A stretch of 64,000 nucleotides of DNA, taken from positions 3,360,001-3,424,000 of the forward strand of contig JBKAGP010000001.1 in the NCBI GenBank assembly GCA_046290465.1, given 5' to 3'. Under the pieces are notes generated by a model. The model saw only the letters and a list, made by a program, of their open reading frames with translations, was not told the DNA's origin and searched no databases. Source of the DNA: Planctomycetota bacterium (GTDB taxonomy: Bacteria; Planctomycetota; UBA1135; UBA2386). Each line of letters starts with the position of its first letter. Positions within the stretch are counted from its first letter, which is position 1. This document shows, one piece after another, positions 1-64,000 of this stretch. The position numbers and the translations under genes were made by a program.

Positions 1-59
1 CCATCGAGGTCGTAGGCCTTCACCTTCAGCGTCTTGCCGTTGACGGCGACGTAGCTGCA
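1..59 (-). pseudogene. Possible C-terminal fragment of a metallophosphoesterase-like gene running off the window edge
   Basis: Minus-strand frame reads CSYVAVNGKTLKVKAYDLDG, resembling purple-acid-phosphatase C-terminal strands; it overlaps the end of ORF 26-409 in another frame. Confidence 0.3.
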
Positions 60-409
60 GCAGCGCTGCGCGCGGCGAGCGCGCGGGCCTTCGCCTGGGC
101 GCGCTCGACCGCGGCCTCGTCGCCTCGCAACACGGCTTCGATCAGCTCCCGCTGCAGCAGCTTGGCGTCCTGCGCCCAACGCTCGCGGGTGATGGCCACG
201 ACCGGCTGTTCGGGTTCGACCCGCTGGCGCTGCGGCGGCTCGGCCACCAGCGCCATCGGCTGCGCCGCGACCGGCGCCGGCGCCGTGGCCGTGGCCGTTC
301 GCGGGCCCGGATCCGGGTCCGGGCTCGGGCTGCTCCAGAAGAAGCCCGCAAGGCCGATCGCGGCCAGCAGCAGCGTGATGCGGATCAGGTTGGGGTCGCG
401 CAGGTTCAT
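26..409 (-). CDS. Hypothetical membrane-anchored protein
   Basis: N-terminal TM segment (ITLLLAAIGLAGFFW), Pro/Ala linker, helical tail; GGAGGA RBS upstream of the ATG. Confidence 0.6.
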   Translation of the reverse strand: MNLRDPNLIRITLLLAAIGLAGFFWSSPSPDPDPGPRTATATAPAPVAAQPMALVAEPPQRQRVEPEQPVVAITRERWAQDAKLLQRELIEAVLRGDEAAVERAQAKARALAARSAAAATSPSTARR

Positions 410-424
410 CGGGTCCTCCTGCTG

Positions 425-880
425 CTACTGCAGCCGCGTCAGCTGGCCGCGCAACTCCCCGGCAGGGTTGGCGGTGGTGTGCAGGTTGACGTAGACGTCG
501 CCAGATTCGATGCGGCCGGCGAGCGCATCGAGCGGGTAGTCGGCCAGCGGACCGACCAGCTGTTCGCTGCGGATCTCGGCGAGCAAGAACTGCGGCGAGG
601 CCGAGCCCCCGCTGGCCGCGATCAGATCGGCGACCACCGGGCCGTTGCTGCCCGCCGCGCCGAGGACCGGGTGCGCGATCGGGTTGCCGCTGGCGACGAA
701 CGCGTCGTTGCTCGGGATCACCATCGACGCGTAGCTGAAGTAGCGGTCCCGCGGATCGTTGGGATCGAGCAGGAACGACCGCGCGGTGGTGTCCCCCGGC
801 GCGAACGGGCCGTTCGGGCCGGCGATCGTCGCGTCGAAGCGGCCGGCACCCAGCGTCGCAACGGTGCGAAGCGAGATCAT
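425..880 (-). pseudogene. Truncated spondin-domain/CHRD-domain chimera
   Basis: YFSYASMVIPSNDAF (spondin_N core) joined directly to LGAAGSNGPVV...YVNLHTTANPAGELRGQL (CHRD C-terminal half); both domains are incomplete. Confidence 0.6.
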
Positions 881-971
881 GGGCGAGTCGTACGGATGAG
901 GGTCGTTGCCTCACGCGAGGTGGGGCAAGCGGCGGGGCGCGCTGATACGCGACCTGTCCATCCGGTTCCGC

Positions 972-3900
972 TCAGTTGTCACGAAGCGCAGATCCCGTTC
1001 GTGAAGACTCGCAGCGAGCGACATCGCTCGGCGTCCCGTGCACGACTACACACCCGCCGTCGGCGCCTGCGCCGGGCCCGAGCTCGACCACGTGGTCGGC
1101 GTCGGCGATCACCGACAGGTCGTGCTCGACCGCGAGGATCGTGTGGCCACGCTCGAGCAGTTGGTCGAACGCGACGCGCAGCGCGTCGACATCGTCCGGG
1201 TGCAGGCCGCGCGTCGGCTCGTCGAGCACGAACAGCGTCGCGCCGTCGCCGGCCGCGGCGAGGTGCGTGGCGAGCGACAGGCGCTGCGCCTCGCCGCCGG
1301 AGAGCGAGTCGCCGGCCTGCCCGAGCGTCAGGTAGCCGAGCCCCAGGTCCGCCGCGACCTGCAGCGGCCCGCGCAGACGCGCCAGCCCGCGCGGCGGCAG
1401 CGACAACAGCAGTTCGTCGACGGTCGCCGCGAGGCACTGCGCGAGGTCGAGCCCGCGCCACCGGATCGCCAGCGTCGCGTCGTCGAACCGACGCCCCTCG
1501 CACGTGTCGCACGAAAGCCACTGCCCGGCGCCGAGGAAGTCGAACTCGCTGCGAACCCAGCCGACGCCGCTGCACGCGCGGCAGGCGCCGCCCGAACGCC
1601 CGTGCAGCGAGAAGTGCGCGGCGCGCCAGCCGTTGGCCCTCGCCGCGTCGGTGGCGGCGAACTGCTTGCGCAGCTCGTCGAACCCACCGAGCAACGTCGC
1701 GACACAGGACGTTCGCGAACGACGGGCGCGCGCCGCCGCGTCGACGACGACGTGCGCGAAGGCGTCGAGGCCGGCGATGCTGCGGCAGCCGATCGCGACG
1801 CCCGCCTTCGCCGACCGCGCCACGACGCCACCCAGCAGCGACGACTTGCCGCTGCCCGACACGCCGCAGACGACGGTGAGCTGGCCGATCGGCAGCGCGA
1901 CGTCGAGGTCTTCGAGGTGGTTGGCATGGGCGCCCGAGATCTCGATCCGACCCGCGCTCGGTCGCCGCGGGGTCGAACGCAGCGCCGGCCGTGGCCGCTG
2001 CAGCCGGCGGCCGGTGCGCGACGACGCCGGCATCGCAGCCGGCGGCGCCGACGCCACCACCCGGCCGCCGTCACGTCCGGCACCCGGTCCGATCTCGATC
2101 ACGTGCTGCGCCGCCTCCGCGACCCGCAGGTCGTGCTCCACGGCGACGACGGCGTTGCCGGCGTCGACCAGGCCGCGGATCGCCGCGAGCAGCGCGTCGA
2201 CGTCGCTCGGGTGCAGGCCGAGGGTCGGCTCGTCGAGCACGTAGACGCAGTCCGTCAGCGGCGCCGCGAGCTGGCGCGCCAGCCGCACCCGCTGCCGTTC
2301 GCCGGCGGACAGGCTCGCCATCGCACGGTCCAGCTGCAGGTGGCCAAGCCCGAGCGACGTGAGCCGTTCGACCCTGCGGAGCAGTTCGCCGAACGCATCG
2401 GCGGCGACCTCGCGCTCGCGCGCCGACAGCGAGGCCGCGGCGATCCACGCGCCGAACTCCGACACCGACCGACGACACAGCTCGGGCAACGTGATGCCGG
2501 CGACGCGCAGCTGCCGCGACGCCTGCTGCAGCCGGGCGCCATCGCACGCCGGACACGTCGCCTCGGCGAGCAACTCCTCGAAGTCGGCGCGGCGCGTCTT
2601 CGAGCCGCTCGCGAGACGCCGCGCATGCTCCTGGTCGATCGCCGGCGCGATCCCGGGCCAGCCGGCCCGCCACCGGTGCACGTCGCCCTCAGCGCCGTCG
2701 TGCTCCCAGACCGCATCGAACTGCTCGTCGCCGGCCCCAAGCAACACCGCCCGCTGCGCTTCCGCATCCAGCTCTCGCCACGGCCGCGACAGGTCGAAGC
2801 CCCGTGCCCGCGCGACGGCCTCGAGCAGCGAACGGTGCCGCATGCCGGGATCGCCGAAGTCCCGCACGACCTTGTTCTTGGCCCGCAGCGCCCCGTCGAA
2901 CAACGGCATCGCGGCGTCGTCGATCAGCAGTTCGGGATCGCAGCGACGCACCGTCCCGAGTCCGGCGCACGTCTCGCAGGCGCCTTCCTTGCGGAAGAAC
3001 GAGAACGCCGCTGCCGGCAGACCGGCATCGGTGCACCGCGACCAGACGGTGCGCAGCGTCGGGTGCAGTTCGGCGGCGGTCGCGACGGTGGCGCGGCGGT
3101 CGGCGCTGGTCTCGGCCTCGGCCCGCTGGCGCAGCGCGATCGCGGGACGCAACCCGCTGGCCTCGCGCAGCGAGCGAGCGCGCACGCCGCCGGCGCCGAG
3201 CTGCCGCTGCAGGTAGCCCGACAGGTGCTCGGTGATGCGCGCGCGCGACTCGCCGAACAGCGTGTCGAACACCAGCGAACTCTTGCCGCTGCCGGACACC
3301 CCGGTCACGACCGTCAGGCCGTCGGCCGGCAGGTCGACGTCGAGGTCGCGCAGGTTGTGCGTCGCGACGCCGCGCAACGAGATCGCCGTCGGCCGGGCAC
3401 GCGGTGCACGCGCCGACGCCGGCGCGCCCGTGTGCAGGGCGGTGGCGGTCGGGCCGTGCGACCTAGCGATCGCGTCCGGCGTGCCCTCCCCGACCAGCCG
3501 CCCACCCGCACGTCCGGCACCGGGGCCGAGATCGACCACGTGGTCGGCCGCCCGCAGCACGTCGAGATCGTGCTCGACGACGACGACGGTGTGGCCGCGA
3601 TCCACCAGCGCGTCGAGCGCGACCAGCAGCTTGCGCACGTCGCGCCGGTGCAGGCCGATCGTCGGCTCCTCGAGCACGAACAGCCCCGGCCTGTCGCCGC
3701 CGCGAGCCAGCTCGCCGGCGAGCTTGACCCGCTGGGCCTCGCCGCCCGACAGTGTCGTCGCCGGCTGGCCGAGCGTCAGGTAACCGAGCCCCACCCGCGC
3801 CAGCGCGTGCAGCACGGAACGGACCTTCAGCGAGTTCTCGAACAGCTCCAGCGCCTCGTCGACGGTCGCCTCGAGCACCTCGAGGATCGACGCCCGCCCG

Positions 3901-5759
3901 CGGTAGCGAACCGCCAGCACGTCGTCGCGAAAGCGTCGGCCACCGCACGCGGCGCAGACGAGCTCGACGCTCGGCAGGCCGTGCATGCCGACGACCTCGC
4001 GGCCGCTGCCCTCGCAGGCGGGACACCGGCCACCGTTCTTGGTGTTGAACGAGAACGTCGTCGCCTGGAAGCCGCGTTCGCGCGCGAGCGGCTCGGCCGC
4101 GAACAGCTTGCGGATCTCGTCGAACACGCCGGTGTAGGTCCCAGCGTTGCTGCGCGGCGTGCGCCCGATCGGATCCTGGTCGACGTGCACGACCTGCTGG
4201 ATCGCATCGAGCCCGTGCACGGCGTCGGCGCGGCCCGCCAGCGACTCGCCGCGCGCGACCGCCGCCAGCACCTCGCTGACCAGCGTCGACTTGCCGGCGC
4301 CGGCGACGCCCGACACGACGTTGAGCCGCGCGACCACGAACGAGACGTCGACCCCCTGAAGGTTGTTGGCACGGGCACCCAGCACACGGATCCGTGCCGC
4401 CCCTTCGACATCCCGGCGCGCGCGCAGCGGCTGCTCGTCGTCGCGCCGCGGAGCACGGGCACCGGGCGGCCCTTCATGGAGCACGCGACCGCCGTCGCGG
4501 CCAGCGCCGGGGCCGATGTCGATCACGTGGTCGGCGACCGACAGCGCATGCTCACTGTGCTCGACGACGACGACCGTGTTGCCGGCATCGCGCAGATCGA
4601 GCAGCAGCTCGAGCACGGCCGACTCCTCGCTCGCGTGCAGGCCGATCGACGGCTCGTCGAACACGAACGTGACGCCCGCCAGCCCGTCGGTGGCGATCGA
4701 ACCGAGGCGCAGGCGCTGGTGCTCGCCACCGGACAGGCTGGCACTGCTCCGTTCGCACGACAGGTGCGACAGCCCGAGCCGGGCGAACACTTCCAGCCGA
4801 CGCACCAGCCGCGCGGCCTGTTCACAGCCGTGCTGGCGGCACCACGCAAGCAGCTCGGGAAACGGCATGCGCAGCACCTGCTCGAACCGCACGCCGTCGA
4901 CCGCCGCCGCGCGCGCCGCCTCGCCGAGTCGCGACCCGCCGCATGCCGGGCACGGCACCGACCGCGCGAAGCGCAGCGCGTTCTCGTTGCGGCTGCGGCG
5001 CAGGATGTCGGCGATCGTCGGGATCAGCCCCTTGTAGTGGCCGAGTTCGCGCGGCTTCGCGGTGATGCCCTCCCACTTCATCCGCGACTCGAGCGAGTGC
5101 TTGCCGAACGGCACCTCGACGCGGTCCGAACCGAAGAACACGACGTCCTGCTGCTCGGTGGTCAGCTCCCGCCACGGCGTGTCGACGTCGAAGCCGTGCG
5201 CGCGGCACACGGTGTCGAGCGCATCCACGGTGACCTGGCTGTAGACGATGTAGCCCGTCGGCGTCGTCGGCACCAACGCGCCCTCGCGCAGGGTGCGATC
5301 GGGATCGGCGACCAGCAGCTCGCGCGAGACCTCGTCGACCGAGCCGACGCCGCGACACTCCGCACAGGCGCCGGCACTGACGAACGACAGCTGGCGCGCT
5401 TCGATCCCGTTGTGCCGCGCGAACCAGAACCGCAGCAGGTCGTGCAGGCCGGACAGCGTACCGACGGTCGAACGCGCATGATCCCCGCCGCGGCGCTGCG
5501 ACAGCGCGATGCTCGGCGACAGGCCGCTGGCATGCCCGAGCCGCGGACTCGGCATGCGCTGCAAGAACTGCCGCGCATGCGAGCTGAGCGTCTCGAGATA
5601 CCGACGTTCGCTCGCGGCGTGCAGCGTGTCGAACACCAGCGAGCTCTTGCCGCTGCCGGACACGCCGGTCACGACGGTCAGCCGGCCGCGCGGGATCTCG
5701 ACGGTGATGCCGGCGAGGTTGTGCTCGCTGGCGTCGTGCAGCCGGATCGTCTGGGTCAC
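972..5759 (-). CDS. uvrA: Double-length UvrA-like ABC ATPase (four ATPase modules)
   Basis: Walker A GVSGSGKSS x3 plus GVAGAGKST; LSGGE/LSAGE signatures; DEP/EEP Walker B; CxxC zinc fingers. Likely start is GTG at 5759 (TQTIRLHDASEHNL). Confidence 0.9.
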   Translation of the reverse strand: MTQTIRLHDASEHNLAGITVEIPRGRLTVVTGVSGSGKSSLVFDTLHAASERRYLETLSSHARQFLQRMPSPRLGHASGLSPSIALSQRRGGDHARSTVGTLSGLHDLLRFWFARHNGIEARQLSFVSAGACAECRGVGSVDEVSRELLVADPDRTLREGALVPTTPTGYIVYSQVTVDALDTVCRAHGFDVDTPWRELTTEQQDVVFFGSDRVEVPFGKHSLESRMKWEGITAKPRELGHYKGLIPTIADILRRSRNENALRFARSVPCPACGGSRLGEAARAAAVDGVRFEQVLRMPFPELLAWCRQHGCEQAARLVRRLEVFARLGLSHLSCERSSASLSGGEHQRLRLGSIATDGLAGVTFVFDEPSIGLHASEESAVLELLLDLRDAGNTVVVVEHSEHALSVADHVIDIGPGAGRDGGRVLHEGPPGARAPRRDDEQPLRARRDVEGAARIRVLGARANNLQGVDVSFVVARLNVVSGVAGAGKSTLVSEVLAAVARGESLAGRADAVHGLDAIQQVVHVDQDPIGRTPRSNAGTYTGVFDEIRKLFAAEPLARERGFQATTFSFNTKNGGRCPACEGSGREVVGMHGLPSVELVCAACGGRRFRDDVLAVRYRGRASILEVLEATVDEALELFENSLKVRSVLHALARVGLGYLTLGQPATTLSGGEAQRVKLAGELARGGDRPGLFVLEEPTIGLHRRDVRKLLVALDALVDRGHTVVVVEHDLDVLRAADHVVDLGPGAGRAGGRLVGEGTPDAIARSHGPTATALHTGAPASARAPRARPTAISLRGVATHNLRDLDVDLPADGLTVVTGVSGSGKSSLVFDTLFGESRARITEHLSGYLQRQLGAGGVRARSLREASGLRPAIALRQRAEAETSADRRATVATAAELHPTLRTVWSRCTDAGLPAAAFSFFRKEGACETCAGLGTVRRCDPELLIDDAAMPLFDGALRAKNKVVRDFGDPGMRHRSLLEAVARARGFDLSRPWRELDAEAQRAVLLGAGDEQFDAVWEHDGAEGDVHRWRAGWPGIAPAIDQEHARRLASGSKTRRADFEELLAEATCPACDGARLQQASRQLRVAGITLPELCRRSVSEFGAWIAAASLSAREREVAADAFGELLRRVERLTSLGLGHLQLDRAMASLSAGERQRVRLARQLAAPLTDCVYVLDEPTLGLHPSDVDALLAAIRGLVDAGNAVVAVEHDLRVAEAAQHVIEIGPGAGRDGGRVVASAPPAAMPASSRTGRRLQRPRPALRSTPRRPSAGRIEISGAHANHLEDLDVALPIGQLTVVCGVSGSGKSSLLGGVVARSAKAGVAIGCRSIAGLDAFAHVVVDAAARARRSRTSCVATLLGGFDELRKQFAATDAARANGWRAAHFSLHGRSGGACRACSGVGWVRSEFDFLGAGQWLSCDTCEGRRFDDATLAIRWRGLDLAQCLAATVDELLLSLPPRGLARLRGPLQVAADLGLGYLTLGQAGDSLSGGEAQRLSLATHLAAAGDGATLFVLDEPTRGLHPDDVDALRVAFDQLLERGHTILAVEHDLSVIADADHVVELGPGAGADGGCVVVHGTPSDVARCESSRTGSALRDN

Positions 5760-5820
5760 ATCAGCGAGCCTAGCAAGGCGACGACGGCGTGCACACGCGG
5801 ATCGCCACGCCGCCACCCCG

Positions 5821-5890
5821 GCACGCTGGCACGCTGGCACGCTGGCACGCTGGCACGCTGGCACGCTGGCACGCTGGCGCGCTGGCACGC
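5821..5890. repeat. 8-bp tandem repeat (GCACGCTG): 7 perfect copies, 1 variant, 1 partial
   Basis: Counted directly in the sequence; intergenic, about 60 bp upstream of the uvrA-like start. Confidence 0.95.
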
Positions 5891-5931
5891 CGCGCGCAGC
5901 CGCCGCGACAGAGCCCACGCGCCCCCCGGGA

Positions 5932-6474
5932 TCAGGCGTCGTCGCGCCGACGGCGTCCGCGACGCTGGTCGCGACCGCCACGTCGACCGCCCGCCTCCGC
6001 ACGCCCTCGGCCGCCGCCGCGCCGCGCGCCGTCGCCACGACCGCGCCCGCGACCGCGGCCGTGGTCGCCACCCCCCCGCCCGAAGCCGTTGCGCCCGCGC
6101 GCGCCACCGCGCCCGCGACCAGCGCCTTCGCGGCGCTCACCGATGCGCTCGCGCAGCATCTCGAGACGTTCGCGCAGGCGCTCCCGCAACATCCCCCGGC
6201 GCCCGCCGCGTTCGCCGCGGCCCGCGCCACGACCGCGTTCGCCGCGCATCGCACGACCACGTCCGGCCCGCCCCTGGTCCTGTTCGCCGCGCGCGGCGCC
6301 CCGCCGTTCACGCAGCTGCTCGAAGCGCTCGCGCATGCGCTCCCGGATCTGTTCGCGGCGCTCGGCGCGCGCGCCCTCACACTCACCGCGGCCACGCCGG
6401 CCGCGATCCTGCGCATCGAGCGAGAAGGTGAACATCAAGGCGACGATCGTCGCCAGCATCGTGGTCGTTCTCAT
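5932..6474 (-). CDS. Secreted Arg/Gly/Glu-rich low-complexity hypothetical protein
   Basis: Signal peptide MRTTTMLATIVALMFTFSLDA followed by RGRG and RERLRE repeats. Confidence 0.6.
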   Translation of the reverse strand: MRTTTMLATIVALMFTFSLDAQDRGRRGRGECEGARAERREQIRERMRERFEQLRERRGAARGEQDQGRAGRGRAMRGERGRGAGRGERGGRRGMLRERLRERLEMLRERIGERREGAGRGRGGARGRNGFGRGGGDHGRGRGRGRGDGARRGGGRGRAEAGGRRGGRDQRRGRRRRDDA

Positions 6475-6695
6475 GGGTCTGTGTCCTTGGGTCAGCCGGG
6501 TTCGGCAAACGGTTCGTATCCGTCCAGGCCCACGCGTCGGGGACAGTTGGGACAAGCCAGCGACACGCAGCGAACGCGCGATGCCCGCCGCTTCGTCGGC
6601 CGAACGTCCGGTGCTGCGGGGCGACCGCAACTGGATCAAGCTGGCTCCGCCGGCCAATCGAACCGGCAACCACCCCCTCGCGTTATCCTCCGACC

Positions 6696-9600
6696 ATGCC
6701 ACGCTGCACGCTCACGAGCGTCCTCCTTGCCGGGCTCGCCGTCGCCGCCCCGGCCCGCGCGCAGGATCCGCAGCTCCTACGGTTCGCGCCGGTGTTCTCG
6801 CACCACATGGTGCTGCAGCGCGACCAGCCGATTCGCATCTGGGGAACGGGCACGCCGGACACGATCGTGCAAGCCGAGTTCGGCAAGGCGCGCGGCGCGG
6901 CGAGAACGGCCGGCGACGGCACGTGGGACCTGCGCCTGCCGGCGCAACGGGCGTCGTTCGAACCGCGGCAGCTGCGGATCGAGGCGCGGCTCGGAGAGCA
7001 GCTGCAGCGCGTGACCCTGCGCGACGTGCTCGTCGGCGACGTCTGGCTGTGCACGGGCCAGTCCAACATGCGTTGGCGGGTGAGCCAGTCGGCGGAGGCC
7101 GAGGACGTGCTCGAGCAGGCCGAGGTGCGCGGCCTGCGCCTGCTCGACTTCGAGGGCCGGCTTGATCCGGACGGCACCCGCTACGACCTCGACCGATTGC
7201 GGCAGATCGACGCGGGCAACTACTACACGACCGACGGCTGGGCTCGCGCCCGTCGCGAGACGGCCGCCACGTTCTCGGCGGTTGCGTTCGCGTTCGGCCG
7301 GCGGCTGGCGCGCGAGATCGATGCGCCCGTCGGGCTGGTGCACAACGCGATCGGCGGAGCACCGATGCAGGCGTTCGTGCCCGATGCGATGGCGGACTGG
7401 ATGACGAGCGACGCCTATCCGGGCTGGTGCCGCCAACGGGTGAAGCAGAACCTCGCGAGCTGGTTCCGTCGCCCGACCGGCTCACAGCCGCACCATCCGT
7501 TCGAGCCGGGCTTCCTGTTTGCCGCTGGCGTGAAGTCGCTGGCGGCGTTGCCGATCAAGGGCGTGGTCTGGTACCAGGGCGAGTCCAACGCCACCGACAC
7601 CGCGACGTCGCGGGCTCGTGCGATCGCGCGGGAGGAGGCGACGTTCCGGCGGGTGATCGCCGCGTTTCGGGACAACTGGAAGGCGCCCGAGCTGCCGTTC
7701 CACTTCGTGCAGTTGCCCGGCCTGGACCGCGACTGGGAACGGTTTCGCGAGATGCAGGACCAGGTCGCGACGACGACCGGGCACTGCGGCATGGCGGTGA
7801 CGATCGACCTCGGCCATCCGACCGACGTGCACCCGCCGCGCAAGGTGCCGGTCGGCGAACGGCTGGCTGGCGTGGCGCTGCGCGAGACGTATGGGCGCGA
7901 CGTGGCCGCCGGCGGACCTCGCTACGCGGGCCACCGCGCCGACCGCTCGCGGATCTCGGTCCGCTTCGACCGCCCTCTGCACAACCTCGGCAGCCAGCGG
8001 ATCCCCGGCTTCGAGATCGCCGGCGAGGATCGCATCTTCCATCCCGCCAACGTCGTCTTCCTGGGCAACCGCGTCATCCTGAGCACCCCTGCGGTCCCCC
8101 GGCCCGTCGCCGTGCGCTACGCCTACGACGACGATCCCGAGACCAGCCTGCGCGGCCCCCACGGCCTGCCCGTGATCCCGTTCCGTTCGGACGACTGGCA
8201 CGATGCCACGTGCGCACCGACGCAGCGAGGAACCGTCGAGGGGTTCGAGACCGGCACCGGGCCGCTGCGTAGCTACCGCGGATCGATCGGGACCTGGAGC
8301 GCGGCCGCAGGGCACGCCGAGATCACCGACCGCTTCGCCCACGAGGGACGCTGCTGCCTGCACGTGCTCGGCGGCGCCGACCGCGAGGTCGTGCTGGAGT
8401 TCGGCGAGGACCAGCCGGCGCGCCTGCGGCTGCAGGCCGAACGCTGGACCGCGCGTGGGCCGTTCTCGTTCCGCATCGACGCCGAGGTCGACGGCACGTG
8501 GCGCGAAGTGTTGGACGGCGACGGCGTGCGCGTCGGCGCGCGGTTCCTCAGCCGACTCGCGTTCGATCTGCCGGCCGACGCGGCGCGGCTGCGGTTCCGC
8601 TGCACGTCGCCCGACGCGAGCGGCCTGCTGATCGACGACGTGGTCGCAGACGACGACGCGCCGATGCAGATCGCTTCCTGCACGGACATGTCGCCGGTCT
8701 TGCCGCTGCTGCCTGGACGTCGCACGGTCGCGGCGCGCGCCAGGCTGCACGTCACGGGCCGCATCCAGGGCAGCTACGTGAAGGCCTGTGTCGTGCACCT
8801 CGATCGCCACAGCGTGCAACACATCGAGGCCGTGCACGCGCTCGGAGGCTCGGCGCTTGCGGCGACCGCGATGCCGGACGACGGCCCGCACATCGGCGGC
8901 GACGCCGCCAGCGAAGAACCCCGGCAGCGCAAGCTCGTGATCCATGGAAAGCAGGCGCTGCGTCCGGGCGACAACGACATCGACGTCGAACTCGAACTCG
9001 GATCGGACCTGCGGGCCGAGTGGGTCAGCCGTCCGCACATCGTCGAACTGGTGCTCGACAACGGCACGCACGTCGTCTGCGACGGCAGCGTCGCGCAGCC
9101 GGCGCTCCATGCCCGCATCGGCGCCTGCGTGCGCGCCGCTGGCGAGGACGGCGTGCACACGACCCGCATCCCGGGCCTGACCACCACCAACGCCGGCACC
9201 CTGATCGCCGTCTACGACAATCGCTATCGCGGCTCACGCGATCTGCCCGGCGACATCGACGTCGGCATGTCGCGCAGCACTGACGGCGGGCGCACGTGGG
9301 AGCCGATGCGCGTGATCATGGACATGGGCGACGATCCGAAGTGGAAGCACGACGGCATCGGCGACCCTGCCGTGCTGGTCGACCGGGAGACCGGCCGCAT
9401 CTGGGTCGCGGCGACGTGGAGCCACGGGGACCGTTCATGGCACGGCTCGGGCCCCGGCCTCGCGCCGGAGCAGACCGGCCAGCTGATGCTGGCGCACAGT
9501 GACGACGACGGCCGGACCTGGTCGAAGCCCCGCAACATCACCGAACAGGTCAAGGACCCGGAGTGGCGGTTCGTGCTGCAGGGGCCGGGCCGCGGCATCA

Positions 9601-10178
9601 CGCTGCACGACGGCACGCTGGTGTTCGCGGCGCAATACCGCAGCGCGCCCGACGGGCCGCACCGGGGCAAGCCGTTCTCGACGATCCTGTGGTCGCAGGA
9701 CCACGGCGAGAGCTGGCACATCGGCACCGGCGTCAAGGTCGACACCACCGAGGCGCAGGTGGTCGAACTCGACGACGGCGTGCTGATGATCAACTGCCGC
9801 GACAACCGCGGCGGCTCCCGTTCGGTCTACACGACGACGGACCTCGGCAGGACCTGGCAGGTCCACCAGAGCTCGCGCAGCGCGCTGGTCGAGCCGGTCT
9901 GCATGGGGAGCCTGCTGCGGGTCGACCACGACGTCTGGGGCCGCCTGTTGCTGTTCTCCAACCCGGCGACCGACGAGGGCCGGTTCGACCTCAGCATCCA
10001 GGTGAGCCGGGACGACGGGCGGACCTGGCCGCTGGGCCTGCGCACGCTCTACGACCAGCGCAAGGGCTACGGCTACTCGTGCCTGACGCGGATCGACCGC
10101 GAGCACGTCGGCGTGCTCTACGAGGGCGTGCGCGAGCTCTACTTCGTGCGCTTCTCGCTGCGCGAACTGCTGCGCTGA
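6696..10178 (+). CDS. Secreted sialate O-acetylesterase (SASA/SGNH) - exo-alpha-sialidase (GH33) fusion
   Basis: GQSNM, WYQGESN and DVHP esterase motifs; C-terminal RIP motif and five Asp-boxes (STDGGRTW, SDDDGRTW, SQDHGESW, TTDLGRTW, SRDDGRTW). Confidence 0.9.
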   Translation: MPRCTLTSVLLAGLAVAAPARAQDPQLLRFAPVFSHHMVLQRDQPIRIWGTGTPDTIVQAEFGKARGAARTAGDGTWDLRLPAQRASFEPRQLRIEARLGEQLQRVTLRDVLVGDVWLCTGQSNMRWRVSQSAEAEDVLEQAEVRGLRLLDFEGRLDPDGTRYDLDRLRQIDAGNYYTTDGWARARRETAATFSAVAFAFGRRLAREIDAPVGLVHNAIGGAPMQAFVPDAMADWMTSDAYPGWCRQRVKQNLASWFRRPTGSQPHHPFEPGFLFAAGVKSLAALPIKGVVWYQGESNATDTATSRARAIAREEATFRRVIAAFRDNWKAPELPFHFVQLPGLDRDWERFREMQDQVATTTGHCGMAVTIDLGHPTDVHPPRKVPVGERLAGVALRETYGRDVAAGGPRYAGHRADRSRISVRFDRPLHNLGSQRIPGFEIAGEDRIFHPANVVFLGNRVILSTPAVPRPVAVRYAYDDDPETSLRGPHGLPVIPFRSDDWHDATCAPTQRGTVEGFETGTGPLRSYRGSIGTWSAAAGHAEITDRFAHEGRCCLHVLGGADREVVLEFGEDQPARLRLQAERWTARGPFSFRIDAEVDGTWREVLDGDGVRVGARFLSRLAFDLPADAARLRFRCTSPDASGLLIDDVVADDDAPMQIASCTDMSPVLPLLPGRRTVAARARLHVTGRIQGSYVKACVVHLDRHSVQHIEAVHALGGSALAATAMPDDGPHIGGDAASEEPRQRKLVIHGKQALRPGDNDIDVELELGSDLRAEWVSRPHIVELVLDNGTHVVCDGSVAQPALHARIGACVRAAGEDGVHTTRIPGLTTTNAGTLIAVYDNRYRGSRDLPGDIDVGMSRSTDGGRTWEPMRVIMDMGDDPKWKHDGIGDPAVLVDRETGRIWVAATWSHGDRSWHGSGPGLAPEQTGQLMLAHSDDDGRTWSKPRNITEQVKDPEWRFVLQGPGRGITLHDGTLVFAAQYRSAPDGPHRGKPFSTILWSQDHGESWHIGTGVKVDTTEAQVVELDDGVLMINCRDNRGGSRSVYTTTDLGRTWQVHQSSRSALVEPVCMGSLLRVDHDVWGRLLLFSNPATDEGRFDLSIQVSRDDGRTWPLGLRTLYDQRKGYGYSCLTRIDREHVGVLYEGVRELYFVRFSLRELLR

Positions 10179-10194
10179 ACCGGCAGGAAGAGGA

Positions 10195-12138
10195 TCAGTC
10201 CTCTTCCTTCCAGCGGTTGTTCGACCGCTTGATGTCCGGCAGCATGCCCTCCGGATCGATGCGGACCGCGACCACGTCGAGCTCGCTCCGCACCGTGTGC
10301 GTGATCCGGTTGGACTTCGACCACGCCTCGACCGGCAGGCGCACGATCTCCTTGCTGTCGTCCTCGAACGTCACCTCGAACGTCAGCGGCATCACCATGC
10401 GTTCGTTGTTGACGAACGTGATGCGCGCGCCGCGGCTGCCGTTGCGCACGCCATCGACGCCGATGTCGAGCATCGCGTCCTCGAGGAACCAACCGCGCCA
10501 GAACCACGCCAGGTCCATGCCGGCGGCGTCCTCCATGGTGCGGAAGAAGTCGGCCGGCCGCGGCGACTTGAACGCCCAGCGACGGATGTAGGTGCGGAAC
10601 GCGAAGTCGAAGCGCTCCGGACCGAGCACGTACTCGCGCAGCACCTGCAGCGCGACGCCGGTCTTCTGGTATTCGAGCACCCCCAGCTGCAGGCCGTTGA
10701 GGCGGTCGGCCTGCGTCACCACCGGCACGCCCGGCATGCGCATCATGCCGGCGAACGACGACGGCTTGGCCGGCCTGTTGTTGCGCGTGAACCAGTCCGC
10801 CGTCGAGTACATGTTGATGAAGGTGTTGAAGCCCTCGTCCATCCACGCGTGGCGGCGCTCGTCGGTGTTGACCATCATCGGGAACCAGTTGTGCCCGATC
10901 TCGTGCGTCGTGACGTCGTAGAGGCCGCGATCGTTGCGGCGGTTGCGGCCGCTGCAGAACACGATCATCGGGTACTCCATGCCGCCCTCGATGCCGGCGA
11001 CGTTGGTCGCGACCGGGTACGGATACGGATACAGCCGTTCGTTGTAGCCCTTGATCGCGGCGCACAGCATCGCGGTCGACTTGCCCCACACCGGCAGCGA
11101 GTCCTCGGCATAGACCGACTGCACCAGCGTGTCGCCGACCGAGGCCGCGTCCTGGATGAAGGCCTCGCTGCTGGCCCAGGCCACCGTGCGCACGTTCTTG
11201 CTGTGGAAGCGCCAAGTCAGCGGGCCGTCGCCGGCCGGCCGACTGTCCTGCTGGCCGACCTCCTCCTGGCTACGGATCATCACCGGCTCGGCGCTCTGCC
11301 GCGCCTTCTGCAGCCGCGCCCGCTGCTCCGCCGTGTAGACCTCGTCCTCGTTCTGCAGCACCCCGGTCGCGACGACGATGTGGTCGCGCGGCGCCGTGAT
11401 GTTGAGCTGGTAGTCGCCGAAGTTGGTGTAGAACTCGCCGGTGCCGAGGTACGGCAGCGTGTTCCAGCCGTGCACGTCGTCGTAGACGGCGACCGCCGGG
11501 AACCACTGCGCCAGCTCCCAGACGACGCCCTTGCGCACCTCCATGGTGCCGTAGCGACGAAACACCTGCTGCGGCACGTCGAAGTCCCATGCGATGTCGA
11601 ACTCGAACGTCCCGCCCGGCTGCAGCGGCGCCGGCAGGTGCACGCGCATCATCGTGTCGTAGACGTGGTGTTCGAGCGCGTTGCCCGATGACGAGACCTC
11701 GGCGACGGTGACGCCGTCGTTGTGCTCGATCGGGCCGCCCATCGCGGACGCCCCCTCGGTCAGCGAGCCGATGCTGTCCTCCTTGAGCACGTTCTGCTCG
11801 AGGTGCACCCACAGGTAGTCGAGCGGGTCCGGCGAGTTGTTGTGGTAGGTGACGTGTTCGCGACCGCGGATCGTGCGGGTCTCGGTCAGCAGCGTCACGT
11901 CGATGACGTAGTCGACCTGCTGCTGCCAGTAGTCCGGGCCGGGCGCGCCAGAACCGGTGCGCATGCGGTTGGGCGACGGCAGATCCAGCGGGCTGAAGAT
12001 CGTGTGGTCGGGCCGCACGCCGGGCGCGCGCGCATATTCGTCACGGCGCTGCGCCGTCAGGTCGACGGCCAGGTTGCAGGTCAGCAGGGCGAGGGATGCG
12101 AAGGCGAGGCTTCGCCGCACGAGATGCGTGGCTTCCAT
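10195..12138 (-). CDS. M1 family zinc aminopeptidase, secreted
   Basis: GGMEYP exopeptidase motif, HEIGH-x18-E (WMDEG), YWQQ N-terminus, signal peptide; start approximate. Confidence 0.9.
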   Translation of the reverse strand: MEATHLVRRSLAFASLALLTCNLAVDLTAQRRDEYARAPGVRPDHTIFSPLDLPSPNRMRTGSGAPGPDYWQQQVDYVIDVTLLTETRTIRGREHVTYHNNSPDPLDYLWVHLEQNVLKEDSIGSLTEGASAMGGPIEHNDGVTVAEVSSSGNALEHHVYDTMMRVHLPAPLQPGGTFEFDIAWDFDVPQQVFRRYGTMEVRKGVVWELAQWFPAVAVYDDVHGWNTLPYLGTGEFYTNFGDYQLNITAPRDHIVVATGVLQNEDEVYTAEQRARLQKARQSAEPVMIRSQEEVGQQDSRPAGDGPLTWRFHSKNVRTVAWASSEAFIQDAASVGDTLVQSVYAEDSLPVWGKSTAMLCAAIKGYNERLYPYPYPVATNVAGIEGGMEYPMIVFCSGRNRRNDRGLYDVTTHEIGHNWFPMMVNTDERRHAWMDEGFNTFINMYSTADWFTRNNRPAKPSSFAGMMRMPGVPVVTQADRLNGLQLGVLEYQKTGVALQVLREYVLGPERFDFAFRTYIRRWAFKSPRPADFFRTMEDAAGMDLAWFWRGWFLEDAMLDIGVDGVRNGSRGARITFVNNERMVMPLTFEVTFEDDSKEIVRLPVEAWSKSNRITHTVRSELDVVAVRIDPEGMLPDIKRSNNRWKEED

Positions 12139-12230
12139 ACGGTTCGGGATCGGTTCGCGCCCAGTAGACGACCGCGCGCCGAGCCTTTCATGCCGATTTG
12201 GAAGGCCGCCCCGGTCGCGCGGCCAGGACG

Positions 12231-15152
12231 CTACTTCCCGCCCGGGTTGGCCGCGGCGCGGGCCTGGCGCTGAGCGACCTCCTGCATCGCCAGCTGCAGC
12301 CGCTGCGCGTCCGGCTGGACCTCGACGACGACCGGCGGGCCACCGGCGACGACCTCGACGTCGACCGCACCCAGTTCGACCTCGACGAGGCCCCCGCGCC
12401 CCTTGTCCCCGAGGTAGGCCTTGATCGCGTAGCGACCGTTGGTCAGCGGGCTGACCGCCGCGCGCTCGTCGGCGCCGAGCCGCCCGAAGCTGGACGACAT
12501 GCGACGGAAGCCACGCGTGCTGCGGCCGCCGCGGCCGTCCACCGACGCCAGCTCGAGCGCCTGGACCAGCCGCATACCGATCCACGCGTTGGTGCTGCCG
12601 ATGATCGACCGCATGCCCGGCGCGTGCAGGCTCAGCGGCGGCACCCGCGAGAACCGGACCTCGCTGCGACCGGCGTTCAGCACCCGGCTGGCCGCGCGGA
12701 AGCCGGGCGCCACCGGCCGCACCTCGAGGGTCGGCTGCGAGTTGACGATCTCGGCCCGGCCGCGACGCCACGAGAAGCCGACGAACTGCGAGGAGCCGTC
12801 CGTCCGCGTGATGCGCGCCAGCAGCGGCGTCTTGGGGTTGAGGCGCTGGCCGCCGTCATCGAACGCGAACACCTCGAAGCGATACAGGTATCGCGTCAGG
12901 TCGAGATCGCGCAGGCGTGGGTGCGGATCGTGGTCGCCGGGACGGACCTGCAGGTTGTCGATGCGCAAGAACGGCTCGGGGAACTCCTGGATGCGCAGCG
13001 ACAGGCTGTAGAGCCCGGGACGCACCCAGTCGAAGTGGATGTACTTCTTGCCGCGGTAGTCGGCGATCTGGCCGTTCTTGTCGAGGCTGCGGTCGCCGAG
13101 GGACCGCAGCTCGACCTTGACGCGCCGGCTCGGCAGCCACTCCGGCAACGTCACCGTGCCGACCAGCCGCGCCTTGCGCATCATTCGCACCTCGGTGCCG
13201 TGCACCGGGTTGATCGACACGGTCTCTTCCGGGAAGTGCCCGTCGGCGCGCACGCGCAGCCGGTAGCGCGCCGCCTCGACATCGCCGAACACGTGGAAGT
13301 CGCCGTGCTCGTCGCTGCGCGCGTCGGTGAACGCCTCGTCCTGGAAGCGCAGCCGCTCGCCGTTGCGACCCGACGGCCGTTCGCGCTGCAGCTGCACGTG
13401 GGCGCCCGCGATCGGCTCGCCGAGGTCGTTGACGATCCGACCGAAAGCGACCCGGTCGAGCACGCCGATCTGCAGGTCGCCGACGTCGGTGATGCCCTCC
13501 GCCGGCAGCGCCGGCAGCGTGCGCGCGAGACCGGGCACCTGCAGGTGCTCCTCCTGACGGACCTGGAACCGGAACGGCGCCTGGTGGCTGCCGCGCACGT
13601 TGTAGGGCAGGTGGAAGCGGCCCTCGCCGTCGAGCAGCACTTCCTCGCCCTCGAGACGACCGCGCGCGCTGTTGATCAAGAACGTCATCTCACGGCCGCC
13701 CAGCGCCAGCCCCGCCTCGTCGAGCACGCGGCCGTAGAGCATCGCCGCGCCGGGCGCGACCACCAGGTCGATCGTCTTGCGTTCGCCAGCGCGCTCGGGT
13801 CCGACGAACACCGGCGACCGCCAGCGGAAGTCGTCGTCGTCGAGACGGCAGTCGGCCAGGAACTGCATGCCGAGGCCGACGTGCTCGAACACGATCTCGC
13901 GCTCGTCCTGCTCCTTGCGCAGCGGCACGCGCGTCCACGCCGGATTGCGCCCGTCCTGGATGCGCAGGCTGCCGCGCACCGGATGCGTGTACGGGCGGCC
14001 GTCGCGATCGACCGTGCGCAGCGCGACGATGCCGGTCGGCGGCATCTCGAGCACGATCGCCTCCTCGGGCATCGGCCGACCGACGAACGGCTCGCGCACC
14101 GGCGCCGACAGCGGCACCATCAACACCGCATCGAAGCGGTCGCGGTGCTTCTTCGGCCACCACTTCTCTTGGCGGTGGCGCTCGAACTGGAAGTGCCGGA
14201 ACACCGCGTAGCCGCGCGCGTCGGTCCGCCTCTGCGCCTTGATCTCGTAGTGCGTGTCGACCAGCGGCTCGGCCGCGGCCTTCTTGTTGACCTGCTTGCC
14301 CTTCGCGAGCCGGCTCGCCGCCTGCGATCGCCGCTTCTCGCCGGCCTGCTTGACGCGCGCCACGGTCTTCTGCGCCTCGGCGAGGCGCCGTTCGTACCAG
14401 GCCATGCGCCCTTGCAGCTGCTGCGCACGCGCCGGATCGCGGCCGATCTGCGCCTTGGTCTGCTCGATCCGCTGCCGCATCTCCTCGAGGTCGCGGAAGG
14501 CACGCTTGGCATCGACACGCTCGACGACCCGCTGCTGCACGCCGACCGGCACGTTGGCGACCGGACGACCCCGACCGTCGACGACCCGCACGGTGACCGA
14601 CTCGTCGGCCCGCAGCGTGATCTCCTCGCGCTCCCGATGCCGCTGGTCCAGCACGCGGAAGCCGACCGCACCCGGCAGCTGCGCGGCCACCAGCGCGCGC
14701 TTCGTCAGCCGCGGCAGCTCGACCCGCCCTTCGGTCGTGGCCTTGAACCGGCGGCCCTTCTCGATCGCCAGCTCGCAGCGATGCGGCGCGAACGGATCGC
14801 GCAGCTCCGGGCCCTCGTAGCCCTCGAGCACGAACACGTCGGCCTCCGGCGCGACCTCGCCGCGCTTGCGGTCCCAGACCTGCAGCACCAGCCTCGGCGC
14901 TACGTCGGCCGTCAGCACGAACTCGCTGCGCTCGGGCTGCTCGGTGTCCGCGTCGAAGCCGGCGTCGACGAGTTCGGCCTCGGCCTGCCACGCCTCGACC
15001 TCGGCCGTCGGGTCGACGTCCGACCCCGGGCCGAACGGCTCGTCGGCGAGCGGCGCCGGCGGCGGTGCGGTCCCGCCGCCGAGCCACGCGAACAGGCCGC
15101 CGGCCATGGCCAGCGCAGCGAGCAGCGATACCAGGATGGACGTCTTGTTCAT
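12231..15152 (-). CDS. Large membrane-anchored protein with carboxypeptidase-regulatory-like (beta-sandwich) repeats
   Basis: N-terminal TM; repeated GRVxD..G.P and SD..G.F motifs; a coiled-coil insert. Confidence 0.7.
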   Translation of the reverse strand: MNKTSILVSLLAALAMAGGLFAWLGGGTAPPPAPLADEPFGPGSDVDPTAEVEAWQAEAELVDAGFDADTEQPERSEFVLTADVAPRLVLQVWDRKRGEVAPEADVFVLEGYEGPELRDPFAPHRCELAIEKGRRFKATTEGRVELPRLTKRALVAAQLPGAVGFRVLDQRHREREEITLRADESVTVRVVDGRGRPVANVPVGVQQRVVERVDAKRAFRDLEEMRQRIEQTKAQIGRDPARAQQLQGRMAWYERRLAEAQKTVARVKQAGEKRRSQAASRLAKGKQVNKKAAAEPLVDTHYEIKAQRRTDARGYAVFRHFQFERHRQEKWWPKKHRDRFDAVLMVPLSAPVREPFVGRPMPEEAIVLEMPPTGIVALRTVDRDGRPYTHPVRGSLRIQDGRNPAWTRVPLRKEQDEREIVFEHVGLGMQFLADCRLDDDDFRWRSPVFVGPERAGERKTIDLVVAPGAAMLYGRVLDEAGLALGGREMTFLINSARGRLEGEEVLLDGEGRFHLPYNVRGSHQAPFRFQVRQEEHLQVPGLARTLPALPAEGITDVGDLQIGVLDRVAFGRIVNDLGEPIAGAHVQLQRERPSGRNGERLRFQDEAFTDARSDEHGDFHVFGDVEAARYRLRVRADGHFPEETVSINPVHGTEVRMMRKARLVGTVTLPEWLPSRRVKVELRSLGDRSLDKNGQIADYRGKKYIHFDWVRPGLYSLSLRIQEFPEPFLRIDNLQVRPGDHDPHPRLRDLDLTRYLYRFEVFAFDDGGQRLNPKTPLLARITRTDGSSQFVGFSWRRGRAEIVNSQPTLEVRPVAPGFRAASRVLNAGRSEVRFSRVPPLSLHAPGMRSIIGSTNAWIGMRLVQALELASVDGRGGRSTRGFRRMSSSFGRLGADERAAVSPLTNGRYAIKAYLGDKGRGGLVEVELGAVDVEVVAGGPPVVVEVQPDAQRLQLAMQEVAQRQARAAANPGGK

Positions 15153-15246
15153 CGCGAGGCCGACATGCTAGGACGGCCACCGCGAGGCACGACCGCCGCC
15201 GCGCGTCCCAGACATACTTGGGACGCGACCGCCGTCGCGACGACGC

Positions 15247-15633
15247 TCAGCGCGGCTCGATCGGAACGACCTCGAGCACCTGGATACCCCCTTGGGACCG
15301 CTGCTGCACGGCCAGCCCCTTCACGTAGAGCATCGTCTGCACGAAGTCGCCGACCTCGCCCTTCTTGCACTTCATCGTGCCGACCCACGAGATCTCGACG
15401 TCGTCGGCCACGCGGCGGTCGTAGGTGTAGACGTTGCCGGTGACCTGCTGCGCCCACTCGAGGAAGTCGCCGACCTGCATCGGCTGCTCGCAGGAGAACG
15501 TCAACTCGTCCGCGTCGACCGCCCACACCGGCGGATCTTGTTGCGTGGCATCGACCTTCGTCGAGGCGCATCCAGAGACGAGCAGGCTGCCGCCGAACAG
15601 CAGCAGCGAGAGGACCGGCTTGGGAGCGTTCAT
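15247..15633 (-). CDS. Lipoprotein resembling a stand-alone secretin (GspD) N0 domain
   Basis: Lipobox LVSGC; DFLEWAQQVTGNVYTY...FVQTMLYVKGL pattern resembles GspD N0. Confidence 0.55.
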   Translation of the reverse strand: MNAPKPVLSLLLFGGSLLVSGCASTKVDATQQDPPVWAVDADELTFSCEQPMQVGDFLEWAQQVTGNVYTYDRRVADDVEISWVGTMKCKKGEVGDFVQTMLYVKGLAVQQRSQGGIQVLEVVPIEPR

Positions 15634-15845
15634 GGCGCCGGTCAGACCCTCGACGGTGCGCGGTATTCCCTGCAAGCACGCGAACGCCATTGGAACAACC
15701 GAGCCGTTCTCGGTGGGGAGCCGCCGAAAACGCACGTTGTGCGCGACGCCGCGGGGAGCGCGGCACCACCGGGCAACGCGAGGGTCGCAGCCCGGTGAGA
15801 TACGCAGTGAGTAGGATCGCAGCCGGCGTCGTCGTCCGACGGCCC

Positions 15846-15893
15846 GGCTGCGGTTCTGTATGGCTGCGGTTCTGTACGGCGGCGGCTCTCTAC
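15846..15893. repeat. 16-bp degenerate tandem repeat (GGCTGCGGTTCTGTAY, about 3 copies)
   Basis: Seen directly, in the divergent intergenic region. Confidence 0.7.
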
Positions 15894-15956
15894 GAGCGGC
15901 TGGCACGGCGTTCGTCGTGGGCACTCCCGGCACGCGCGGCTACGCTCGACGCGCCG

Positions 15957-16829
15957 ATGCGCTACCAAGGCAAGATCTATCGCCCGCCGAGCGAAGCCGA
16001 CTCGTACATCCTCCAGGCGACGATCGGGTGCAGCTGGAACAAGTGCACCTATTGCGACATGTATCGCGAGAAGCAGTTCGTGGTGCGGCCGCTGGACGAG
16101 ACGCTCGAGGACGTCGCCGCCGCCGGCGAAGCGCTCGGCGCGCAGGTGCAGAAGGTGTTCGTGGCCGACGGCGACGCGCTGGTCCTCGACATGGCACACT
16201 GGCGCGCGATCCTGGCCGCGTGCCGCGACGCGTTCCCTTCGCTGCGGCGGGTCTCGTGCTACGCGATGGCGAGCAACGTGCTCGACAAGGGCGAAGCCGA
16301 GCTGCGCGAACTGCGCGAACTCGGCCTCGAGCTGCTCTACATCGGCCCCGAGAGCGGCGACGACGCGACCCTCAAGCGCATCGCCAAGGGCAGCACCGCC
16401 GCCGAGCACGTCGCCGCTGCGCAGCGCGCCCACGCGGCCGGCATGAAGCTGTCGGTGATCTTCCTGCTCGGCGCCGGCGGCGTCGAGCGCAGCGAGCAAC
16501 ACGCCCGCGGCTCGGCCGAACTCGCCACCGCGATGGACCCGCGCTTCCTGTCGGCGTTGACGCTGACCGTCGTGCCCGACACGCCGATCGCACGCGCCGA
16601 GCAGAAGGGCCTGTTCGAGATGCCGGACATCCCGACCACGCTGCGCGAACTGCGCACGCTGGTCGCCGAGGCCGCCCCGACGGACGCCATCTTCCGCACC
16701 AACCACGCCTCCAACCGCCTGCCGATCTCCGGACGCCTGCCGCGCGACCGCGACGCCATCGTGCAGGCGATCGACGCCGCCCTCGACGGCCAGGTCCCCC
16801 TGCGCCCCGAATGGATGCGCGGCCTCTGA
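15957..16829 (+). CDS. Radical SAM protein
   Basis: YRPPSEA start motif, CSWNKCTYC (CxxxCxxC), GPESG and FRTNHASN motifs. Confidence 0.9.
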   Translation: MRYQGKIYRPPSEADSYILQATIGCSWNKCTYCDMYREKQFVVRPLDETLEDVAAAGEALGAQVQKVFVADGDALVLDMAHWRAILAACRDAFPSLRRVSCYAMASNVLDKGEAELRELRELGLELLYIGPESGDDATLKRIAKGSTAAEHVAAAQRAHAAGMKLSVIFLLGAGGVERSEQHARGSAELATAMDPRFLSALTLTVVPDTPIARAEQKGLFEMPDIPTTLRELRTLVAEAAPTDAIFRTNHASNRLPISGRLPRDRDAIVQAIDAALDGQVPLRPEWMRGL

Positions 16830-16924
16830 CCACCGCATACCGAACCTGGTTCATCCTGCGCCACTTGTCGCGCGCATGCGCGCGACAAGTGGCGCATGAT
16901 GAACCAGGTTCGGTATGCGGTGGT
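16829..16924. repeat. 96-bp near-perfect palindrome (REP/REPIN-like)
   Basis: Arms pair around centre 16876/16877 with a single mismatch; lies between convergent genes. Confidence 0.9.
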
Positions 16925-16935
16925 TGCGGGAACGG

Positions 16936-17403
16936 TCACGACAGCGCGTCGTCGACCAGCGTCTCGTCGAGGGTGCCGTGTGCCTCGAGCATGTCGGCGA
17001 TCCGGCAGACGTGTTCCCAGGCGGTGTCGGTGGTCAATTCGAAGCGGGTTTCCGCGAGCCAGCCGCGCAGCACCGCGTCGCGTTCGTCGACGGCGAAGAC
17101 CGCGAGCGCGCGCTCGACCTCGAGCCAGTCGGCGCGCCAGGCGGTCAACGCGTCCAGCAGGTCGGCGCTGCCGCGCCAGTGCGCCTCGGCGATCGGGCCG
17201 GCCAGCGCCACCATTGCCGAACGGCGCGCGTGCTCGAGCGGCGCGGTGCGCGGCCACTCGACCGCGGTGTGGCCCATCCAGTCCTGCTCTTCAGTCTCGA
17301 TGCTCGCGGCGACGACCCGGCCACCGAGCAGGTGCGCCATCAGCACGTGGCCTGCCTCGTGGTAGGAAGCGGTCACCGGGTCGAGGTCGTCGGGATCGAA
17401 CAT
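16936..17403 (-). CDS. Stand-alone M41/M50-like zinc metallopeptidase domain protein
   Basis: YHEAGH followed by ALAGPIAE, as in FtsH-like protease domains. Confidence 0.75.
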   Translation of the reverse strand: MFDPDDLDPVTASYHEAGHVLMAHLLGGRVVAASIETEEQDWMGHTAVEWPRTAPLEHARRSAMVALAGPIAEAHWRGSADLLDALTAWRADWLEVERALAVFAVDERDAVLRGWLAETRFELTTDTAWEHVCRIADMLEAHGTLDETLVDDALS

Positions 17404-17579
17404 CGCGCCTGGGACAACGGTGCCACAACTGCCCGGCGCATACGAAAGTTCCCCGCGGCGTCCCCGGAAATGCGTCGCCGATTCGCCCGTCGCATCGTAG
17501 GAAACCGCCGCCGGTAGCTACGCCTTTCGCCTAGACTCCCAGCCATCTTCCGACCCCCCATCCAAAAAGGATCCGAATC

Positions 17580-18107
17580 ATGATGAAGTCCGTCCTCGCG
17601 TTCGCCGCCGCCGCCCTGCTCACCTGCGGCCTCCAAGCCCAAGTCTCGGGCAGCATCAACCGCGGCGCCGCCAAGGTGACCAACTCGATCGAGATGGGCG
17701 GCAACAAGCTGTCCGTCAACTACACCGCGCTGCGCTTCGGCGAAGGCCAGTGGCAGAAGATCAAGGACGCCGCCGACCGCCACGATGGCTTCAACCAGTT
17801 CGCCGAGAAGCGCCCGGTCGGCACCGTCGAGACGTCGGTCGACCTGATGGCCGCCGGCAAGAAGGTCGCCGCCGGCAAGTACTCGATGTACTTCACGGTC
17901 AACGAGAACGCCGGCTGGATCCTCAACCTGAAGCCGGAGAAGGGCGACGCGATCCGCTGGCGCATGGTCCTCTCGGACGCGCCGAAGGAAGCCAAGTGCC
18001 TGAAGATCGCGCTCGAGCCGTCGGCCGAGAACGGCATGTGCTCGCTGCACATCGCGTTCGGCAAGCAGCACGTGGCCGTGCCGGTCAAGGCCGCGAAGAA
18101 GAAGTAG
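17580..18107 (+). CDS. Secreted DUF2911-like protein
   Basis: Signal peptide; GKKVAAGKYSMYF...WILN pattern; strongly biased codon usage. Confidence 0.7.
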   Translation: MMKSVLAFAAAALLTCGLQAQVSGSINRGAAKVTNSIEMGGNKLSVNYTALRFGEGQWQKIKDAADRHDGFNQFAEKRPVGTVETSVDLMAAGKKVAAGKYSMYFTVNENAGWILNLKPEKGDAIRWRMVLSDAPKEAKCLKIALEPSAENGMCSLHIAFGKQHVAVPVKAAKKK

Positions 18108-18168
18108 TCGGTCGAACGACCGCAGGCCCGCCGCGCCGCTCTCGCGGCTGCTGGCGGGCCACCACCGC

Positions 18169-19116
18169 ATGCTTCGGTTCGACCATCACGATTCGGTCTG
18201 GAACCGCGCGGTGCGCGCCGACGAGCACGGCGACCCGTTCTGTTGCCGCACCGAGTGGCAGCTCTCGTTCCACGAGACGTTCGCGCCGCACCGCGACGTG
18301 CACGTGCGCGCCAGCGACGACAGCGTGATCGCGTTCGCCGAACGGGATGCCGGCGAGGTCACGGCGCTCGAACCGATCGACTGCAACTGGCTGTTCGGAT
18401 CGCCGCTGCTCGGCCCGGACGCGGTGCCGCTGCTGGTCGAACTGATGGCTTCGATGCCGCAGAGCCCGGTGCTGGTCGCCGGCCTGTTGCCGGACGGCGA
18501 ACGGCTGGCCGAGCTGATCCGCGTGTTCGCGCACCGCTGCGAACTGCTCCGCGTCGCGACCGAGACCACCTGCATCGCGTCGCTCGACGGCGGCTTCGAC
18601 GGCTACCTGTCGCGGCGGTCGGCCAAGCTGCGCCGCGGCGTGCGCAGCGCCGCCCGGCGCGCGGCAGCGATGGGCGTGACGTTCGAGCGGCACGCGCCGA
18701 CGAGCATCGAGCACGCCGACGCCGTCTACCGACGCATCCTCGACGTCGAGCTGCGCAGCTGGAAGGGCATCGGTCGATGCGGCATGGCCGAGCCGCCCTC
18801 GAGCGACTTCTACCGGGTGATGCTGCGGCGCCTGTGTCCGGCGCGCGGCGGTCGCGTGATGTTCGCGCGGCACGACGACGAGGACATCGGCTTCATCCTC
18901 GGCTGCGTCGGCAGCGGCGTCTACCGCGGCCAGCAGTTCAGCTTCGTCGACGACTGGCGGCCGCACTCGATCGGCAACCTGCTGCAGTTCGAACAGATCC
19001 GCTGGCTCTGCGAGGACGGCGTGCCGCGCTACGACATGGGGCCGCTGATGGACTACAAGCCGCACTGGACCGAACGCCAACAGCGCTTCGACGCCGTGGT
19101 GCTGCGACCGGCCTGA
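18169..19116 (+). CDS. GNAT-fold acetyltransferase (CelD/BcsL-like)
   Basis: FDGYLSRRSAKLRR, SWKG, SIGNLL and YDMG..DYK motifs. Confidence 0.75.
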   Translation: MLRFDHHDSVWNRAVRADEHGDPFCCRTEWQLSFHETFAPHRDVHVRASDDSVIAFAERDAGEVTALEPIDCNWLFGSPLLGPDAVPLLVELMASMPQSPVLVAGLLPDGERLAELIRVFAHRCELLRVATETTCIASLDGGFDGYLSRRSAKLRRGVRSAARRAAAMGVTFERHAPTSIEHADAVYRRILDVELRSWKGIGRCGMAEPPSSDFYRVMLRRLCPARGGRVMFARHDDEDIGFILGCVGSGVYRGQQFSFVDDWRPHSIGNLLQFEQIRWLCEDGVPRYDMGPLMDYKPHWTERQQRFDAVVLRPA

Positions 19117-19161
19117 CCGGCGCGGACCGCTGGCCGGAGAGGACTCGTCGCGGAACCGATC

Positions 19162-20610
19162 CTACGGACCGCGTTTTCGGCCGGGGAGTTCGGTTGCGGG
19201 GATGGAAGGGTAGGGGCGGGGAAGCTGGGCGCCGACGTCGTGCAGCCAGGTCTCGAGGGCGCGGCGCATCGAGTCGGCGTCGGCGGGACGGTCGGCGATC
19301 AGGTTGGTGCGCTCGCCGAGGTCGGTGGCGAGGTCGTAGAGCTCGTGCCGGTCGTCGTCGTAGTGGTGGATGTACTTGAGGCTGCCGCGGCGGATGACCG
19401 AGCCGAGGTGGTTCTTGCCGTGGTAGGCGTAGTGCGGGTAGTGCACGTGGATCGCGTCGCGCTCTGGCACCTCGCCGGTCGCGAGCAGCGGCAGCAGGCT
19501 GACGCCGTCGAACGACCCCGCTTCGAACGGCACACCGGCCGCTTCGAGGAACGTCGGCGCGAAGTCCATCGAGATCGCCGGCGTCGCCTCGACCGCGCCC
19601 GAGCGCACCCGACCCGGCCAGCGCACGATCATCGGCACCCGGATGCCGCCCTCGTAGAGGTAGCCCTTGGCCGCGCGCAGCGGATCGGCGACCGACGCGC
19701 CCGGCATCTGGCCGTTGTCCGACGTGAACACGACCAGCGTCTCGTCGGCGATGCCCTGGCGGTCGAGTTCGGCGAGCACCCGACCGACGGCGCGGTCCAT
19801 GCCCTCGACCATCGCGCGGTAACGCGTCGGCATGTCCGGCTCGGCCTCGTCGCTGTAGTTCTTCAGCAGCTCGGGCGTCGCCTCGATCGGGTAGTGCACC
19901 GTGTAGGTCCACAGGCACAGGAAGAACGGCTGCCCCTCGGCGCGCGGCGCCGCGACGAAGTCGACGGCCTCCTGCGCCAGCAGGTCCGGCAGGTAGTCCC
20001 CCTCGACCCCCTTCTGGTAGTTGGGCATGCGGATCGGCGCGTGGAACGTGCCCGGCCCGCCCATCGCATTGCCCGCGACGTTGACGTCGAAGCCGTAGCT
20101 CTCCGGGAAGAGCGACGCGTCCGTCGTCCGCCAGTCCGGCCCCGCCAGGTGCCACTTGCCGACGAACCCGGTCCGGTAGCCCGCCGCGCGCAGCCGCTGC
20201 GCGATCGTCGGGTGCGACTTGTCGAGCACGTGCTTCGAACGCGCCGGCCCCCACTCGCGGCCGCGCCGCGGCTCGTCGCCGCGCTTCGGCGCGTCGTAGA
20301 AGCTCCAGCGGTCCGGGATGTGGTTGGTCACCTGCAACCGCGCCGGCGCCAGCCCGGTGATGCAGGCCGCGCGCGTCGGCGAGCAGACCGGCGCCGCGGC
20401 GTAGAAATCGGTGAACCGCGTGCCCTCGGCCGCCAGCCGGTCGATGTTGGGCGTCACGAACTGCGGGCTGCCCTGCACGTGCAGGTCCTTCCAGCCGAGA
20501 TCGTCGATCATCACGAACAGGATGTTCGGGAGCTTCGGGAGCTTCGGCGGCGCATCGGGCGCAACGGCACAGGCGGATGACAACAGCACGACGAGGAGCA
20601 GAACGCGCAT
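19162..20610 (-). CDS. Sulfatase (formylglycine-dependent), lipoprotein
   Basis: [29 protein letters not shown] and [12 protein letters not shown] motifs. Confidence 0.95.
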
Positions 20611-20634
20611 CCGGCGCAGTATAGGCTTGCTGCC

Positions 20635-21144
20635 ATGAACCCCCGCCCGTTGCTCGCGGTGCTCGCCGCCGCTCTCTGCGCTCTGACCTCGTGCGGCAGC
20701 TTCGACGCCGCCGACCAGCCGCGCGATCCGATGTTCCCGCCGATCCGCTCGCAGCTGCCGCTCGGCACGTTCTCGGTCAGCCTGTCGGTCAAGGACCTGG
20801 CCCGGTCGCGCGCGTTCTACGAGAAGCTCGGCTTCGAGGCGCTCGGCGGCGATCCAGCCGGCGGCTGGCAGATCCTGCGCAACGGCACGACCACGATCGG
20901 CCTGTTCCAGGGCATGTTCGAAGGCAACCTGCTGACCTTCAACCCGGGCTGGTCGATCGACGGCAAGCACCCCAGGCAGTTTCCCGACGTGCGCGAGATC
21001 CAGGCCAAGCTCGACAACGACGGCATCCCGCTGACGACGCGCGCCGAGCCGACCGGCAGCGGTCCGGCGAGCATCACGCTGACCGATCCGGACGGCAACG
21101 TCATCCTGATCGACCAGCACGTGCCCGCCCCGCGGCTGCGCTAG
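20635..21144 (+). CDS. VOC/glyoxalase family protein
   Basis: [22 protein letters not shown]...[12 protein letters not shown]. Confidence 0.85.
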
Positions 21145-21963
21145 ATGCCCGTGCGTCCGCAGCTGTTCTCGCGCTGGCGCCCGGCCGAGACCGAACGCGG
21201 CGCGGTGCTGGTCGTGCACGGCTACGGCGAACACAGCGGTCGCTACGAGCACGTGTTCGCGGCGCTCAACCAGCGCGGCCATTCGTGCCTGGGCATCGAC
21301 TACCGCGGCTTCGGCCAGGCCGAGGGCCGTCGCGCGCACGTGCGCTCGTTCGACCAGTACCTCGACGACGTGCAGTGGGGCCTCGACGAGCTGCGCGCCC
21401 GCAGCGACCGCCGCCCGTTCCTCCTCGGCCACAGCCAGGGCGGCCTGATCTGCGCGCACTTCGCGATCCAACGCGCCCCCGACCTGCAGGGCCTGGTGCT
21501 CAGCAGCCCGGCGCTGCGGTTCGCGGTGCACGTGCCGACGTGGAAGCGCGTGCTGGCGCAGCTGACGTCGGCGATCTGGCCGAGCATGACGCTGCCGTCC
21601 GAGATCGACCCGCGCGACCTGACCCACGACGAGGCCGCGCTGCGTCGGCTCGACGAGGACCCGCTGATCGTGCGCGTCGCGACGGCGCGGTGGTACACCG
21701 AGAGCCTGCGCGCGCAGCGCTGCACGATGGCGCGCGCCGACGCGCTGCGCACGCCGTGCCTGTTCCAGGTCGCCGGCGCCGACCGCGTCGTCGTCGCGTC
21801 GGTGACGCGCACGTTCTTCGAGCAGGTCGCGGCGGCCGACAAGACCTGGATCGACTACCCGCGCGTCTTCCACGAGGTCTACCAGGAGACCGCCGACGTG
21901 CGCGCACGAGCCCTGGCCGACCTGTGCGACTGGCTCGACGCGCGCAGCGGCCGCGACGCCTAG
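21145..21963 (+). CDS. Alpha/beta hydrolase (lysophospholipase/monoacylglycerol lipase family)
   Basis: HGYGEHSGRY, DYRGFG, GHSQG nucleophile elbow, FHEV. Confidence 0.9.
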   Translation: MPVRPQLFSRWRPAETERGAVLVVHGYGEHSGRYEHVFAALNQRGHSCLGIDYRGFGQAEGRRAHVRSFDQYLDDVQWGLDELRARSDRRPFLLGHSQGGLICAHFAIQRAPDLQGLVLSSPALRFAVHVPTWKRVLAQLTSAIWPSMTLPSEIDPRDLTHDEAALRRLDEDPLIVRVATARWYTESLRAQRCTMARADALRTPCLFQVAGADRVVVASVTRTFFEQVAAADKTWIDYPRVFHEVYQETADVRARALADLCDWLDARSGRDA

Positions 21964-22046
21964 GAGCGCGTCCATGTAGTGGACGCGCTGCCGACCGTGA
22001 TCGCGGAAGCAGCGTGTACGCGTGCGGACGGGGCTTTGCCCGCTAG
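21960..22046. mobile_element. CTAG-flanked ~87-bp dispersed repeat (MITE-like), copy 1
   Basis: Near-identical to the reverse complement of 42827-42914; CTAG at both ends; internal hairpin AGCGCGTCCA-TGTAG-TGGACGCGCT. Confidence 0.75.
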
Positions 22047-22079
22047 CCAGGCAGCAACGGGCAACCGGCGTCGGCAGGC

Positions 22080-22508
22080 TCAGGCCGGACCGAGGCCGAA
22101 CCAAGCCATGCGCATCACGATGCCGACGACGAAGCCGGCGGCCGCGGCCCAGAGCCACGGCTTCTGCACCGCGCGCAGCGCCCGCCAGTAGCCCGGCAGG
22201 ATGCCGCCGACGAGTTCGCCCAGCGCGCGCGCGACGCCGCCGAGTCCGACCGGGCGGCCCGTCAGCCGCGCCGGCAACGACAGCGGGCCCAGCAAGGCCA
22301 GCAGGATCGCCGCGCAGCCGGCGAGGCCGGCGACGAAGGCCAGCGGCAGCAACACCAGTCCGAGCACCAGCCAGGTCGCCAGGTGCATCAGGCGCTGGGC
22401 GTCGTAGACCTCCGCGAGCCCGAGCACGGCGGCCCCGGCCAGCGCGAACGCCAGCGCGGTGCCGGGCCACGGCGTCGGGGAGGCCGGTGGTGCGAGCTCG
22501 TTGGTCAT
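22080..22508 (-). CDS. Hypothetical integral membrane protein
   Basis: Several hydrophobic helices. Confidence 0.6.
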   Translation of the reverse strand: MTNELAPPASPTPWPGTALAFALAGAAVLGLAEVYDAQRLMHLATWLVLGLVLLPLAFVAGLAGCAAILLALLGPLSLPARLTGRPVGLGGVARALGELVGGILPGYWRALRAVQKPWLWAAAAGFVVGIVMRMAWFGLGPA

Positions 22509-22642
22509 GCCAGCTGCGCCGCTCCGAGGCGGCACGAGACGTTCGCCGCGACGCGGTTGTGGATGCGTCGGGCGTGCAGACCGTACGATGCAGGGCCGCG
22601 ACGCCGGCCCGCCGGCGCCACCTCCATCCGGACGAAGACGCC

Positions 22643-24100
22643 ATGAACCACCTGCCCCACCGCCTTCGCCTGCTCCTGGTCCTCGGCCTGCTGGTCGTTG
22701 CCGGCACCGCGCAGGAAGCCGCCCGCCGCCCCAACATCCTGTTCGCGATGGCCGACGACTGGGGCTGGCCGCACGCCGGCAGCTACGGCGACCGGGTCGT
22801 CGCGACGCCGACGTTCGACCGGCTGGCGCGCGAGGGCGTGCGCTTCGAGCACGCCTACGTGTCGAGCCCGTCGTGCACGCCGTCGCGCAACGCGATCCTG
22901 ACCGGCCAGGCGTTCTACCGGCTCGGCGAGGGCGCCAACCTGCACAGCACGCTCGATGTCGCGCACCCGACGTTCGTGCAGCTGCTCGAGCAGAACGGCT
23001 ACCGCGTCGGCCACTGGCGCAAGGCCTGGGGACCGGGCAACGCCAAGGCCGGCGGCTACCAGCGCAACCCGTGCGGGCCCAACGCGACGTTCGCGAAGTT
23101 CCTCGACAAGCAGCCGGACGGTGAGCCGTTCTGCTTCTGGTTCGGCACGTCGGACCCGCACCGCGGCTACCGGCGGCACAGCGGCCGCGAGGCCGGCATC
23201 GACCCCGACAAGGTGCACGTGCCGTCGTTCCTGCCCGACAACGACGACATCCGCGGCGACCTCGCCGACTACTACTTCGAGGTGCAGCGCTGGGACCGCG
23301 AGGTCGGCGAGGCGCTGGCCCTGCTCGAAGCGCGCGGCGAGCTCGACGACACGATCGTCGTGATGACCGGCGACCACGGCATGCCGTTCCCGCGCTGCAA
23401 GGGCAACCTCTACGACTGGGGCGCGCGCGTGCCGCTGGCGCTGCGCTGGGGAGCCAGGGTCGAGGCCGGTGCCGTGCAGGCGTCGTTCGTGTCGCTGACC
23501 GACCTCGCGCCGACGTTCCTCGAAGCCGCCGGCGTCGCCGTCCCCGACGTGATGACCGGCCGGAGCCTGCTCCCGACGCTCACCGGCGACGGTCCGGGAC
23601 GCACCTTCGTCACGTTCGGTCGCGAACGCCACACCCCGGCGCAGAAGATGCCGTCGCTCGACGGCTACCCGTCGCGCGCGATCCGCACCGACGGCTGGCT
23701 GCTGGTGCGCAATCTCGAGCCCGAGCGCTGGCCGGCGGGCGTGCTCGACGGCGCCAGCCACCCGATGAACGTGCACGCCGACTGCGACAACGGCCCGAGC
23801 AAGTCCTGGATCATCGGCAACCGCGAGGCCGACGCCGGCGGGCGCTTCTACGCGCTGTGCTTCGGCAGGCGACCGGCGTTCGAACTTTACGACTGCACCG
23901 CCGACCCGGACCAGGTCGTCAACCTCGCCGGCGATCCGAAGTACCGCAAGCTGGTCACCAGGCTCGACCATCAGCTGACCACCGAGCTGCGCAGGACCGG
24001 CGATCCGCGCTTCGTCGAGGGCGCCGAGGTCGGGTTCGACGCGTATCCGTATCGCGCCGGCTACCTGAAGAAGTACCTCGAGAAGCACGGCCACCGCTGA
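22643..24100 (+). CDS. Sulfatase (heparan N-sulfatase-like), secreted
   Basis: RPNILFAMADDWG, CTPSRNAILTG, GDHGMPFPRCK. Confidence 0.95.
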   Translation: MNHLPHRLRLLLVLGLLVVAGTAQEAARRPNILFAMADDWGWPHAGSYGDRVVATPTFDRLAREGVRFEHAYVSSPSCTPSRNAILTGQAFYRLGEGANLHSTLDVAHPTFVQLLEQNGYRVGHWRKAWGPGNAKAGGYQRNPCGPNATFAKFLDKQPDGEPFCFWFGTSDPHRGYRRHSGREAGIDPDKVHVPSFLPDNDDIRGDLADYYFEVQRWDREVGEALALLEARGELDDTIVVMTGDHGMPFPRCKGNLYDWGARVPLALRWGARVEAGAVQASFVSLTDLAPTFLEAAGVAVPDVMTGRSLLPTLTGDGPGRTFVTFGRERHTPAQKMPSLDGYPSRAIRTDGWLLVRNLEPERWPAGVLDGASHPMNVHADCDNGPSKSWIIGNREADAGGRFYALCFGRRPAFELYDCTADPDQVVNLAGDPKYRKLVTRLDHQLTTELRRTGDPRFVEGAEVGFDAYPYRAGYLKKYLEKHGHR

Positions 24101-24107
24101 GCGCGGT

Positions 24108-25403
24108 TCACGCGCGCAGCATCGTGTAGGGACCTTCGGGGATGACGGCGATGCGCGCGTCCGGATGCTGCGCGGCGAACTCGTCGACGTAGCGCTGCGC
24201 ACGCGCCGTGGCGTCGCCGTCGCCCTCGACCGGGGTCACGCCGAGCCGGCGCTGCACGTCCATCGGCAGGCCGTCGTTGGCCAGCAGCAGCCGCTCGCGG
24301 CCGATCCGCTGCAGCACCCGCGTCTGCATCTGGAACTGCCACTGGTCCTTCTCGGTGCGGCCGCTCGCGGCGATGTCGCGCAGGAACGCCTCGTGGTCGT
24401 TGCCGTAGCGCAGCATCAATCCGGTGAACTCCGGCGAGCCGACCTCGGTGCACGGCGAGCACATCAGCAGCCGCGACCCGGCGTGCAGCGCCGGCAGCGC
24501 GGTGACCATGCCCTTGACGGTCTGGTAGTAGCTCTCGTCGAGCGGGTAGCCGCCCGCCGACTGCACCACCAGGTCGAACGGCACCGGCACCGGCGCCGAG
24601 GTCCATGCACCGACCTGCTCGCAGCCGGCCTCGTGCGCGGCGACGAGGTCGCCGGCGAACACCCCGGCCAGCTCGCGGTCGTGCGTGATCGCGGCGTTGA
24701 CCAGGAAGTCGCAGCCCACCTGCCGCGCCACCTGCATGCCGATCTCGTGGCACGGGTTGCCGATCATGCGGCCCTCGGTCGCCGCCGGATCGCCCATCGT
24801 GCGGTGGCCGTGGAAGCGCTGCACGGTCTCGAGGTCGACCAGCCCGGGGCAGATGCCCTTGCGGCCACCGGAGTAGCCGGCCATGAAGTGCGGCTCGATC
24901 AGGCCGGTGACGATCTTGAGGTCGGCCTCGGCGTAGATGCGATTGACGCTGACCGGCGGGTCGTCGCTGACGCGCACGTGGGTGTCGGTGCGATCGGCCT
25001 CGTGGTCGACCACCCGCAGCCGCGCCAGCAGCGCGTCGCCGAGCATGATCTGCCGTTCGCGCTCGGTCGACGGTCGGTGCATGCCGGTCGCGATCAGCAC
25101 CGTGCACGCGCCGTCGTCGATCCCGACGGCGTTGAGCTGTTCGAGGATCGCGGTGATCAGCAGCTCGTTGGGCACCGGCCGCGTGATGTCGCTCATCGTG
25201 ATGACGACCGACGCCGGTCGCTTCGCGGCCGCGATCTCGCGCAGCGAGGCACAGCCGATCGGAGCGGCGAGCGCCGCGCGCACCGCGCCCTCGGGATCCG
25301 CCGCGCGCGGGATCTCGGGCCCGCGCAGCACTTCGGCACCGGCAGGCAACCGCAGGGGCTTGCGCCCCGTTCCGAACAGGATGTCGACCGATCGAGACGG
25401 CAT
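24108..25403 (-). CDS. larA: LarA-family nickel-pincer-dependent alpha-hydroxy acid racemase/epimerase
   Basis: SDITRP, ATGMHR, IEPHFMAGYSGGRKGICPG, GGYPLD..YQTVKG, C-terminal IPEGPY. Confidence 0.9.
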   Translation of the reverse strand: MPSRSVDILFGTGRKPLRLPAGAEVLRGPEIPRAADPEGAVRAALAAPIGCASLREIAAAKRPASVVITMSDITRPVPNELLITAILEQLNAVGIDDGACTVLIATGMHRPSTERERQIMLGDALLARLRVVDHEADRTDTHVRVSDDPPVSVNRIYAEADLKIVTGLIEPHFMAGYSGGRKGICPGLVDLETVQRFHGHRTMGDPAATEGRMIGNPCHEIGMQVARQVGCDFLVNAAITHDRELAGVFAGDLVAAHEAGCEQVGAWTSAPVPVPFDLVVQSAGGYPLDESYYQTVKGMVTALPALHAGSRLLMCSPCTEVGSPEFTGLMLRYGNDHEAFLRDIAASGRTEKDQWQFQMQTRVLQRIGRERLLLANDGLPMDVQRRLGVTPVEGDGDATARAQRYVDEFAAQHPDARIAVIPEGPYTMLRA

Positions 25404-25414
25404 GGTCCACGAGC

Positions 25415-26566
25415 CTAGCGCCAGATCCGGCAGGATCGAGGCGCGCCCCGATCCGCGGATCCAGCGCGCTGCTGGTCGATGCCGGGCGCCTCGTGGCCGG
25501 TGACGTCCAGCGCGTCGCACACCGCCTCGGCGAAGCCGCTGCACGACGTCGACGCGGCACCGTCCTCGGCGAGGTCCCGCGTGCGCCACCCGTCCGCGAG
25601 CGCGACGTCGACCGCTCGTTCGATCGCAGCGGCGACCTCGGGCTGGTCGAGCGAGTGCCGGGCCAGCATGGCCGCGCTCTCGATCGCACCGCACGGATTG
25701 GCGACGTCCTGGCCGGCGAGGTCCGGAGCCGAGCCGTGCACCGGCTCGTAGAGCCCGAAGCCACCGACGCCGAGCGAAGCCGACGGCAGCATGCCGAGCG
25801 AACCCGCCAGCACGCTCGCCTCGTCGCTGAGCACGTCGCCGAACAGGTTCTCGGTCACGACGACGTCGAAGCGCGCCGGCTGCTGCACCAGGTGCATCGC
25901 CATCGCGTCGACCAGCACGTGCTCGAGGGCCACGTCGGCGAACTCCTCCCGCACCACCCGTTCGGCGGTCGCACGCCACAGCCGCGAGGTCGCCATCACG
26001 TTGGCCTTGTCGACCGAGGTCAACCGCCCGGAACGCGCCCGCGCCATCGTCGCGGCGCGGCGCACGACCCGTTCGATCTCCTCGCGCGTGTAGGCACAGA
26101 CGTCGTGGGCACGCTGGTCGCCCTCGAGCTTGTCGCCGAAGTAGATGCCCGAGGTCAGTTCGCGAACGAACACCAGGTCGACGCCGTCGAGCAGGTCGGC
26201 GCGCAGCGGTGCGCGCCCGAACAGGGCCGGGCGCGGGCGCACCGGCCGCACGTTGGCCCACAGGCCGAGCTCCTTGCGGATGCGCAACAGGCCGGCCTCC
26301 GGTCGATCGGCGCCGCGCACGTGGTCCCAGGCCGGACCGCCGACGGCCCCGAGCAGCGCCGCGGCCGCGCCCCGGCAGGCGGCGAGCGTCGCCGCGGGCA
26401 GCGGCTCGCCGACGGCGTCGATCGCCGCGCCGCCGATGGCCGCCTCGACGGTCTCGAGCCGCACGTCCACCGCCTCGAGCGCACGGCGCAGCACCCGGAC
26501 CGCCGCGCGCGTGACCTCGGGGCCGATGCCGTCGCCAGGGAGCACCGCGATCGTCGACGTCCTCAT
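25415..26566 (-). CDS. leuB: 3-isopropylmalate dehydrogenase
   Basis: LPGDGIGPEV, RELTSGIYFG, VDKANV, NLFGDVLSDE, YEPVHGSAPD. Confidence 0.97.
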   Translation of the reverse strand: MRTSTIAVLPGDGIGPEVTRAAVRVLRRALEAVDVRLETVEAAIGGAAIDAVGEPLPAATLAACRGAAAALLGAVGGPAWDHVRGADRPEAGLLRIRKELGLWANVRPVRPRPALFGRAPLRADLLDGVDLVFVRELTSGIYFGDKLEGDQRAHDVCAYTREEIERVVRRAATMARARSGRLTSVDKANVMATSRLWRATAERVVREEFADVALEHVLVDAMAMHLVQQPARFDVVVTENLFGDVLSDEASVLAGSLGMLPSASLGVGGFGLYEPVHGSAPDLAGQDVANPCGAIESAAMLARHSLDQPEVAAAIERAVDVALADGWRTRDLAEDGAASTSCSGFAEAVCDALDVTGHEAPGIDQQRAGSADRGAPRSCRIWR

Positions 26567-27129
26567 CGCACCGCCTCCCGCCGTGCTTCGAACACGGTGA
26601 TCGCCGCCCGCCGCTGCAGCAGTTGGTCGAGGTCGTCGCGGCCGGTCATCAGGCAGTCACGCTCGTAGTCGCCGAGCGCGAACGCGATCTCGCCGTGGGC
26701 GTGCGTGACGACCCGGCGCTCGAGGTCGACGTGCAGCTCGCTCCACGGCGCCGCGACCAGCGCGCGGTGGAAGGCCTCGGGCACGACGATCGGCAGCAGG
26801 CCGTTCTTGAGCGCGTTGCCGCGGAAGATGTCGGCGAACGACGTGCTGACGACGCAGCGCAGGCCCAGCGCCCGCAGCGCCCAGGCGGCATGCTCGCGCG
26901 AACTGCCGCAACCGAAGTTGTCGCCGGCGACCAGCACGCTGCAGCCGCGCGCCCGCGCATCGGCCAACGGCGAGGCCGGATCGCTGCGCCAGTCGGCGAA
27001 CGCCGCGTCGGCGAGGCCATCGCGATCGGTCGTGGTCAGGAAGCGCGCCGGCACGATCTGGTCGGTGTCGATGTTGGCCGTCGGCAGCACCAGGATCGGG
27101 GATTCGACGCGAAGCAGGGGAGGGTTCAT
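26563..27129 (-). CDS. leuD: 3-isopropylmalate dehydratase small subunit
   Basis: NIDTDQIVPARFL, NFGCGSSREHA, FADIFRGNALKNGLLP. Confidence 0.97.
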   Translation of the reverse strand: MNPPLLRVESPILVLPTANIDTDQIVPARFLTTTDRDGLADAAFADWRSDPASPLADARARGCSVLVAGDNFGCGSSREHAAWALRALGLRCVVSTSFADIFRGNALKNGLLPIVVPEAFHRALVAAPWSELHVDLERRVVTHAHGEIAFALGDYERDCLMTGRDDLDQLLQRRAAITVFEARREAVR

Positions 27130-27131
27130 GT

Positions 27132-28534
<1,403 letters not shown>

Positions 28535-28538
<4 letters not shown>

Positions 28539-29473
28539 TGGTGCACCTCCGCGCGCCGCAGCGGCGTGACGTGGCCACGTGGGTCCGGGATCCGGCCGGC
28601 GACCAGCTCGGCAAACGCACGCTGCAGGCGCCGGGTCATCGGACCGGGCCGACCGTCGCCGACCGGGGCGCGGTCGACGCTGCGGACCGGCGTGATCTCC
28701 GCGGCCGTGCCGACCAGGAACAGCTCGTCGGCCAACAGCAGCAGCTCGCGCACGATGCGCTCCTCGCGCACCTCGAAGCCGGCGCCGCGCGCCAGTTCGA
28801 ACACCAGGTCGCGGGTCAGGCCGGGCAACAGCGAGCACGATGCCGGAGGCGTGAACAGCACGCCGCCGCGGGCGACGAACACGTTCATGCCGGACCCTTC
28901 GCTGACGTAGCCGTCGGTGCCGAGCGCGATACCTTCGGCGTAGCCGTCGCGGTGCGCCTCGGCGGCGATCAGCTGGCCGCTCAGGTAGTTGCCGCCGGCC
29001 TTGGCGAGCTGCGGCAGCGTGTTGGGCGCCGGCCGCTGCCACGACACCACGCAGGCGTCGACGCCGTCGGTCTTGGCGCCCTCGCCGTGGTAGTGGTCCC
29101 ACTCGACCGCGGCGACGATCGCCTCGGTCGGCGTGTCGCCGGGATCGAGGCCGAGGCGGCCGTGGCCGCGGTAGAGCAGCGGGCGCACGTAGGCGCTCTC
29201 GAGGCGGTTGTCGACGACCACCTCGTGGCAGGCGTCGATCAGCTGGTCGCGGCCGAACAGCACCGGCATGCGGTAGATGCGCGCCGAGGCCAGCAGCCGG
29301 TCGACGTGGTCCTCGAGCCGCAGGAAGCGCGGGCCGCGCTCGGTGCGGTAGCAGCGGATGCCCTCGAAGACGGAGGATCCGTAGTGGAGCGCGTGGCTCA
29401 TCACGTGTGTGGTCGCTTCGGCGAACGGCACGAGGCGGCCGTTCTTCCAGATGGTTCGGGAGTCGTCGGTCAT
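28535..29473 (-). CDS. ilvE: Branched-chain amino acid aminotransferase
   Basis: [44 protein letters not shown]. Confidence 0.95.
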
Positions 29474-29482
29474 CGTTGCAGG

Positions 29483-31066
29483 TCAGTTGGGCTCGGTGGT
29501 TGCGGCGGCCGCCGTTGCGGCCGCAGCGCTGCGTTCGTTGCGGTTGATGGCGTCGAGGAACGCGCGCGCGCTCGCCTCGACGATGTCGGTGTGCACGCCG
29601 TGGCCGCGCACCAGGTCGTCGCCGAAGCGGCACTCGGCGGTGACGCGGCCCTGCGCGTCCTCGCCGAGCGTGGCGCTGTGGATCTGGAACCGGTGCAGCG
29701 CGGCGTTCGGGATGCCGGTGGCGCGCACGATCGCCTTCCACGCGGCGTCGACCGGACCGTCGCCGACGGCGGCCTCGTCGCGATCCCCGTGCTCACGATG
29801 GCGCATGCGCACGGCGGCGCTCGGCAGCGTGCCCGCGCCGGCGCTGGCATGCAGCGAACGCAGGTGCCACGGTCCCTCGACGGTCGCCTCGTCGTGGATC
29901 AACGCCTCGAGGTCGCCGTCGAACACCTGCTTCTTGCGATCCGCGAGCTCCTTGAAGCGCACGAACAGCCGATCCAGCTCGTCGTCGTCGAGCGCGAACC
30001 CGAGCGCACGGGTGCGCGCGACCAGCGCGTGGCGGCCGCTGTGCTTGCCGAGCACGATGCCGCAGGCGCGCGCACCGACGTCCTCGGCGCGCATCACCTC
30101 GTAGGTCGCGCGGTGCTGCAGCACGCCGTGCTGGTGGATGCCCGACTCGTGCGCGAACGCGTTGTCACCGACGATCGCCTTGTTGGGCGGCACCCCGACG
30201 CCGGTCACCGCGGCAAGCACCCGGCTGGTCGCGCACAAGCGCGTCGTGTCGATCGCCGATGCGACACCGAAGCGGTCGGGCCGCGTGCGCACGGCCATCG
30301 CGACCTCCTCGAGCGCGCAGTTGCCGGCGCGTTCGCCGATGCCGTTGATCGTGCACTCGACCTGCCGCGCACCGTGCTGCACGCCGGCCAGGCTGTTGGC
30401 CACCGCGAGCCCGAGGTCGTCGTGGCAGTGCGTGCTCAACACGACGCCGTCGATGCCGCGGACGTGTTCGCGCACGTTCGCGAACATCGCGCCGTATTCC
30501 GCCGGCATTGAGTAGCCGACGGTGTCCGGCAGGTTGATCGTGGTCGCCCCGGCGTCGATCGCGACCTGCACGACCTTGACCAGGAACTCCGGCTCGGTCC
30601 GCGACGCGTCCTCGGCCGAGAACTCGACGTCCGCACAGCGGCTGCGGGCCAGCCGGACCCCGGCCTCCACCCGGCGCAGCACCTCGTCCCGGTCCATGCG
30701 CAGCTTCTTCTCGCGGTGCAGCGGACTGGTCGCGAGGAACACGTGCACGCGGCCGCGCGCCGCCGGCGCGACCGCGTCGGCGGCACGCTCGACGTCGCCG
30801 GTCACGCAGCGCGCCAGCGCCGCGATGCCGGGCCCTTCGATCTGGCTCGCGATCGCCCGCACGGCTTCGAAGTCGCCGTCGGAGGCGGCCGGGAAGCCGG
30901 CCTCGAGCCAGTCGACGCCGAGCGCCGCGAGCGCGCGCGCGACCACCAGCTTCTCGTCGAGCTGCATCGAGAAGCCGGGCGCCTGCTCGCCGTCGCGGAG
31001 CGTGGTGTCGAACAGGATCAGGCGGTCCTGGGCGTGGGCGGAAACGTTCGGATCGGACGTGGTCAT
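29483..31066 (-). CDS. leuA: 2-isopropylmalate synthase
   Basis: [42 protein letters not shown] regulatory domain. Confidence 0.97.
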
Positions 31067-31407
31067 GGTCTCGGTCGGTCGGAGCAGGGCCCGTGGCCGG
31101 AGTGCGCCGCGCGCACGTCCAGCAGGCCGGTCAGCTTCTGCAGGAGCGGGCCGACGGGGCTCATCGCGATGCCGTCGGAGACCGCCACCGTGCCGAACTC
31201 GAACGGCGTGCCGCCCGCCTCGCGCACGCCCGCGGCGGCGTGGCCGGCCAGTTCGCGCAGGTGCATCGTGCACGGCATCACATCGGTGAACGTGCCGATG
31301 ACGGCCACCATCGGCCGGGCCAGGGCCTCGTCGTCGAGGCCGGTGGCGCGCAGCATGGCGCGCGCGGGGGCGCGGCGGGGACCCTTCTTGATCGCGTCGC
31401 TTCGCAT
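31063..31407 (-). pseudogene. ilvD: N-terminal ~80 aa of dihydroxy-acid dehydratase fused to an unrelated tail
   Basis: RSDAIKKGPRRAPARAMLRATG...PCTMHL...GGTPFEFGTVAVSDGIAM, then homology is lost; full-length IlvD is several times longer. Confidence 0.85.
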
Positions 31408-31441
31408 GGAATCGCCTGGTGCAGCGACCGGTGCCGAAACG

Positions 31442-31478
31442 AAAAAAGCCCCGCATCCTCGGCTGAGGATGCGGGGCT
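31442..31478 (-). terminator. Rho-independent terminator of the ilv/leu attenuator
   Basis: Minus strand AGCCCCGCATCCTC-AGCC-GAGGATGCGGGGCT followed by a T run, just upstream of the first operon gene. Confidence 0.9.
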
Positions 31479-31509
31479 CTTTCGAGCTTCGGTCGGTCTG
31501 TGGACCGCC

Positions 31510-31656
31510 TTACCGCATCCCCTCCGGGGTGACGAGGAGGACGAGAAGGACCGCAAGAAGCGCGACGACGACGACCGGAAGCACGACGAGACCCAGCGAC
31601 GAGGCGAAGCTCGCGCGGGCGTTCTCGGTGCAGGTCGTGTCGATCGTGGCGGTCAC
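31510..31656 (-). promoter_or_regulatory. Leu/Val-rich leader peptide (transcription attenuation)
   Basis: ...LGLVVLPVVVVALLAVLLVLLVTPEGMR*: 18 of 22 consecutive codons are Leu/Val; its 3' end GGATGCGG is complementary to the terminator 5' arm; GTG start uncertain. Confidence 0.8.
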
Positions 31657-31806
31657 GGGGGCGGGTGTCGTAGCGGGCTCGCTCGAAGCCGTCAAGGCGT
31701 GCGCTTCGATTCCGTGCGCGCCGATCGACGCGATCCGTCGACGGTGCGAACCGCCCCACCCCGACCTGCGCACGCGCCGTACGACGGATCCGATACGATC
31801 ACGGCG

Positions 31807-33441
31807 ATGCGCACGTTCTCGATGGCGGCGCTGCTCGCCGGCCTGCTCGGCGCGCAGGACGAGAGGCCCCCGACGGCCGCGATCGACCTGCAGCTGCCGG
31901 TGATCCACGGCTGTGCGAGCGACGACACGGCCGCGCAGACGCAGCTGTTCGCGACCCGCGTCGGCAACGCCGAACGCGCCCTGCGCGAGGCCCTGCGACC
32001 GCTCGCCACCGGCACCGAACGCATCGAGGTCGCGCTGCTGCCGCCCTCCGTCGAGACCCGCCGACGGGTCCGCGAACGCTGCGGTGCGTCGCTGCAGCAA
32101 CGCGGCGTGGTGTCGGCGACGAGCCGCAGCCTGGTGCTCGTCAGCGATCGCAAGCAGAGCCGCGACGACCAGCTGCACCGCGCGGTCGTGCACGTGGCGA
32201 CGCTGCTGCGGTTCCGCGACGCGCTCGCCGACGAGGCCCGGCGATCGCTCGGCTACGGCTGGCTCTCGACCGGCCTCGCCCACCGCGCCGAAGTGCTGGC
32301 GAACGGCAGCTTCGACACGTTCGTCGTGCGCGGCGTCGTGCAGCGGCCGGTCGAGACCTGGGGCGGCGACCCGTGGCGCGCCGCCGGCGAACTGCTGCGC
32401 CGCGGCCAGCTGCCGCCGCTCCCCGACCTGCTGCGCACCGAGTCGGACGACTTCGACCTCGGCCAGCACGTGCTCGCGTTCGCGCTGGTCGACCACCTGA
32501 TCACGAGCCAGGCGGCGACGACCCACGGCGACGCGGCGCGCCCGACGCTGCTGGCCGAACTGCTCGCGACCGCCTCGCGCGGCCTAGACAGCAGCCGCGC
32601 GCTGAAGGGCGTGCTGGCGATCGACCTCGCCACGCTCGAACGGCGCGTGCACGACCACGTGCGCCAGCGCGCCGGCCGGCTCGGCCCCGACCGCGACGAC
32701 GCGCTGCCGCAGCACGCCGTGCACCGGCACGCCGCCGTCTACGTCTACGCGAACGGTCCGGTTCGGCCGCGCCATCGCAAGGTGGTCGAGAAGGCCCTTT
32801 TGCAGCGGCACGCGGCGCACACCAGCGGCTGGCAGAAGGTCGACGGCAAGCCGCGGATTGCGATCGGACCGGTCAACCGTTCGGCGGGCTTCTGGCACCA
32901 GGACGAGATCGTCAAGAACATCCCGCGCACCTGGCCGATGGTCGCCGTGCTCGAATACGCGACCGACGGCAAGCCGGCGGCCCAGCTCGACTGCTTCCGG
33001 CGCGTTCGCGGCCGCCGCGGCGACGACGGCTGGATGCTCGACCCGACGGTCGGCTTCGTCGCCCACCACAACGCGCAGCTGGTCACCGATCGCGACGACG
33101 ACTTTTCGTACCTCGCCGTGCCCGACACGCCGACCGGCAGCCACGTCGGCGGCAGCGAGTTCGTGCACCGCGGCCGCGTGCGCTGGGCCGACGGCCAGCG
33201 CGCCAGCGTCGGCGTCTGGACGCTGCTCGAAGCGCCTCGCTCGCGGACCACGGCCAGGTGGCACGCGGTGCAGACCGCGCTGGTCGACTGGCGGATCGCC
33301 GAGCAGAGCCGTTCGCTCGGCGTGCGCGCCGTGCGCGCCGTCGCCGACCTCGATCGCGAACTGTCGCCGTGGGGAACCGAGCGCGTATTCCGCTTCCCGG
33401 AGATCCCGCCCGGCCTGTTCGTCGCGCGCGGCACCCGGTAG
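31807..33441 (+). CDS. Secreted hypothetical protein
   Basis: Long ORF with signal peptide MRTFSMAALLAGLLGAQ and typical codon bias. Confidence 0.6.
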   Translation: MRTFSMAALLAGLLGAQDERPPTAAIDLQLPVIHGCASDDTAAQTQLFATRVGNAERALREALRPLATGTERIEVALLPPSVETRRRVRERCGASLQQRGVVSATSRSLVLVSDRKQSRDDQLHRAVVHVATLLRFRDALADEARRSLGYGWLSTGLAHRAEVLANGSFDTFVVRGVVQRPVETWGGDPWRAAGELLRRGQLPPLPDLLRTESDDFDLGQHVLAFALVDHLITSQAATTHGDAARPTLLAELLATASRGLDSSRALKGVLAIDLATLERRVHDHVRQRAGRLGPDRDDALPQHAVHRHAAVYVYANGPVRPRHRKVVEKALLQRHAAHTSGWQKVDGKPRIAIGPVNRSAGFWHQDEIVKNIPRTWPMVAVLEYATDGKPAAQLDCFRRVRGRRGDDGWMLDPTVGFVAHHNAQLVTDRDDDFSYLAVPDTPTGSHVGGSEFVHRGRVRWADGQRASVGVWTLLEAPRSRTTARWHAVQTALVDWRIAEQSRSLGVRAVRAVADLDRELSPWGTERVFRFPEIPPGLFVARGTR

Positions 33442-33491
33442 CACGGCCCGCGACTGGCACGGCCCGTCGGCCGTGCGTAACGTGCCCGACG

Positions 33492-34721
33492 ATGCCCATG
33501 ACCCGCTGGATGCTGCTGGTCGCGCTCGCCGCGCTGACGCCGTCGTGCGTGCTGTTCCGCTACGGCGACGACATCGCCCGACTCGAGGCGATCGGCTCGG
33601 TGTCCGGCGAGGTCCGCGGCGCCGACGGCCCGATCGTCGTCGCGCTCTACCGCACCCTGGACGGCGAGGACTTCCGCGCCGGCACCCTGTGGGTGCGCGA
33701 GGGCCCCGGTCCGTTTGCGTTCCCGGCCGCGCCGGGCAAGGCGTACCTGTTCGCGTTCGCCGATGCCAACCGCGACATGACCTACCAGCCGACCGAGCGG
33801 TTCGGCTGGTACGGCGACCCGACGCTGCTCGACCTCGGCGAGGGCGAGCGGGCCACCGACCTCGACATCGAACTGCTGGACGCGGTCGACGCCGAAGAAC
33901 GCTACCCGTGGATCCTCGAGAGCCCGACCACGTTCGAACCGATCGATCCGCAGGCCACCCACATCGGCGAGGTCGTCACGATGGACGATCCGCGCTTCGC
34001 GCCGGCCGTCGGGCACGACGGCATGTGGGAGCCGTACCGCTTCCTCGAGGACGGCCGCGAGGGACTGTTCTTCCTCGAGCCGTACGCGAAGCACAAGATC
34101 CCGGTGCTGCTGATCCACGGCATCCGCAGCGCCGGCGGCGACTGGCGCGAGGTCGTCGCGCGGCTCGATCGAACGCGCTACCAACCGTGGATCCTGCAGT
34201 ATCCGTCGGGGTTCGACCTTGCGACGGTCGGCCTCTACGTGCACCAGGCGCTGCTGCAGCTGCACGTACAGCACGGCTTCGAACGGCTGTGCATCGTCGC
34301 GCACAGCATGGGTGGCCTCGTCGGCCGCAACGTCGTGTCGCGCTGCATCGAGTCCGGCGACGTCCCGGTCGACACGTTCATCACGGTGTCGACGCCGTGG
34401 GGCGGCCACTGGGGCGCCAGCGTCGGCGTCGCGATCGCCCCGACTGTCGTGCCGGTCTGGCGCGACATGGTGCCGGACAGCCCGTTCTTGCAGAGCCTCT
34501 GGCAGCGACCGCTGCCCGACGACGTGCACTTCTCGATGCTGTTCAGCTTCCGCGGCAGCAGCGACGACGGCGTGATCTCGTTCGAGAGCCAGCTACCTCT
34601 GCACGTGCAGCAACGCGCGCGCAACGTCATCGGCCTGCACGAAGACCACCACAGCATCCTCAAAAGCGAGGACCTGGTCCGCCTCCTGCACGCCTGGCTC
34701 GCAAGGCCAACCACCCCCTGA
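33492..34721 (+). CDS. Lipoprotein alpha/beta hydrolase (lipase-like)
   Basis: LTPSC lipobox, PVLLIHGI, AHSMGGLV, STPWGG, DDGVI, HHSIL. Confidence 0.85.
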   Translation: MPMTRWMLLVALAALTPSCVLFRYGDDIARLEAIGSVSGEVRGADGPIVVALYRTLDGEDFRAGTLWVREGPGPFAFPAAPGKAYLFAFADANRDMTYQPTERFGWYGDPTLLDLGEGERATDLDIELLDAVDAEERYPWILESPTTFEPIDPQATHIGEVVTMDDPRFAPAVGHDGMWEPYRFLEDGREGLFFLEPYAKHKIPVLLIHGIRSAGGDWREVVARLDRTRYQPWILQYPSGFDLATVGLYVHQALLQLHVQHGFERLCIVAHSMGGLVGRNVVSRCIESGDVPVDTFITVSTPWGGHWGASVGVAIAPTVVPVWRDMVPDSPFLQSLWQRPLPDDVHFSMLFSFRGSSDDGVISFESQLPLHVQQRARNVIGLHEDHHSILKSEDLVRLLHAWLARPTTP

Positions 34722-34733
34722 CCCCACCCCAAA

Positions 34734-34756
34734 CACCGCATACCGAACCGGGTTCA
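34734..34756. repeat. Solo half-copy of the 16829 palindrome arm
   Basis: CACCGCATACCGAACCGGGTTCA versus CACCGCATACCGAACCTGGTTCA at 16831. Confidence 0.7.
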
Positions 34757-34847
34757 GGTTGCAGTGCGGGATCGCACACGACGATCCACGACGGCTGCAC
34801 CGACCCAAGGCTCTCGCGACCGACGGCCGCAACGCCGACGGGCACAC

Positions 34848-36386
34848 CTACCCCCGACCGTCGCGCCGCTGCCGCTTGTGCTGCTGCAGCAGCTGCTTCG
34901 CCTCGTCCTGGTAGAGGCCGTCCGGATCGATCCCCAGCGCGCACAGTTCCTGCGCCAGCTTCGGCGTGCACAGCCCGACAGCTTTGCGCTCGCGCAGCAC
35001 GTCGCGCAGCGCCTCCGCCTGCCGACTCGAGAACTGCTCGGCGCGCTCCGGCGGCACCCCGGCCTTCTCCAGATACTTGCGTTGCGTGCCGCTGGCGCGC
35101 GCGCCGCCGCGCGAACGCCGCACGTAGAAGTCGAGGTCGATGCCGACCGCGCGGAACGGATCCCGCTGCCGCAGCTGGTAGCTGACCGACGCCTCGAACG
35201 CCTCCTGCTCCTGCTGCGCCAGCTCGAGCGCCCGTTCGAGCGCGATCGCCTGCCCCTCCTCGCTGGTCTCCTTGGCGATGCGCCGCGCGCGTTCCTGCAC
35301 GTCCGGGTCCGCAGACGCGAAGATGTCGACCGCCTGCGCCAGCGAGTGACGGCAGTTGCCCGGCACGAAGTCGAGCACCAGCAGATCCTGCTTGCCCTCG
35401 GACAGCCGCGTGCCGCGGCCGACCATCTGCGCATAGAACGAACGCGACAACACCGGTCGCGCGATCGCGACCAGCGCGATCTGCGGCACGTCGAAGCCCT
35501 CGGTGAACAGCGAGCAGTTGACCAGCACCTGGATCTCGCCGCGACGGAAGCGGTCGAGCACCGGCGCCCGCACGTCCCACGGGCTGCTGCCGTCGAGCGC
35601 CGCCGCGAAGTCGGGATCCCCCGCCTCCTCGTTGAACACGCGGCACAGCGAGTGCGCGTGCGCGACCGACGCCGCGAACACGATCGTCGGCCGGCCGTCG
35701 CGTTCGCGCAGGATCGGCTGCACGATCTCGGCGAGGTGCAGTTCGCGCGTCAGGATGTCCTCGACGTCGCGCGTCGCCAGCTCGCCGGCGATCTTGCGCA
35801 CGCCCGAGAAGTCCGCCTGCGTCTGCACCAGGAACGAGCGGATCGGGCACAGCCAACCGTCCTGGATCGCGCGCCGCACGTCGTACTCGAACGCGACCGT
35901 CGCGAACACCTCGCCCAGCGGCACGCGGTCGCTGCGGTCCGGCGTCGCGGTCACCCCGAGCAGCCACGCGTCGAAGTGGTCGAGCACCTTGCGGTAGGAG
36001 TCCGACGTCGCATGGTGCGCCTCGTCGACGACGACGATCTTGAACGCGTCGCGCGGGATGTGCCGCAACCGCCCGCTCAGCGTCTGGATGCTGGCGACGG
36101 CGATCTTCGGCCGCGTGCCGTCGGGCCTGGTGAAGCCGCGCTGCTCCGCCATCTCGACCGCGACCACGTCGTCGCACCAGTTGGCGATCTTCTCGCGCGC
36201 CTGCTCGACGAGTTCCTGCCGGTGCGCGAGCACCAGCACCGGCCCCTTGGCCAGCCGCGAGATCTCGGCGAACAGCACCGTCTTGCCGGTGCCGGTCGGC
36301 ATCACCACCAACGCGGACCGGTGGCCCTGCCGGTAGGCCTCTCGAACGGCACGCAGCGCCGCGTCCTGGTAGGGCCGCAGGCTCAT
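34848..36386 (-). CDS. Superfamily 2 DEAD/DEAH helicase (ResIII/IRC3-like, phage-type C-terminus)
   Basis: LRPYQ, PTGTGKT, DEAHH, TATPDRSD, FTEGFD, QMVGRGTR. Confidence 0.92.
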   Translation of the reverse strand: MSLRPYQDAALRAVREAYRQGHRSALVVMPTGTGKTVLFAEISRLAKGPVLVLAHRQELVEQAREKIANWCDDVVAVEMAEQRGFTRPDGTRPKIAVASIQTLSGRLRHIPRDAFKIVVVDEAHHATSDSYRKVLDHFDAWLLGVTATPDRSDRVPLGEVFATVAFEYDVRRAIQDGWLCPIRSFLVQTQADFSGVRKIAGELATRDVEDILTRELHLAEIVQPILRERDGRPTIVFAASVAHAHSLCRVFNEEAGDPDFAAALDGSSPWDVRAPVLDRFRRGEIQVLVNCSLFTEGFDVPQIALVAIARPVLSRSFYAQMVGRGTRLSEGKQDLLVLDFVPGNCRHSLAQAVDIFASADPDVQERARRIAKETSEEGQAIALERALELAQQEQEAFEASVSYQLRQRDPFRAVGIDLDFYVRRSRGGARASGTQRKYLEKAGVPPERAEQFSSRQAEALRDVLRERKAVGLCTPKLAQELCALGIDPDGLYQDEAKQLLQQHKRQRRDGRG

Positions 36387-36431
36387 CGACGTGGCGGATC
36401 ACTCGGCGGTTGGTGCATGCGACGGCCCATC

Positions 36432-36463
36432 TGGACTGGCCCAGTTGGACTGGCCCAGCTGGA
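36432..36463. repeat. 14-bp direct repeat (TGGACTGGCCCAGY x2)
   Basis: Seen directly, upstream of the helicase. Confidence 0.65.
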
Positions 36464-36506
36464 GTTGTCATGTGTAGTGGGCACGGACCACCGCCGAAAG
36501 CGCCGC

Positions 36507-36902
36507 TCAGTTCCGCGAGAACACCACCTCGGCCGCGACCGCCGTCCAGACGACCTCGCCGGTGACGTGCCGCCAGACCGCCAGCTGCAGCGACGCGCCG
36601 GGCGTTCGGTGCATCAGCACGAGCCGATCGCCGGAGCCGTCGTCGCCGATCGCCACCGCGGCCTCGGGGAAGCCGCCGAGCAGGCGCGCTTGCTCCGTCT
36701 GCCGACAGACGTGGTCCCAGGTCGGGCCGATGCGCCGCGGGTCGCTGTCGTCGGCGACCGGATGCAGGTCCCACCAGCCGTCGTCGACCTCGACCTCACC
36801 GCCGTTGCTGTGGCGCAGCCACGCGCGGTAGCACGGCGGGAACGCCACGCCGAGCTGTCGTTCGGTGGCGGCGATGTAGGGCTCGGCAACGGGTTCGAAC
36901 AC
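36507..36902 (-). CDS. SMI1/KNR4 (SUKH) family protein
   Basis: IAATERQLGVAFPPCYRAWLRHSNGG...AVAIGDDGSGDRL. Confidence 0.85.
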   Translation of the reverse strand: MFEPVAEPYIAATERQLGVAFPPCYRAWLRHSNGGEVEVDDGWWDLHPVADDSDPRRIGPTWDHVCRQTEQARLLGGFPEAAVAIGDDGSGDRLVLMHRTPGASLQLAVWRHVTGEVVWTAVAAEVVFSRN

Positions 36903-36952
36903 GGCCGCGGTTCGCGTGCGCGCCCGGTCGGGATGCGCCGCGTGCCACCGGG

Positions 36953-37387
36953 TTACCGGATGTCGCCCTTGTCGAGCAAGCCGTACTTGACCCAACCGCG
37001 CCCTTCGTCGGACAGCTTCCAGCGGCGGTCCTGCACTTCGAACAGTCCCTTGTCGCGCTTCTGGTTGAGCGTGTCGGTGATGTTCTTGGGCAGCTCCTCG
37101 CCGGCCTCGGTCAGCGCGTCGACGATGTCGCCGCTGCGCCACTCGCTGCGGCCGCAATGCGTCTCCAGCCAGTAGGCGATCACGCCGGCCTTGTCGGCGT
37201 GGGTCTTGGCCGACGAACGCTGCAGCAGCTCCGAGGGCGTCGGCGCGGCCTCGGCCTCCCCCTGCGCCATCAGCTCCGGCAGCGAGCGACGCAGCGAACG
37301 CAGCACGCCCTCGAGCTGCTCGGTGTCGACCTCGCCGCGGCAGGTCAGCTCGACGGGGCCGATCTTGATCTCGATCTCGCTGGTCAT
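36953..37387 (-). CDS. Hypothetical protein with a probable C-terminal winged helix
   Basis: PKNITDTLNQ...GLF...WKLSDEG wing pattern. Confidence 0.6.
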   Translation of the reverse strand: MTSEIEIKIGPVELTCRGEVDTEQLEGVLRSLRRSLPELMAQGEAEAAPTPSELLQRSSAKTHADKAGVIAYWLETHCGRSEWRSGDIVDALTEAGEELPKNITDTLNQKRDKGLFEVQDRRWKLSDEGRGWVKYGLLDKGDIR

Positions 37388-37433
37388 GGCACTGCCTGAT
37401 CGGCGTTCTCAGCTAGCTGCTTTAGCTCTGGTG

Positions 37434-37754
37434 CTAGAAATCCTCGGCACTGCGCTCGGCCGGTGGCGCCGACGCCGACCGGTCGCGCGGCCGGGCCACC
37501 GGCAGGGTGTCGGGCAGGCCGTCCGGCTGGGCCTCCGGCTCGTCCTCGAGCGCCAACCGCGCTCCCAGCACCTGCAGCGCCTCGACGGCCTGCCGCAGCC
37601 GCGGGTGCACTTCGGGGGCCTCGGTGGCGGTGCGACGCACCAGCGCCCCGAGCTCCCACGCCGCACGCCACGCCTGGGTCCGCAGCGACGCCCGCTTGCA
37701 CCGCTCCAACAGGCTCTCGCCTTTGATCCGATCTGACCGTAGTTCGTTGTCCAT
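37434..37754 (-). CDS. Hypothetical protein
   Basis: GGAAGGGAGA RBS upstream of the ATG; helical ORF co-oriented with downstream genes. Confidence 0.5.
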   Translation of the reverse strand: MDNELRSDRIKGESLLERCKRASLRTQAWRAAWELGALVRRTATEAPEVHPRLRQAVEALQVLGARLALEDEPEAQPDGLPDTLPVARPRDRSASAPPAERSAEDF

Positions 37755-37872
37755 GGTTCGTCTCCCTTCCTGTGCCTGACAGCACCCGTTGCCTGACAGG
37801 GGCACCTTTCGGATCCGGCCGGACTCGAACTGAATAGAAGCTCCTAGAAAAACGAGATCGCGGGCCGGGGGC

Positions 37873-38433
37873 TCACTTCCGTTTGACGAGCATCCTGCTG
37901 GTGCGGGCGCCGATCCGCGCGCCACCGCGGTGCCGCTTGACGTCCGAGATCGTGTAGATCGCGTCGGGGTCCGCCCCCTCGATCAGCCGCAGCAGACGCG
38001 GCAGACGACGACGTTCTTCGACGACCAGCAGCACCTCGACGGGCTTGCCGTCGTCGTCGTGGCCGTTCAGCTCGGTGATCGAAAAGCCCTCGTCACGCAG
38101 CATCGCGGCGAGGTCGACGTCGTGGTTGGACGAGATCATGCGCACCAGCTCCATGCCCATCGCGAGCTTGGTCTCGAGCCAGATGCCGACGTAGTTGCCC
38201 GCGGCGAAACCGCCGGCGTATGCGACCGCGATGTACCACTGCGACAGATCCCGCAGCACCGCGCTGGCGGCCATCAACCAGATCAGGATCTCGACGAACC
38301 CGATCAATGCCGCGCGCACGCGGAACGCGCGGATCACCAGGATCGTGCGGACCGTGCCCAGCGACACGTCGACGACGCGGGCGGCGAACACGACGGCGCT
38401 GAGCAGCACGGGACTGTCGGAGAGGAAGTCCAT
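37873..38433 (-). CDS. DUF2179/UPF0316 membrane protein
   Basis: ARVVDVSLGTVR, GFVEILIW, AYAGGFAAGNYVG, DPDAIYTISDV. Confidence 0.9.
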   Translation of the reverse strand: MDFLSDSPVLLSAVVFAARVVDVSLGTVRTILVIRAFRVRAALIGFVEILIWLMAASAVLRDLSQWYIAVAYAGGFAAGNYVGIWLETKLAMGMELVRMISSNHDVDLAAMLRDEGFSITELNGHDDDGKPVEVLLVVEERRRLPRLLRLIEGADPDAIYTISDVKRHRGGARIGARTSRMLVKRK

Positions 38434-38586
38434 GCGCGCAGGCTCGGCATGGCGGCACCGCAACGCAAGCGTTCGTCCCGTTCGTCGACGACGCACGATT
38501 CCCGGAACGCGCTCGCGACCGCCGCCCCGCCCGCGTCAACTGCACGCGCGCGGCCATCCGAGGCCACCCCACCTGACGATCCGGCC

Positions 38587-39750
38587 ATGCACCTGGACCC
38601 CCTGCTCCCCAAACTGGTCGCCGTGTTGCTCGCCATGCTGGCGATCGCGCTGGTCATGCGCGTGCTGCGGCAGCCACACGTCGTCGCCTACCTGATCGCC
38701 GGCGTGGTGCTTGGCCCCGGCGTGCTCGGGGTCATCGAGGACGCCGACACGATCCACCATCTCGGTTCCGTCGGCCTGGTGTTGCTGATGTTCTTCGTCG
38801 GCATGGAGGTCTCGCCCAAGCAGCTGGCGCAGGGCTGGCGCGTGGCCGTGATCGGCACCGGGGTCCAGATCGCGGCGAGCGTCGGCTGCGCGATGGGCCT
38901 CGGCGCGATGCTGGGCTGGCCGCTGCCGCGCAGCGTCGTGCTCGGCATGGTGATCAGCCTCAGCAGTACCGCCGTCGTGCTCAAGCTGCTCAAGGAATGG
39001 CGCGAACTCGACTCGGACGTCGGCCGCGACGCGCTCGGCATCCTGCTGGTCCAGGACCTCGCGGTGATCCCGATGCTTGCGATGATCGGATTCCTCGGCG
39101 ACGCGCACGAAGGCGAAGGCATGTGGCTGCAGCAGGCCATCGGCGGCGTCGTGCTGGTCGGCATCGCGGTGCTGTCGGTGCGCCGGCCGGCGAGGCTGCC
39201 GCTGGTGTCGTGGCTGCGCGACGACCACGAACTACAGGTGTTCGCCGCCGGCGCGGTCGCGACCGGCCTTGCTCTGCTGAGCGGCCTGGTCGGCCTGTCC
39301 ACCGCGCTCGGCGCGTTCGTCGCCGGCATGCTGGTCGCGTCGGCGCGCGAGACCGAATGGGTGCACCGCAGCCTCGAGCCGTTCCGCGTCGCGTTCGTCG
39401 CGATGTTCTTCCTGTCGGTCGGCATGCTGCTCGACCTGCAGTTCTTGATCGACCACTGGTGGCAGGCGCTGCTGCTGGTCGCCGCCGTGCTGCTGACCAA
39501 CAACCTGATCAACGGCATCACGCTGCGCATGCTCGGCGACCCGTGGCGCGAGTCGCTCTACACCGGCGCGCTGCTGTCGCAGATCGGCGAGTTCAGCTTC
39601 GTGCTGGCGTCGGTCGCCTACCAGGCGCGCATCATCGAGAGCTACGGCTACCTGATGACGATCGCGGTGATCGCGCTGAGCCTGGCGCTGAGCCCGGCCT
39701 GGATCGCCGTGATGCGCAAGCTGACCGGCCAGGGCCACGCGCAGGCGTAG
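38587..39750 (+). CDS. Cation:proton antiporter (CPA2/Kef-type membrane domain)
   Basis: LRQPHVVAYLIAG, SLSSTAVV, LVQDL, LSQIGEFSFV; no KTN domain. Confidence 0.92.
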   Translation: MHLDPLLPKLVAVLLAMLAIALVMRVLRQPHVVAYLIAGVVLGPGVLGVIEDADTIHHLGSVGLVLLMFFVGMEVSPKQLAQGWRVAVIGTGVQIAASVGCAMGLGAMLGWPLPRSVVLGMVISLSSTAVVLKLLKEWRELDSDVGRDALGILLVQDLAVIPMLAMIGFLGDAHEGEGMWLQQAIGGVVLVGIAVLSVRRPARLPLVSWLRDDHELQVFAAGAVATGLALLSGLVGLSTALGAFVAGMLVASARETEWVHRSLEPFRVAFVAMFFLSVGMLLDLQFLIDHWWQALLLVAAVLLTNNLINGITLRMLGDPWRESLYTGALLSQIGEFSFVLASVAYQARIIESYGYLMTIAVIALSLALSPAWIAVMRKLTGQGHAQA

Positions 39751-39757
39751 CCGGCGA

Positions 39758-41011
39758 TCAGAACACGAACGGCGGCAGGTGCCCGTCGCCGCACATCAGG
39801 CTGTCGCGGCGCAGCTCGGGGCCCCGTTCGCGCAGTTCGTCGATCGTGCGCACGCCGACCAGCCGCATCGCGCGGTCGAAGTCCGAGTGCAGGATCTCGA
39901 ACGCGCGACGCAGGCCGACGGGGCCGCCGGCACCGATGCCGGCGGCGGTCACGCGGCCGATGCCGACCGCCTTCAGGCCGTAGGTCAGCGCGACCAGCAC
40001 GTCGGTGCCGTTGCGCACGCCGCCGTCCATCATGAAGTCGAGCTGGGTGTCGCCGACCTTGGGCATCTCCTGCGCCACCGTGTGCAGCACCGGCGGCACG
40101 CGATCCTGCTGGCGACCACCGTGGTTGGACCAGATCACGCCGGTCGCGCCGAGTTCCTCGGCCTTGCGCGCGTCGTGTGCGCAGTGCACGCCCTTGACGA
40201 TCAGCGGGCGATCTTCACCCCACGCCTCCTTGACCCAGCGCAGGTCGTCCCAGGTGACCGCCGAAGCGGCCAGCTGCGTGCCGATGTCCGCGTAGGGCAT
40301 CGGATCGCCGTTGTCGTCGAGCACGTTGACGAAGTGCATCAGGCCGCCGTCGCGGAAGTGGTCGAGCAGCCAGCCCAGGCGCGTGATCATCTGCGGGCCG
40401 AGCGCGAGCTTGCGGCCGGCGAGCTTGATGCGTTCGACCAGGCCGAGGCCGGCGAACGACGCCGCCGCCTGCATCGGCTTCATCCGAGCGTGCAGCGCGC
40501 GCAGGCCGGAGACGCCGGTGTCGATCGTCAGCAGCAGCGCCCGGAAGCCCGCCGCCCGCGCGCGCGCGATGCCGCGCAGCGCCGTCTCGCGGCCGCCGCA
40601 CAGATACAGCTGGAACCAGCAGCCGCCGGTCGACGCCGCGGTGACCTCCTCCATCGGCGTGCCCGACAGCGTCGACAGCGTCATCACGGTGCCGTTCTCG
40701 CCGGCCACCTGCGCGGCCACGGCATCGGCCTTGGGATACAGCGAACGCAGACTGCCGACCGGCGAGATGAACCACGGGACCGCCAGCTGCTGCCCCACCA
40801 CCGTGGTGCGCGTATCGAGTTCGTCGAAGCTCAGCGCGCCGTAGGCCGTCGTCAGCGACTGCTGGAAGGCGCGCACGTTGCCGCGCAGGGTCGTCTCGCA
40901 GTCGGCCCCCCCGCGAAAGTACTCCGACACTACCGGCGGCACCCGCCGCATCATCAACCGCCACAGATCATCCGTGGTGAGGGCATCGGCAATACGAGAG
41001 TCTCGGCTCAT
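39758..41011 (-). CDS. FMN-dependent alpha-hydroxy acid dehydrogenase/oxidase (LldD-like)
   Basis: WFQLY, LIVKG, SNHGGRQ, DGGVRNGTDV. Confidence 0.92.
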   Translation of the reverse strand: MSRDSRIADALTTDDLWRLMMRRVPPVVSEYFRGGADCETTLRGNVRAFQQSLTTAYGALSFDELDTRTTVVGQQLAVPWFISPVGSLRSLYPKADAVAAQVAGENGTVMTLSTLSGTPMEEVTAASTGGCWFQLYLCGGRETALRGIARARAAGFRALLLTIDTGVSGLRALHARMKPMQAAASFAGLGLVERIKLAGRKLALGPQMITRLGWLLDHFRDGGLMHFVNVLDDNGDPMPYADIGTQLAASAVTWDDLRWVKEAWGEDRPLIVKGVHCAHDARKAEELGATGVIWSNHGGRQQDRVPPVLHTVAQEMPKVGDTQLDFMMDGGVRNGTDVLVALTYGLKAVGIGRVTAAGIGAGGPVGLRRAFEILHSDFDRAMRLVGVRTIDELRERGPELRRDSLMCGDGHLPPFVF

Positions 41012-41015
41012 CCCA

Positions 41016-41113
41016 CGAAGGTAGCCGTACGGTACGCGGTTCATCCTCCAACTTTCGCCGCGCACAGCGCGGCGAAGTTGGAGGATGAACCGCGTACCGT
41101 ACGGCTACCTTCG
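41016..41113. repeat. ~98-bp hairpin palindrome, related to the 16829 palindrome
   Basis: Arms pair with a 1-nt bulge and a 3-nt loop; shares TACxGxACxxGGTTCATCCT with the 16829 element. Confidence 0.85.
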
Positions 41114-41138
41114 CTGGGGGTGGCGGTAGAGTGGTGGG

Positions 41139-42830
41139 ATGCGATGTGCAGCGTTGTCGGCGGTCCTGATGGCGGCTGGGGCCGTGGCCCAGTCGGCGCC
41201 CAATGCGGCGAGCGTCACCGAGCCCGGGCGCACGCTGGCGCGGCCGCTCGACATCGTGCTCGGCGGGCGCACCCGACGCCCCGAAGAACGCACCATCGTG
41301 CTGCTGCTCGATCCCTCCCAGGGCCTGCAGCAGGCCGGCTTCGTCGCGGCGCTCGACAAGGCGATCGCGGACAACCGGGCGACCCTGGCCAAGACCCGCC
41401 TCGGCCTGTGCCTGACCGGCGAGCACGGCGGCACGGTGGTCGCGCCGACCTTGCAGTTCGACGAAGTGGTGCGCGCGGCCAAGGCGGCGCTGCGAACCCC
41501 GACCGGCGAGTTCCGCAACCTCTACGCCGGCGCGCGCGAGGCGGTGTCGGCGTTCAAGGGCAGCAAGGGCGAACGCACACTGCTGCTGGTCGCGCTCGAG
41601 AACGCGGACGTCGAGGACGACGTCGCGCAGACCGCCTCGCTGCTGAAGAAGGCCGACGTCACGCTGGTCGCCCTGACCAGCGAAGCGACGCTGGCCGACA
41701 GCTACTGGGCCGGCCGCCCCAACCAGCGGCGGCCGCGCAAGACCGAACTGACCGGCCCCGACGGCGCCGTCGTCGACCTGCCGTGGGGCTGGCTGTTCCA
41801 GTCCGTGCCGGCCAACGAGACCACGCCCGCCGGCTACGCGATGTGGGGCCTCAACCACCTCGCCGCGGCGACCGAGGGCCGCGTGTTCCTGCACGCATCG
41901 AGCCAGCAGACCCGCCACCAGTGCGGCGGCGTGCGCACGACGTGCCTGTTCTGCAGCGGCGATCACGAGCATCCCGACGACAGCTGGAACATGGCGCTGG
42001 TCGCACAGCTGTCGCCGTCGGTGTCGTCGCGCGACGACACGATGAAGGAGCTCGGTCGCGACCCGGTGTTCCGCGCGATGATCGACACGTGGCGCGCCGC
42101 CGCGCGCGCCGGCCTGGTGCGCAGCGAACCGCCGATCAAGATCAGCTCCACGTCGGCGTCACCCGACCGCGCCCGCAGCGGCCGCGACCTCGGCCTGCTG
42201 GCGCGCGCCGGCTTCAAGCGCAACGCCAAGAAGGCGCGGCAGGCCGCCAAGAAGGCCCAGCAGCTGCGCGACGCGCTGGCCGACCGGCTGGCGACGCTCG
42301 GCAAGGACGCCGGTTCGATGCGCTCGCGCGCCGCCGCGAGCTACACCGTCGTGATGCTGCAGGTCACGCGCGTCAACCTGCTGACCTACGCGGCCTGGTG
42401 CGAACAGGACGCGCCCGCGCTGTTCGACGGCGACCTCGAACCACAACCGCCGGAGGTGCCGCGCGTCGACCCCGACCGCCGCCCGGTCGGCATCGGCTTC
42501 TCCAACTTCGCGCTGTGCCACGGCGTCGAGCCGTTCTACGGCGTCGAACTGCCGGGCGCACGGGAGCTGCGCCCCGAACTCGAACGGCTCGACGCGATGT
42601 TCCGCGGCTACCAGCTGCGCTACGGCAAGAGCCAGTTCGGCTACGCGCTGCGTCGCAACGGCATCGCGCAGTTCTGGCCGACGTTCCCGGGCATCGCCGG
42701 CAACGTGAAGCGGCGGCGGCCCAAGAGCAACAACGACCAGAAGGGCCCGATCACCGAGCGCCGCCCGACGCGCAGCGGCGGCGGCAGCGCCGGCGGCGCG
42801 GGCGGCCCGACCACCGGCGGAGGTCGCTAG
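41139..42830 (+). CDS. Secreted hypothetical protein with a vWA-like N-terminal domain
   Basis: IVLLLDPSQGL resembles a degenerate MIDAS strand; signal peptide. Confidence 0.6.
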   Translation: MRCAALSAVLMAAGAVAQSAPNAASVTEPGRTLARPLDIVLGGRTRRPEERTIVLLLDPSQGLQQAGFVAALDKAIADNRATLAKTRLGLCLTGEHGGTVVAPTLQFDEVVRAAKAALRTPTGEFRNLYAGAREAVSAFKGSKGERTLLLVALENADVEDDVAQTASLLKKADVTLVALTSEATLADSYWAGRPNQRRPRKTELTGPDGAVVDLPWGWLFQSVPANETTPAGYAMWGLNHLAAATEGRVFLHASSQQTRHQCGGVRTTCLFCSGDHEHPDDSWNMALVAQLSPSVSSRDDTMKELGRDPVFRAMIDTWRAAARAGLVRSEPPIKISSTSASPDRARSGRDLGLLARAGFKRNAKKARQAAKKAQQLRDALADRLATLGKDAGSMRSRAAASYTVVMLQVTRVNLLTYAAWCEQDAPALFDGDLEPQPPEVPRVDPDRRPVGIGFSNFALCHGVEPFYGVELPGARELRPELERLDAMFRGYQLRYGKSQFGYALRRNGIAQFWPTFPGIAGNVKRRRPKSNNDQKGPITERRPTRSGGGSAGGAGGPTTGGGR

Positions 42831-42914
42831 TGGGCAAAGCCCCCGTCCGCACGCGTACACGCCGCTTCCGCGATCACGGTCGGCAGCGCGTCCACTACAT
42901 GGACGCGCTCCTAG
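42827..42914. mobile_element. CTAG-flanked ~88-bp dispersed repeat (MITE-like), copy 2, inverted
   Basis: Reverse complement of 21960-22046 with about 3 differences; CTAG at both ends. Confidence 0.75.
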
Positions 42915-42916
42915 GC

Positions 42917-44218
42917 ATGCGCGTTCGCCTTCCTGCCCTGCTCGCGGCGTTCGCTTCGATCGCTGCGGCCCAGGACCTGCCGCGCCTGGTCGACGACCTC
43001 GGCGCCGACGACGGCCGCGTCCGCCAGCGCGCCTACCAGGAGCTGCAGCGCCGCAAGGACCCGGCGATCGCCACGCTGCTCGCAGGCAGGATCGAGACGT
43101 TCCCGCGCGGCGGCCAGCAGTTCGCGATCTACCTGCTGCGACAGCTGCCGATCGACGCGACCCGCAAGCTCTACCGCGACCTCGCGGCCGAGGGGCCGTG
43201 GTTCCTGCGGGTCGCGGCCGCCGCCGAACTGGCCCGCAAGCAGCAGAAGGGTGCCGCGCAGCGCCTGGTCACCGTGCTGGCCGAGGTCCCCGAGCGCGAC
43301 CGCGTCAGCTGCACCAACCATCTCTACGGGCTGCACGACGCCGACGTGCACGAAGCCCTGTTTGGCTGGCTGCACGCGCGCGCCGAGGCCGCGGTCATCC
43401 GCGCGACGCTGCTGCACCTCGAACGGCAGGGCCGCACCGACGCGCAGCGAATGCAGGCCGCTGTCGAACCGCTGGCCGCACACGCCGACGTCGGCGCCAA
43501 GGTCGCGGCGCTCGCGTGGCTCGCGCGCGTCGATCGCGCGCGCGCCGACGAACTCGCCGGCCTGCTGCAGGAAGACCCGAAGCGATTCTGGCCGGTGCGC
43601 GATCTGCTCGACACCGATCGGCCGCTCGGCGACGCGCTGGTCGAAGCGATCGGCACCGCGCTGCGCGAGCCGCGCAGCAGGTTCGACGTGACTCGCACCG
43701 CGCAGCTGCTGCAGCGGCAGTCCGCCGGCAAGGCCGCGGAGCCGCTGCGGGCCCTGCGCGAGCACGACAAGGAGGACATCCGCGCGGCCGCGCTCGAGGC
43801 GCTGGCAGCGATCCCCGGCGCGCTGCGCGAGCAGGACCTGCAGGCGATGCTGCGCGGCGACGACCTCGCGTCGGTGCTGGTCGCCGCCGACCAGCTGCGC
43901 CGCCGCGACGACGTGTCGGGGCTCGCCGTCGTGCTCGACAAGGTCGGAGCGGCCGGCAAGCACCGCGCCGAGGCCGCCAGGGTGCTCGGCAACTTCCGCG
44001 ACCGTCGCGTCGCCGAGCCGCTGCTCGACATGCTCGACGACGCCAACGTGCAGGTGCGCCGCAACGCCTGGAACGGCCTGCAGCAGGTGATGCGCGGGCT
44101 GTTCCCGTACCGGCGGTTCGACTTCGTCAACGGCAGCTATCGACCCGACGGCGGCAACCGCGCCGGCGGCATCGCGGAGCTGCGCCGCTGGTGGGACGCG
44201 GCCAGCAAGGGCCAGTAA
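42917..44218 (+). CDS. Secreted HEAT-repeat protein
   Basis: Repeated VR..A...L helical motifs (EDIRAAALEAL, LLDMLDDANVQVRRNA). Confidence 0.8.
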   Translation: MRVRLPALLAAFASIAAAQDLPRLVDDLGADDGRVRQRAYQELQRRKDPAIATLLAGRIETFPRGGQQFAIYLLRQLPIDATRKLYRDLAAEGPWFLRVAAAAELARKQQKGAAQRLVTVLAEVPERDRVSCTNHLYGLHDADVHEALFGWLHARAEAAVIRATLLHLERQGRTDAQRMQAAVEPLAAHADVGAKVAALAWLARVDRARADELAGLLQEDPKRFWPVRDLLDTDRPLGDALVEAIGTALREPRSRFDVTRTAQLLQRQSAGKAAEPLRALREHDKEDIRAAALEALAAIPGALREQDLQAMLRGDDLASVLVAADQLRRRDDVSGLAVVLDKVGAAGKHRAEAARVLGNFRDRRVAEPLLDMLDDANVQVRRNAWNGLQQVMRGLFPYRRFDFVNGSYRPDGGNRAGGIAELRRWWDAASKGQ

Positions 44219-44268
44219 GGCAAGGGCCAACCCAGCAGGGGCCAGCAAGGGATCGTAGGCCGGCCGCG

Positions 44269-45330
44269 CTAGTAGAGCTCCACCGACCCCACCGACCCGA
44301 GCGCCTGCTTCCACTTGACCTCGCCCTTGGGGCCGAGGCGGATCAGCCCGCCAGAGCCACCGACCAGCAGGTCCCCATCGGGCAGCATGCGCGCCACGTA
44401 GGCGCCGAACGGCAGCTTGTGCTCGCGCACGACCCTCTCCTCCGGCGTGACGATCAGGACCTGGTCGCCCCACGTCGCGATCAGCGTATTGCCGTCGGGC
44501 AGTCGCACGGCGCTCATCGCCGACGGGCACTCGTACTTCCACACCTCCTTGCCGGCGCGGTCGACCTCGACGACATAGCCCCTCAGATCGGCGACCAGCG
44601 TGTTGCCGCCGGGCAGACGGTTGGCGTTGTAGGAGTCGGGCGACTTGTGCTCCCAGACGGTCTTGCCGGCGCGGTCGATCTCGCGCACCACGCCCTTGCC
44701 CATGTCGGCGATCAGCAGGTTGCCGTCCGCCAGCACGTCGACGTCCATCGGCGAACCGAGCCCTTCGTGCTTCCAAACGACCTTGCCGTCGGCATCCAGC
44801 TCGCGAACGTCGTGCTCACCCCAGTTGGTCGTCAACAGGTTGCCGCCGGGCAGGCGCTCGCAGTCGAACACCTTCTTGCGCAGCTCGATCGGCTTGCCGC
44901 GCAGCTCGCCAGTCTCGATGTCGACCGCCTGCGCGTGGCCGCGGTCGGCACACGCGACCAGCGCGATGCCTTCCCGTTCGCCCACGGCGCGCAGCGCCCA
45001 CCTGGCCGCAAACGCACATCGCTCGTCGTCACTGCCCGCGACCCGCTCGAGCGCCGGACGCGCCGCGGCGGCCGCCGGCCCGAGCTCGTGCAGGATCTCG
45101 GCGACGGTGCGCACGATCTCCGGCCGCGGATCCCGCATCGCCCGGGCGAGGTCGGGCACACCGGCCTCGCCGAGACGCAGCAATTCGCGGATCGCGTGCT
45201 GCCGCTTGTCCGGCAGCTCCAGGTACTTGACCAGGCGCCCCGCGCGCACGGGTTCTGCGGTCTCGGCCTGCGCCGCGACCGCCGCACCGAGCGACAGCAT
45301 CGCCACCAGCCACGTCTTGATGTCGTTCAT
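44269..45330 (-). CDS. HEAT-repeat plus PQQ-like beta-propeller protein
   Basis: Repeats of RLPDGNTLI...V.E.D..GK.VW. Confidence 0.85.
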   Translation of the reverse strand: MNDIKTWLVAMLSLGAAVAAQAETAEPVRAGRLVKYLELPDKRQHAIRELLRLGEAGVPDLARAMRDPRPEIVRTVAEILHELGPAAAAARPALERVAGSDDERCAFAARWALRAVGEREGIALVACADRGHAQAVDIETGELRGKPIELRKKVFDCERLPGGNLLTTNWGEHDVRELDADGKVVWKHEGLGSPMDVDVLADGNLLIADMGKGVVREIDRAGKTVWEHKSPDSYNANRLPGGNTLVADLRGYVVEVDRAGKEVWKYECPSAMSAVRLPDGNTLIATWGDQVLIVTPEERVVREHKLPFGAYVARMLPDGDLLVGGSGGLIRLGPKGEVKWKQALGSVGSVELY

Positions 45331-45384
45331 GAAAGCCTCTGAGTCATGGGATCTCTGAGCCCGTAGCCCCACATGCACGCGGGG

Positions 45385-47202
45385 TCACTGCACGACCGTC
45401 GCCGTCGCCGCCGCCACCTGCCAACGCCGCAACGTCGGATCGGCCGCGATCGCGACGCCCTGCACGCCCAGGCCGAGCGGCAGGTCGGGCACCACCACCT
45501 CACGCTCGCCAGCGGCGTCGAGCGTGCCGAAGAACAGCGGGTGGCCGGTCGCGAGCTGCGCCTGCAGCTGCGCCAGCGGCACGTCTAGGCCGAAGAACCA
45601 CCCGTCGGGGAACGCGCCCGGCGCAAGCGTGAACGCCGATACGAACCAGTCGCCCGGCACACCGCGCCGACGGCGCACGCGCAGGGTGCCCGGCGCGAGG
45701 CCTGGATCGAGCCGCAGCGCGAACGCGCCGGGAACGTCCGCGTGCACCGCGTCGGCGCGCGCGCCGCGCATGTAGGCATTGCTCGCGAACGACTCGTGGT
45801 AGCCGATCCCGAACGCACCGTCCGGGTGCGTCGTGTCGTGGACCTGCAGCAGCCGTTCGCCGTTCAGGTAGAACGTCAACTCGCTGCCGCGCGCCTCGAC
45901 GCGGAACCGCCGCCACGCCGATCCCGGCAACAGCCGCGGCTGCGGCAACAGGTCGGTCAGCACCCCGCCGGCCGCGCGCAGGCAGCGCAGGCGGCCGTCG
46001 TGCGAGTCCCAGGTCAGCGCGTAGCACTGCCCGTGCTGGCTCAGCGTGCCGTCGAACGCGCCGGCCGCGCGGTCGCGCACGAACAACCCGATCCGTTCGA
46101 AGCCGTTGCCCGCCAGCTGCGGGCGATGCTCGCAATAGAGATCCGCCTGCACCGCGACGTCGCGCACCGCACCGGGCTCGAGCCGCACCGAGTCGGTGCC
46201 GCCCGCCGGATCCATCACGCGCAGCACGGTCAGGTCGCCGCTCGGCGTCGGCGCCGGCGCCACCACCACGTCCGGGGTCGTGAACTTCGGCAGCCAGGTG
46301 ACCTCGGGCCCCGACGCCGGGAACGCGTCGATCACCGGGAACGACTCGAAGCCGGCCGTCGGGTAGCGCCAGCTCGCGAACGCGCCCTCGTCGCTGAGCA
46401 GCGGATGCAGCACCGGATCGGCGAGCACCGCGTCGATCGTCGTCGCCACCCCGTCGACCAGGCAACGCCGCGCGACCAGCCGCGCCCCGTGGCTGTAGTC
46501 GACGTAGCTCGCGCCGTGCACCTTGGACAGCGGCTGGATCGCCTGCCCGCTCGGGTAGTGCCAACCGTAGATGCAGACGCGCTGCGGCCAGCTCGCGATC
46601 AGCGACGACGCGACCACGTCCTTCTTGATGCCGGCGACCAGCCAGTCCTGCGGCGCGCCCTGCCGCTGGCTCTCGATCTGCTGGTGATGCTGGTGGAACA
46701 GCGAGACCGACTGGATGTTGTACTGCGTCGGGCTGAACGGGAACGGCTGCAGCTGCAGCTGTGCCTGCTGCCAGATCGCGTCCGACATGCGGCGCGTCGG
46801 CAGCGTGCATTCGAGCCGGTCGGCGAGCTGCTGCGCCAGCCCGGGCGTCATCGGCATGCGGAACCAGTCCTGGTCGTCGCCGACGCCGAAGTGGTCGTTG
46901 GTGCACCAGAACGTCGCGGTGCGCAGCTGGCCCGCGATCACCGCTTGCGTCGTGATCGGCACCAGTTCGCGCAAGAACGACGGCACGTTGCCCGCCGCGA
47001 GTTCGTGCCAGACGCGCTGTTCGCGTTCGGCGGTCGACAGGTTGACCAGCGTCGGCAACAGCTGGCTGCCGGTGCGCGCACTGGCGGCGCGCGGCGGCAG
47101 CGACAGCGTCGGTTCTGCCTGCCCGGGACTGACGGCACAGCCGGCGAGCAGCACCGAGGCGGCGGCGACGAAGCGCAGGGCGCGGAGATCCGGAGCGGGC
47201 AT
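45385..47202 (-). CDS. Lipoprotein with an uncharacterised conserved N-domain and a LamG/DUF1080-like C-domain
   Basis: LLAGC lipobox; GNVPSFLR, RMPMTP, KKDVV, IYGWH, YVDYSHG motifs; W.RFRVEARG..LTFYLNG. Confidence 0.7.
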   Translation of the reverse strand: MPAPDLRALRFVAAASVLLAGCAVSPGQAEPTLSLPPRAASARTGSQLLPTLVNLSTAEREQRVWHELAAGNVPSFLRELVPITTQAVIAGQLRTATFWCTNDHFGVGDDQDWFRMPMTPGLAQQLADRLECTLPTRRMSDAIWQQAQLQLQPFPFSPTQYNIQSVSLFHQHHQQIESQRQGAPQDWLVAGIKKDVVASSLIASWPQRVCIYGWHYPSGQAIQPLSKVHGASYVDYSHGARLVARRCLVDGVATTIDAVLADPVLHPLLSDEGAFASWRYPTAGFESFPVIDAFPASGPEVTWLPKFTTPDVVVAPAPTPSGDLTVLRVMDPAGGTDSVRLEPGAVRDVAVQADLYCEHRPQLAGNGFERIGLFVRDRAAGAFDGTLSQHGQCYALTWDSHDGRLRCLRAAGGVLTDLLPQPRLLPGSAWRRFRVEARGSELTFYLNGERLLQVHDTTHPDGAFGIGYHESFASNAYMRGARADAVHADVPGAFALRLDPGLAPGTLRVRRRRGVPGDWFVSAFTLAPGAFPDGWFFGLDVPLAQLQAQLATGHPLFFGTLDAAGEREVVVPDLPLGLGVQGVAIAADPTLRRWQVAAATATVVQ

Positions 47203-47290
47203 GGTCCGAGAGGATATCCAACGCCCCACAGAACGGCTCGCCGGCGACCGGCCATGCCCAGGCGGGCCACCCCCTTGACGCAAATGGGAC

Positions 47291-47859
47291 GTGGCGGAGC
47301 ATGCATCGCCCCGCCAGCATCGACACCCGGCCCGCCACAGCAACGTCGGCGACGACGGCACGATCGAGTTCTCCGGGACGTTTGCCGGCGCCGGCAGCGT
47401 GCCGCTGACGCTCGGCACCACCTCGGTCCCGATCCGCGTGCGCCTCACCGGCCAGCACGCAGCGACGCAGGGCAACCACGTCGCTTCGGACAGCATCCGG
47501 CTGTCGGTGACGCCACAGAACTTCCTCGCGATCCAGCCGGCGGCCTACGGTTGCGAGACGGCCAGCGCGTCGCCCTGCCGGCGTTCCCGCAGAGCGGCGT
47601 GCTGTTCGGCGTCGGCGTGGCGTCGGGCCCCGCGGTCGCGGTCTACGGCCTCGGTGTGCAGCCGACGCTGCTGCCCAACAGCGGTGCGCTGCAGCCGTGC
47701 CTGCTGGTGCCGAGCCCCGACCTGGTGGTGCTGATCCCGCCGAACGGCCACCTGCTCGGTCTGCCGGCCGCGGTGCGCCCGATCACGGTCTACGTGCAGG
47801 GTGTGGTGCTGCTGCCGACCGGGCTGGGCACCAGCAACGGCTTCGTCGTGCAGGGATAG
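47291..47859 (+). pseudogene. Frameshifted, probably 5'-truncated secreted-protein gene remnant
   Basis: Protein-like text switches frame near 47560 (...QPAAYGC / LPAFPQSGV...YVQGVVLLPTGLGTSNGF). Confidence 0.55.
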
Positions 47860-47883
47860 GACGGCCGTCGACGGCCGCCCGCG

Positions 47884-48777
47884 CTACGGCGTCGCCGCAG
47901 CCAGCAGCCAGACCGAGATCGAACGGCGGTCGTCGTGTGGATGCACGCCGACCAGACCGACGAAGCCGCCGCAGGTGCGGTAGGGCGGCGTCGACGGCAC
48001 GACGACCATCGCGCAGCGCAGGCTGAGCTGGTCGTTGATCAGCAGGTCGACCGGGAACGAGTAGGCGTCGAGGCCCGCGGGCCCGGTCGCCGGCCGGCAC
48101 TGGTCCAACACCGCCCGCTTCTTGAGGTGCACCCCGCCGACGAGTTCCCAGACCGGCGGCACCGCTGCGACGCTCTGCACCAGCGCGAGCAGTTCGTCCG
48201 ACTCCTGCACGACGCCGAGGATGCTCGCCATCGCGAAGCGCGCCTTGGCGCTCGGGGACGACGAGTAGCCGACGAACGAGGCGAGCATGCCGCGCTTCTC
48301 GGGCTCGGCCGGCGGCTCGGCCCCCTCGTGCTCGAGCCGGCAGCCCTCGAACGCACCGTGCAGCAGCGACGGCGACGCGCGCACCGACTCCGAGCCGATG
48401 CGCCGGCCATCGGCGGCGAAGGTCACCAGCTCGAGCGACACGGACGCAGCGCGTTCCGTCGACTCGTCCACGACCGCGCGCACCAGCAGGAACCGGTCCT
48501 CGACCTCGTCGCCGCGCCGGGTCCGGACCCCGAACAACGCACGGTCGCCGGCCCGCATGTGTTCGCGGTCGCCGGCGGCGGGGAAGCCCTGCAGGATCCC
48601 GTCGGCGACCGGCCACTCGGCAGCCAGGGCCGCCAGGTCGACCACCTCGGGCGTCGCGGCCGCCGGCGCCGTGCCGGCGCACCCCGCCAGGATCGCGAGG
48701 CCCAGGACCGCGACGCAGCGCTTCGCGCGCGTCCATACGTAGGAATCCCGCGCGCCGTTCCCTTCTACACACTGCAT
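47884..48777 (-). CDS. Hypothetical lipoprotein
   Basis: ILAGC lipobox; last gene of the minus-strand cluster. Confidence 0.65.
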   Translation of the reverse strand: MQCVEGNGARDSYVWTRAKRCVAVLGLAILAGCAGTAPAAATPEVVDLAALAAEWPVADGILQGFPAAGDREHMRAGDRALFGVRTRRGDEVEDRFLLVRAVVDESTERAASVSLELVTFAADGRRIGSESVRASPSLLHGAFEGCRLEHEGAEPPAEPEKRGMLASFVGYSSSPSAKARFAMASILGVVQESDELLALVQSVAAVPPVWELVGGVHLKKRAVLDQCRPATGPAGLDAYSFPVDLLINDQLSLRCAMVVVPSTPPYRTCGGFVGLVGVHPHDDRRSISVWLLAAATP

Positions 48778-48829
48778 ACCGACACCCTACATCGGACCTG
48801 ATACATGCACCAGCGCGGCCGCGACACGG

Positions 48830-50257
48830 CTACTTGCCGACGCGATCGTTGCCGACACGATCCTTGCCGACAAGGTCTTTGCCGGCCGCGACGCTCGCCG
48901 CGATGCGTGCCAGGATGTCCGCGACCGGCGGCCAGACGCCGACCTCCGGATGCGCGATCACCAGCGACGCGCACAGCGACGCCGCCTTCGTGACGTGCAG
49001 GCCGTCGATGCGCGCCAGCCGCTGCAGCATGCCGCCGACGCCGCCCTCGACGAAGCTGTAGGTCAGCACGTGCGTGCCGACCACGACGCCATCGCGATCG
49101 ACGACGACGACCAGTTCGAGCGAACCGCTCGTGCGCCACGCCGCCGCCGCGAGGTAGGCATCGAACGTGCGCCCCTGCCCGTCGATCAGCGCGAGCGCTG
49201 GCATGCCCGGCTGCGCGGCCCCGCCGGTCGTCGCGATCGAGACCTCGCCGCCGAGGACCTTGCGCGCCGCGCCGAGCACCAGGGTCTGCATCGGCACGAT
49301 CCCGTCGAGCGACCGCGACAAGCGCTGGAAGGCGACGCTGCCGGTCTGCACGGCGATGCGTCGGTCGTCGCCGACCTCGAGATAGTGCGGCAGGCGCAGG
49401 ACCCCAAGCCGCCTGGCGTCCCCGGGCTCGCACAGGCCATAGCACGGCAAACGCTCGAGGCCGCGCGCATCGAGGGCCTCGCGGCACCGCGCCAGCGTCT
49501 CGCGACTGGTCAGCACCACGAGCGCGCCGCCGTCGCGGTGGCGAGCGTCGTCGATGCGCCCCCAGTCGACCATCGAACGCACGCAGTGCTCGCAGTCCGG
49601 CGACATGACGATCGCGGCGCTGCCCGCGCTTAACACGTCGGCCAGCGCACGGCGTCGCCCGTCGACGGCCTCGACCTCGATGGCCGGGATCGGCTGCCCG
49701 GGTCGCAACTCGGAGGAGCGCGCAACCACCATCTGTTCGCCGTCCGGCTCGCCGTGGGCGAGCTTCTCGGCGACCAGCAGGGCTGCCAGCGTGGCGATGC
49801 AGACACCACACAGGTAGCGCCAGCGGAACGCGCCGATGCCGGCCCAGACGACCGCGACGGCAAGGCCGGCGAGCCGCAGCAGCATGGTCCAGAGGTCGTG
49901 CGTGTCGACCATCATCGACACCGGATCGCCGCAACCGCAGTCGTCGAGGAACGCACCGTCGCGCGCGCTGAGGCTGACGGTCCCGGCGAACGCGAGCAGC
50001 AGACCGAGCAGACCGTGAGCGGCGACCGCCCGCGTCCAGCGCAGGCACAGCAGGATGGCGAGCGCGATCTCGAGCGCGCCGAGCCCGAGCATCACCCGGC
50101 CGTACGTCTCGAGGCCCAGCAGCGGTTCGAACAACTGCGGCATCGTCACCTGGTCGTCGAAGAACTTGCTGACGCCCGAGACCACGAAGCTGCCCGCGGC
50201 CACCACGGCGGCGACCAGCCGCGACCAACGGATCCGGCGCGTGCCCGGCTCGTTCAT
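48830..50257 (-). CDS. MauE/DoxX-thioredoxin-like fusion membrane protein (paralog 2)
   Basis: SGVSKF, LEIALA and DCGCG (MauE); SPDCEHC with LGVLRLP cis-Pro loop (Trx/AhpC); start overlaps the exosortase stop (ATGA). Confidence 0.8.
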   Translation of the reverse strand: MNEPGTRRIRWSRLVAAVVAAGSFVVSGVSKFFDDQVTMPQLFEPLLGLETYGRVMLGLGALEIALAILLCLRWTRAVAAHGLLGLLLAFAGTVSLSARDGAFLDDCGCGDPVSMMVDTHDLWTMLLRLAGLAVAVVWAGIGAFRWRYLCGVCIATLAALLVAEKLAHGEPDGEQMVVARSSELRPGQPIPAIEVEAVDGRRRALADVLSAGSAAIVMSPDCEHCVRSMVDWGRIDDARHRDGGALVVLTSRETLARCREALDARGLERLPCYGLCEPGDARRLGVLRLPHYLEVGDDRRIAVQTGSVAFQRLSRSLDGIVPMQTLVLGAARKVLGGEVSIATTGGAAQPGMPALALIDGQGRTFDAYLAAAAWRTSGSLELVVVVDRDGVVVGTHVLTYSFVEGGVGGMLQRLARIDGLHVTKAASLCASLVIAHPEVGVWPPVADILARIAASVAAGKDLVGKDRVGNDRVGK

Positions 50258-50790
50258 GCCGGGGCTCCCGCCGGCTGCGCCGGCTCCGCCGCGCACCGCC
50301 CGTCGACGCGCCGCGCCCACAAGAACGCCGCGGTGAACGTGAACGCCTGCACGAACGGCCAGATCCAGTCGTGCAGCAGCACGAAGGTGTTGATCGAGCC
50401 GTGGCCGTAGGCGACGACCGTTCCGATGCGGGCCATGTTGGCGACCGTCCACGCGGCCGCCAGCACCAGCAGCAGCACCGACCGGAACGTCCACGAGCCG
50501 CGGATCGAGACCGACAGCGCGACCAGGTACGGGATCGCCAGCAGGCCGGCGCACATCGGCTCGACCAGAAAGCGCATGCGCGAGCCCTGCACGGCGATGG
50601 TCACGTCGTGAACGTCGGCCGCCGCGCCGAACAGCCGCGCGAACCACGTGCTGGCCTGCGCGAAGGCGCGGCAGATCGCGTCGACGACGCCGACCTCGGC
50701 CAGCAGCAGCATCGTGACGAAGGCTGCGGCCAGCGACACGACCACGCGGACGGCGAAGGCGCGGCGCTGCTTCGGACTGCGAACGGGCAT
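50254..50790 (-). CDS. Exosortase/archaeosortase-family transpeptidase (short XrtH-like type)
   Basis: Multi-TM; catalytic-triad motifs VEPMCAG (Cys), ANMARI (Arg), LLHDWIW (His). Confidence 0.8.
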   Translation of the reverse strand: MPVRSPKQRRAFAVRVVVSLAAAFVTMLLLAEVGVVDAICRAFAQASTWFARLFGAAADVHDVTIAVQGSRMRFLVEPMCAGLLAIPYLVALSVSIRGSWTFRSVLLLVLAAAWTVANMARIGTVVAYGHGSINTFVLLHDWIWPFVQAFTFTAAFLWARRVDGRCAAEPAQPAGAPA

Positions 50791-50793
50791 GGC

Positions 50794-50857
50794 GGGCGTC
50801 GTTGTGGAGGGGCGTCGTTGTGGAGGAGCGTCGTCTAGAAGGGGCGTCGTCGTGAGC
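50794..50857. repeat. 16-bp degenerate tandem repeat (GGGCGTCGTTGTGGAG, about 4 copies)
   Basis: Seen directly, immediately upstream of the exosortase start. Confidence 0.75.
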
Positions 50858-50900
50858 AGGCTTCGCAGCCAGGAGGCTGGGGACTACCGGAGGTCCACCG

Positions 50901-53111
50901 CTACAGCGAGGTCCGCGTGCGCGCCGGTCCAGCGACGCGAACCTCACCGGTCCGCCCCGCCTCGCCGCCGCGCAGGATCGTGATGCGGTAGCTCCCCGGC
51001 GACAGGCCGTCGACCGCCACCGCCTGCGTCGCGAGCGTGCGCAGGTCGTCGACCTGCACCTCGGCGACCTTGACCGCCCGCGGCAGGCCCACGCCCTCGA
51101 CCTCGAGCGCTTCGACACGGACCGTCCCGGCGCCGTCGAAGCGCGCGTCGACCGGCTCGGCGAGGCCGACCTCGACGCCGGCCAGCGGCCACGCGATCAG
51201 GTTGCCGCGCAGCGGCGACAGCTGGCTGCGCACCACCGCGACCGCCCCGTCCGCCGCCTCGAGCCGCACCACGCCGTCGCCCGCGGCCGGCACCGCGAGC
51301 GCGACGCGCCCGTGGTCGTCGGTGGTCGCGTGCGACACGCGTTCGCTGCGCACGTCGAGGTAGGAGACCCGGCAGCCGCGCAGCGGCGTGCCCTGCCGTT
51401 CGACCGTGACCTGCGCCCGGTCGTGCGGCATGGCCAACGACATCGACAGGCTCGCACCGGGCGCCAGTTCGCGGTGCACGGGCTCGGACTTGGGGTTGGT
51501 GAGGACCACGTAGTGTCCCGCGACCAGCCCGCCGAAGCGGAGCGGCCCGCGCACCGGCAGCTCGGCGACGACGACGCTGACGAGCTTCTTCTCTCCGAAC
51601 ACGCGCTTGAGCAGCACGATCGGCAGCCGCGTCGCCGGCTGATCGCGCAGCAGCCGTTCGCGCGTCGAAGACGGATAGCTCAGCACGATCTCGCCGAGCG
51701 GCGGCAGCTGCAGTTCGACGAACGCGGCGGCGCCGTCGTCGGCAAGCGTGTACCGTGCCAGGTTGGTGACGGACGCGGTGCCGTCGTGCTTCGGCCGCGG
51801 CGTCGGGCGCACGTCGAACGCGTAGTCCCCCAGCGGCAGCTGCTCGAACGAGAACCGCCCGTTCGCGTCGGTCTGCGCCTCGGCCAGCGGCGGGTTGCGC
51901 CCCATGCGCGGATGCGGCTCCGGCGGCGGCCGGCGCTGGTCGAGCGGCCACGCCTCGACGGCCACCCCGACCGCAGGCGTGCGGTCGGCGCGCAGCACGC
52001 GTCCCTGCAGCGCCCGGCACGGCACGCGCTGCAGCACGATCTCGACGTCGCGCTGGCCGCGCTGCACGCCGTCGACGGTCGCCTCGACGAATCCGGTCTT
52101 GCGCGCCGTGATCCGGAACGCGCTGCCGCGGGCGGCGATCGACCAGGTCCCGTCCGGGCCGCTCGTGCACGACGAACGGCCGGTCCCGAGGAACCCGGAC
52201 GCCCCCTGCACCGCGGCACCCGGAACGGCCACGCCGGCCTCGGTCACGACGCGGCCGCGGATGCTGCCGGCATCGCGCATCGGCACCTCCAGCTCGACGT
52301 CCCCGTCGGCTGCCGGCACCACCTGCAGCTGCGGCTCGTAGCCGGCACACTCGCACAGCAGCACCAACGGCACACCGGCCGCGACCGGCGCCGCGAGCTG
52401 GCCGCGCTCCGCCTCGCGTTCGAGCACGTAGAGCGCATCGCCGTCGCCGGTCTCGGCCCCGGCCGCCGCCAGCAACCGCATGGCCGCCGGCACCGGCGCG
52501 CCGCTGGCGGCGTCGATCGCGCGCGCAGCCAGCCGCCGCGGCGCACGCAGCGGGATCACCAGGTCGCGCTGCAGTCCTGCACGTTGGCCGACGCACTGCC
52601 AGCGACTCTGCACCTGCTGCTGCTCGGGATCGAACACCGCCACGGCCAGCCCACCGGCGCCCGGCGGCAGCGCGCACCAGCCGGAGTCGTCGGTCACGCC
52701 GAGCAGTTCGAAGTCGCCTTGCTTGTGGCTCGTGCTCCAGCTCGCCGGCAGCGTGTTGACCCGCACCAGCTTGCCCTCGCGAACCGCGAACAGGCGGCAC
52801 GACCAGGACTCGGGCATCCAGACGACCCTGGCCCCGGCCACGTCCTGGCCGTCGCGCTGCACGCGCACGCCGATCGCCTCGCCGCCGTCGGCACCGCGCG
52901 CCAGCTGCCGCTCGCTCGCGTCCGGCACCGGCGACGCCGCCGCGTTGGCGACGTCGGCCGACGGCTTGGCGACGAGATCGGGGTCGGCCACCGGCTCCGG
53001 ACCGTCGACGCCACGCCACCAGTCGCCGGTCGCGAGCACCGCGATCAGGGCAGCGACCAGCGCAACGGGCGCGACGACGACGAACCAACCACGAGACGGC
53101 GATCTGCTCAT
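50901..53111 (-). CDS. Membrane-anchored protein with carboxypeptidase-regulatory-like repeats
   Basis: N-terminal TM; GRVVTEAGVAVPGA, QTDANGRFSF and TTDDHGRV repeats; start overlaps the upstream stop (ATGA). Confidence 0.75.
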   Translation of the reverse strand: MSRSPSRGWFVVVAPVALVAALIAVLATGDWWRGVDGPEPVADPDLVAKPSADVANAAASPVPDASERQLARGADGGEAIGVRVQRDGQDVAGARVVWMPESWSCRLFAVREGKLVRVNTLPASWSTSHKQGDFELLGVTDDSGWCALPPGAGGLAVAVFDPEQQQVQSRWQCVGQRAGLQRDLVIPLRAPRRLAARAIDAASGAPVPAAMRLLAAAGAETGDGDALYVLEREAERGQLAAPVAAGVPLVLLCECAGYEPQLQVVPAADGDVELEVPMRDAGSIRGRVVTEAGVAVPGAAVQGASGFLGTGRSSCTSGPDGTWSIAARGSAFRITARKTGFVEATVDGVQRGQRDVEIVLQRVPCRALQGRVLRADRTPAVGVAVEAWPLDQRRPPPEPHPRMGRNPPLAEAQTDANGRFSFEQLPLGDYAFDVRPTPRPKHDGTASVTNLARYTLADDGAAAFVELQLPPLGEIVLSYPSSTRERLLRDQPATRLPIVLLKRVFGEKKLVSVVVAELPVRGPLRFGGLVAGHYVVLTNPKSEPVHRELAPGASLSMSLAMPHDRAQVTVERQGTPLRGCRVSYLDVRSERVSHATTDDHGRVALAVPAAGDGVVRLEAADGAVAVVRSQLSPLRGNLIAWPLAGVEVGLAEPVDARFDGAGTVRVEALEVEGVGLPRAVKVAEVQVDDLRTLATQAVAVDGLSPGSYRITILRGGEAGRTGEVRVAGPARTRTSL

Positions 53112-54559
53112 TGGACGGATCGGGCGAGCGCCCGTTCGAGTGCACTGCTGACGGGGATCCAGACGTAGCCGAGCCGGGCGTCCCGATGCAGGTGGGCGCC
53201 GTAGGCGGCGGCCTCTTCGAGCGTCATGCCCGGCAGCGCCTCGAGGTGCGGCGCCGGATCGTCCGCGCCGGTGAAGCCGAGCTGCCAGTCGATGGCGCGC
53301 GCAGCGCGGATGCGGCCGTCGCGACCGAGCAGCAGCGCCAGTTCGACGAACTCGGGGCGATACGGATTGCCACCGACCACCAGCAGCGTCTGCGGCTCGG
53401 CGCCCGCGACCTCGACCGACAGGCACCCATCCGAACGGCGCAGCTCGCCGAGCTGCATCGACGCGTCGGCGCCGTCGAGCTGTCGCAGCACCAGCTCGGC
53501 AGCGGCGCGTTCGCCGACCAGGCGACGCATCGCGGCGAACGACGACGTGTGCCGGAACGTCGAGGTCTTGGCATCGACGCGCATGCCGCGGCCGACGCGG
53601 ATCATGCACGGGACCATCGTGACCCCCAGCGCCTCCAGGTCACGCCGTTCGACCAGCCGGCAGACGACGGCGTCCGGCACCGCACTCTGCATCGTGGCCG
53701 GAACGGCAACCGGCTCGGCCGAGCTGGCGTCGACGTCGACCATGACCAGCCGGCCGCCGCGCTGCGCCGCGTCCTGCTGCAGGTGCTGCCAGTAAGCAAC
53801 CGCCTCGTGACAGTGCGGGCAGTCCCGCGAGTAGAAGATCAGACAGTCCTCGACCCGGAGCAGCCGGTAGGCGCTGGTGACGTCGCCGCCGACGGCACGC
53901 AGCCGCACGTCGGGAATGCGCCATCCGACCCGGTCGAGGCGCGCATCGCGCAGCACGCCGTTGAGCGCGGCCTTGGTGCTGCGGCGATCGATCGACTCCG
54001 ACAGCGCCAGCACGAACCCAGCCGGCGCGATCGCCGCCAGCATCCAGACCAGCCGCCGACCGCGACGCGCACAGCTCGCGAGCATCGCGACCAGCACCGT
54101 GTTGCGCAGCACCATCAGGGGCGCGCCGTAGCCGAACGTCTCGGCCGGCAGCGTGACCCCGCAGCCGCAGTTGGCGAGGAACGAGTGGTCGCCCGCGCTG
54201 GCAGCGGCCAGCAGCGAGAACGACGTCAGCAGCACGCCGCCGACGAGCGCGGCGATGCGGCGACCCCGGGTGAACACCAGGGCCACCGCCACCAGGCACT
54301 CGAGCACCGCAACGGCCAGAACCATGCGCTGGAAGGCCGTCGCCGAAAGTGCTCCGAGCACCACCGGCTGCGCCGGCGCGCCAAAGACGAGCTTCTGCAC
54401 GCCGGCGACGCCGAGCACGATCCCCGGTATGGCCCAACCGGCCACGCCGAGGATGCGTCTCTTGAGCCCCGGCCCTGCAGCTGCAGGACCGGCCTCGGAC
54501 CGCGAGCCACCGGCGTTCGCCGTCAGGCAATCGGGCGAAGCGGCAACGACGTCGGTCAT
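53108..54559 (-). CDS. MauE/DoxX-thioredoxin-like fusion membrane protein (paralog 1)
   Basis: AGVQKL, LECLVA and NCGCG...LRN (MauE); YSRDCPHC with LGVTMVP (Trx fold). Confidence 0.8.
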   Translation of the reverse strand: MTDVVAASPDCLTANAGGSRSEAGPAAAGPGLKRRILGVAGWAIPGIVLGVAGVQKLVFGAPAQPVVLGALSATAFQRMVLAVAVLECLVAVALVFTRGRRIAALVGGVLLTSFSLLAAASAGDHSFLANCGCGVTLPAETFGYGAPLMVLRNTVLVAMLASCARRGRRLVWMLAAIAPAGFVLALSESIDRRSTKAALNGVLRDARLDRVGWRIPDVRLRAVGGDVTSAYRLLRVEDCLIFYSRDCPHCHEAVAYWQHLQQDAAQRGGRLVMVDVDASSAEPVAVPATMQSAVPDAVVCRLVERRDLEALGVTMVPCMIRVGRGMRVDAKTSTFRHTSSFAAMRRLVGERAAAELVLRQLDGADASMQLGELRRSDGCLSVEVAGAEPQTLLVVGGNPYRPEFVELALLLGRDGRIRAARAIDWQLGFTGADDPAPHLEALPGMTLEEAAAYGAHLHRDARLGYVWIPVSSALERALARSVQ

Positions 54560-54574
54560 CGGGTGTTGCCGGGA

Positions 54575-55000
54575 TCAGGCGAGGCGGAACCGGCGGCCGA
54601 ACGCGGCCAGGCCGGCGAGGATGCCGAGCGCCCACGGCAGCGGGCTGCGCGACGGATCGTCCGGCACCTTGCAGTAGCAGAGCGCGTCGGAGCCGACCTC
54701 TTCGCCTTCGTCGTTGGTGACGACGATCTTGCCCTCGTAGCAGCCTTCGCCTTCTTCGAGTTCGTCGACCTCACCGGCGCGGCACTTGTCGAGCGTCGGG
54801 CAGGCGGGTTGGTACTCGAAGCAGTCGTCGCCGTACTTGGTGTCGCAGGGGCCGGACCAGACCTCGTCGCCGTTGGCGTCGTAGATCGTGCAGGTGTAGT
54901 CGGCAGGATCGGCGTTGGGCGGCAGCGGGCTCGGGCCCTGGGCGGAGAGGGCGCTCGCGAACAGCGTCGAGAGCAGCAGCGTAGAGAGAACACGGATCAT
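54575..55000 (-). CDS. Small acidic Cys-rich secreted protein with a C-terminal sorting signal
   Basis: Signal peptide, 8 Cys, tail CYCKVPDDPSRSPLPW + hydrophobic helix + GRRFR; GGAG RBS. Confidence 0.8.
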   Translation of the reverse strand: MIRVLSTLLLSTLFASALSAQGPSPLPPNADPADYTCTIYDANGDEVWSGPCDTKYGDDCFEYQPACPTLDKCRAGEVDELEEGEGCYEGKIVVTNDEGEEVGSDALCYCKVPDDPSRSPLPWALGILAGLAAFGRRFRLA

Positions 55001-55388
55001 GTTGGACTCCGATTCAAAGCAGAAGAAAGCTCTGATCCCGCGGCGCGAGATCTTCCCGCTGGCACCCTAGACCCGTTGGGTCAGCCGTCAACAATACGTG
55101 TTGGTCGCCGCGCCCGCCAGGGTATCGATACCCGTGCAGGGATGACGCAAGGCGTTTGGCTGCGACCGGTTCGCAAGGATCCGACGCGCCGTGCGAGGGG
55201 CAGCGCGCCTCGAATGGTCGACCATGTCGACCATTTTCTCGCACCGCCCCAGGGACCTTGTGCCGGGGAGCCTCGCTCCTACGCTGACGCTCCGTCGACG
55301 AAGGTTCGGCCAACGCGCCGTGCGCGACCCGCGGTCACCACGACCCGCGAGACGCCGCAGGAAGAAGCCCACCCCAGGATCCCACCCG

Positions 55389-56003
55389 ATGAACGAACCC
55401 CGCCTCGGAGGCCTCTGCCTGACCCTCGGCTCGACCGTGACGTTCGCCGCGATCGCCAGCCTCGAGTGCATCGGCCGACTCGCCCCCACGGCATCCCACG
55501 AGACCCTGGCCGAGTCCGCCGGCGACTTCTGGCACCTGATGCAGCACATCTGGGGCTGGGAAGCCATCGGCCACGCCGTGATCGCCGCTGGCAGCCTGCT
55601 GCTGGCCAAGGCCACGCGCGGCCTGGTGAGCGTCGCGTGGATGGCGATGACGATCTACCTGGTGATGACCGTGATCGCGCTGACCATGACCCTCGGGATC
55701 GAGCTCGCGCCGACGCCGGAGGCGTGGACGATCCCCTCGTTCGAAGGCGCGAGCCGGGCGTTGCAGGTCGGCCAGTGGGTCGGCCTCGGCCTGATGGTTG
55801 CGCTGTTCTCGTCGGCGGCATTCGGGCGATCGGGGGTGGTCGGCCGGAGTGCCGGGATGGTGGCGCTCGGGTCCCTGGCGGCGGCCGGGCTCGGGGCGGC
55901 GGTGGGCGTGTTGCCGACGAGGGTGGTGAGCATGGTGCTGCTGGTGCAGCCGATCGTGCTGGGGTTGGGGCACTGGCGGATGCTGGATCGGGACGCGATC
56001 TGA
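55389..56003 (+). CDS. Hypothetical integral membrane protein
   Basis: About 6 hydrophobic helices. Confidence 0.65.
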   Translation: MNEPRLGGLCLTLGSTVTFAAIASLECIGRLAPTASHETLAESAGDFWHLMQHIWGWEAIGHAVIAAGSLLLAKATRGLVSVAWMAMTIYLVMTVIALTMTLGIELAPTPEAWTIPSFEGASRALQVGQWVGLGLMVALFSSAAFGRSGVVGRSAGMVALGSLAAAGLGAAVGVLPTRVVSMVLLVQPIVLGLGHWRMLDRDAI

Positions 56004-56215
56004 GCGCTGCTTCGCCGACCTGCGGGTCGCGGCGGATCCGGTCTGCGAGACCGCACACCTGCTGCTGCCCCCATAGATATTGTCCGACCTGACGAGCACC
56101 GGGGCCTCCTCCTGTCCGGGTAGAACACCACAGGAGTTCTCTTCTACGTATCCTCCCCGCTACGACGGGATCAGCTACGATCCGTCGCGCCCCACCTGCC
56201 GAACGGAGAGCCCCG

Positions 56216-57427
56216 ATGACTCGACCGAAGTGCCTCGCACCGCTGCTGCTGCTCTTGCTGCTCGCCTGCACCGCATCGACGCAGGAGAAGGTCACGGTAC
56301 GCGCAGCGCTGTTCCCCTATCTGCCGCCGGACCGCCACAACGAAGCACTCCATGAACGCATCACGTCGGAGTTCCACAAGGCGAACCCGGACCTGAAGCT
56401 CGAGCTACGCCGCTTCGACAGCTGGGAGAACTTCTACGACCCGCACTTCCTGACGAAACTGCTCCGCGGCGCGGATCGCTACGACATCATCGAGGTGGAC
56501 ACGGTCCTGCTCGGCACGCTGCTCGACCTCGAGCTGGTGGCCCCGTGGCCCGCACCTCTCAGTGACGCGCAGCCCATCGCCCGTGACGCCGCACGCGTCG
56601 ATGGCATCACCTATGGAATGCCGCACTGGTTGTGCGGGCACTTCGTGATGAGCACGCACCAGAAGGTCGCAGCGGCCGAGAGCGCAAGCCAACTCGTGGC
56701 GGCGCTCGAAGCCGCAGCACCTGGCACCCGCAACCTCGCCGCCAACCTCCGCGGAAGCTGGAACGGCCCCGCTCTCTACCTGGATGCGTGGGCAGACTCG
56801 CGCAGCTCCAACGACCTGCTCGGCGCAATCCGGCTCCCGCTCGACACCGACGTCGCCGGGCTACTCGCCCAGGTCGCCGCCCAAGGCGCCTTCCAGGGCG
56901 TGAACCCCTGCATCAACGGCGACTACGAGGACAACGACCAGGCCGCGATCGACTTCGGCACCGGCAAGGCCGACGCACTGCTCGGCTACTCCGAACGGAT
57001 GCACCACGCGGTTGCCGCGGGCATCGACCCCACGAAGGTCTTCGTGGGATCCGCTCCGCTCGGCGCCGGCTCCGATCCAATCTGGTTCGTGGACATGTTC
57101 GTCCTGCCGGGCGACTACCCGGATGGCGTGACGCCGGAGGAGATCAAGGCCCGCCGCGAGGGGGCGCGGAGGTTCGGCGAGTTCATGAACCGGGCCGACG
57201 TGTTCGCCTGGATCCACCAGAGCGCGGATCTCGGAGCGAAGGCGGCGCCGAGGTACCTGCTTCCGGCCACCCGATCCGCCTACGAGCATCCGGCGTTGGC
57301 GCGCGACCCGATCATCGGACAGGTGCGACCGCTGGTGGGCCGCGGCACGTTCTTTCCGCGGTTCCGGCTTCCAGGAGCCAGAAAGCGGATGGAAGCTGCA
57401 GTCAACAGGGCGATCGGGGCCAAGTAG
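56216..57427 (+). CDS. Thiaminase I (thiamine pyridinylase)-like lipoprotein, periplasmic-binding-protein fold
   Basis: ALFPYLP, EVDTVLL, YGMPHWLCGHF (nucleophile Cys), LGYSERM (catalytic Glu), WFVDMF, PRYLLPA. Confidence 0.8.
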   Translation: MTRPKCLAPLLLLLLLACTASTQEKVTVRAALFPYLPPDRHNEALHERITSEFHKANPDLKLELRRFDSWENFYDPHFLTKLLRGADRYDIIEVDTVLLGTLLDLELVAPWPAPLSDAQPIARDAARVDGITYGMPHWLCGHFVMSTHQKVAAAESASQLVAALEAAAPGTRNLAANLRGSWNGPALYLDAWADSRSSNDLLGAIRLPLDTDVAGLLAQVAAQGAFQGVNPCINGDYEDNDQAAIDFGTGKADALLGYSERMHHAVAAGIDPTKVFVGSAPLGAGSDPIWFVDMFVLPGDYPDGVTPEEIKARREGARRFGEFMNRADVFAWIHQSADLGAKAAPRYLLPATRSAYEHPALARDPIIGQVRPLVGRGTFFPRFRLPGARKRMEAAVNRAIGAK

Positions 57428-57586
57428 CGACGGCGGGCATCGCCCCGCACCACGAACCCGACCGCCCGCATGGGCCGGTGGATACCGATCAGGCCGCCCG
57501 TGAACCGGCGCTGCCAACCGGACGGCTCCAAGCAACCAACATCGCAAGCAACCTGAAGCTGCTCTGGCCAGGGCCCTGACGGTTGC

Positions 57587-57847
57587 TCAGCCCTGCGGGA
57601 ACCGCGGCCCTGGCTCGTGCGCATACTCGATGTCGTCCGCAAGGCTCAGCGAGTCGAGCAGCTCGGACACCGGGCCGGTGGCGTCGAGTTCGACCTCGTA
57701 GAGGGTCGCAAGCTCCTCCTCGGACTCGCCGGGAAACAGCTGCCTTGCACGGCAAGGCTGTCCGCCGAGAAGGGACTCGATCCGGGCCGTCTTCACCTGC
57801 ACGGGCGAGCTCGCGCTGCGGAACTTGACGATGAGCTTGTGTCGCAC
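57587..57847 (-). CDS. Small protein resembling an isolated subtilase (S8) pro-domain
   Basis: LIVKFR...RQLFP...EELATLYEVEL...LSLADDIEYAH; start uncertain. Confidence 0.45.
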   Translation of the reverse strand: MRHKLIVKFRSASSPVQVKTARIESLLGGQPCRARQLFPGESEEELATLYEVELDATGPVSELLDSLSLADDIEYAHEPGPRFPQG

Positions 57848-57929
57848 GGTCGTGGTTTGCGAGTGCGCGCACCAGTCTACCGCATTCGCTGAGGACGGCG
57901 CAGAGCACGGCGCTGCGTGCGTCATGACC

Positions 57930-58030
57930 CGCCCCACGACCAGGCGACGGAAGGAGCGCTGCCAAGAGCTCGGCAGAACGTTCGTCGCCACCACCGAGCC
58001 GCTCGATCCACACCGTGACGGTGGTTTCGA
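57930..58030 (-). pseudogene. Frameshifted N-terminal relic of a Planctomycete-type ECF sigma factor
   Basis: VTVWIERLGGGDERSAEL / WQRSFRRLV across a frameshift. Confidence 0.5.
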
Positions 58031-58258
58031 CGGAGGGATCGGGTCGGTGGGGATGGCTTGCGAGCGTGGCGTTTGGCTGGGCGCGGTCGGGGGCACTCGT
58101 CGTGCGGACACCGGGTAGGATCGCGCGGCGGTTCAAGCCTTTGTTCGGACTTGAGTTACGGCTGTCACCGCAGGACGCATCGCCCGCAGCTCCCATCCCA
58201 TGGCGCCGTCTGAATCTATCCGAGGCCTCCGCGTAGGCTCGACGTCTGGGACACGCTC

Positions 58259-58861
58259 ATGCACGACCTCATCGGCGACCTCTACTTCGCTGGCGCTCTC
58301 GCCGCCCTCTACGGGTTCTTCACCCTCATCGGGGGGACAACTCCTAAGGCGCAACTGACCACGCTGCTTCTCCTCGGGTTCGCCTTCCTCGCTGATGCCT
58401 ACTCGTGGCTGGTCGTTCCTGTTCGCGAGACAAGCTCTTCGCTGCTCTGGAAGCTCGACTCTCTCGGCGTCATCGCCTCCTTCATCGCCGCTGCACTCGC
58501 TGCCAACACAACTTGGTCCAAGGCCTTTGGCGCTCTGGTCCTCTCGCTTGAGACCTACCTCATCACCGCGTTCGTCTACTGGTTCTACCTGCCGACTCAA
58601 GACCCGAAGCTCTTCGCATCCGTCATGGAGACCTGGGGCGCGACCTCGCAGGATGACATGGACCTGTACCGACTCCTCGCACTTCTGCTCTTCTCCGTTT
58701 CACCGGTGGTCCTCGCCCTTGGCTACTTCGCAACCAAGGGGTGGCTGCCGTGGGTTCGCACTCGCTGGCCACACCTCTGGACCAAGCGCTGGCACGTGCT
58801 CGCTGTTCTGATTGGCGCTTACTACGTCGCCTACAACGTCACACCGTGGCTCCTTCTCTGA
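58259..58861 (+). CDS. Hypothetical integral membrane protein (island cargo)
   Basis: About 6 TM helices; atypical codon usage. Confidence 0.65.
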   Translation: MHDLIGDLYFAGALAALYGFFTLIGGTTPKAQLTTLLLLGFAFLADAYSWLVVPVRETSSSLLWKLDSLGVIASFIAAALAANTTWSKAFGALVLSLETYLITAFVYWFYLPTQDPKLFASVMETWGATSQDDMDLYRLLALLLFSVSPVVLALGYFATKGWLPWVRTRWPHLWTKRWHVLAVLIGAYYVAYNVTPWLLL

Positions 58862-59002
58862 CCCGATGGGGGACCACGGCTTCGGGTCCTCGGTGACGGA
58901 GCCATGCCGCGTCTTCTTGCGTTCCTCCTCGAGTTCGGGCGTCGGTTGCTCACCAGCTCGGGGTGAGTGAGCAACACGAACCCTCAACCGGAGGCAACGA
59001 AG

Positions 59003-59254
59003 ATGACAACAGCACGTCCCATCCACCAAGTTCGCATCGGCCGCATCGTGGCCGCCATCTGGGCGAACGAGACTCCCCTCGGCACGCGCCACAACGTGAC
59101 GCTCAGCAGGCTCTACAAGAGCGGGCCCACCGACGACTGGAAGCGCACCGAGAGCTTCGGCCGCGACGACCTTCCCACCGTCGAAAAGGTCTGCGACCTG
59201 GCTTTCCGCTGGATTCACGACCAGCGCAAGGCGGACGGTGACGGGGCCGCCTGA
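59003..59254 (+). CDS. Small mobile-element protein, possible PC4/SpoVG-like nucleic-acid-binding fold
   Basis: PIHQVRIGRIVAAIWAN...HNVTLSRLYK...WKRTESFGRDDLP; GGAGG RBS. Confidence 0.75.
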   Translation: MTTARPIHQVRIGRIVAAIWANETPLGTRHNVTLSRLYKSGPTDDWKRTESFGRDDLPTVEKVCDLAFRWIHDQRKADGDGAA

Positions 59255-59316
59255 GCGGCCGTCTTGCCTGCTACCTCACCTCTTCGTGCAGGTAGCTCCT
59301 GAGAGCTAACGAGTGG

Positions 59317-59874
59317 TCACGAAGGAAACGTGAAGCGGTCCGCTCCAAGACCTGCCGCGTTCTTCTGACAGTAGGCAACCCCCTTGTTCGACAAGAACAC
59401 CTGGCCGTTGCCCGGGTCGTGCTCCACGAGACCAGCTTCGAAAAGCTTGGCAACGGCTCGCGTGTAGTCCCTCCAAACCGACGAACGCGGGTCGAGTCCG
59501 AACGTCCACCGACCTTCGGTTGGCTTCTTGAAGTGCTGCTGCTGGTAGTGCCACAGCGTGTTCAGCACGCGGCGTCCCATGTCTCCGAGTTCAACATTCT
59601 CGGGCACGAGCTCTGCGTCGGGCGCAGCTTCCGGCGCACTAGTCGTTCCCTCCCCGAACTCGTACTTGCCCCAGGGTGAGTCCCAGCTTCGAAGACGGCC
59701 AAGAAGAGCGACTACGTGCTTTCGGAACCACCACACGATGACCAACACGACCAAGGGCCATGCCAGAGCTTCGACCAGACGGAGAAAGAACTCCGCACCA
59801 TCGACGGCATCCGTTGCGGTGGCTACCGCTTCGGTCTTCGACGCAACAACGTCCGGCTGGGCCTTCTCCTGCAT
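59317..59874 (-). CDS. Hypothetical single-TM protein with a C-terminal winged-helix-like region
   Basis: LAWPLVVLVIVWWFR TM motif; LFEAGLV...LSNKG. Confidence 0.6.
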   Translation of the reverse strand: MQEKAQPDVVASKTEAVATATDAVDGAEFFLRLVEALAWPLVVLVIVWWFRKHVVALLGRLRSWDSPWGKYEFGEGTTSAPEAAPDAELVPENVELGDMGRRVLNTLWHYQQQHFKKPTEGRWTFGLDPRSSVWRDYTRAVAKLFEAGLVEHDPGNGQVFLSNKGVAYCQKNAAGLGADRFTFPS

Positions 59875-60018
59875 GAAGGCACACTCTCTCGTGGCAAGGG
59901 GAGGTGAGGCAACGGCGACGCGGAGAAACAGAGAGAAGCAGCCGCGTGGTAGGCGCAGACAAAGCCCGCGCTCGTTGAGTAACCCGGTCCCCCCCACTCG
60001 CCGTTCCCGGGCTTGACC

Positions 60019-60046
60019 ACGCTTGATAAAATGGGTTATCGTCAGT
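60019..60046. other. dif-like tyrosine-recombinase site (11-6-11)
   Basis: ACGCTTGATAA-AATGGG-TTATCGTCAGT: inverted GATAA/TTATC around a 6-bp spacer, directly upstream of the recombinase gene. Confidence 0.6.
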
Positions 60047-60121
60047 AGTCATGAGCCAGATTCGGGTGGGGGACTCGGCCAACTCCTGTCTCCTGAACAG
60101 CTTGGAGCGGCACTCCTGACT

Positions 60122-61324
60122 ATGAACCGAAGCGTCGATGCGACTCGTGACCCCGGGCTCCCGGACCCCTCCTCGGGTCCGGCGCCGGTCGGCGAGCTCG
60201 TCTCGGCTGGCGATGGGATGCCCGCGGTGCTCCTCGGGCATGCGACGCCTCAGGTCGCGGCCAAGGTTGAGAGCTTCTGCAGGTCCGTCGCCTCGATGCT
60301 CGAGGCTTGGATTCAGCGCAGCCAGAACCCGAACACCCAGCGCACGTACCGCCGTGCCGTGATGGACTTCATCGAGTTCTTGGGCATCGACTGGCCTGAG
60401 AACTCGCACGAGCTGCTCTCCGCATCGGTCCCGGACGTCCGGGCCTGGCGGGACACGCTCGCGGCTGCAGGCAAGGCTCCCGCGACCCTGAACGCCAGGC
60501 TCTCGGCACTCTCCGGGTTCTACCGCTTCATGCGGGAGGTCTCGGTCACCGAGATGAAGCTACCCATCCAGGTCCCGAACCCGGCGCACGCCCAGTTCAT
60601 CGGCCGCGAGAGCCCCGAGCCGGTCTCCCCAACGTCCGCCCTCACCCTCTCGAAGGCGAAGCGACTCCTGGCGCTTCCTTCACGCGACCACATCCTGCGA
60701 GCCGACGAGTTCCTCGCCAAGCGCTTCAAGAACAACCCCGCAGCGCTCGAGCACGAACTCGACGTCTTGGTTGCTCGCGACCGGGCTGTCTTGGCGGTCT
60801 TTCTCTACACCGGGTCGCGCATCGGCTCGGTCTGCGCGCTCCACGTCGCGGACTTCCACGACGACGAGGACGACCCCACCATCAGCTTCCGCGAGAAGGG
60901 ACGGTCGCGTTCGAAGCGCCGCATCGGCGTCAACTTCGTGTGTGCCGAGGCGCTTCGCGACTACCTCGAGCGTTCAGGTCTCACGAAAGGGCCTCTCTTC
61001 CGGGCGCGAACGAACCCCCGCAGTGCGAAGCTGAGCTCGCGCCAGGTGAGCCAAGCCACGATGTACGGCTTGCTTCTCTCCTACCTCGAGCGCGTGCCGG
61101 GGGCGATGGCTGAGGAAGAGCTCGAAGATGGGTCGAGCCGGAAGCGGTGTCGCTACTCCCCCCACTCGCTACGCGCGACCACGGCGACGCTACTCGACGA
61201 GGCCGGGGTGCCCATCAAGCGCATCCAGGAGTTGCTCGGGCACAAGGACATCCGCGTCACCCAGGCCTACATTAAGCTACTGCGCGACACCAAGAAGAGT
61301 GCGTCGCACGACGTGCCACTCTGA
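60122..61324 (+). CDS. Tyrosine recombinase (XerC/D-like integrase)
   Basis: RDRA..YTGSRIG (Arg), HSLRAT (His-x-x-Arg), LGHKDIRVTQAY (His, Tyr), N-terminal SAM-like domain; start uncertain. Confidence 0.93.
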   Translation: MNRSVDATRDPGLPDPSSGPAPVGELVSAGDGMPAVLLGHATPQVAAKVESFCRSVASMLEAWIQRSQNPNTQRTYRRAVMDFIEFLGIDWPENSHELLSASVPDVRAWRDTLAAAGKAPATLNARLSALSGFYRFMREVSVTEMKLPIQVPNPAHAQFIGRESPEPVSPTSALTLSKAKRLLALPSRDHILRADEFLAKRFKNNPAALEHELDVLVARDRAVLAVFLYTGSRIGSVCALHVADFHDDEDDPTISFREKGRSRSKRRIGVNFVCAEALRDYLERSGLTKGPLFRARTNPRSAKLSSRQVSQATMYGLLLSYLERVPGAMAEEELEDGSSRKRCRYSPHSLRATTATLLDEAGVPIKRIQELLGHKDIRVTQAYIKLLRDTKKSASHDVPL

Positions 61325-61484
61325 ACGCACGCCCATGACGTAGAATCTCCGAAGAAGTTGAGCCGGGCATGGCGACGACGCGCTGCGCGTCTCTGCGGCG
61401 AGTCTCGTGGACCGCGACCACTCCGGCTACGACGTCACGCTCGAGAACGTCGCGCTCGTCCTATTCTGACACACATCCGCATCC

Positions 61485-62234
61485 GTGCCCCTGCCACTAT
61501 CTGTCCCACTCTGCTACGGAAGCTCCTACCCTGACCTCAGCGACATCAAGTTCGGTGGGTCGTGCTTCGAGTTCGTCGGCCACAGCGACGGACGCGGATG
61601 GTTTGCAACTTGCCGACACGTTGTCGACGATTGCCCCGAAGGTCACTCGCCATTCATCTGCGACGCACTGGAGACGACTAACAGAGACCCGAAGTTCTAC
61701 CCCATCCTCGAGGTCCGGCCTCACCCCAAAGTCGACTTCGCCGCGCTGCACATCGACTTCTCGGACTCGGACCACCGTTGGAATCCAGAGTGGCGCTGGT
61801 TCGGCCCCGCTCCAGACGACGGACTCCTCGACGACGTCTCAGCGGCGGGATGGGTCATCGAGACTTGCGGTAGCGGAACACACTTGCTGAGCCGCAGGTT
61901 GAAGGGCTACGTCACGAGGACCATCGCAACCCCCGACTATATCCCTGGAGCGGGCGACGCTTGCTTGGAGGTCTCTTTTCCTTCGGTCGTTGGGTTCAGT
62001 GGAGCCGCCCTTGTGGCACCAGACCACAACTCCTCGACACCACCGCCAGAGAGAGTCGTCGGCATGATGTTTCAGAACCATCGGTCCAGAGTCGACGAAT
62101 CACTCGAACACGAGTTCACCGACGGGAGAGGCATGACCGAGCGAGAGCGCATCGCGAGCATTGTCAACTTCGGACTCGCCCATCCGGTGTCCGTAATCCT
62201 CTCCTGCCTCAATGACCTTGGGCTCGGCCGATGA
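61485..62234 (+). CDS. Trypsin-like serine protease domain protein
   Basis: ATCRHVV (His), VDFAAL (Asp), GFSGAAL (Ser); no signal peptide. Confidence 0.75.
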   Translation: MPLPLSVPLCYGSSYPDLSDIKFGGSCFEFVGHSDGRGWFATCRHVVDDCPEGHSPFICDALETTNRDPKFYPILEVRPHPKVDFAALHIDFSDSDHRWNPEWRWFGPAPDDGLLDDVSAAGWVIETCGSGTHLLSRRLKGYVTRTIATPDYIPGAGDACLEVSFPSVVGFSGAALVAPDHNSSTPPPERVVGMMFQNHRSRVDESLEHEFTDGRGMTERERIASIVNFGLAHPVSVILSCLNDLGLGR

Positions 62235-62346
62235 CCGTGTCGGCACAGGAGCATGACCTCGTCTCACGAATAAGAGGAGCGAGCGTCGGTGGTCGAAGAG
62301 TGTCGACGGTGGCACGAGTGCCATCCCCCACCTAAGGCAGGCCACT

Positions 62347-62973
62347 ATGAATATGGACTTTGAACCCGACACTTACACTGACCCGATGTTTTGCCGGCAC
62401 TGTCAGGCCGAGACCCCTATGTATCGGGCCGCCAGTTTCGTGCAGACGGTCGAGGACGTCAGTCCCATCACCGTTACCGAACGCTGGGTCGCGTTGAGCT
62501 GTCCGAAGTGCTCGGGCATTTCTCTTCAAAGGAGGGTCACCGACAACGTTCCTTGTGAGGACATGGATGTACCGGTTTGCACGGTTGTATACCCAGCAGA
62601 GGTTCGACCCCCGGTAGGCCTACCCTCAAGTATCCAAGATGCTTTCGTGGAAGCCGCAAGAGCGGCTAGCTTTAGCACCTCTCTCTCCGGCGTTGGCTTT
62701 CGCCGAGTCCTCGAGATGGTGTGCCGCGACAAGAAGGTCCAGACCCCGAAGCTCGCAACGGGCATCAACCAGCTTGTAGAGTCCGAGGACCTCAAGTCGC
62801 GATTAGCTCAGCTTGCTCATGAAGTGAGAGCGCTAGGCAACCGCGGTGCGCACGAGTGGGAGAGGCTGTCGAAGGCAGAGGTCCGCAGCGCTGAGGCCCT
62901 GTGCCGCGCCGTTCTCGAGGTCGTCTACAGCGCTCCGCATCTCATCACGCAGGTAACAAGGCACGATACGTGA
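62347..62973 (+). CDS. DUF4145 (HEPN-like) protein with an N-terminal zinc ribbon
   Basis: CRHC...CPKC; LPSSIQDAFVEA, RRVLEMVC, RALGNRGAHE. Confidence 0.85.
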   Translation: MNMDFEPDTYTDPMFCRHCQAETPMYRAASFVQTVEDVSPITVTERWVALSCPKCSGISLQRRVTDNVPCEDMDVPVCTVVYPAEVRPPVGLPSSIQDAFVEAARAASFSTSLSGVGFRRVLEMVCRDKKVQTPKLATGINQLVESEDLKSRLAQLAHEVRALGNRGAHEWERLSKAEVRSAEALCRAVLEVVYSAPHLITQVTRHDT

Positions 62974-62978
62974 GCGCG

Positions 62979-64000
62979 TCAGTGCTCCCTGCGGAGTTCC
63001 TGTAGCTTCTTCCAGTCCGCCTCCAAGCCCGCGAGCGTTGGTCGGACATTCAGCGTCTCGAGAGGCTGCTTGTGCGAGTCCAGATACCGACAGCAGTCGT
63101 CGAAGATATCGCATACCCCATCACGCGTCTCTGCCAAGGATTGGATATTGATGTCGCGAAGGTTCCCGACCATCACGTTCGGGCGGTAGCTCTGGACGAC
63201 CGACTTCAACACCTTCTGCTCAACGACGATTTCGCAAGCGCCGCGAAGCGCCTCGTATCCCTTCTCCACGAACATCGTCTGCATCTCGGCATCGGACTCG
63301 ACCTTCGCGCGCTCGATGAGACGGTTCACGCGCTTCCTTCTGTCGTCCCAGGTGTCTAGCTTTGGGCTGCCCCCTAGCTGTACCTTACCACGCTTCTCGC
63401 CAGCCTCGGTGATATCGAAGTATGAGCACGCACTCTTATTCTTGTCGAAGTGCTCAAGGAGCAGCATCGTGAACCACACGTTGTGCGTGAACACGATGAC
63501 CTGACGGCCCTTGCTCAAATCGACGAGCCGCTCGGCGACATATCTCATGCGTCGGTAGTCGAGGCTCGTGACCGGGTCGTCGAAGACCATGGGCGAGGCG
63601 CTCCTCCGAAGCGTCGCCTCGGCAAGGAAGTCTGCAAGCGCAATCACCTTCTGCTCGCCCTCCGAGAGAATGGCTCGGAGCCCGACCTGCGGTGCCAGAC
63701 TCTTAGTTCTCGCTGGAGCCCCTCCTTCCCCCGCGAAGTTCAGGTTCACAGATGGTGCCTTGAGAGCTTTGCACTCGTCACCAAACGTCGCCTCGAAGTC
63801 CTGATAGATGAGCCGCTTGCTCGCTGCCTTTGCCTCTTCGGTCAGCGACTTCAGTATTCCCGTCATCGTGCGTCCCAGAGTCGTTGCTCGAGACGCCCAC
63901 TTCGAGTTCTCGACGTGCTCCCGCACTCCCGGAAGCAGCTCTGCGAGGACCATCCGGTCGCTCAACTCGCGCAGCTCCTTTTCGGCGTCCGCCAGAAGCT
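62979..64000 (-). CDS. SMC/Rad50-like ABC ATPase (AAA_13/RloC-like), C-terminal part; gene starts beyond the window
   Basis: LSEGEQ signature, FDDPVTSLD Walker B/D-loop, VFTHN H-loop, helical C-terminal domain. Confidence 0.85.
   Translation of the reverse strand, partial: LLADAEKELRELSDRMVLAELLPGVREHVENSKWASRATTLGRTMTGILKSLTEEAKAASKRLIYQDFEATFGDECKALKAPSVNLNFAGEGGAPARTKSLAPQVGLRAILSEGEQKVIALADFLAEATLRRSASPMVFDDPVTSLDYRRMRYVAERLVDLSKGRQVIVFTHNVWFTMLLLEHFDKNKSACSYFDITEAGEKRGKVQLGGSPKLDTWDDRRKRVNRLIERAKVESDAEMQTMFVEKGYEALRGACEIVVEQKVLKSVVQSYRPNVMVGNLRDINIQSLAETRDGVCDIFDDCCRYLDSHKQPLETLNVRPTLAGLEADWKKLQELRREH

Follow-up and report, generated by a model that had tools for sequence, protein, structure and literature searches.

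A planctomycete gene cassette with a likely role in disulfide folding and exosortase processing of a small cysteine-rich protein

INTRODUCTION

Enzymes of the exosortase/archaeosortase family carry a Cys/Arg/His triad (10.1101/2023.06.07.544157). The same source describes little biochemical proof for the bacterial exosortases and states it as open whether these enzymes cut and anchor their targets in one step. For MauE, a 2026 preprint (10.64898/2026.03.05.709764) reports that the protein substitutes for DsbB, that its CXC motif is required and that a Lys and a Glu residue are conserved; MauE-thioredoxin fusions account for 8.2% of the MauE entries there.

Here we describe six genes of a planctomycete that bring both protein families together. 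They are likely an undescribed kit that would fold one miniprotein by disulfide formation and then cut and anchor it at the cell envelope. We assign a probability of roughly 55% to the reading that they form a dedicated cassette in which G1 would be exported, oxidized to the disulfide form by the fusion proteins G2 and G5 and cut at its tail by G4, probably with a swap for an anchor.

RESULTS

The cassette comprises the open reading frames G1 to G6, all on the minus strand at 47884-55000 of the window, the whole stretch of 64,000 nt that was analysed. Third-position GC is 0.88-0.95 in each of the six frames. The initial annotation had described six co-oriented genes with two ATGA overlaps, and we located all six at unchanged coordinates together with both overlaps, at 53108-53111 (G2-G3) and 50254-50257 (G4-G5); the remaining intergenic gaps measure 15, 110 and 52 bp. 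Judging from the overlaps, G2-G3 and G4-G5 are predicted to be translationally coupled.

G1 (54575..55000, minus strand, 141 aa) encodes a predicted secreted acidic miniprotein, the likely substrate. It starts with a hydrophobic stretch that is a putative signal peptide by eye and hydropathy, contains eight cysteines (residues 37, 52, 60, 67, 73, 87, 108 and 110) and carries 24 Asp/Glu against 5 Lys/Arg in residues 21-116; a Pfam scan matched no family to it. All eight cysteines are kept in two relatives, at 99% and 80%. The C-terminal region (residues 108-141; 54575..54679, minus strand) is a candidate new sorting signal, in which a Cys pair is followed by a Pro/Asp-rich motif, a hydrophobic helix (120-135) and an RRFR cluster. 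The earlier description of a secreted 8-Cys protein with a motif-membrane helix-basic tail held up, although the helix is short (16 residues, mean hydropathy 1.53). Between G1 and the 80% orthologue (P0004) the tail differs at 0 of 34 positions and the core at 24 of 87 (Fisher p = 2e-4), and by this comparison the tail appears unusually conserved. A crude genome-wide tail scan yielded 17 candidates in 5152 ORFs, several of them implausible; they include G1 and the neighbour of an XrtH-like gene, each of which adjoins a small exosortase.

G4 (50254..50790, minus strand, 178 aa) is a small exosortase with a single domain and fits none of the named subfamilies. It passes the exosortase signature TIGR04178 with 26.5 bits at a cut-off of 23, and its 81% orthologue (P0002) reaches 35.3. 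PF09721 gave no match to G4 at E <= 1 and scored 27.2 for P0002 at a cut-off of 25.7. C80, N118, R121 and H140 (G4 numbering) are invariant in all seven aligned exosortases; the family assignment made from the sequence is supported, with Cys80, Arg121 and His140 kept. The nearest named models are XrtX and XrtH (TIGR04177), where G4 stays below the cut-offs with 24.5 against 170 and 19.5 against 86, respectively. The same genome contains a second small exosortase, which is XrtH-like and whose neighbour carries a tail similar to that of G1. Going by this similarity, the second enzyme could also process G1. Because of this enzyme and its similarly tailed neighbour, G4 stands as an exosortase but only as a putatively 'dedicated' one.

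G2 (53108..54559, minus strand, 483 aa) and G5 (48830..50257, minus strand, 475 aa) are 23% identical and had been annotated as MauE-CxxC fusions. Both indeed combine a MauE part (CGC 131-133 in G2; CGC 107-109, K31 and E63 in G5) with a thioredoxin domain (CPHC 247-250 and CEHC 222-225, respectively), but an additional RnfG-like domain of about 145 residues at the C-terminus had been missed, which makes them three-domain proteins. Against PF07291 MauE (cut-off 27) G5 scores 44.1 bits, and G2 26 in one scan and 32.1 in another. The domain order of G2 was taken from a structure model of its paralogue G5 (pLDDT 86.7). The thioredoxin domain of this model matches SdbA with a Z of 13.9, and residues 318-462 match RnfG (7zc6_G) in a single row of a whole-protein search (Z 11.0, rmsd 4.3, 138 aligned). 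Of the 35 rows in the family alignment, all have CxxC and 34 have CGC, and K31 and E63 (G5 numbering) are at least 90% conserved. The Phe after CXC, usually conserved in MauE and not shown to be essential, is absent in G2 and G5 and present in 16 of the 35 rows. Flavinylated FMN-binding domains of the RnfG type carry the flavinylation motif [S/T]GA[S/T]. This motif occurs in 0 of the 35 rows, and the FMN_bind Pfam model matched neither the 35 members nor the isolated C-domains. MauE(CGC)-thioredoxin(CxxC)-RnfG-like proteins without the flavinylation motif form a rare three-domain family.

The fusions might instead act as a general or reductive redox relay of the envelope, in which the RnfG-like domain serves for docking or electron transfer and the cysteines of G1 bind metal or cycle. 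Such a relay would suit the TlpA/ResA shape of the thioredoxin domains of G2 and G5, a class that includes reductases, as well as the FMN-binding fold of the last domain, the strong acidity of G1 and the mostly unrelated neighbourhoods of the three-domain family loci. An older proposal of MauE as a reductase, cited in 10.64898/2026.03.05.709764, also favours it. However, MauE was oxidizing in both assays of that preprint, and the missing flavinylation motif, the even number of conserved cysteines in G1 and the presence of a small secreted protein with cysteines right next to the family gene at three of the seven other family loci argue in the same direction. We consider the relay very improbable.

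G3 (50901..53111, minus strand, 736 aa) is an N-terminally membrane-anchored protein with CarboxypepD_reg beta-sandwich repeats (PF13620, 60.7 bits) behind a single N-terminal membrane segment, in agreement with the large beta-sandwich membrane protein annotated before. We infer a role as scaffold, chaperone or receptor. The genome has three MauE loci, all with a G3-like gene within 2.5 kb, where the baseline is 4.9%; each of these loci holds a Cys-rich secreted peptide as well as the G3-like protein. G6 (47884..48777, minus strand, 297 aa) is a predicted lipoprotein with a lipobox-like LAG-C33, whose real start codon probably lies later; it gave no Pfam, NCBIfam or PDB match. One strain study covered G6 and the other five genes together. 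Two G6 paralogues sit in unrelated contexts, and the lipoprotein of the closest cassette elsewhere (genome G462) is not similar to it (E 0.29). The lipobox agrees with the earlier lipoprotein call, but G6 is not common to other cassettes and its membership appears uncertain.

Of five small-exosortase loci in other genomes, two combine the exosortase with a secreted Cys-rich protein and a redox protein of the membrane. The first, G462:C129, is a lower-GC island in a genome of the same phylum outside this class, which matches the gene order of the cassette: ECF sigma, secreted acidic peptide, MauE, thioredoxin (CPHC), lipoprotein-thioredoxin and exosortase. Its MauE/thioredoxin pair is the best non-self match of a G2/G5 profile among 401 genomes of the phylum (E 1.5e-28), and its exosortase scores 37.3 bits and is 31% identical to G4. 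The peptide has nine cysteines after its likely start, a weak likeness to G1 (BLASTP E 0.007) and a charged, amphipathic-looking C-terminal stretch without a membrane helix. At the second locus, G105:C445, the first gene encodes a secreted protein of 11 Cys that bears a tripartite tail, and it is followed by those of an anchored protein, an exosortase and an ATGA-coupled 4-helix CxxC protein. The latter, which had no Pfam, NCBIfam or PDB match, is VKOR-like as a lead, the label resting on 12% of one cluster. At G057:C302 a MauE-thioredoxin gene lies directly before that of a protein with 14 Cys whose tail is IPTL-like (19.5 against 20.5 bits). In the control, none of 19 further exosortase loci from the family carried MauE or a Cys-rich ORF. 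Exosortases were found at 0 of 7 other three-domain-family loci, of which four offer less than 3 kb of sequence, and at 0 of 20 picked MauE loci. The expected recurrence is real in the looser versions of the two distant genomes G462 and G105 but patchy overall. It may be convergent, since orthology of G4 and the G462 exosortase is settled neither by the tree (support 64/71) nor by phmmer, which puts an XrtH-like protein first.

This unsettled orthology would also fit a loose assembly, in which a common unit of Cys-rich peptide, MauE and CarboxypepD protein gained an exosortase, while G1 would be cut by the XrtH-like enzyme encoded elsewhere in this genome or stay uncut and G4 would act elsewhere. 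The unit occurs without exosortase at two of the three MauE loci of the genome and in G077, and the G1-like tail beside the XrtH-like enzyme points the same way. Loose assembly nevertheless seems distinctly unlikely to us: the combination was found again in G462 and G105, G4 is predicted to be translationally coupled to G5, and among the three MauE-linked peptides of the genome only the exosortase-adjacent one has the tail. Overall, the six genes have the look of the commoner unit of Cys-rich peptide, MauE and CarboxypepD protein elaborated with an exosortase, not of a free-standing invention.

The cut by G4 could release the product instead of anchoring it. The tail would then work as a follower peptide or short-lived tether that keeps G1 close to the MauE-thioredoxin enzymes until G4 hydrolyses it. 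The freed peptide, soluble and disulfide-rich, would serve as signal, ligand or chelator, with the anchored CarboxypepD protein and an ECF sigma circuit as possible recipients. The related peptides at exosortase-less MauE loci lack the tail (in the same genome at C1:5997758-5998354 and 2048565-2049002; in G048 and G077), so the usual product looks soluble. Moreover, G462 and G077 have an ECF sigma gene immediately upstream, an ECF-CarboxypepD fusion precedes MauE-thioredoxin in G068, and the tail of the G462 peptide is not a membrane helix. We still regard release as rather unlikely: tail-less relatives indicate that a soluble product needs no protease, the window cassette showed no ECF sigma gene next to it, and tested tripartite-tail systems (ArtA, rhombosortase) end in anchoring according to 10.1101/2023.06.07.544157. 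The surface display claimed at the outset is a putative outcome only: the peptide of the closest cassette (G462) lacks a hydrophobic tail, no anchor-supplying or export gene was recognized among the six, and cleavage may set the product free.

DISCUSSION

For the dedicated cassette, the genes with their domains and motifs, the conserved tail and the recurring combination are what we observed, and we infer the chemical steps and the product location that follow. Once exported, G1 would stay tethered through its conserved C-terminal helix. The CGC loop of MauE would hand electrons to quinone in a DsbB-like manner, and the fused CxxC thioredoxin domains of G2 and G5 would transfer disulfides to G1, turning eight cysteines into four disulfides; the paralogues, with CPHC and CEHC, may divide oxidation and isomerization between them. 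The cut by G4 would fall after the last Cys pair of G1 and before the helix, and would proceed via a Cys80 acyl-enzyme. The tail would likely be swapped for a membrane anchor; archaeosortase ArtA and rhombosortase serve as models for a phospholipid head group as the acceptor. The product would be a strongly acidic, disulfide-stapled miniprotein of roughly 10 kDa on the membrane, which probably binds cations or some partner, for instance the beta-sandwich protein G3.

If this is true, a specific client is named for the newly recognized MauE disulfide pathway, and oxidative folding is linked to C-terminal sorting within one operon. One 7-kb cassette with a single small substrate would allow a direct test of bacterial exosortase chemistry, and three-domain MauE proteins whose RnfG-like part lacks flavin would be defined as a family. 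The unit of peptide, MauE and CarboxypepD protein points to unmined disulfide-rich miniproteins of uncultured planctomycetes. A bolder reading, in which we have little confidence, counts the cassette among the disulfide-miniprotein operons of planctomycetes, which would be a widespread class not yet described. In the cassette a new exosortase subfamily would act as maturation protease and decide between tethering and release, and a new family of MauE-thioredoxin-RnfG-like enzymes would be the client-specific foldase. Just as speculatively, such operons would consist of a variable Cys-rich peptide, an interchangeable MauE/VKOR-like oxidase, an anchored CarboxypepD partner and often an ECF sigma factor. 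Their products might, at a similarly long shot, be ribosomal, disulfide-stapled identity or signalling molecules.

Among known systems, XrtH/IPTL-CTERM (TIGR04177, TIGR04174, PF18203) shares a small single-domain exosortase near a signal-peptide target with a motif-helix-Arg tail, and such a pair exists elsewhere in this genome. In contrast, G4 misses the XrtH cut-off (19.5 against 86), neither TIGR04174 nor PF18203 matched G1 at E <= 1, and the target here is a tiny 8-Cys protein encoded three genes upstream, with disulfide enzymes in the same run. MYXO-CTERM/myxosortase with MXAN_6627.5-type proteins also involves a secreted protein that is small and Cys-rich and ends in a tripartite tail; atlas neighbours at 0.80-0.81 are a lead only, and TIGR03901 matches weakly (15.7 for G1 and 15.5 for P0004, both below the cut-off of 20). 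This match spans profile positions 11-31 of 34 and does not cover the signature motif with its invariant Cys ahead of the helix; the last Cys of G1 (110) lies 10 residues before the helix. The cassette protease, however, is a Cys-type exosortase, not a glutamic CPBP protease. ArtA/PGF-CTERM offers a homologous Cys/Arg/His enzyme and an experimental model of cleavage plus lipid attachment (10.1101/2023.06.07.544157), but ArtA is an archaeal housekeeping enzyme with several targets, for which the text consulted describes no linked disulfide machinery.

On the folding side, the MauE disulfide generator (10.64898/2026.03.05.709764) shares the CGC loop, the conserved Lys and Glu and the thioredoxin fusion. 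The cassette adds two paralogues in one operon, the RnfG-like domain and the lack of Phe after CGC, and it couples an exosortase and one candidate client, features of which the main text consulted in that preprint mentions none. The MauE/MauD system that matures the methylamine dehydrogenase light chain likewise groups MauE and a protein of thioredoxin fold with one small, secreted client rich in disulfides (10.64898/2026.03.05.709764), whereas in the cassette the client carries a membrane tail and is accompanied by an exosortase; MauA, MauB and MauG had no match among the six cassette and five flanking proteins. In the literature searched we found no report of this combination of parts, as the initial annotation had suspected. 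Every part of the cassette is already known singly, and it is the combination that appears new.

The gene block and its surroundings

The six co-oriented minus-strand reading frames at 47884-55000 have the lengths and the two ATGA overlaps described in the initial annotation, and codon position bias backs all of them. They encode a 141-aa 8-Cys protein with a C-terminal tail (G1), two MauE-thioredoxin-RnfG-like proteins (G2 and G5), an N-anchored CarboxypepD_reg protein (G3), a 178-aa exosortase (G4) and a predicted lipoprotein (G6). Neither a sigma-70 promoter nor a terminator was found for the cassette, a tRNA search found none and an Rfam search gave no match. The source organism is probably a planctomycete, as one family member carries the label Planctomycetota. 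In related strains the listed indels inside the block (48828 and 50801-50821) are all intergenic. Contigs from two runs of one strain study span about 47800-55000 with little or no upstream cover, and one contig of that study has a loose end at 55034; the flanks of the 47800-55000 block are covered in other studies, and we therefore do not claim mobility. Contigs carrying G1 and G2 showed higher depth in three runs, although depth cannot rank the genes.

Elsewhere in the window, a secreted thiaminase I-like protein is encoded at 56216-57427 (TIGR04541 45.5 vs 175). Between 58000 and 64000 the GC content drops to 0.60-0.64 and a frame at 60023-61324 was labelled tyrosine integrase-like by eye; this stretch probably represents an integrated element of which the cassette is no part.

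G1 as a candidate sorting substrate

G1 belongs to no Pfam family. Its profile found nothing below E 0.5 in the PDB and no meaningful match among the ORFs of the genome (best E 0.019), and its structure matches in the atlas all had TM ≤ 0.40. Among proteins of 77-247 aa only two close relatives were found (99% and 80%), and all eight cysteines are kept in them. Compared with the 80% relative, residues 108-141 differ at 0 of 34 positions and the core at 24 of 87 (Fisher p = 2e-4). Judged from this alignment, the unchanged tail would be as expected for a recognised signal; the identity may also stem from recent DNA exchange. The tail is composed of a motif, a short 16-residue helix and Arg, which is the layout of sorting signals in the available text of 10.1101/2023.06.07.544157. 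It matches no named signal among the Pfam and NCBIfam models: MYXO-CTERM scored 15.7 vs 20 with the Cys motif outside the match, and IPTL-CTERM did not match G1. A crude scan for such tails gave 17 candidates in 5152 ORFs of the genome (G000), several of them implausible; two adjoin small exosortases, namely G1 and the gene at G000:C1:5742415-5743707.

G4 and other exosortases

The proposed exosortase assignment holds, as G4 lies above the TIGR04178 cut-off (26.5 vs 23); it reaches no exosortase subfamily cut-off. C80, N118, R121 and H140 are invariant in 7/7 aligned exosortases. The genome encodes two exosortases besides G4, one of which is XrtH-like (73.2 vs 86) and lies next to a gene for a tailed protein. 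The cassette might be a loose assembly in which this other enzyme processes G1; we regard this as improbable.

The XrtH-like locus (G000:C1:5741093-5743707, L015) also encodes a SEC-C-tailed membrane protein; the tail of the neighbour is IPTL-like and similar to that of G1.

Matches to the small-exosortase profile occur in 19 of 90 other family genomes, all in long frames (304-1116 aa), which in our judgement are of the larger housekeeping type. None of these 19 loci had MauE or a small Cys-rich ORF within the 4-16 kb fetched. When G4 alone was searched against 91 family genomes, the sole match was an exosortase of the long, EpsH-type kind.

The redox proteins G2 and G5

G2 and G5 are 23% identical. 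Their profile found 207 cluster representatives, 46 at E ≤ 1e-10; 32 near full-length representatives, one genome hit, G2 and G5 make up a 35-row alignment, from which partial and weak matches were excluded. CGC is present in 34 rows and CxxC in all 35, and a flavinylation motif in 0/35; the Phe that usually follows CGC is missing from both G2 and G5. A G5 model built from this alignment reached pLDDT 86.7 (a single-sequence model with pLDDT 44 was unusable). Its middle domain resembles SdbA/ResA-type thioredoxins (Z 13.9, rmsd 2.8, 133 aligned). The initial annotation had missed a third domain: residues 318-462 resemble RnfG in a single structure comparison (Z 11.0, rmsd 4.3, 138 aligned). 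With G5 alone, 0/43 pattern matches were confirmed in a metagenome locus search, and no plasmid match was found.

According to the available part of a preprint (10.64898/2026.03.05.709764), two MauE proteins substitute for DsbB, CXC being required, and 8.2% of MauE entries carry a thioredoxin fusion. Because the preprint shows MauE replacing DsbB, MauE of the cassette is best read as the general oxidase type and not as a mau relic. The available text of PMC8238504 does not mention MauE. These proteins could also serve a general or reductive relay, which we consider very unlikely.

A wider unit of Cys-rich peptide, MauE and CarboxypepD

Four MauE matches fall into three loci of the genome, and at each of these a small secreted Cys-rich ORF (8, 12 and 12 Cys) is accompanied by a gene for an N-anchored CarboxypepD_reg protein. 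Genes of the latter kind have about 4.9% of the genome within 2.5 kb of them, an underestimate with 150 of 328 candidates scored; against this baseline their presence at 3/3 loci is unlikely by chance, and G3 therefore probably belongs to the cassette. The minus-strand locus at G000:C1:5994136-5998354 (L154:6137-10355) encodes a secreted 12-Cys peptide, MauE (CNC), a 332-aa protein with a C-terminal membrane segment and the N-anchored CarboxypepD_reg protein, in this order; exosortase and tail are both absent. The plus-strand locus at G000:C1:2048565-2051004 encodes a secreted 12-Cys peptide followed by a 550-aa CarboxypepD-type protein and a 124-aa MauE (CGC), and its third-position GC is below that of its flanks. 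Among the three peptides of the genome, tail and exosortase accompany the window's peptide only. Release of G1 as a soluble peptide appears rather unlikely.

Small secreted 12-15-Cys peptides also occur at G000:C1:557517-559630 (two in tandem at 558 kb), 3927001-3928384, 4001130-4001573 and 4877688-4879233. MauE is absent from the vicinity of these peptides, and each has as its neighbour either a CarboxypepD match or an N-anchored protein of unknown kind.

Among the 150 listed of 371 MauE matches, 20 loci were chosen for score or frame length: two had a Cys-rich secreted ORF and none an exosortase. One reads ECF sigma, 14-Cys peptide, CarboxypepD, MauE. At L046:9067-13269 an ECF sigma-CarboxypepD_reg repeat fusion lies directly upstream of a MauE-thioredoxin fusion.

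Recurrence in other genomes

Support comes from two more genomes, and in each of them an important part is different. The best non-self match of the G2/G5 profile among 401 phylum genomes is contig C129 of G462, a genome of the same phylum outside the class genomes. Its gene order is ECF sigma, secreted acidic peptide, MauE, thioredoxin (CPHC), lipoprotein-thioredoxin and exosortase; the GC content of this stretch is reduced (0.61-0.65, against about 0.73), and integrase-like genes are near. Its exosortase shares 31% identity with G4; the two group weakly (support 64/71), and phmmer puts another enzyme first. The peptide has short motifs near its end in common with G1, to which BLASTP gives only E 0.007, and it has no hydrophobic tail; the tail may be truncated, or the real signal may be the short amphipathic end. 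The RnfG-like profile did not match the G462 thioredoxin protein. G6 has two paralogues elsewhere in its own genome, and the other cassettes lack a counterpart; sequence comparison led us to reject homology between G6 and the G462 lipoprotein. In the gene of the G462 peptide, the stop is followed in frame by 41 further open codons that include a weakly hydrophobic stretch (L153:10180-10305).

The G4 profile matched 6 of 338 other class genomes, among them G105, where contig C445 encodes a secreted 11-Cys protein whose tail is tripartite, an anchored 641-aa protein, an exosortase and a coupled 147-aa protein. The latter has two CxxC; among its neighbours in the atlas (0.91-0.94) is a cluster of which 12% of the members carry VKOR. 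On a 2.4-kb contig of G057 (C302), a MauE-thioredoxin gene directly precedes that of a 14-Cys protein whose tail is IPTL-like; the one exosortase match of G057 is on a different contig.

The expected co-occurrence was found in part. Small exosortases in other genomes had Cys-rich and redox company at 2/5 loci (L153, L164, L165, L166, L170). Of the other loci of the three-domain family (L011, L078, L103-L107), 0/7 had an exosortase in the DNA covered, which was under 3 kb at four of them. A small Cys-containing secreted protein adjoins the three-domain gene at 3/7. On two metagenome contigs, the gene directly upstream of the three-domain MauE gene encodes a small secreted 4-Cys protein with no tail (L104:3-575 and L105:479-895), and these two proteins are related. 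Searches of 14 genomes from the same genus (71-94% completeness) did not recover the cassette. As only four candidates per genome were scored when 339 and 401 genomes were searched by profile, misses are possible.

Proposed function and comparison with known systems

We favour, at a probability of about 0.55, a pathway whose chemical steps we all infer: G1 would be exported and then tethered by its tail, oxidised by the MauE-thioredoxin proteins, cleaved in its tail by G4 and passed to a membrane anchor, by analogy with ArtA and rhombosortase. Substrates of these two enzymes undergo cleavage and membrane-anchor transfer, as far as the available texts describe (10.1101/2023.06.07.544157; PMC7157517).

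Searches of the openly available full-text literature found no paper on an exosortase together with MauE or VKOR, none joining exosortases with disulfide or Cys-rich proteins in planctomycetes, and none linking MauE/DoxX, secreted Cys-rich proteins and exosortases. Each part of the cassette is already known; new would be a link between oxidative folding and C-terminal sorting, the unnamed tail with its exosortase, and the three-domain MauE family.
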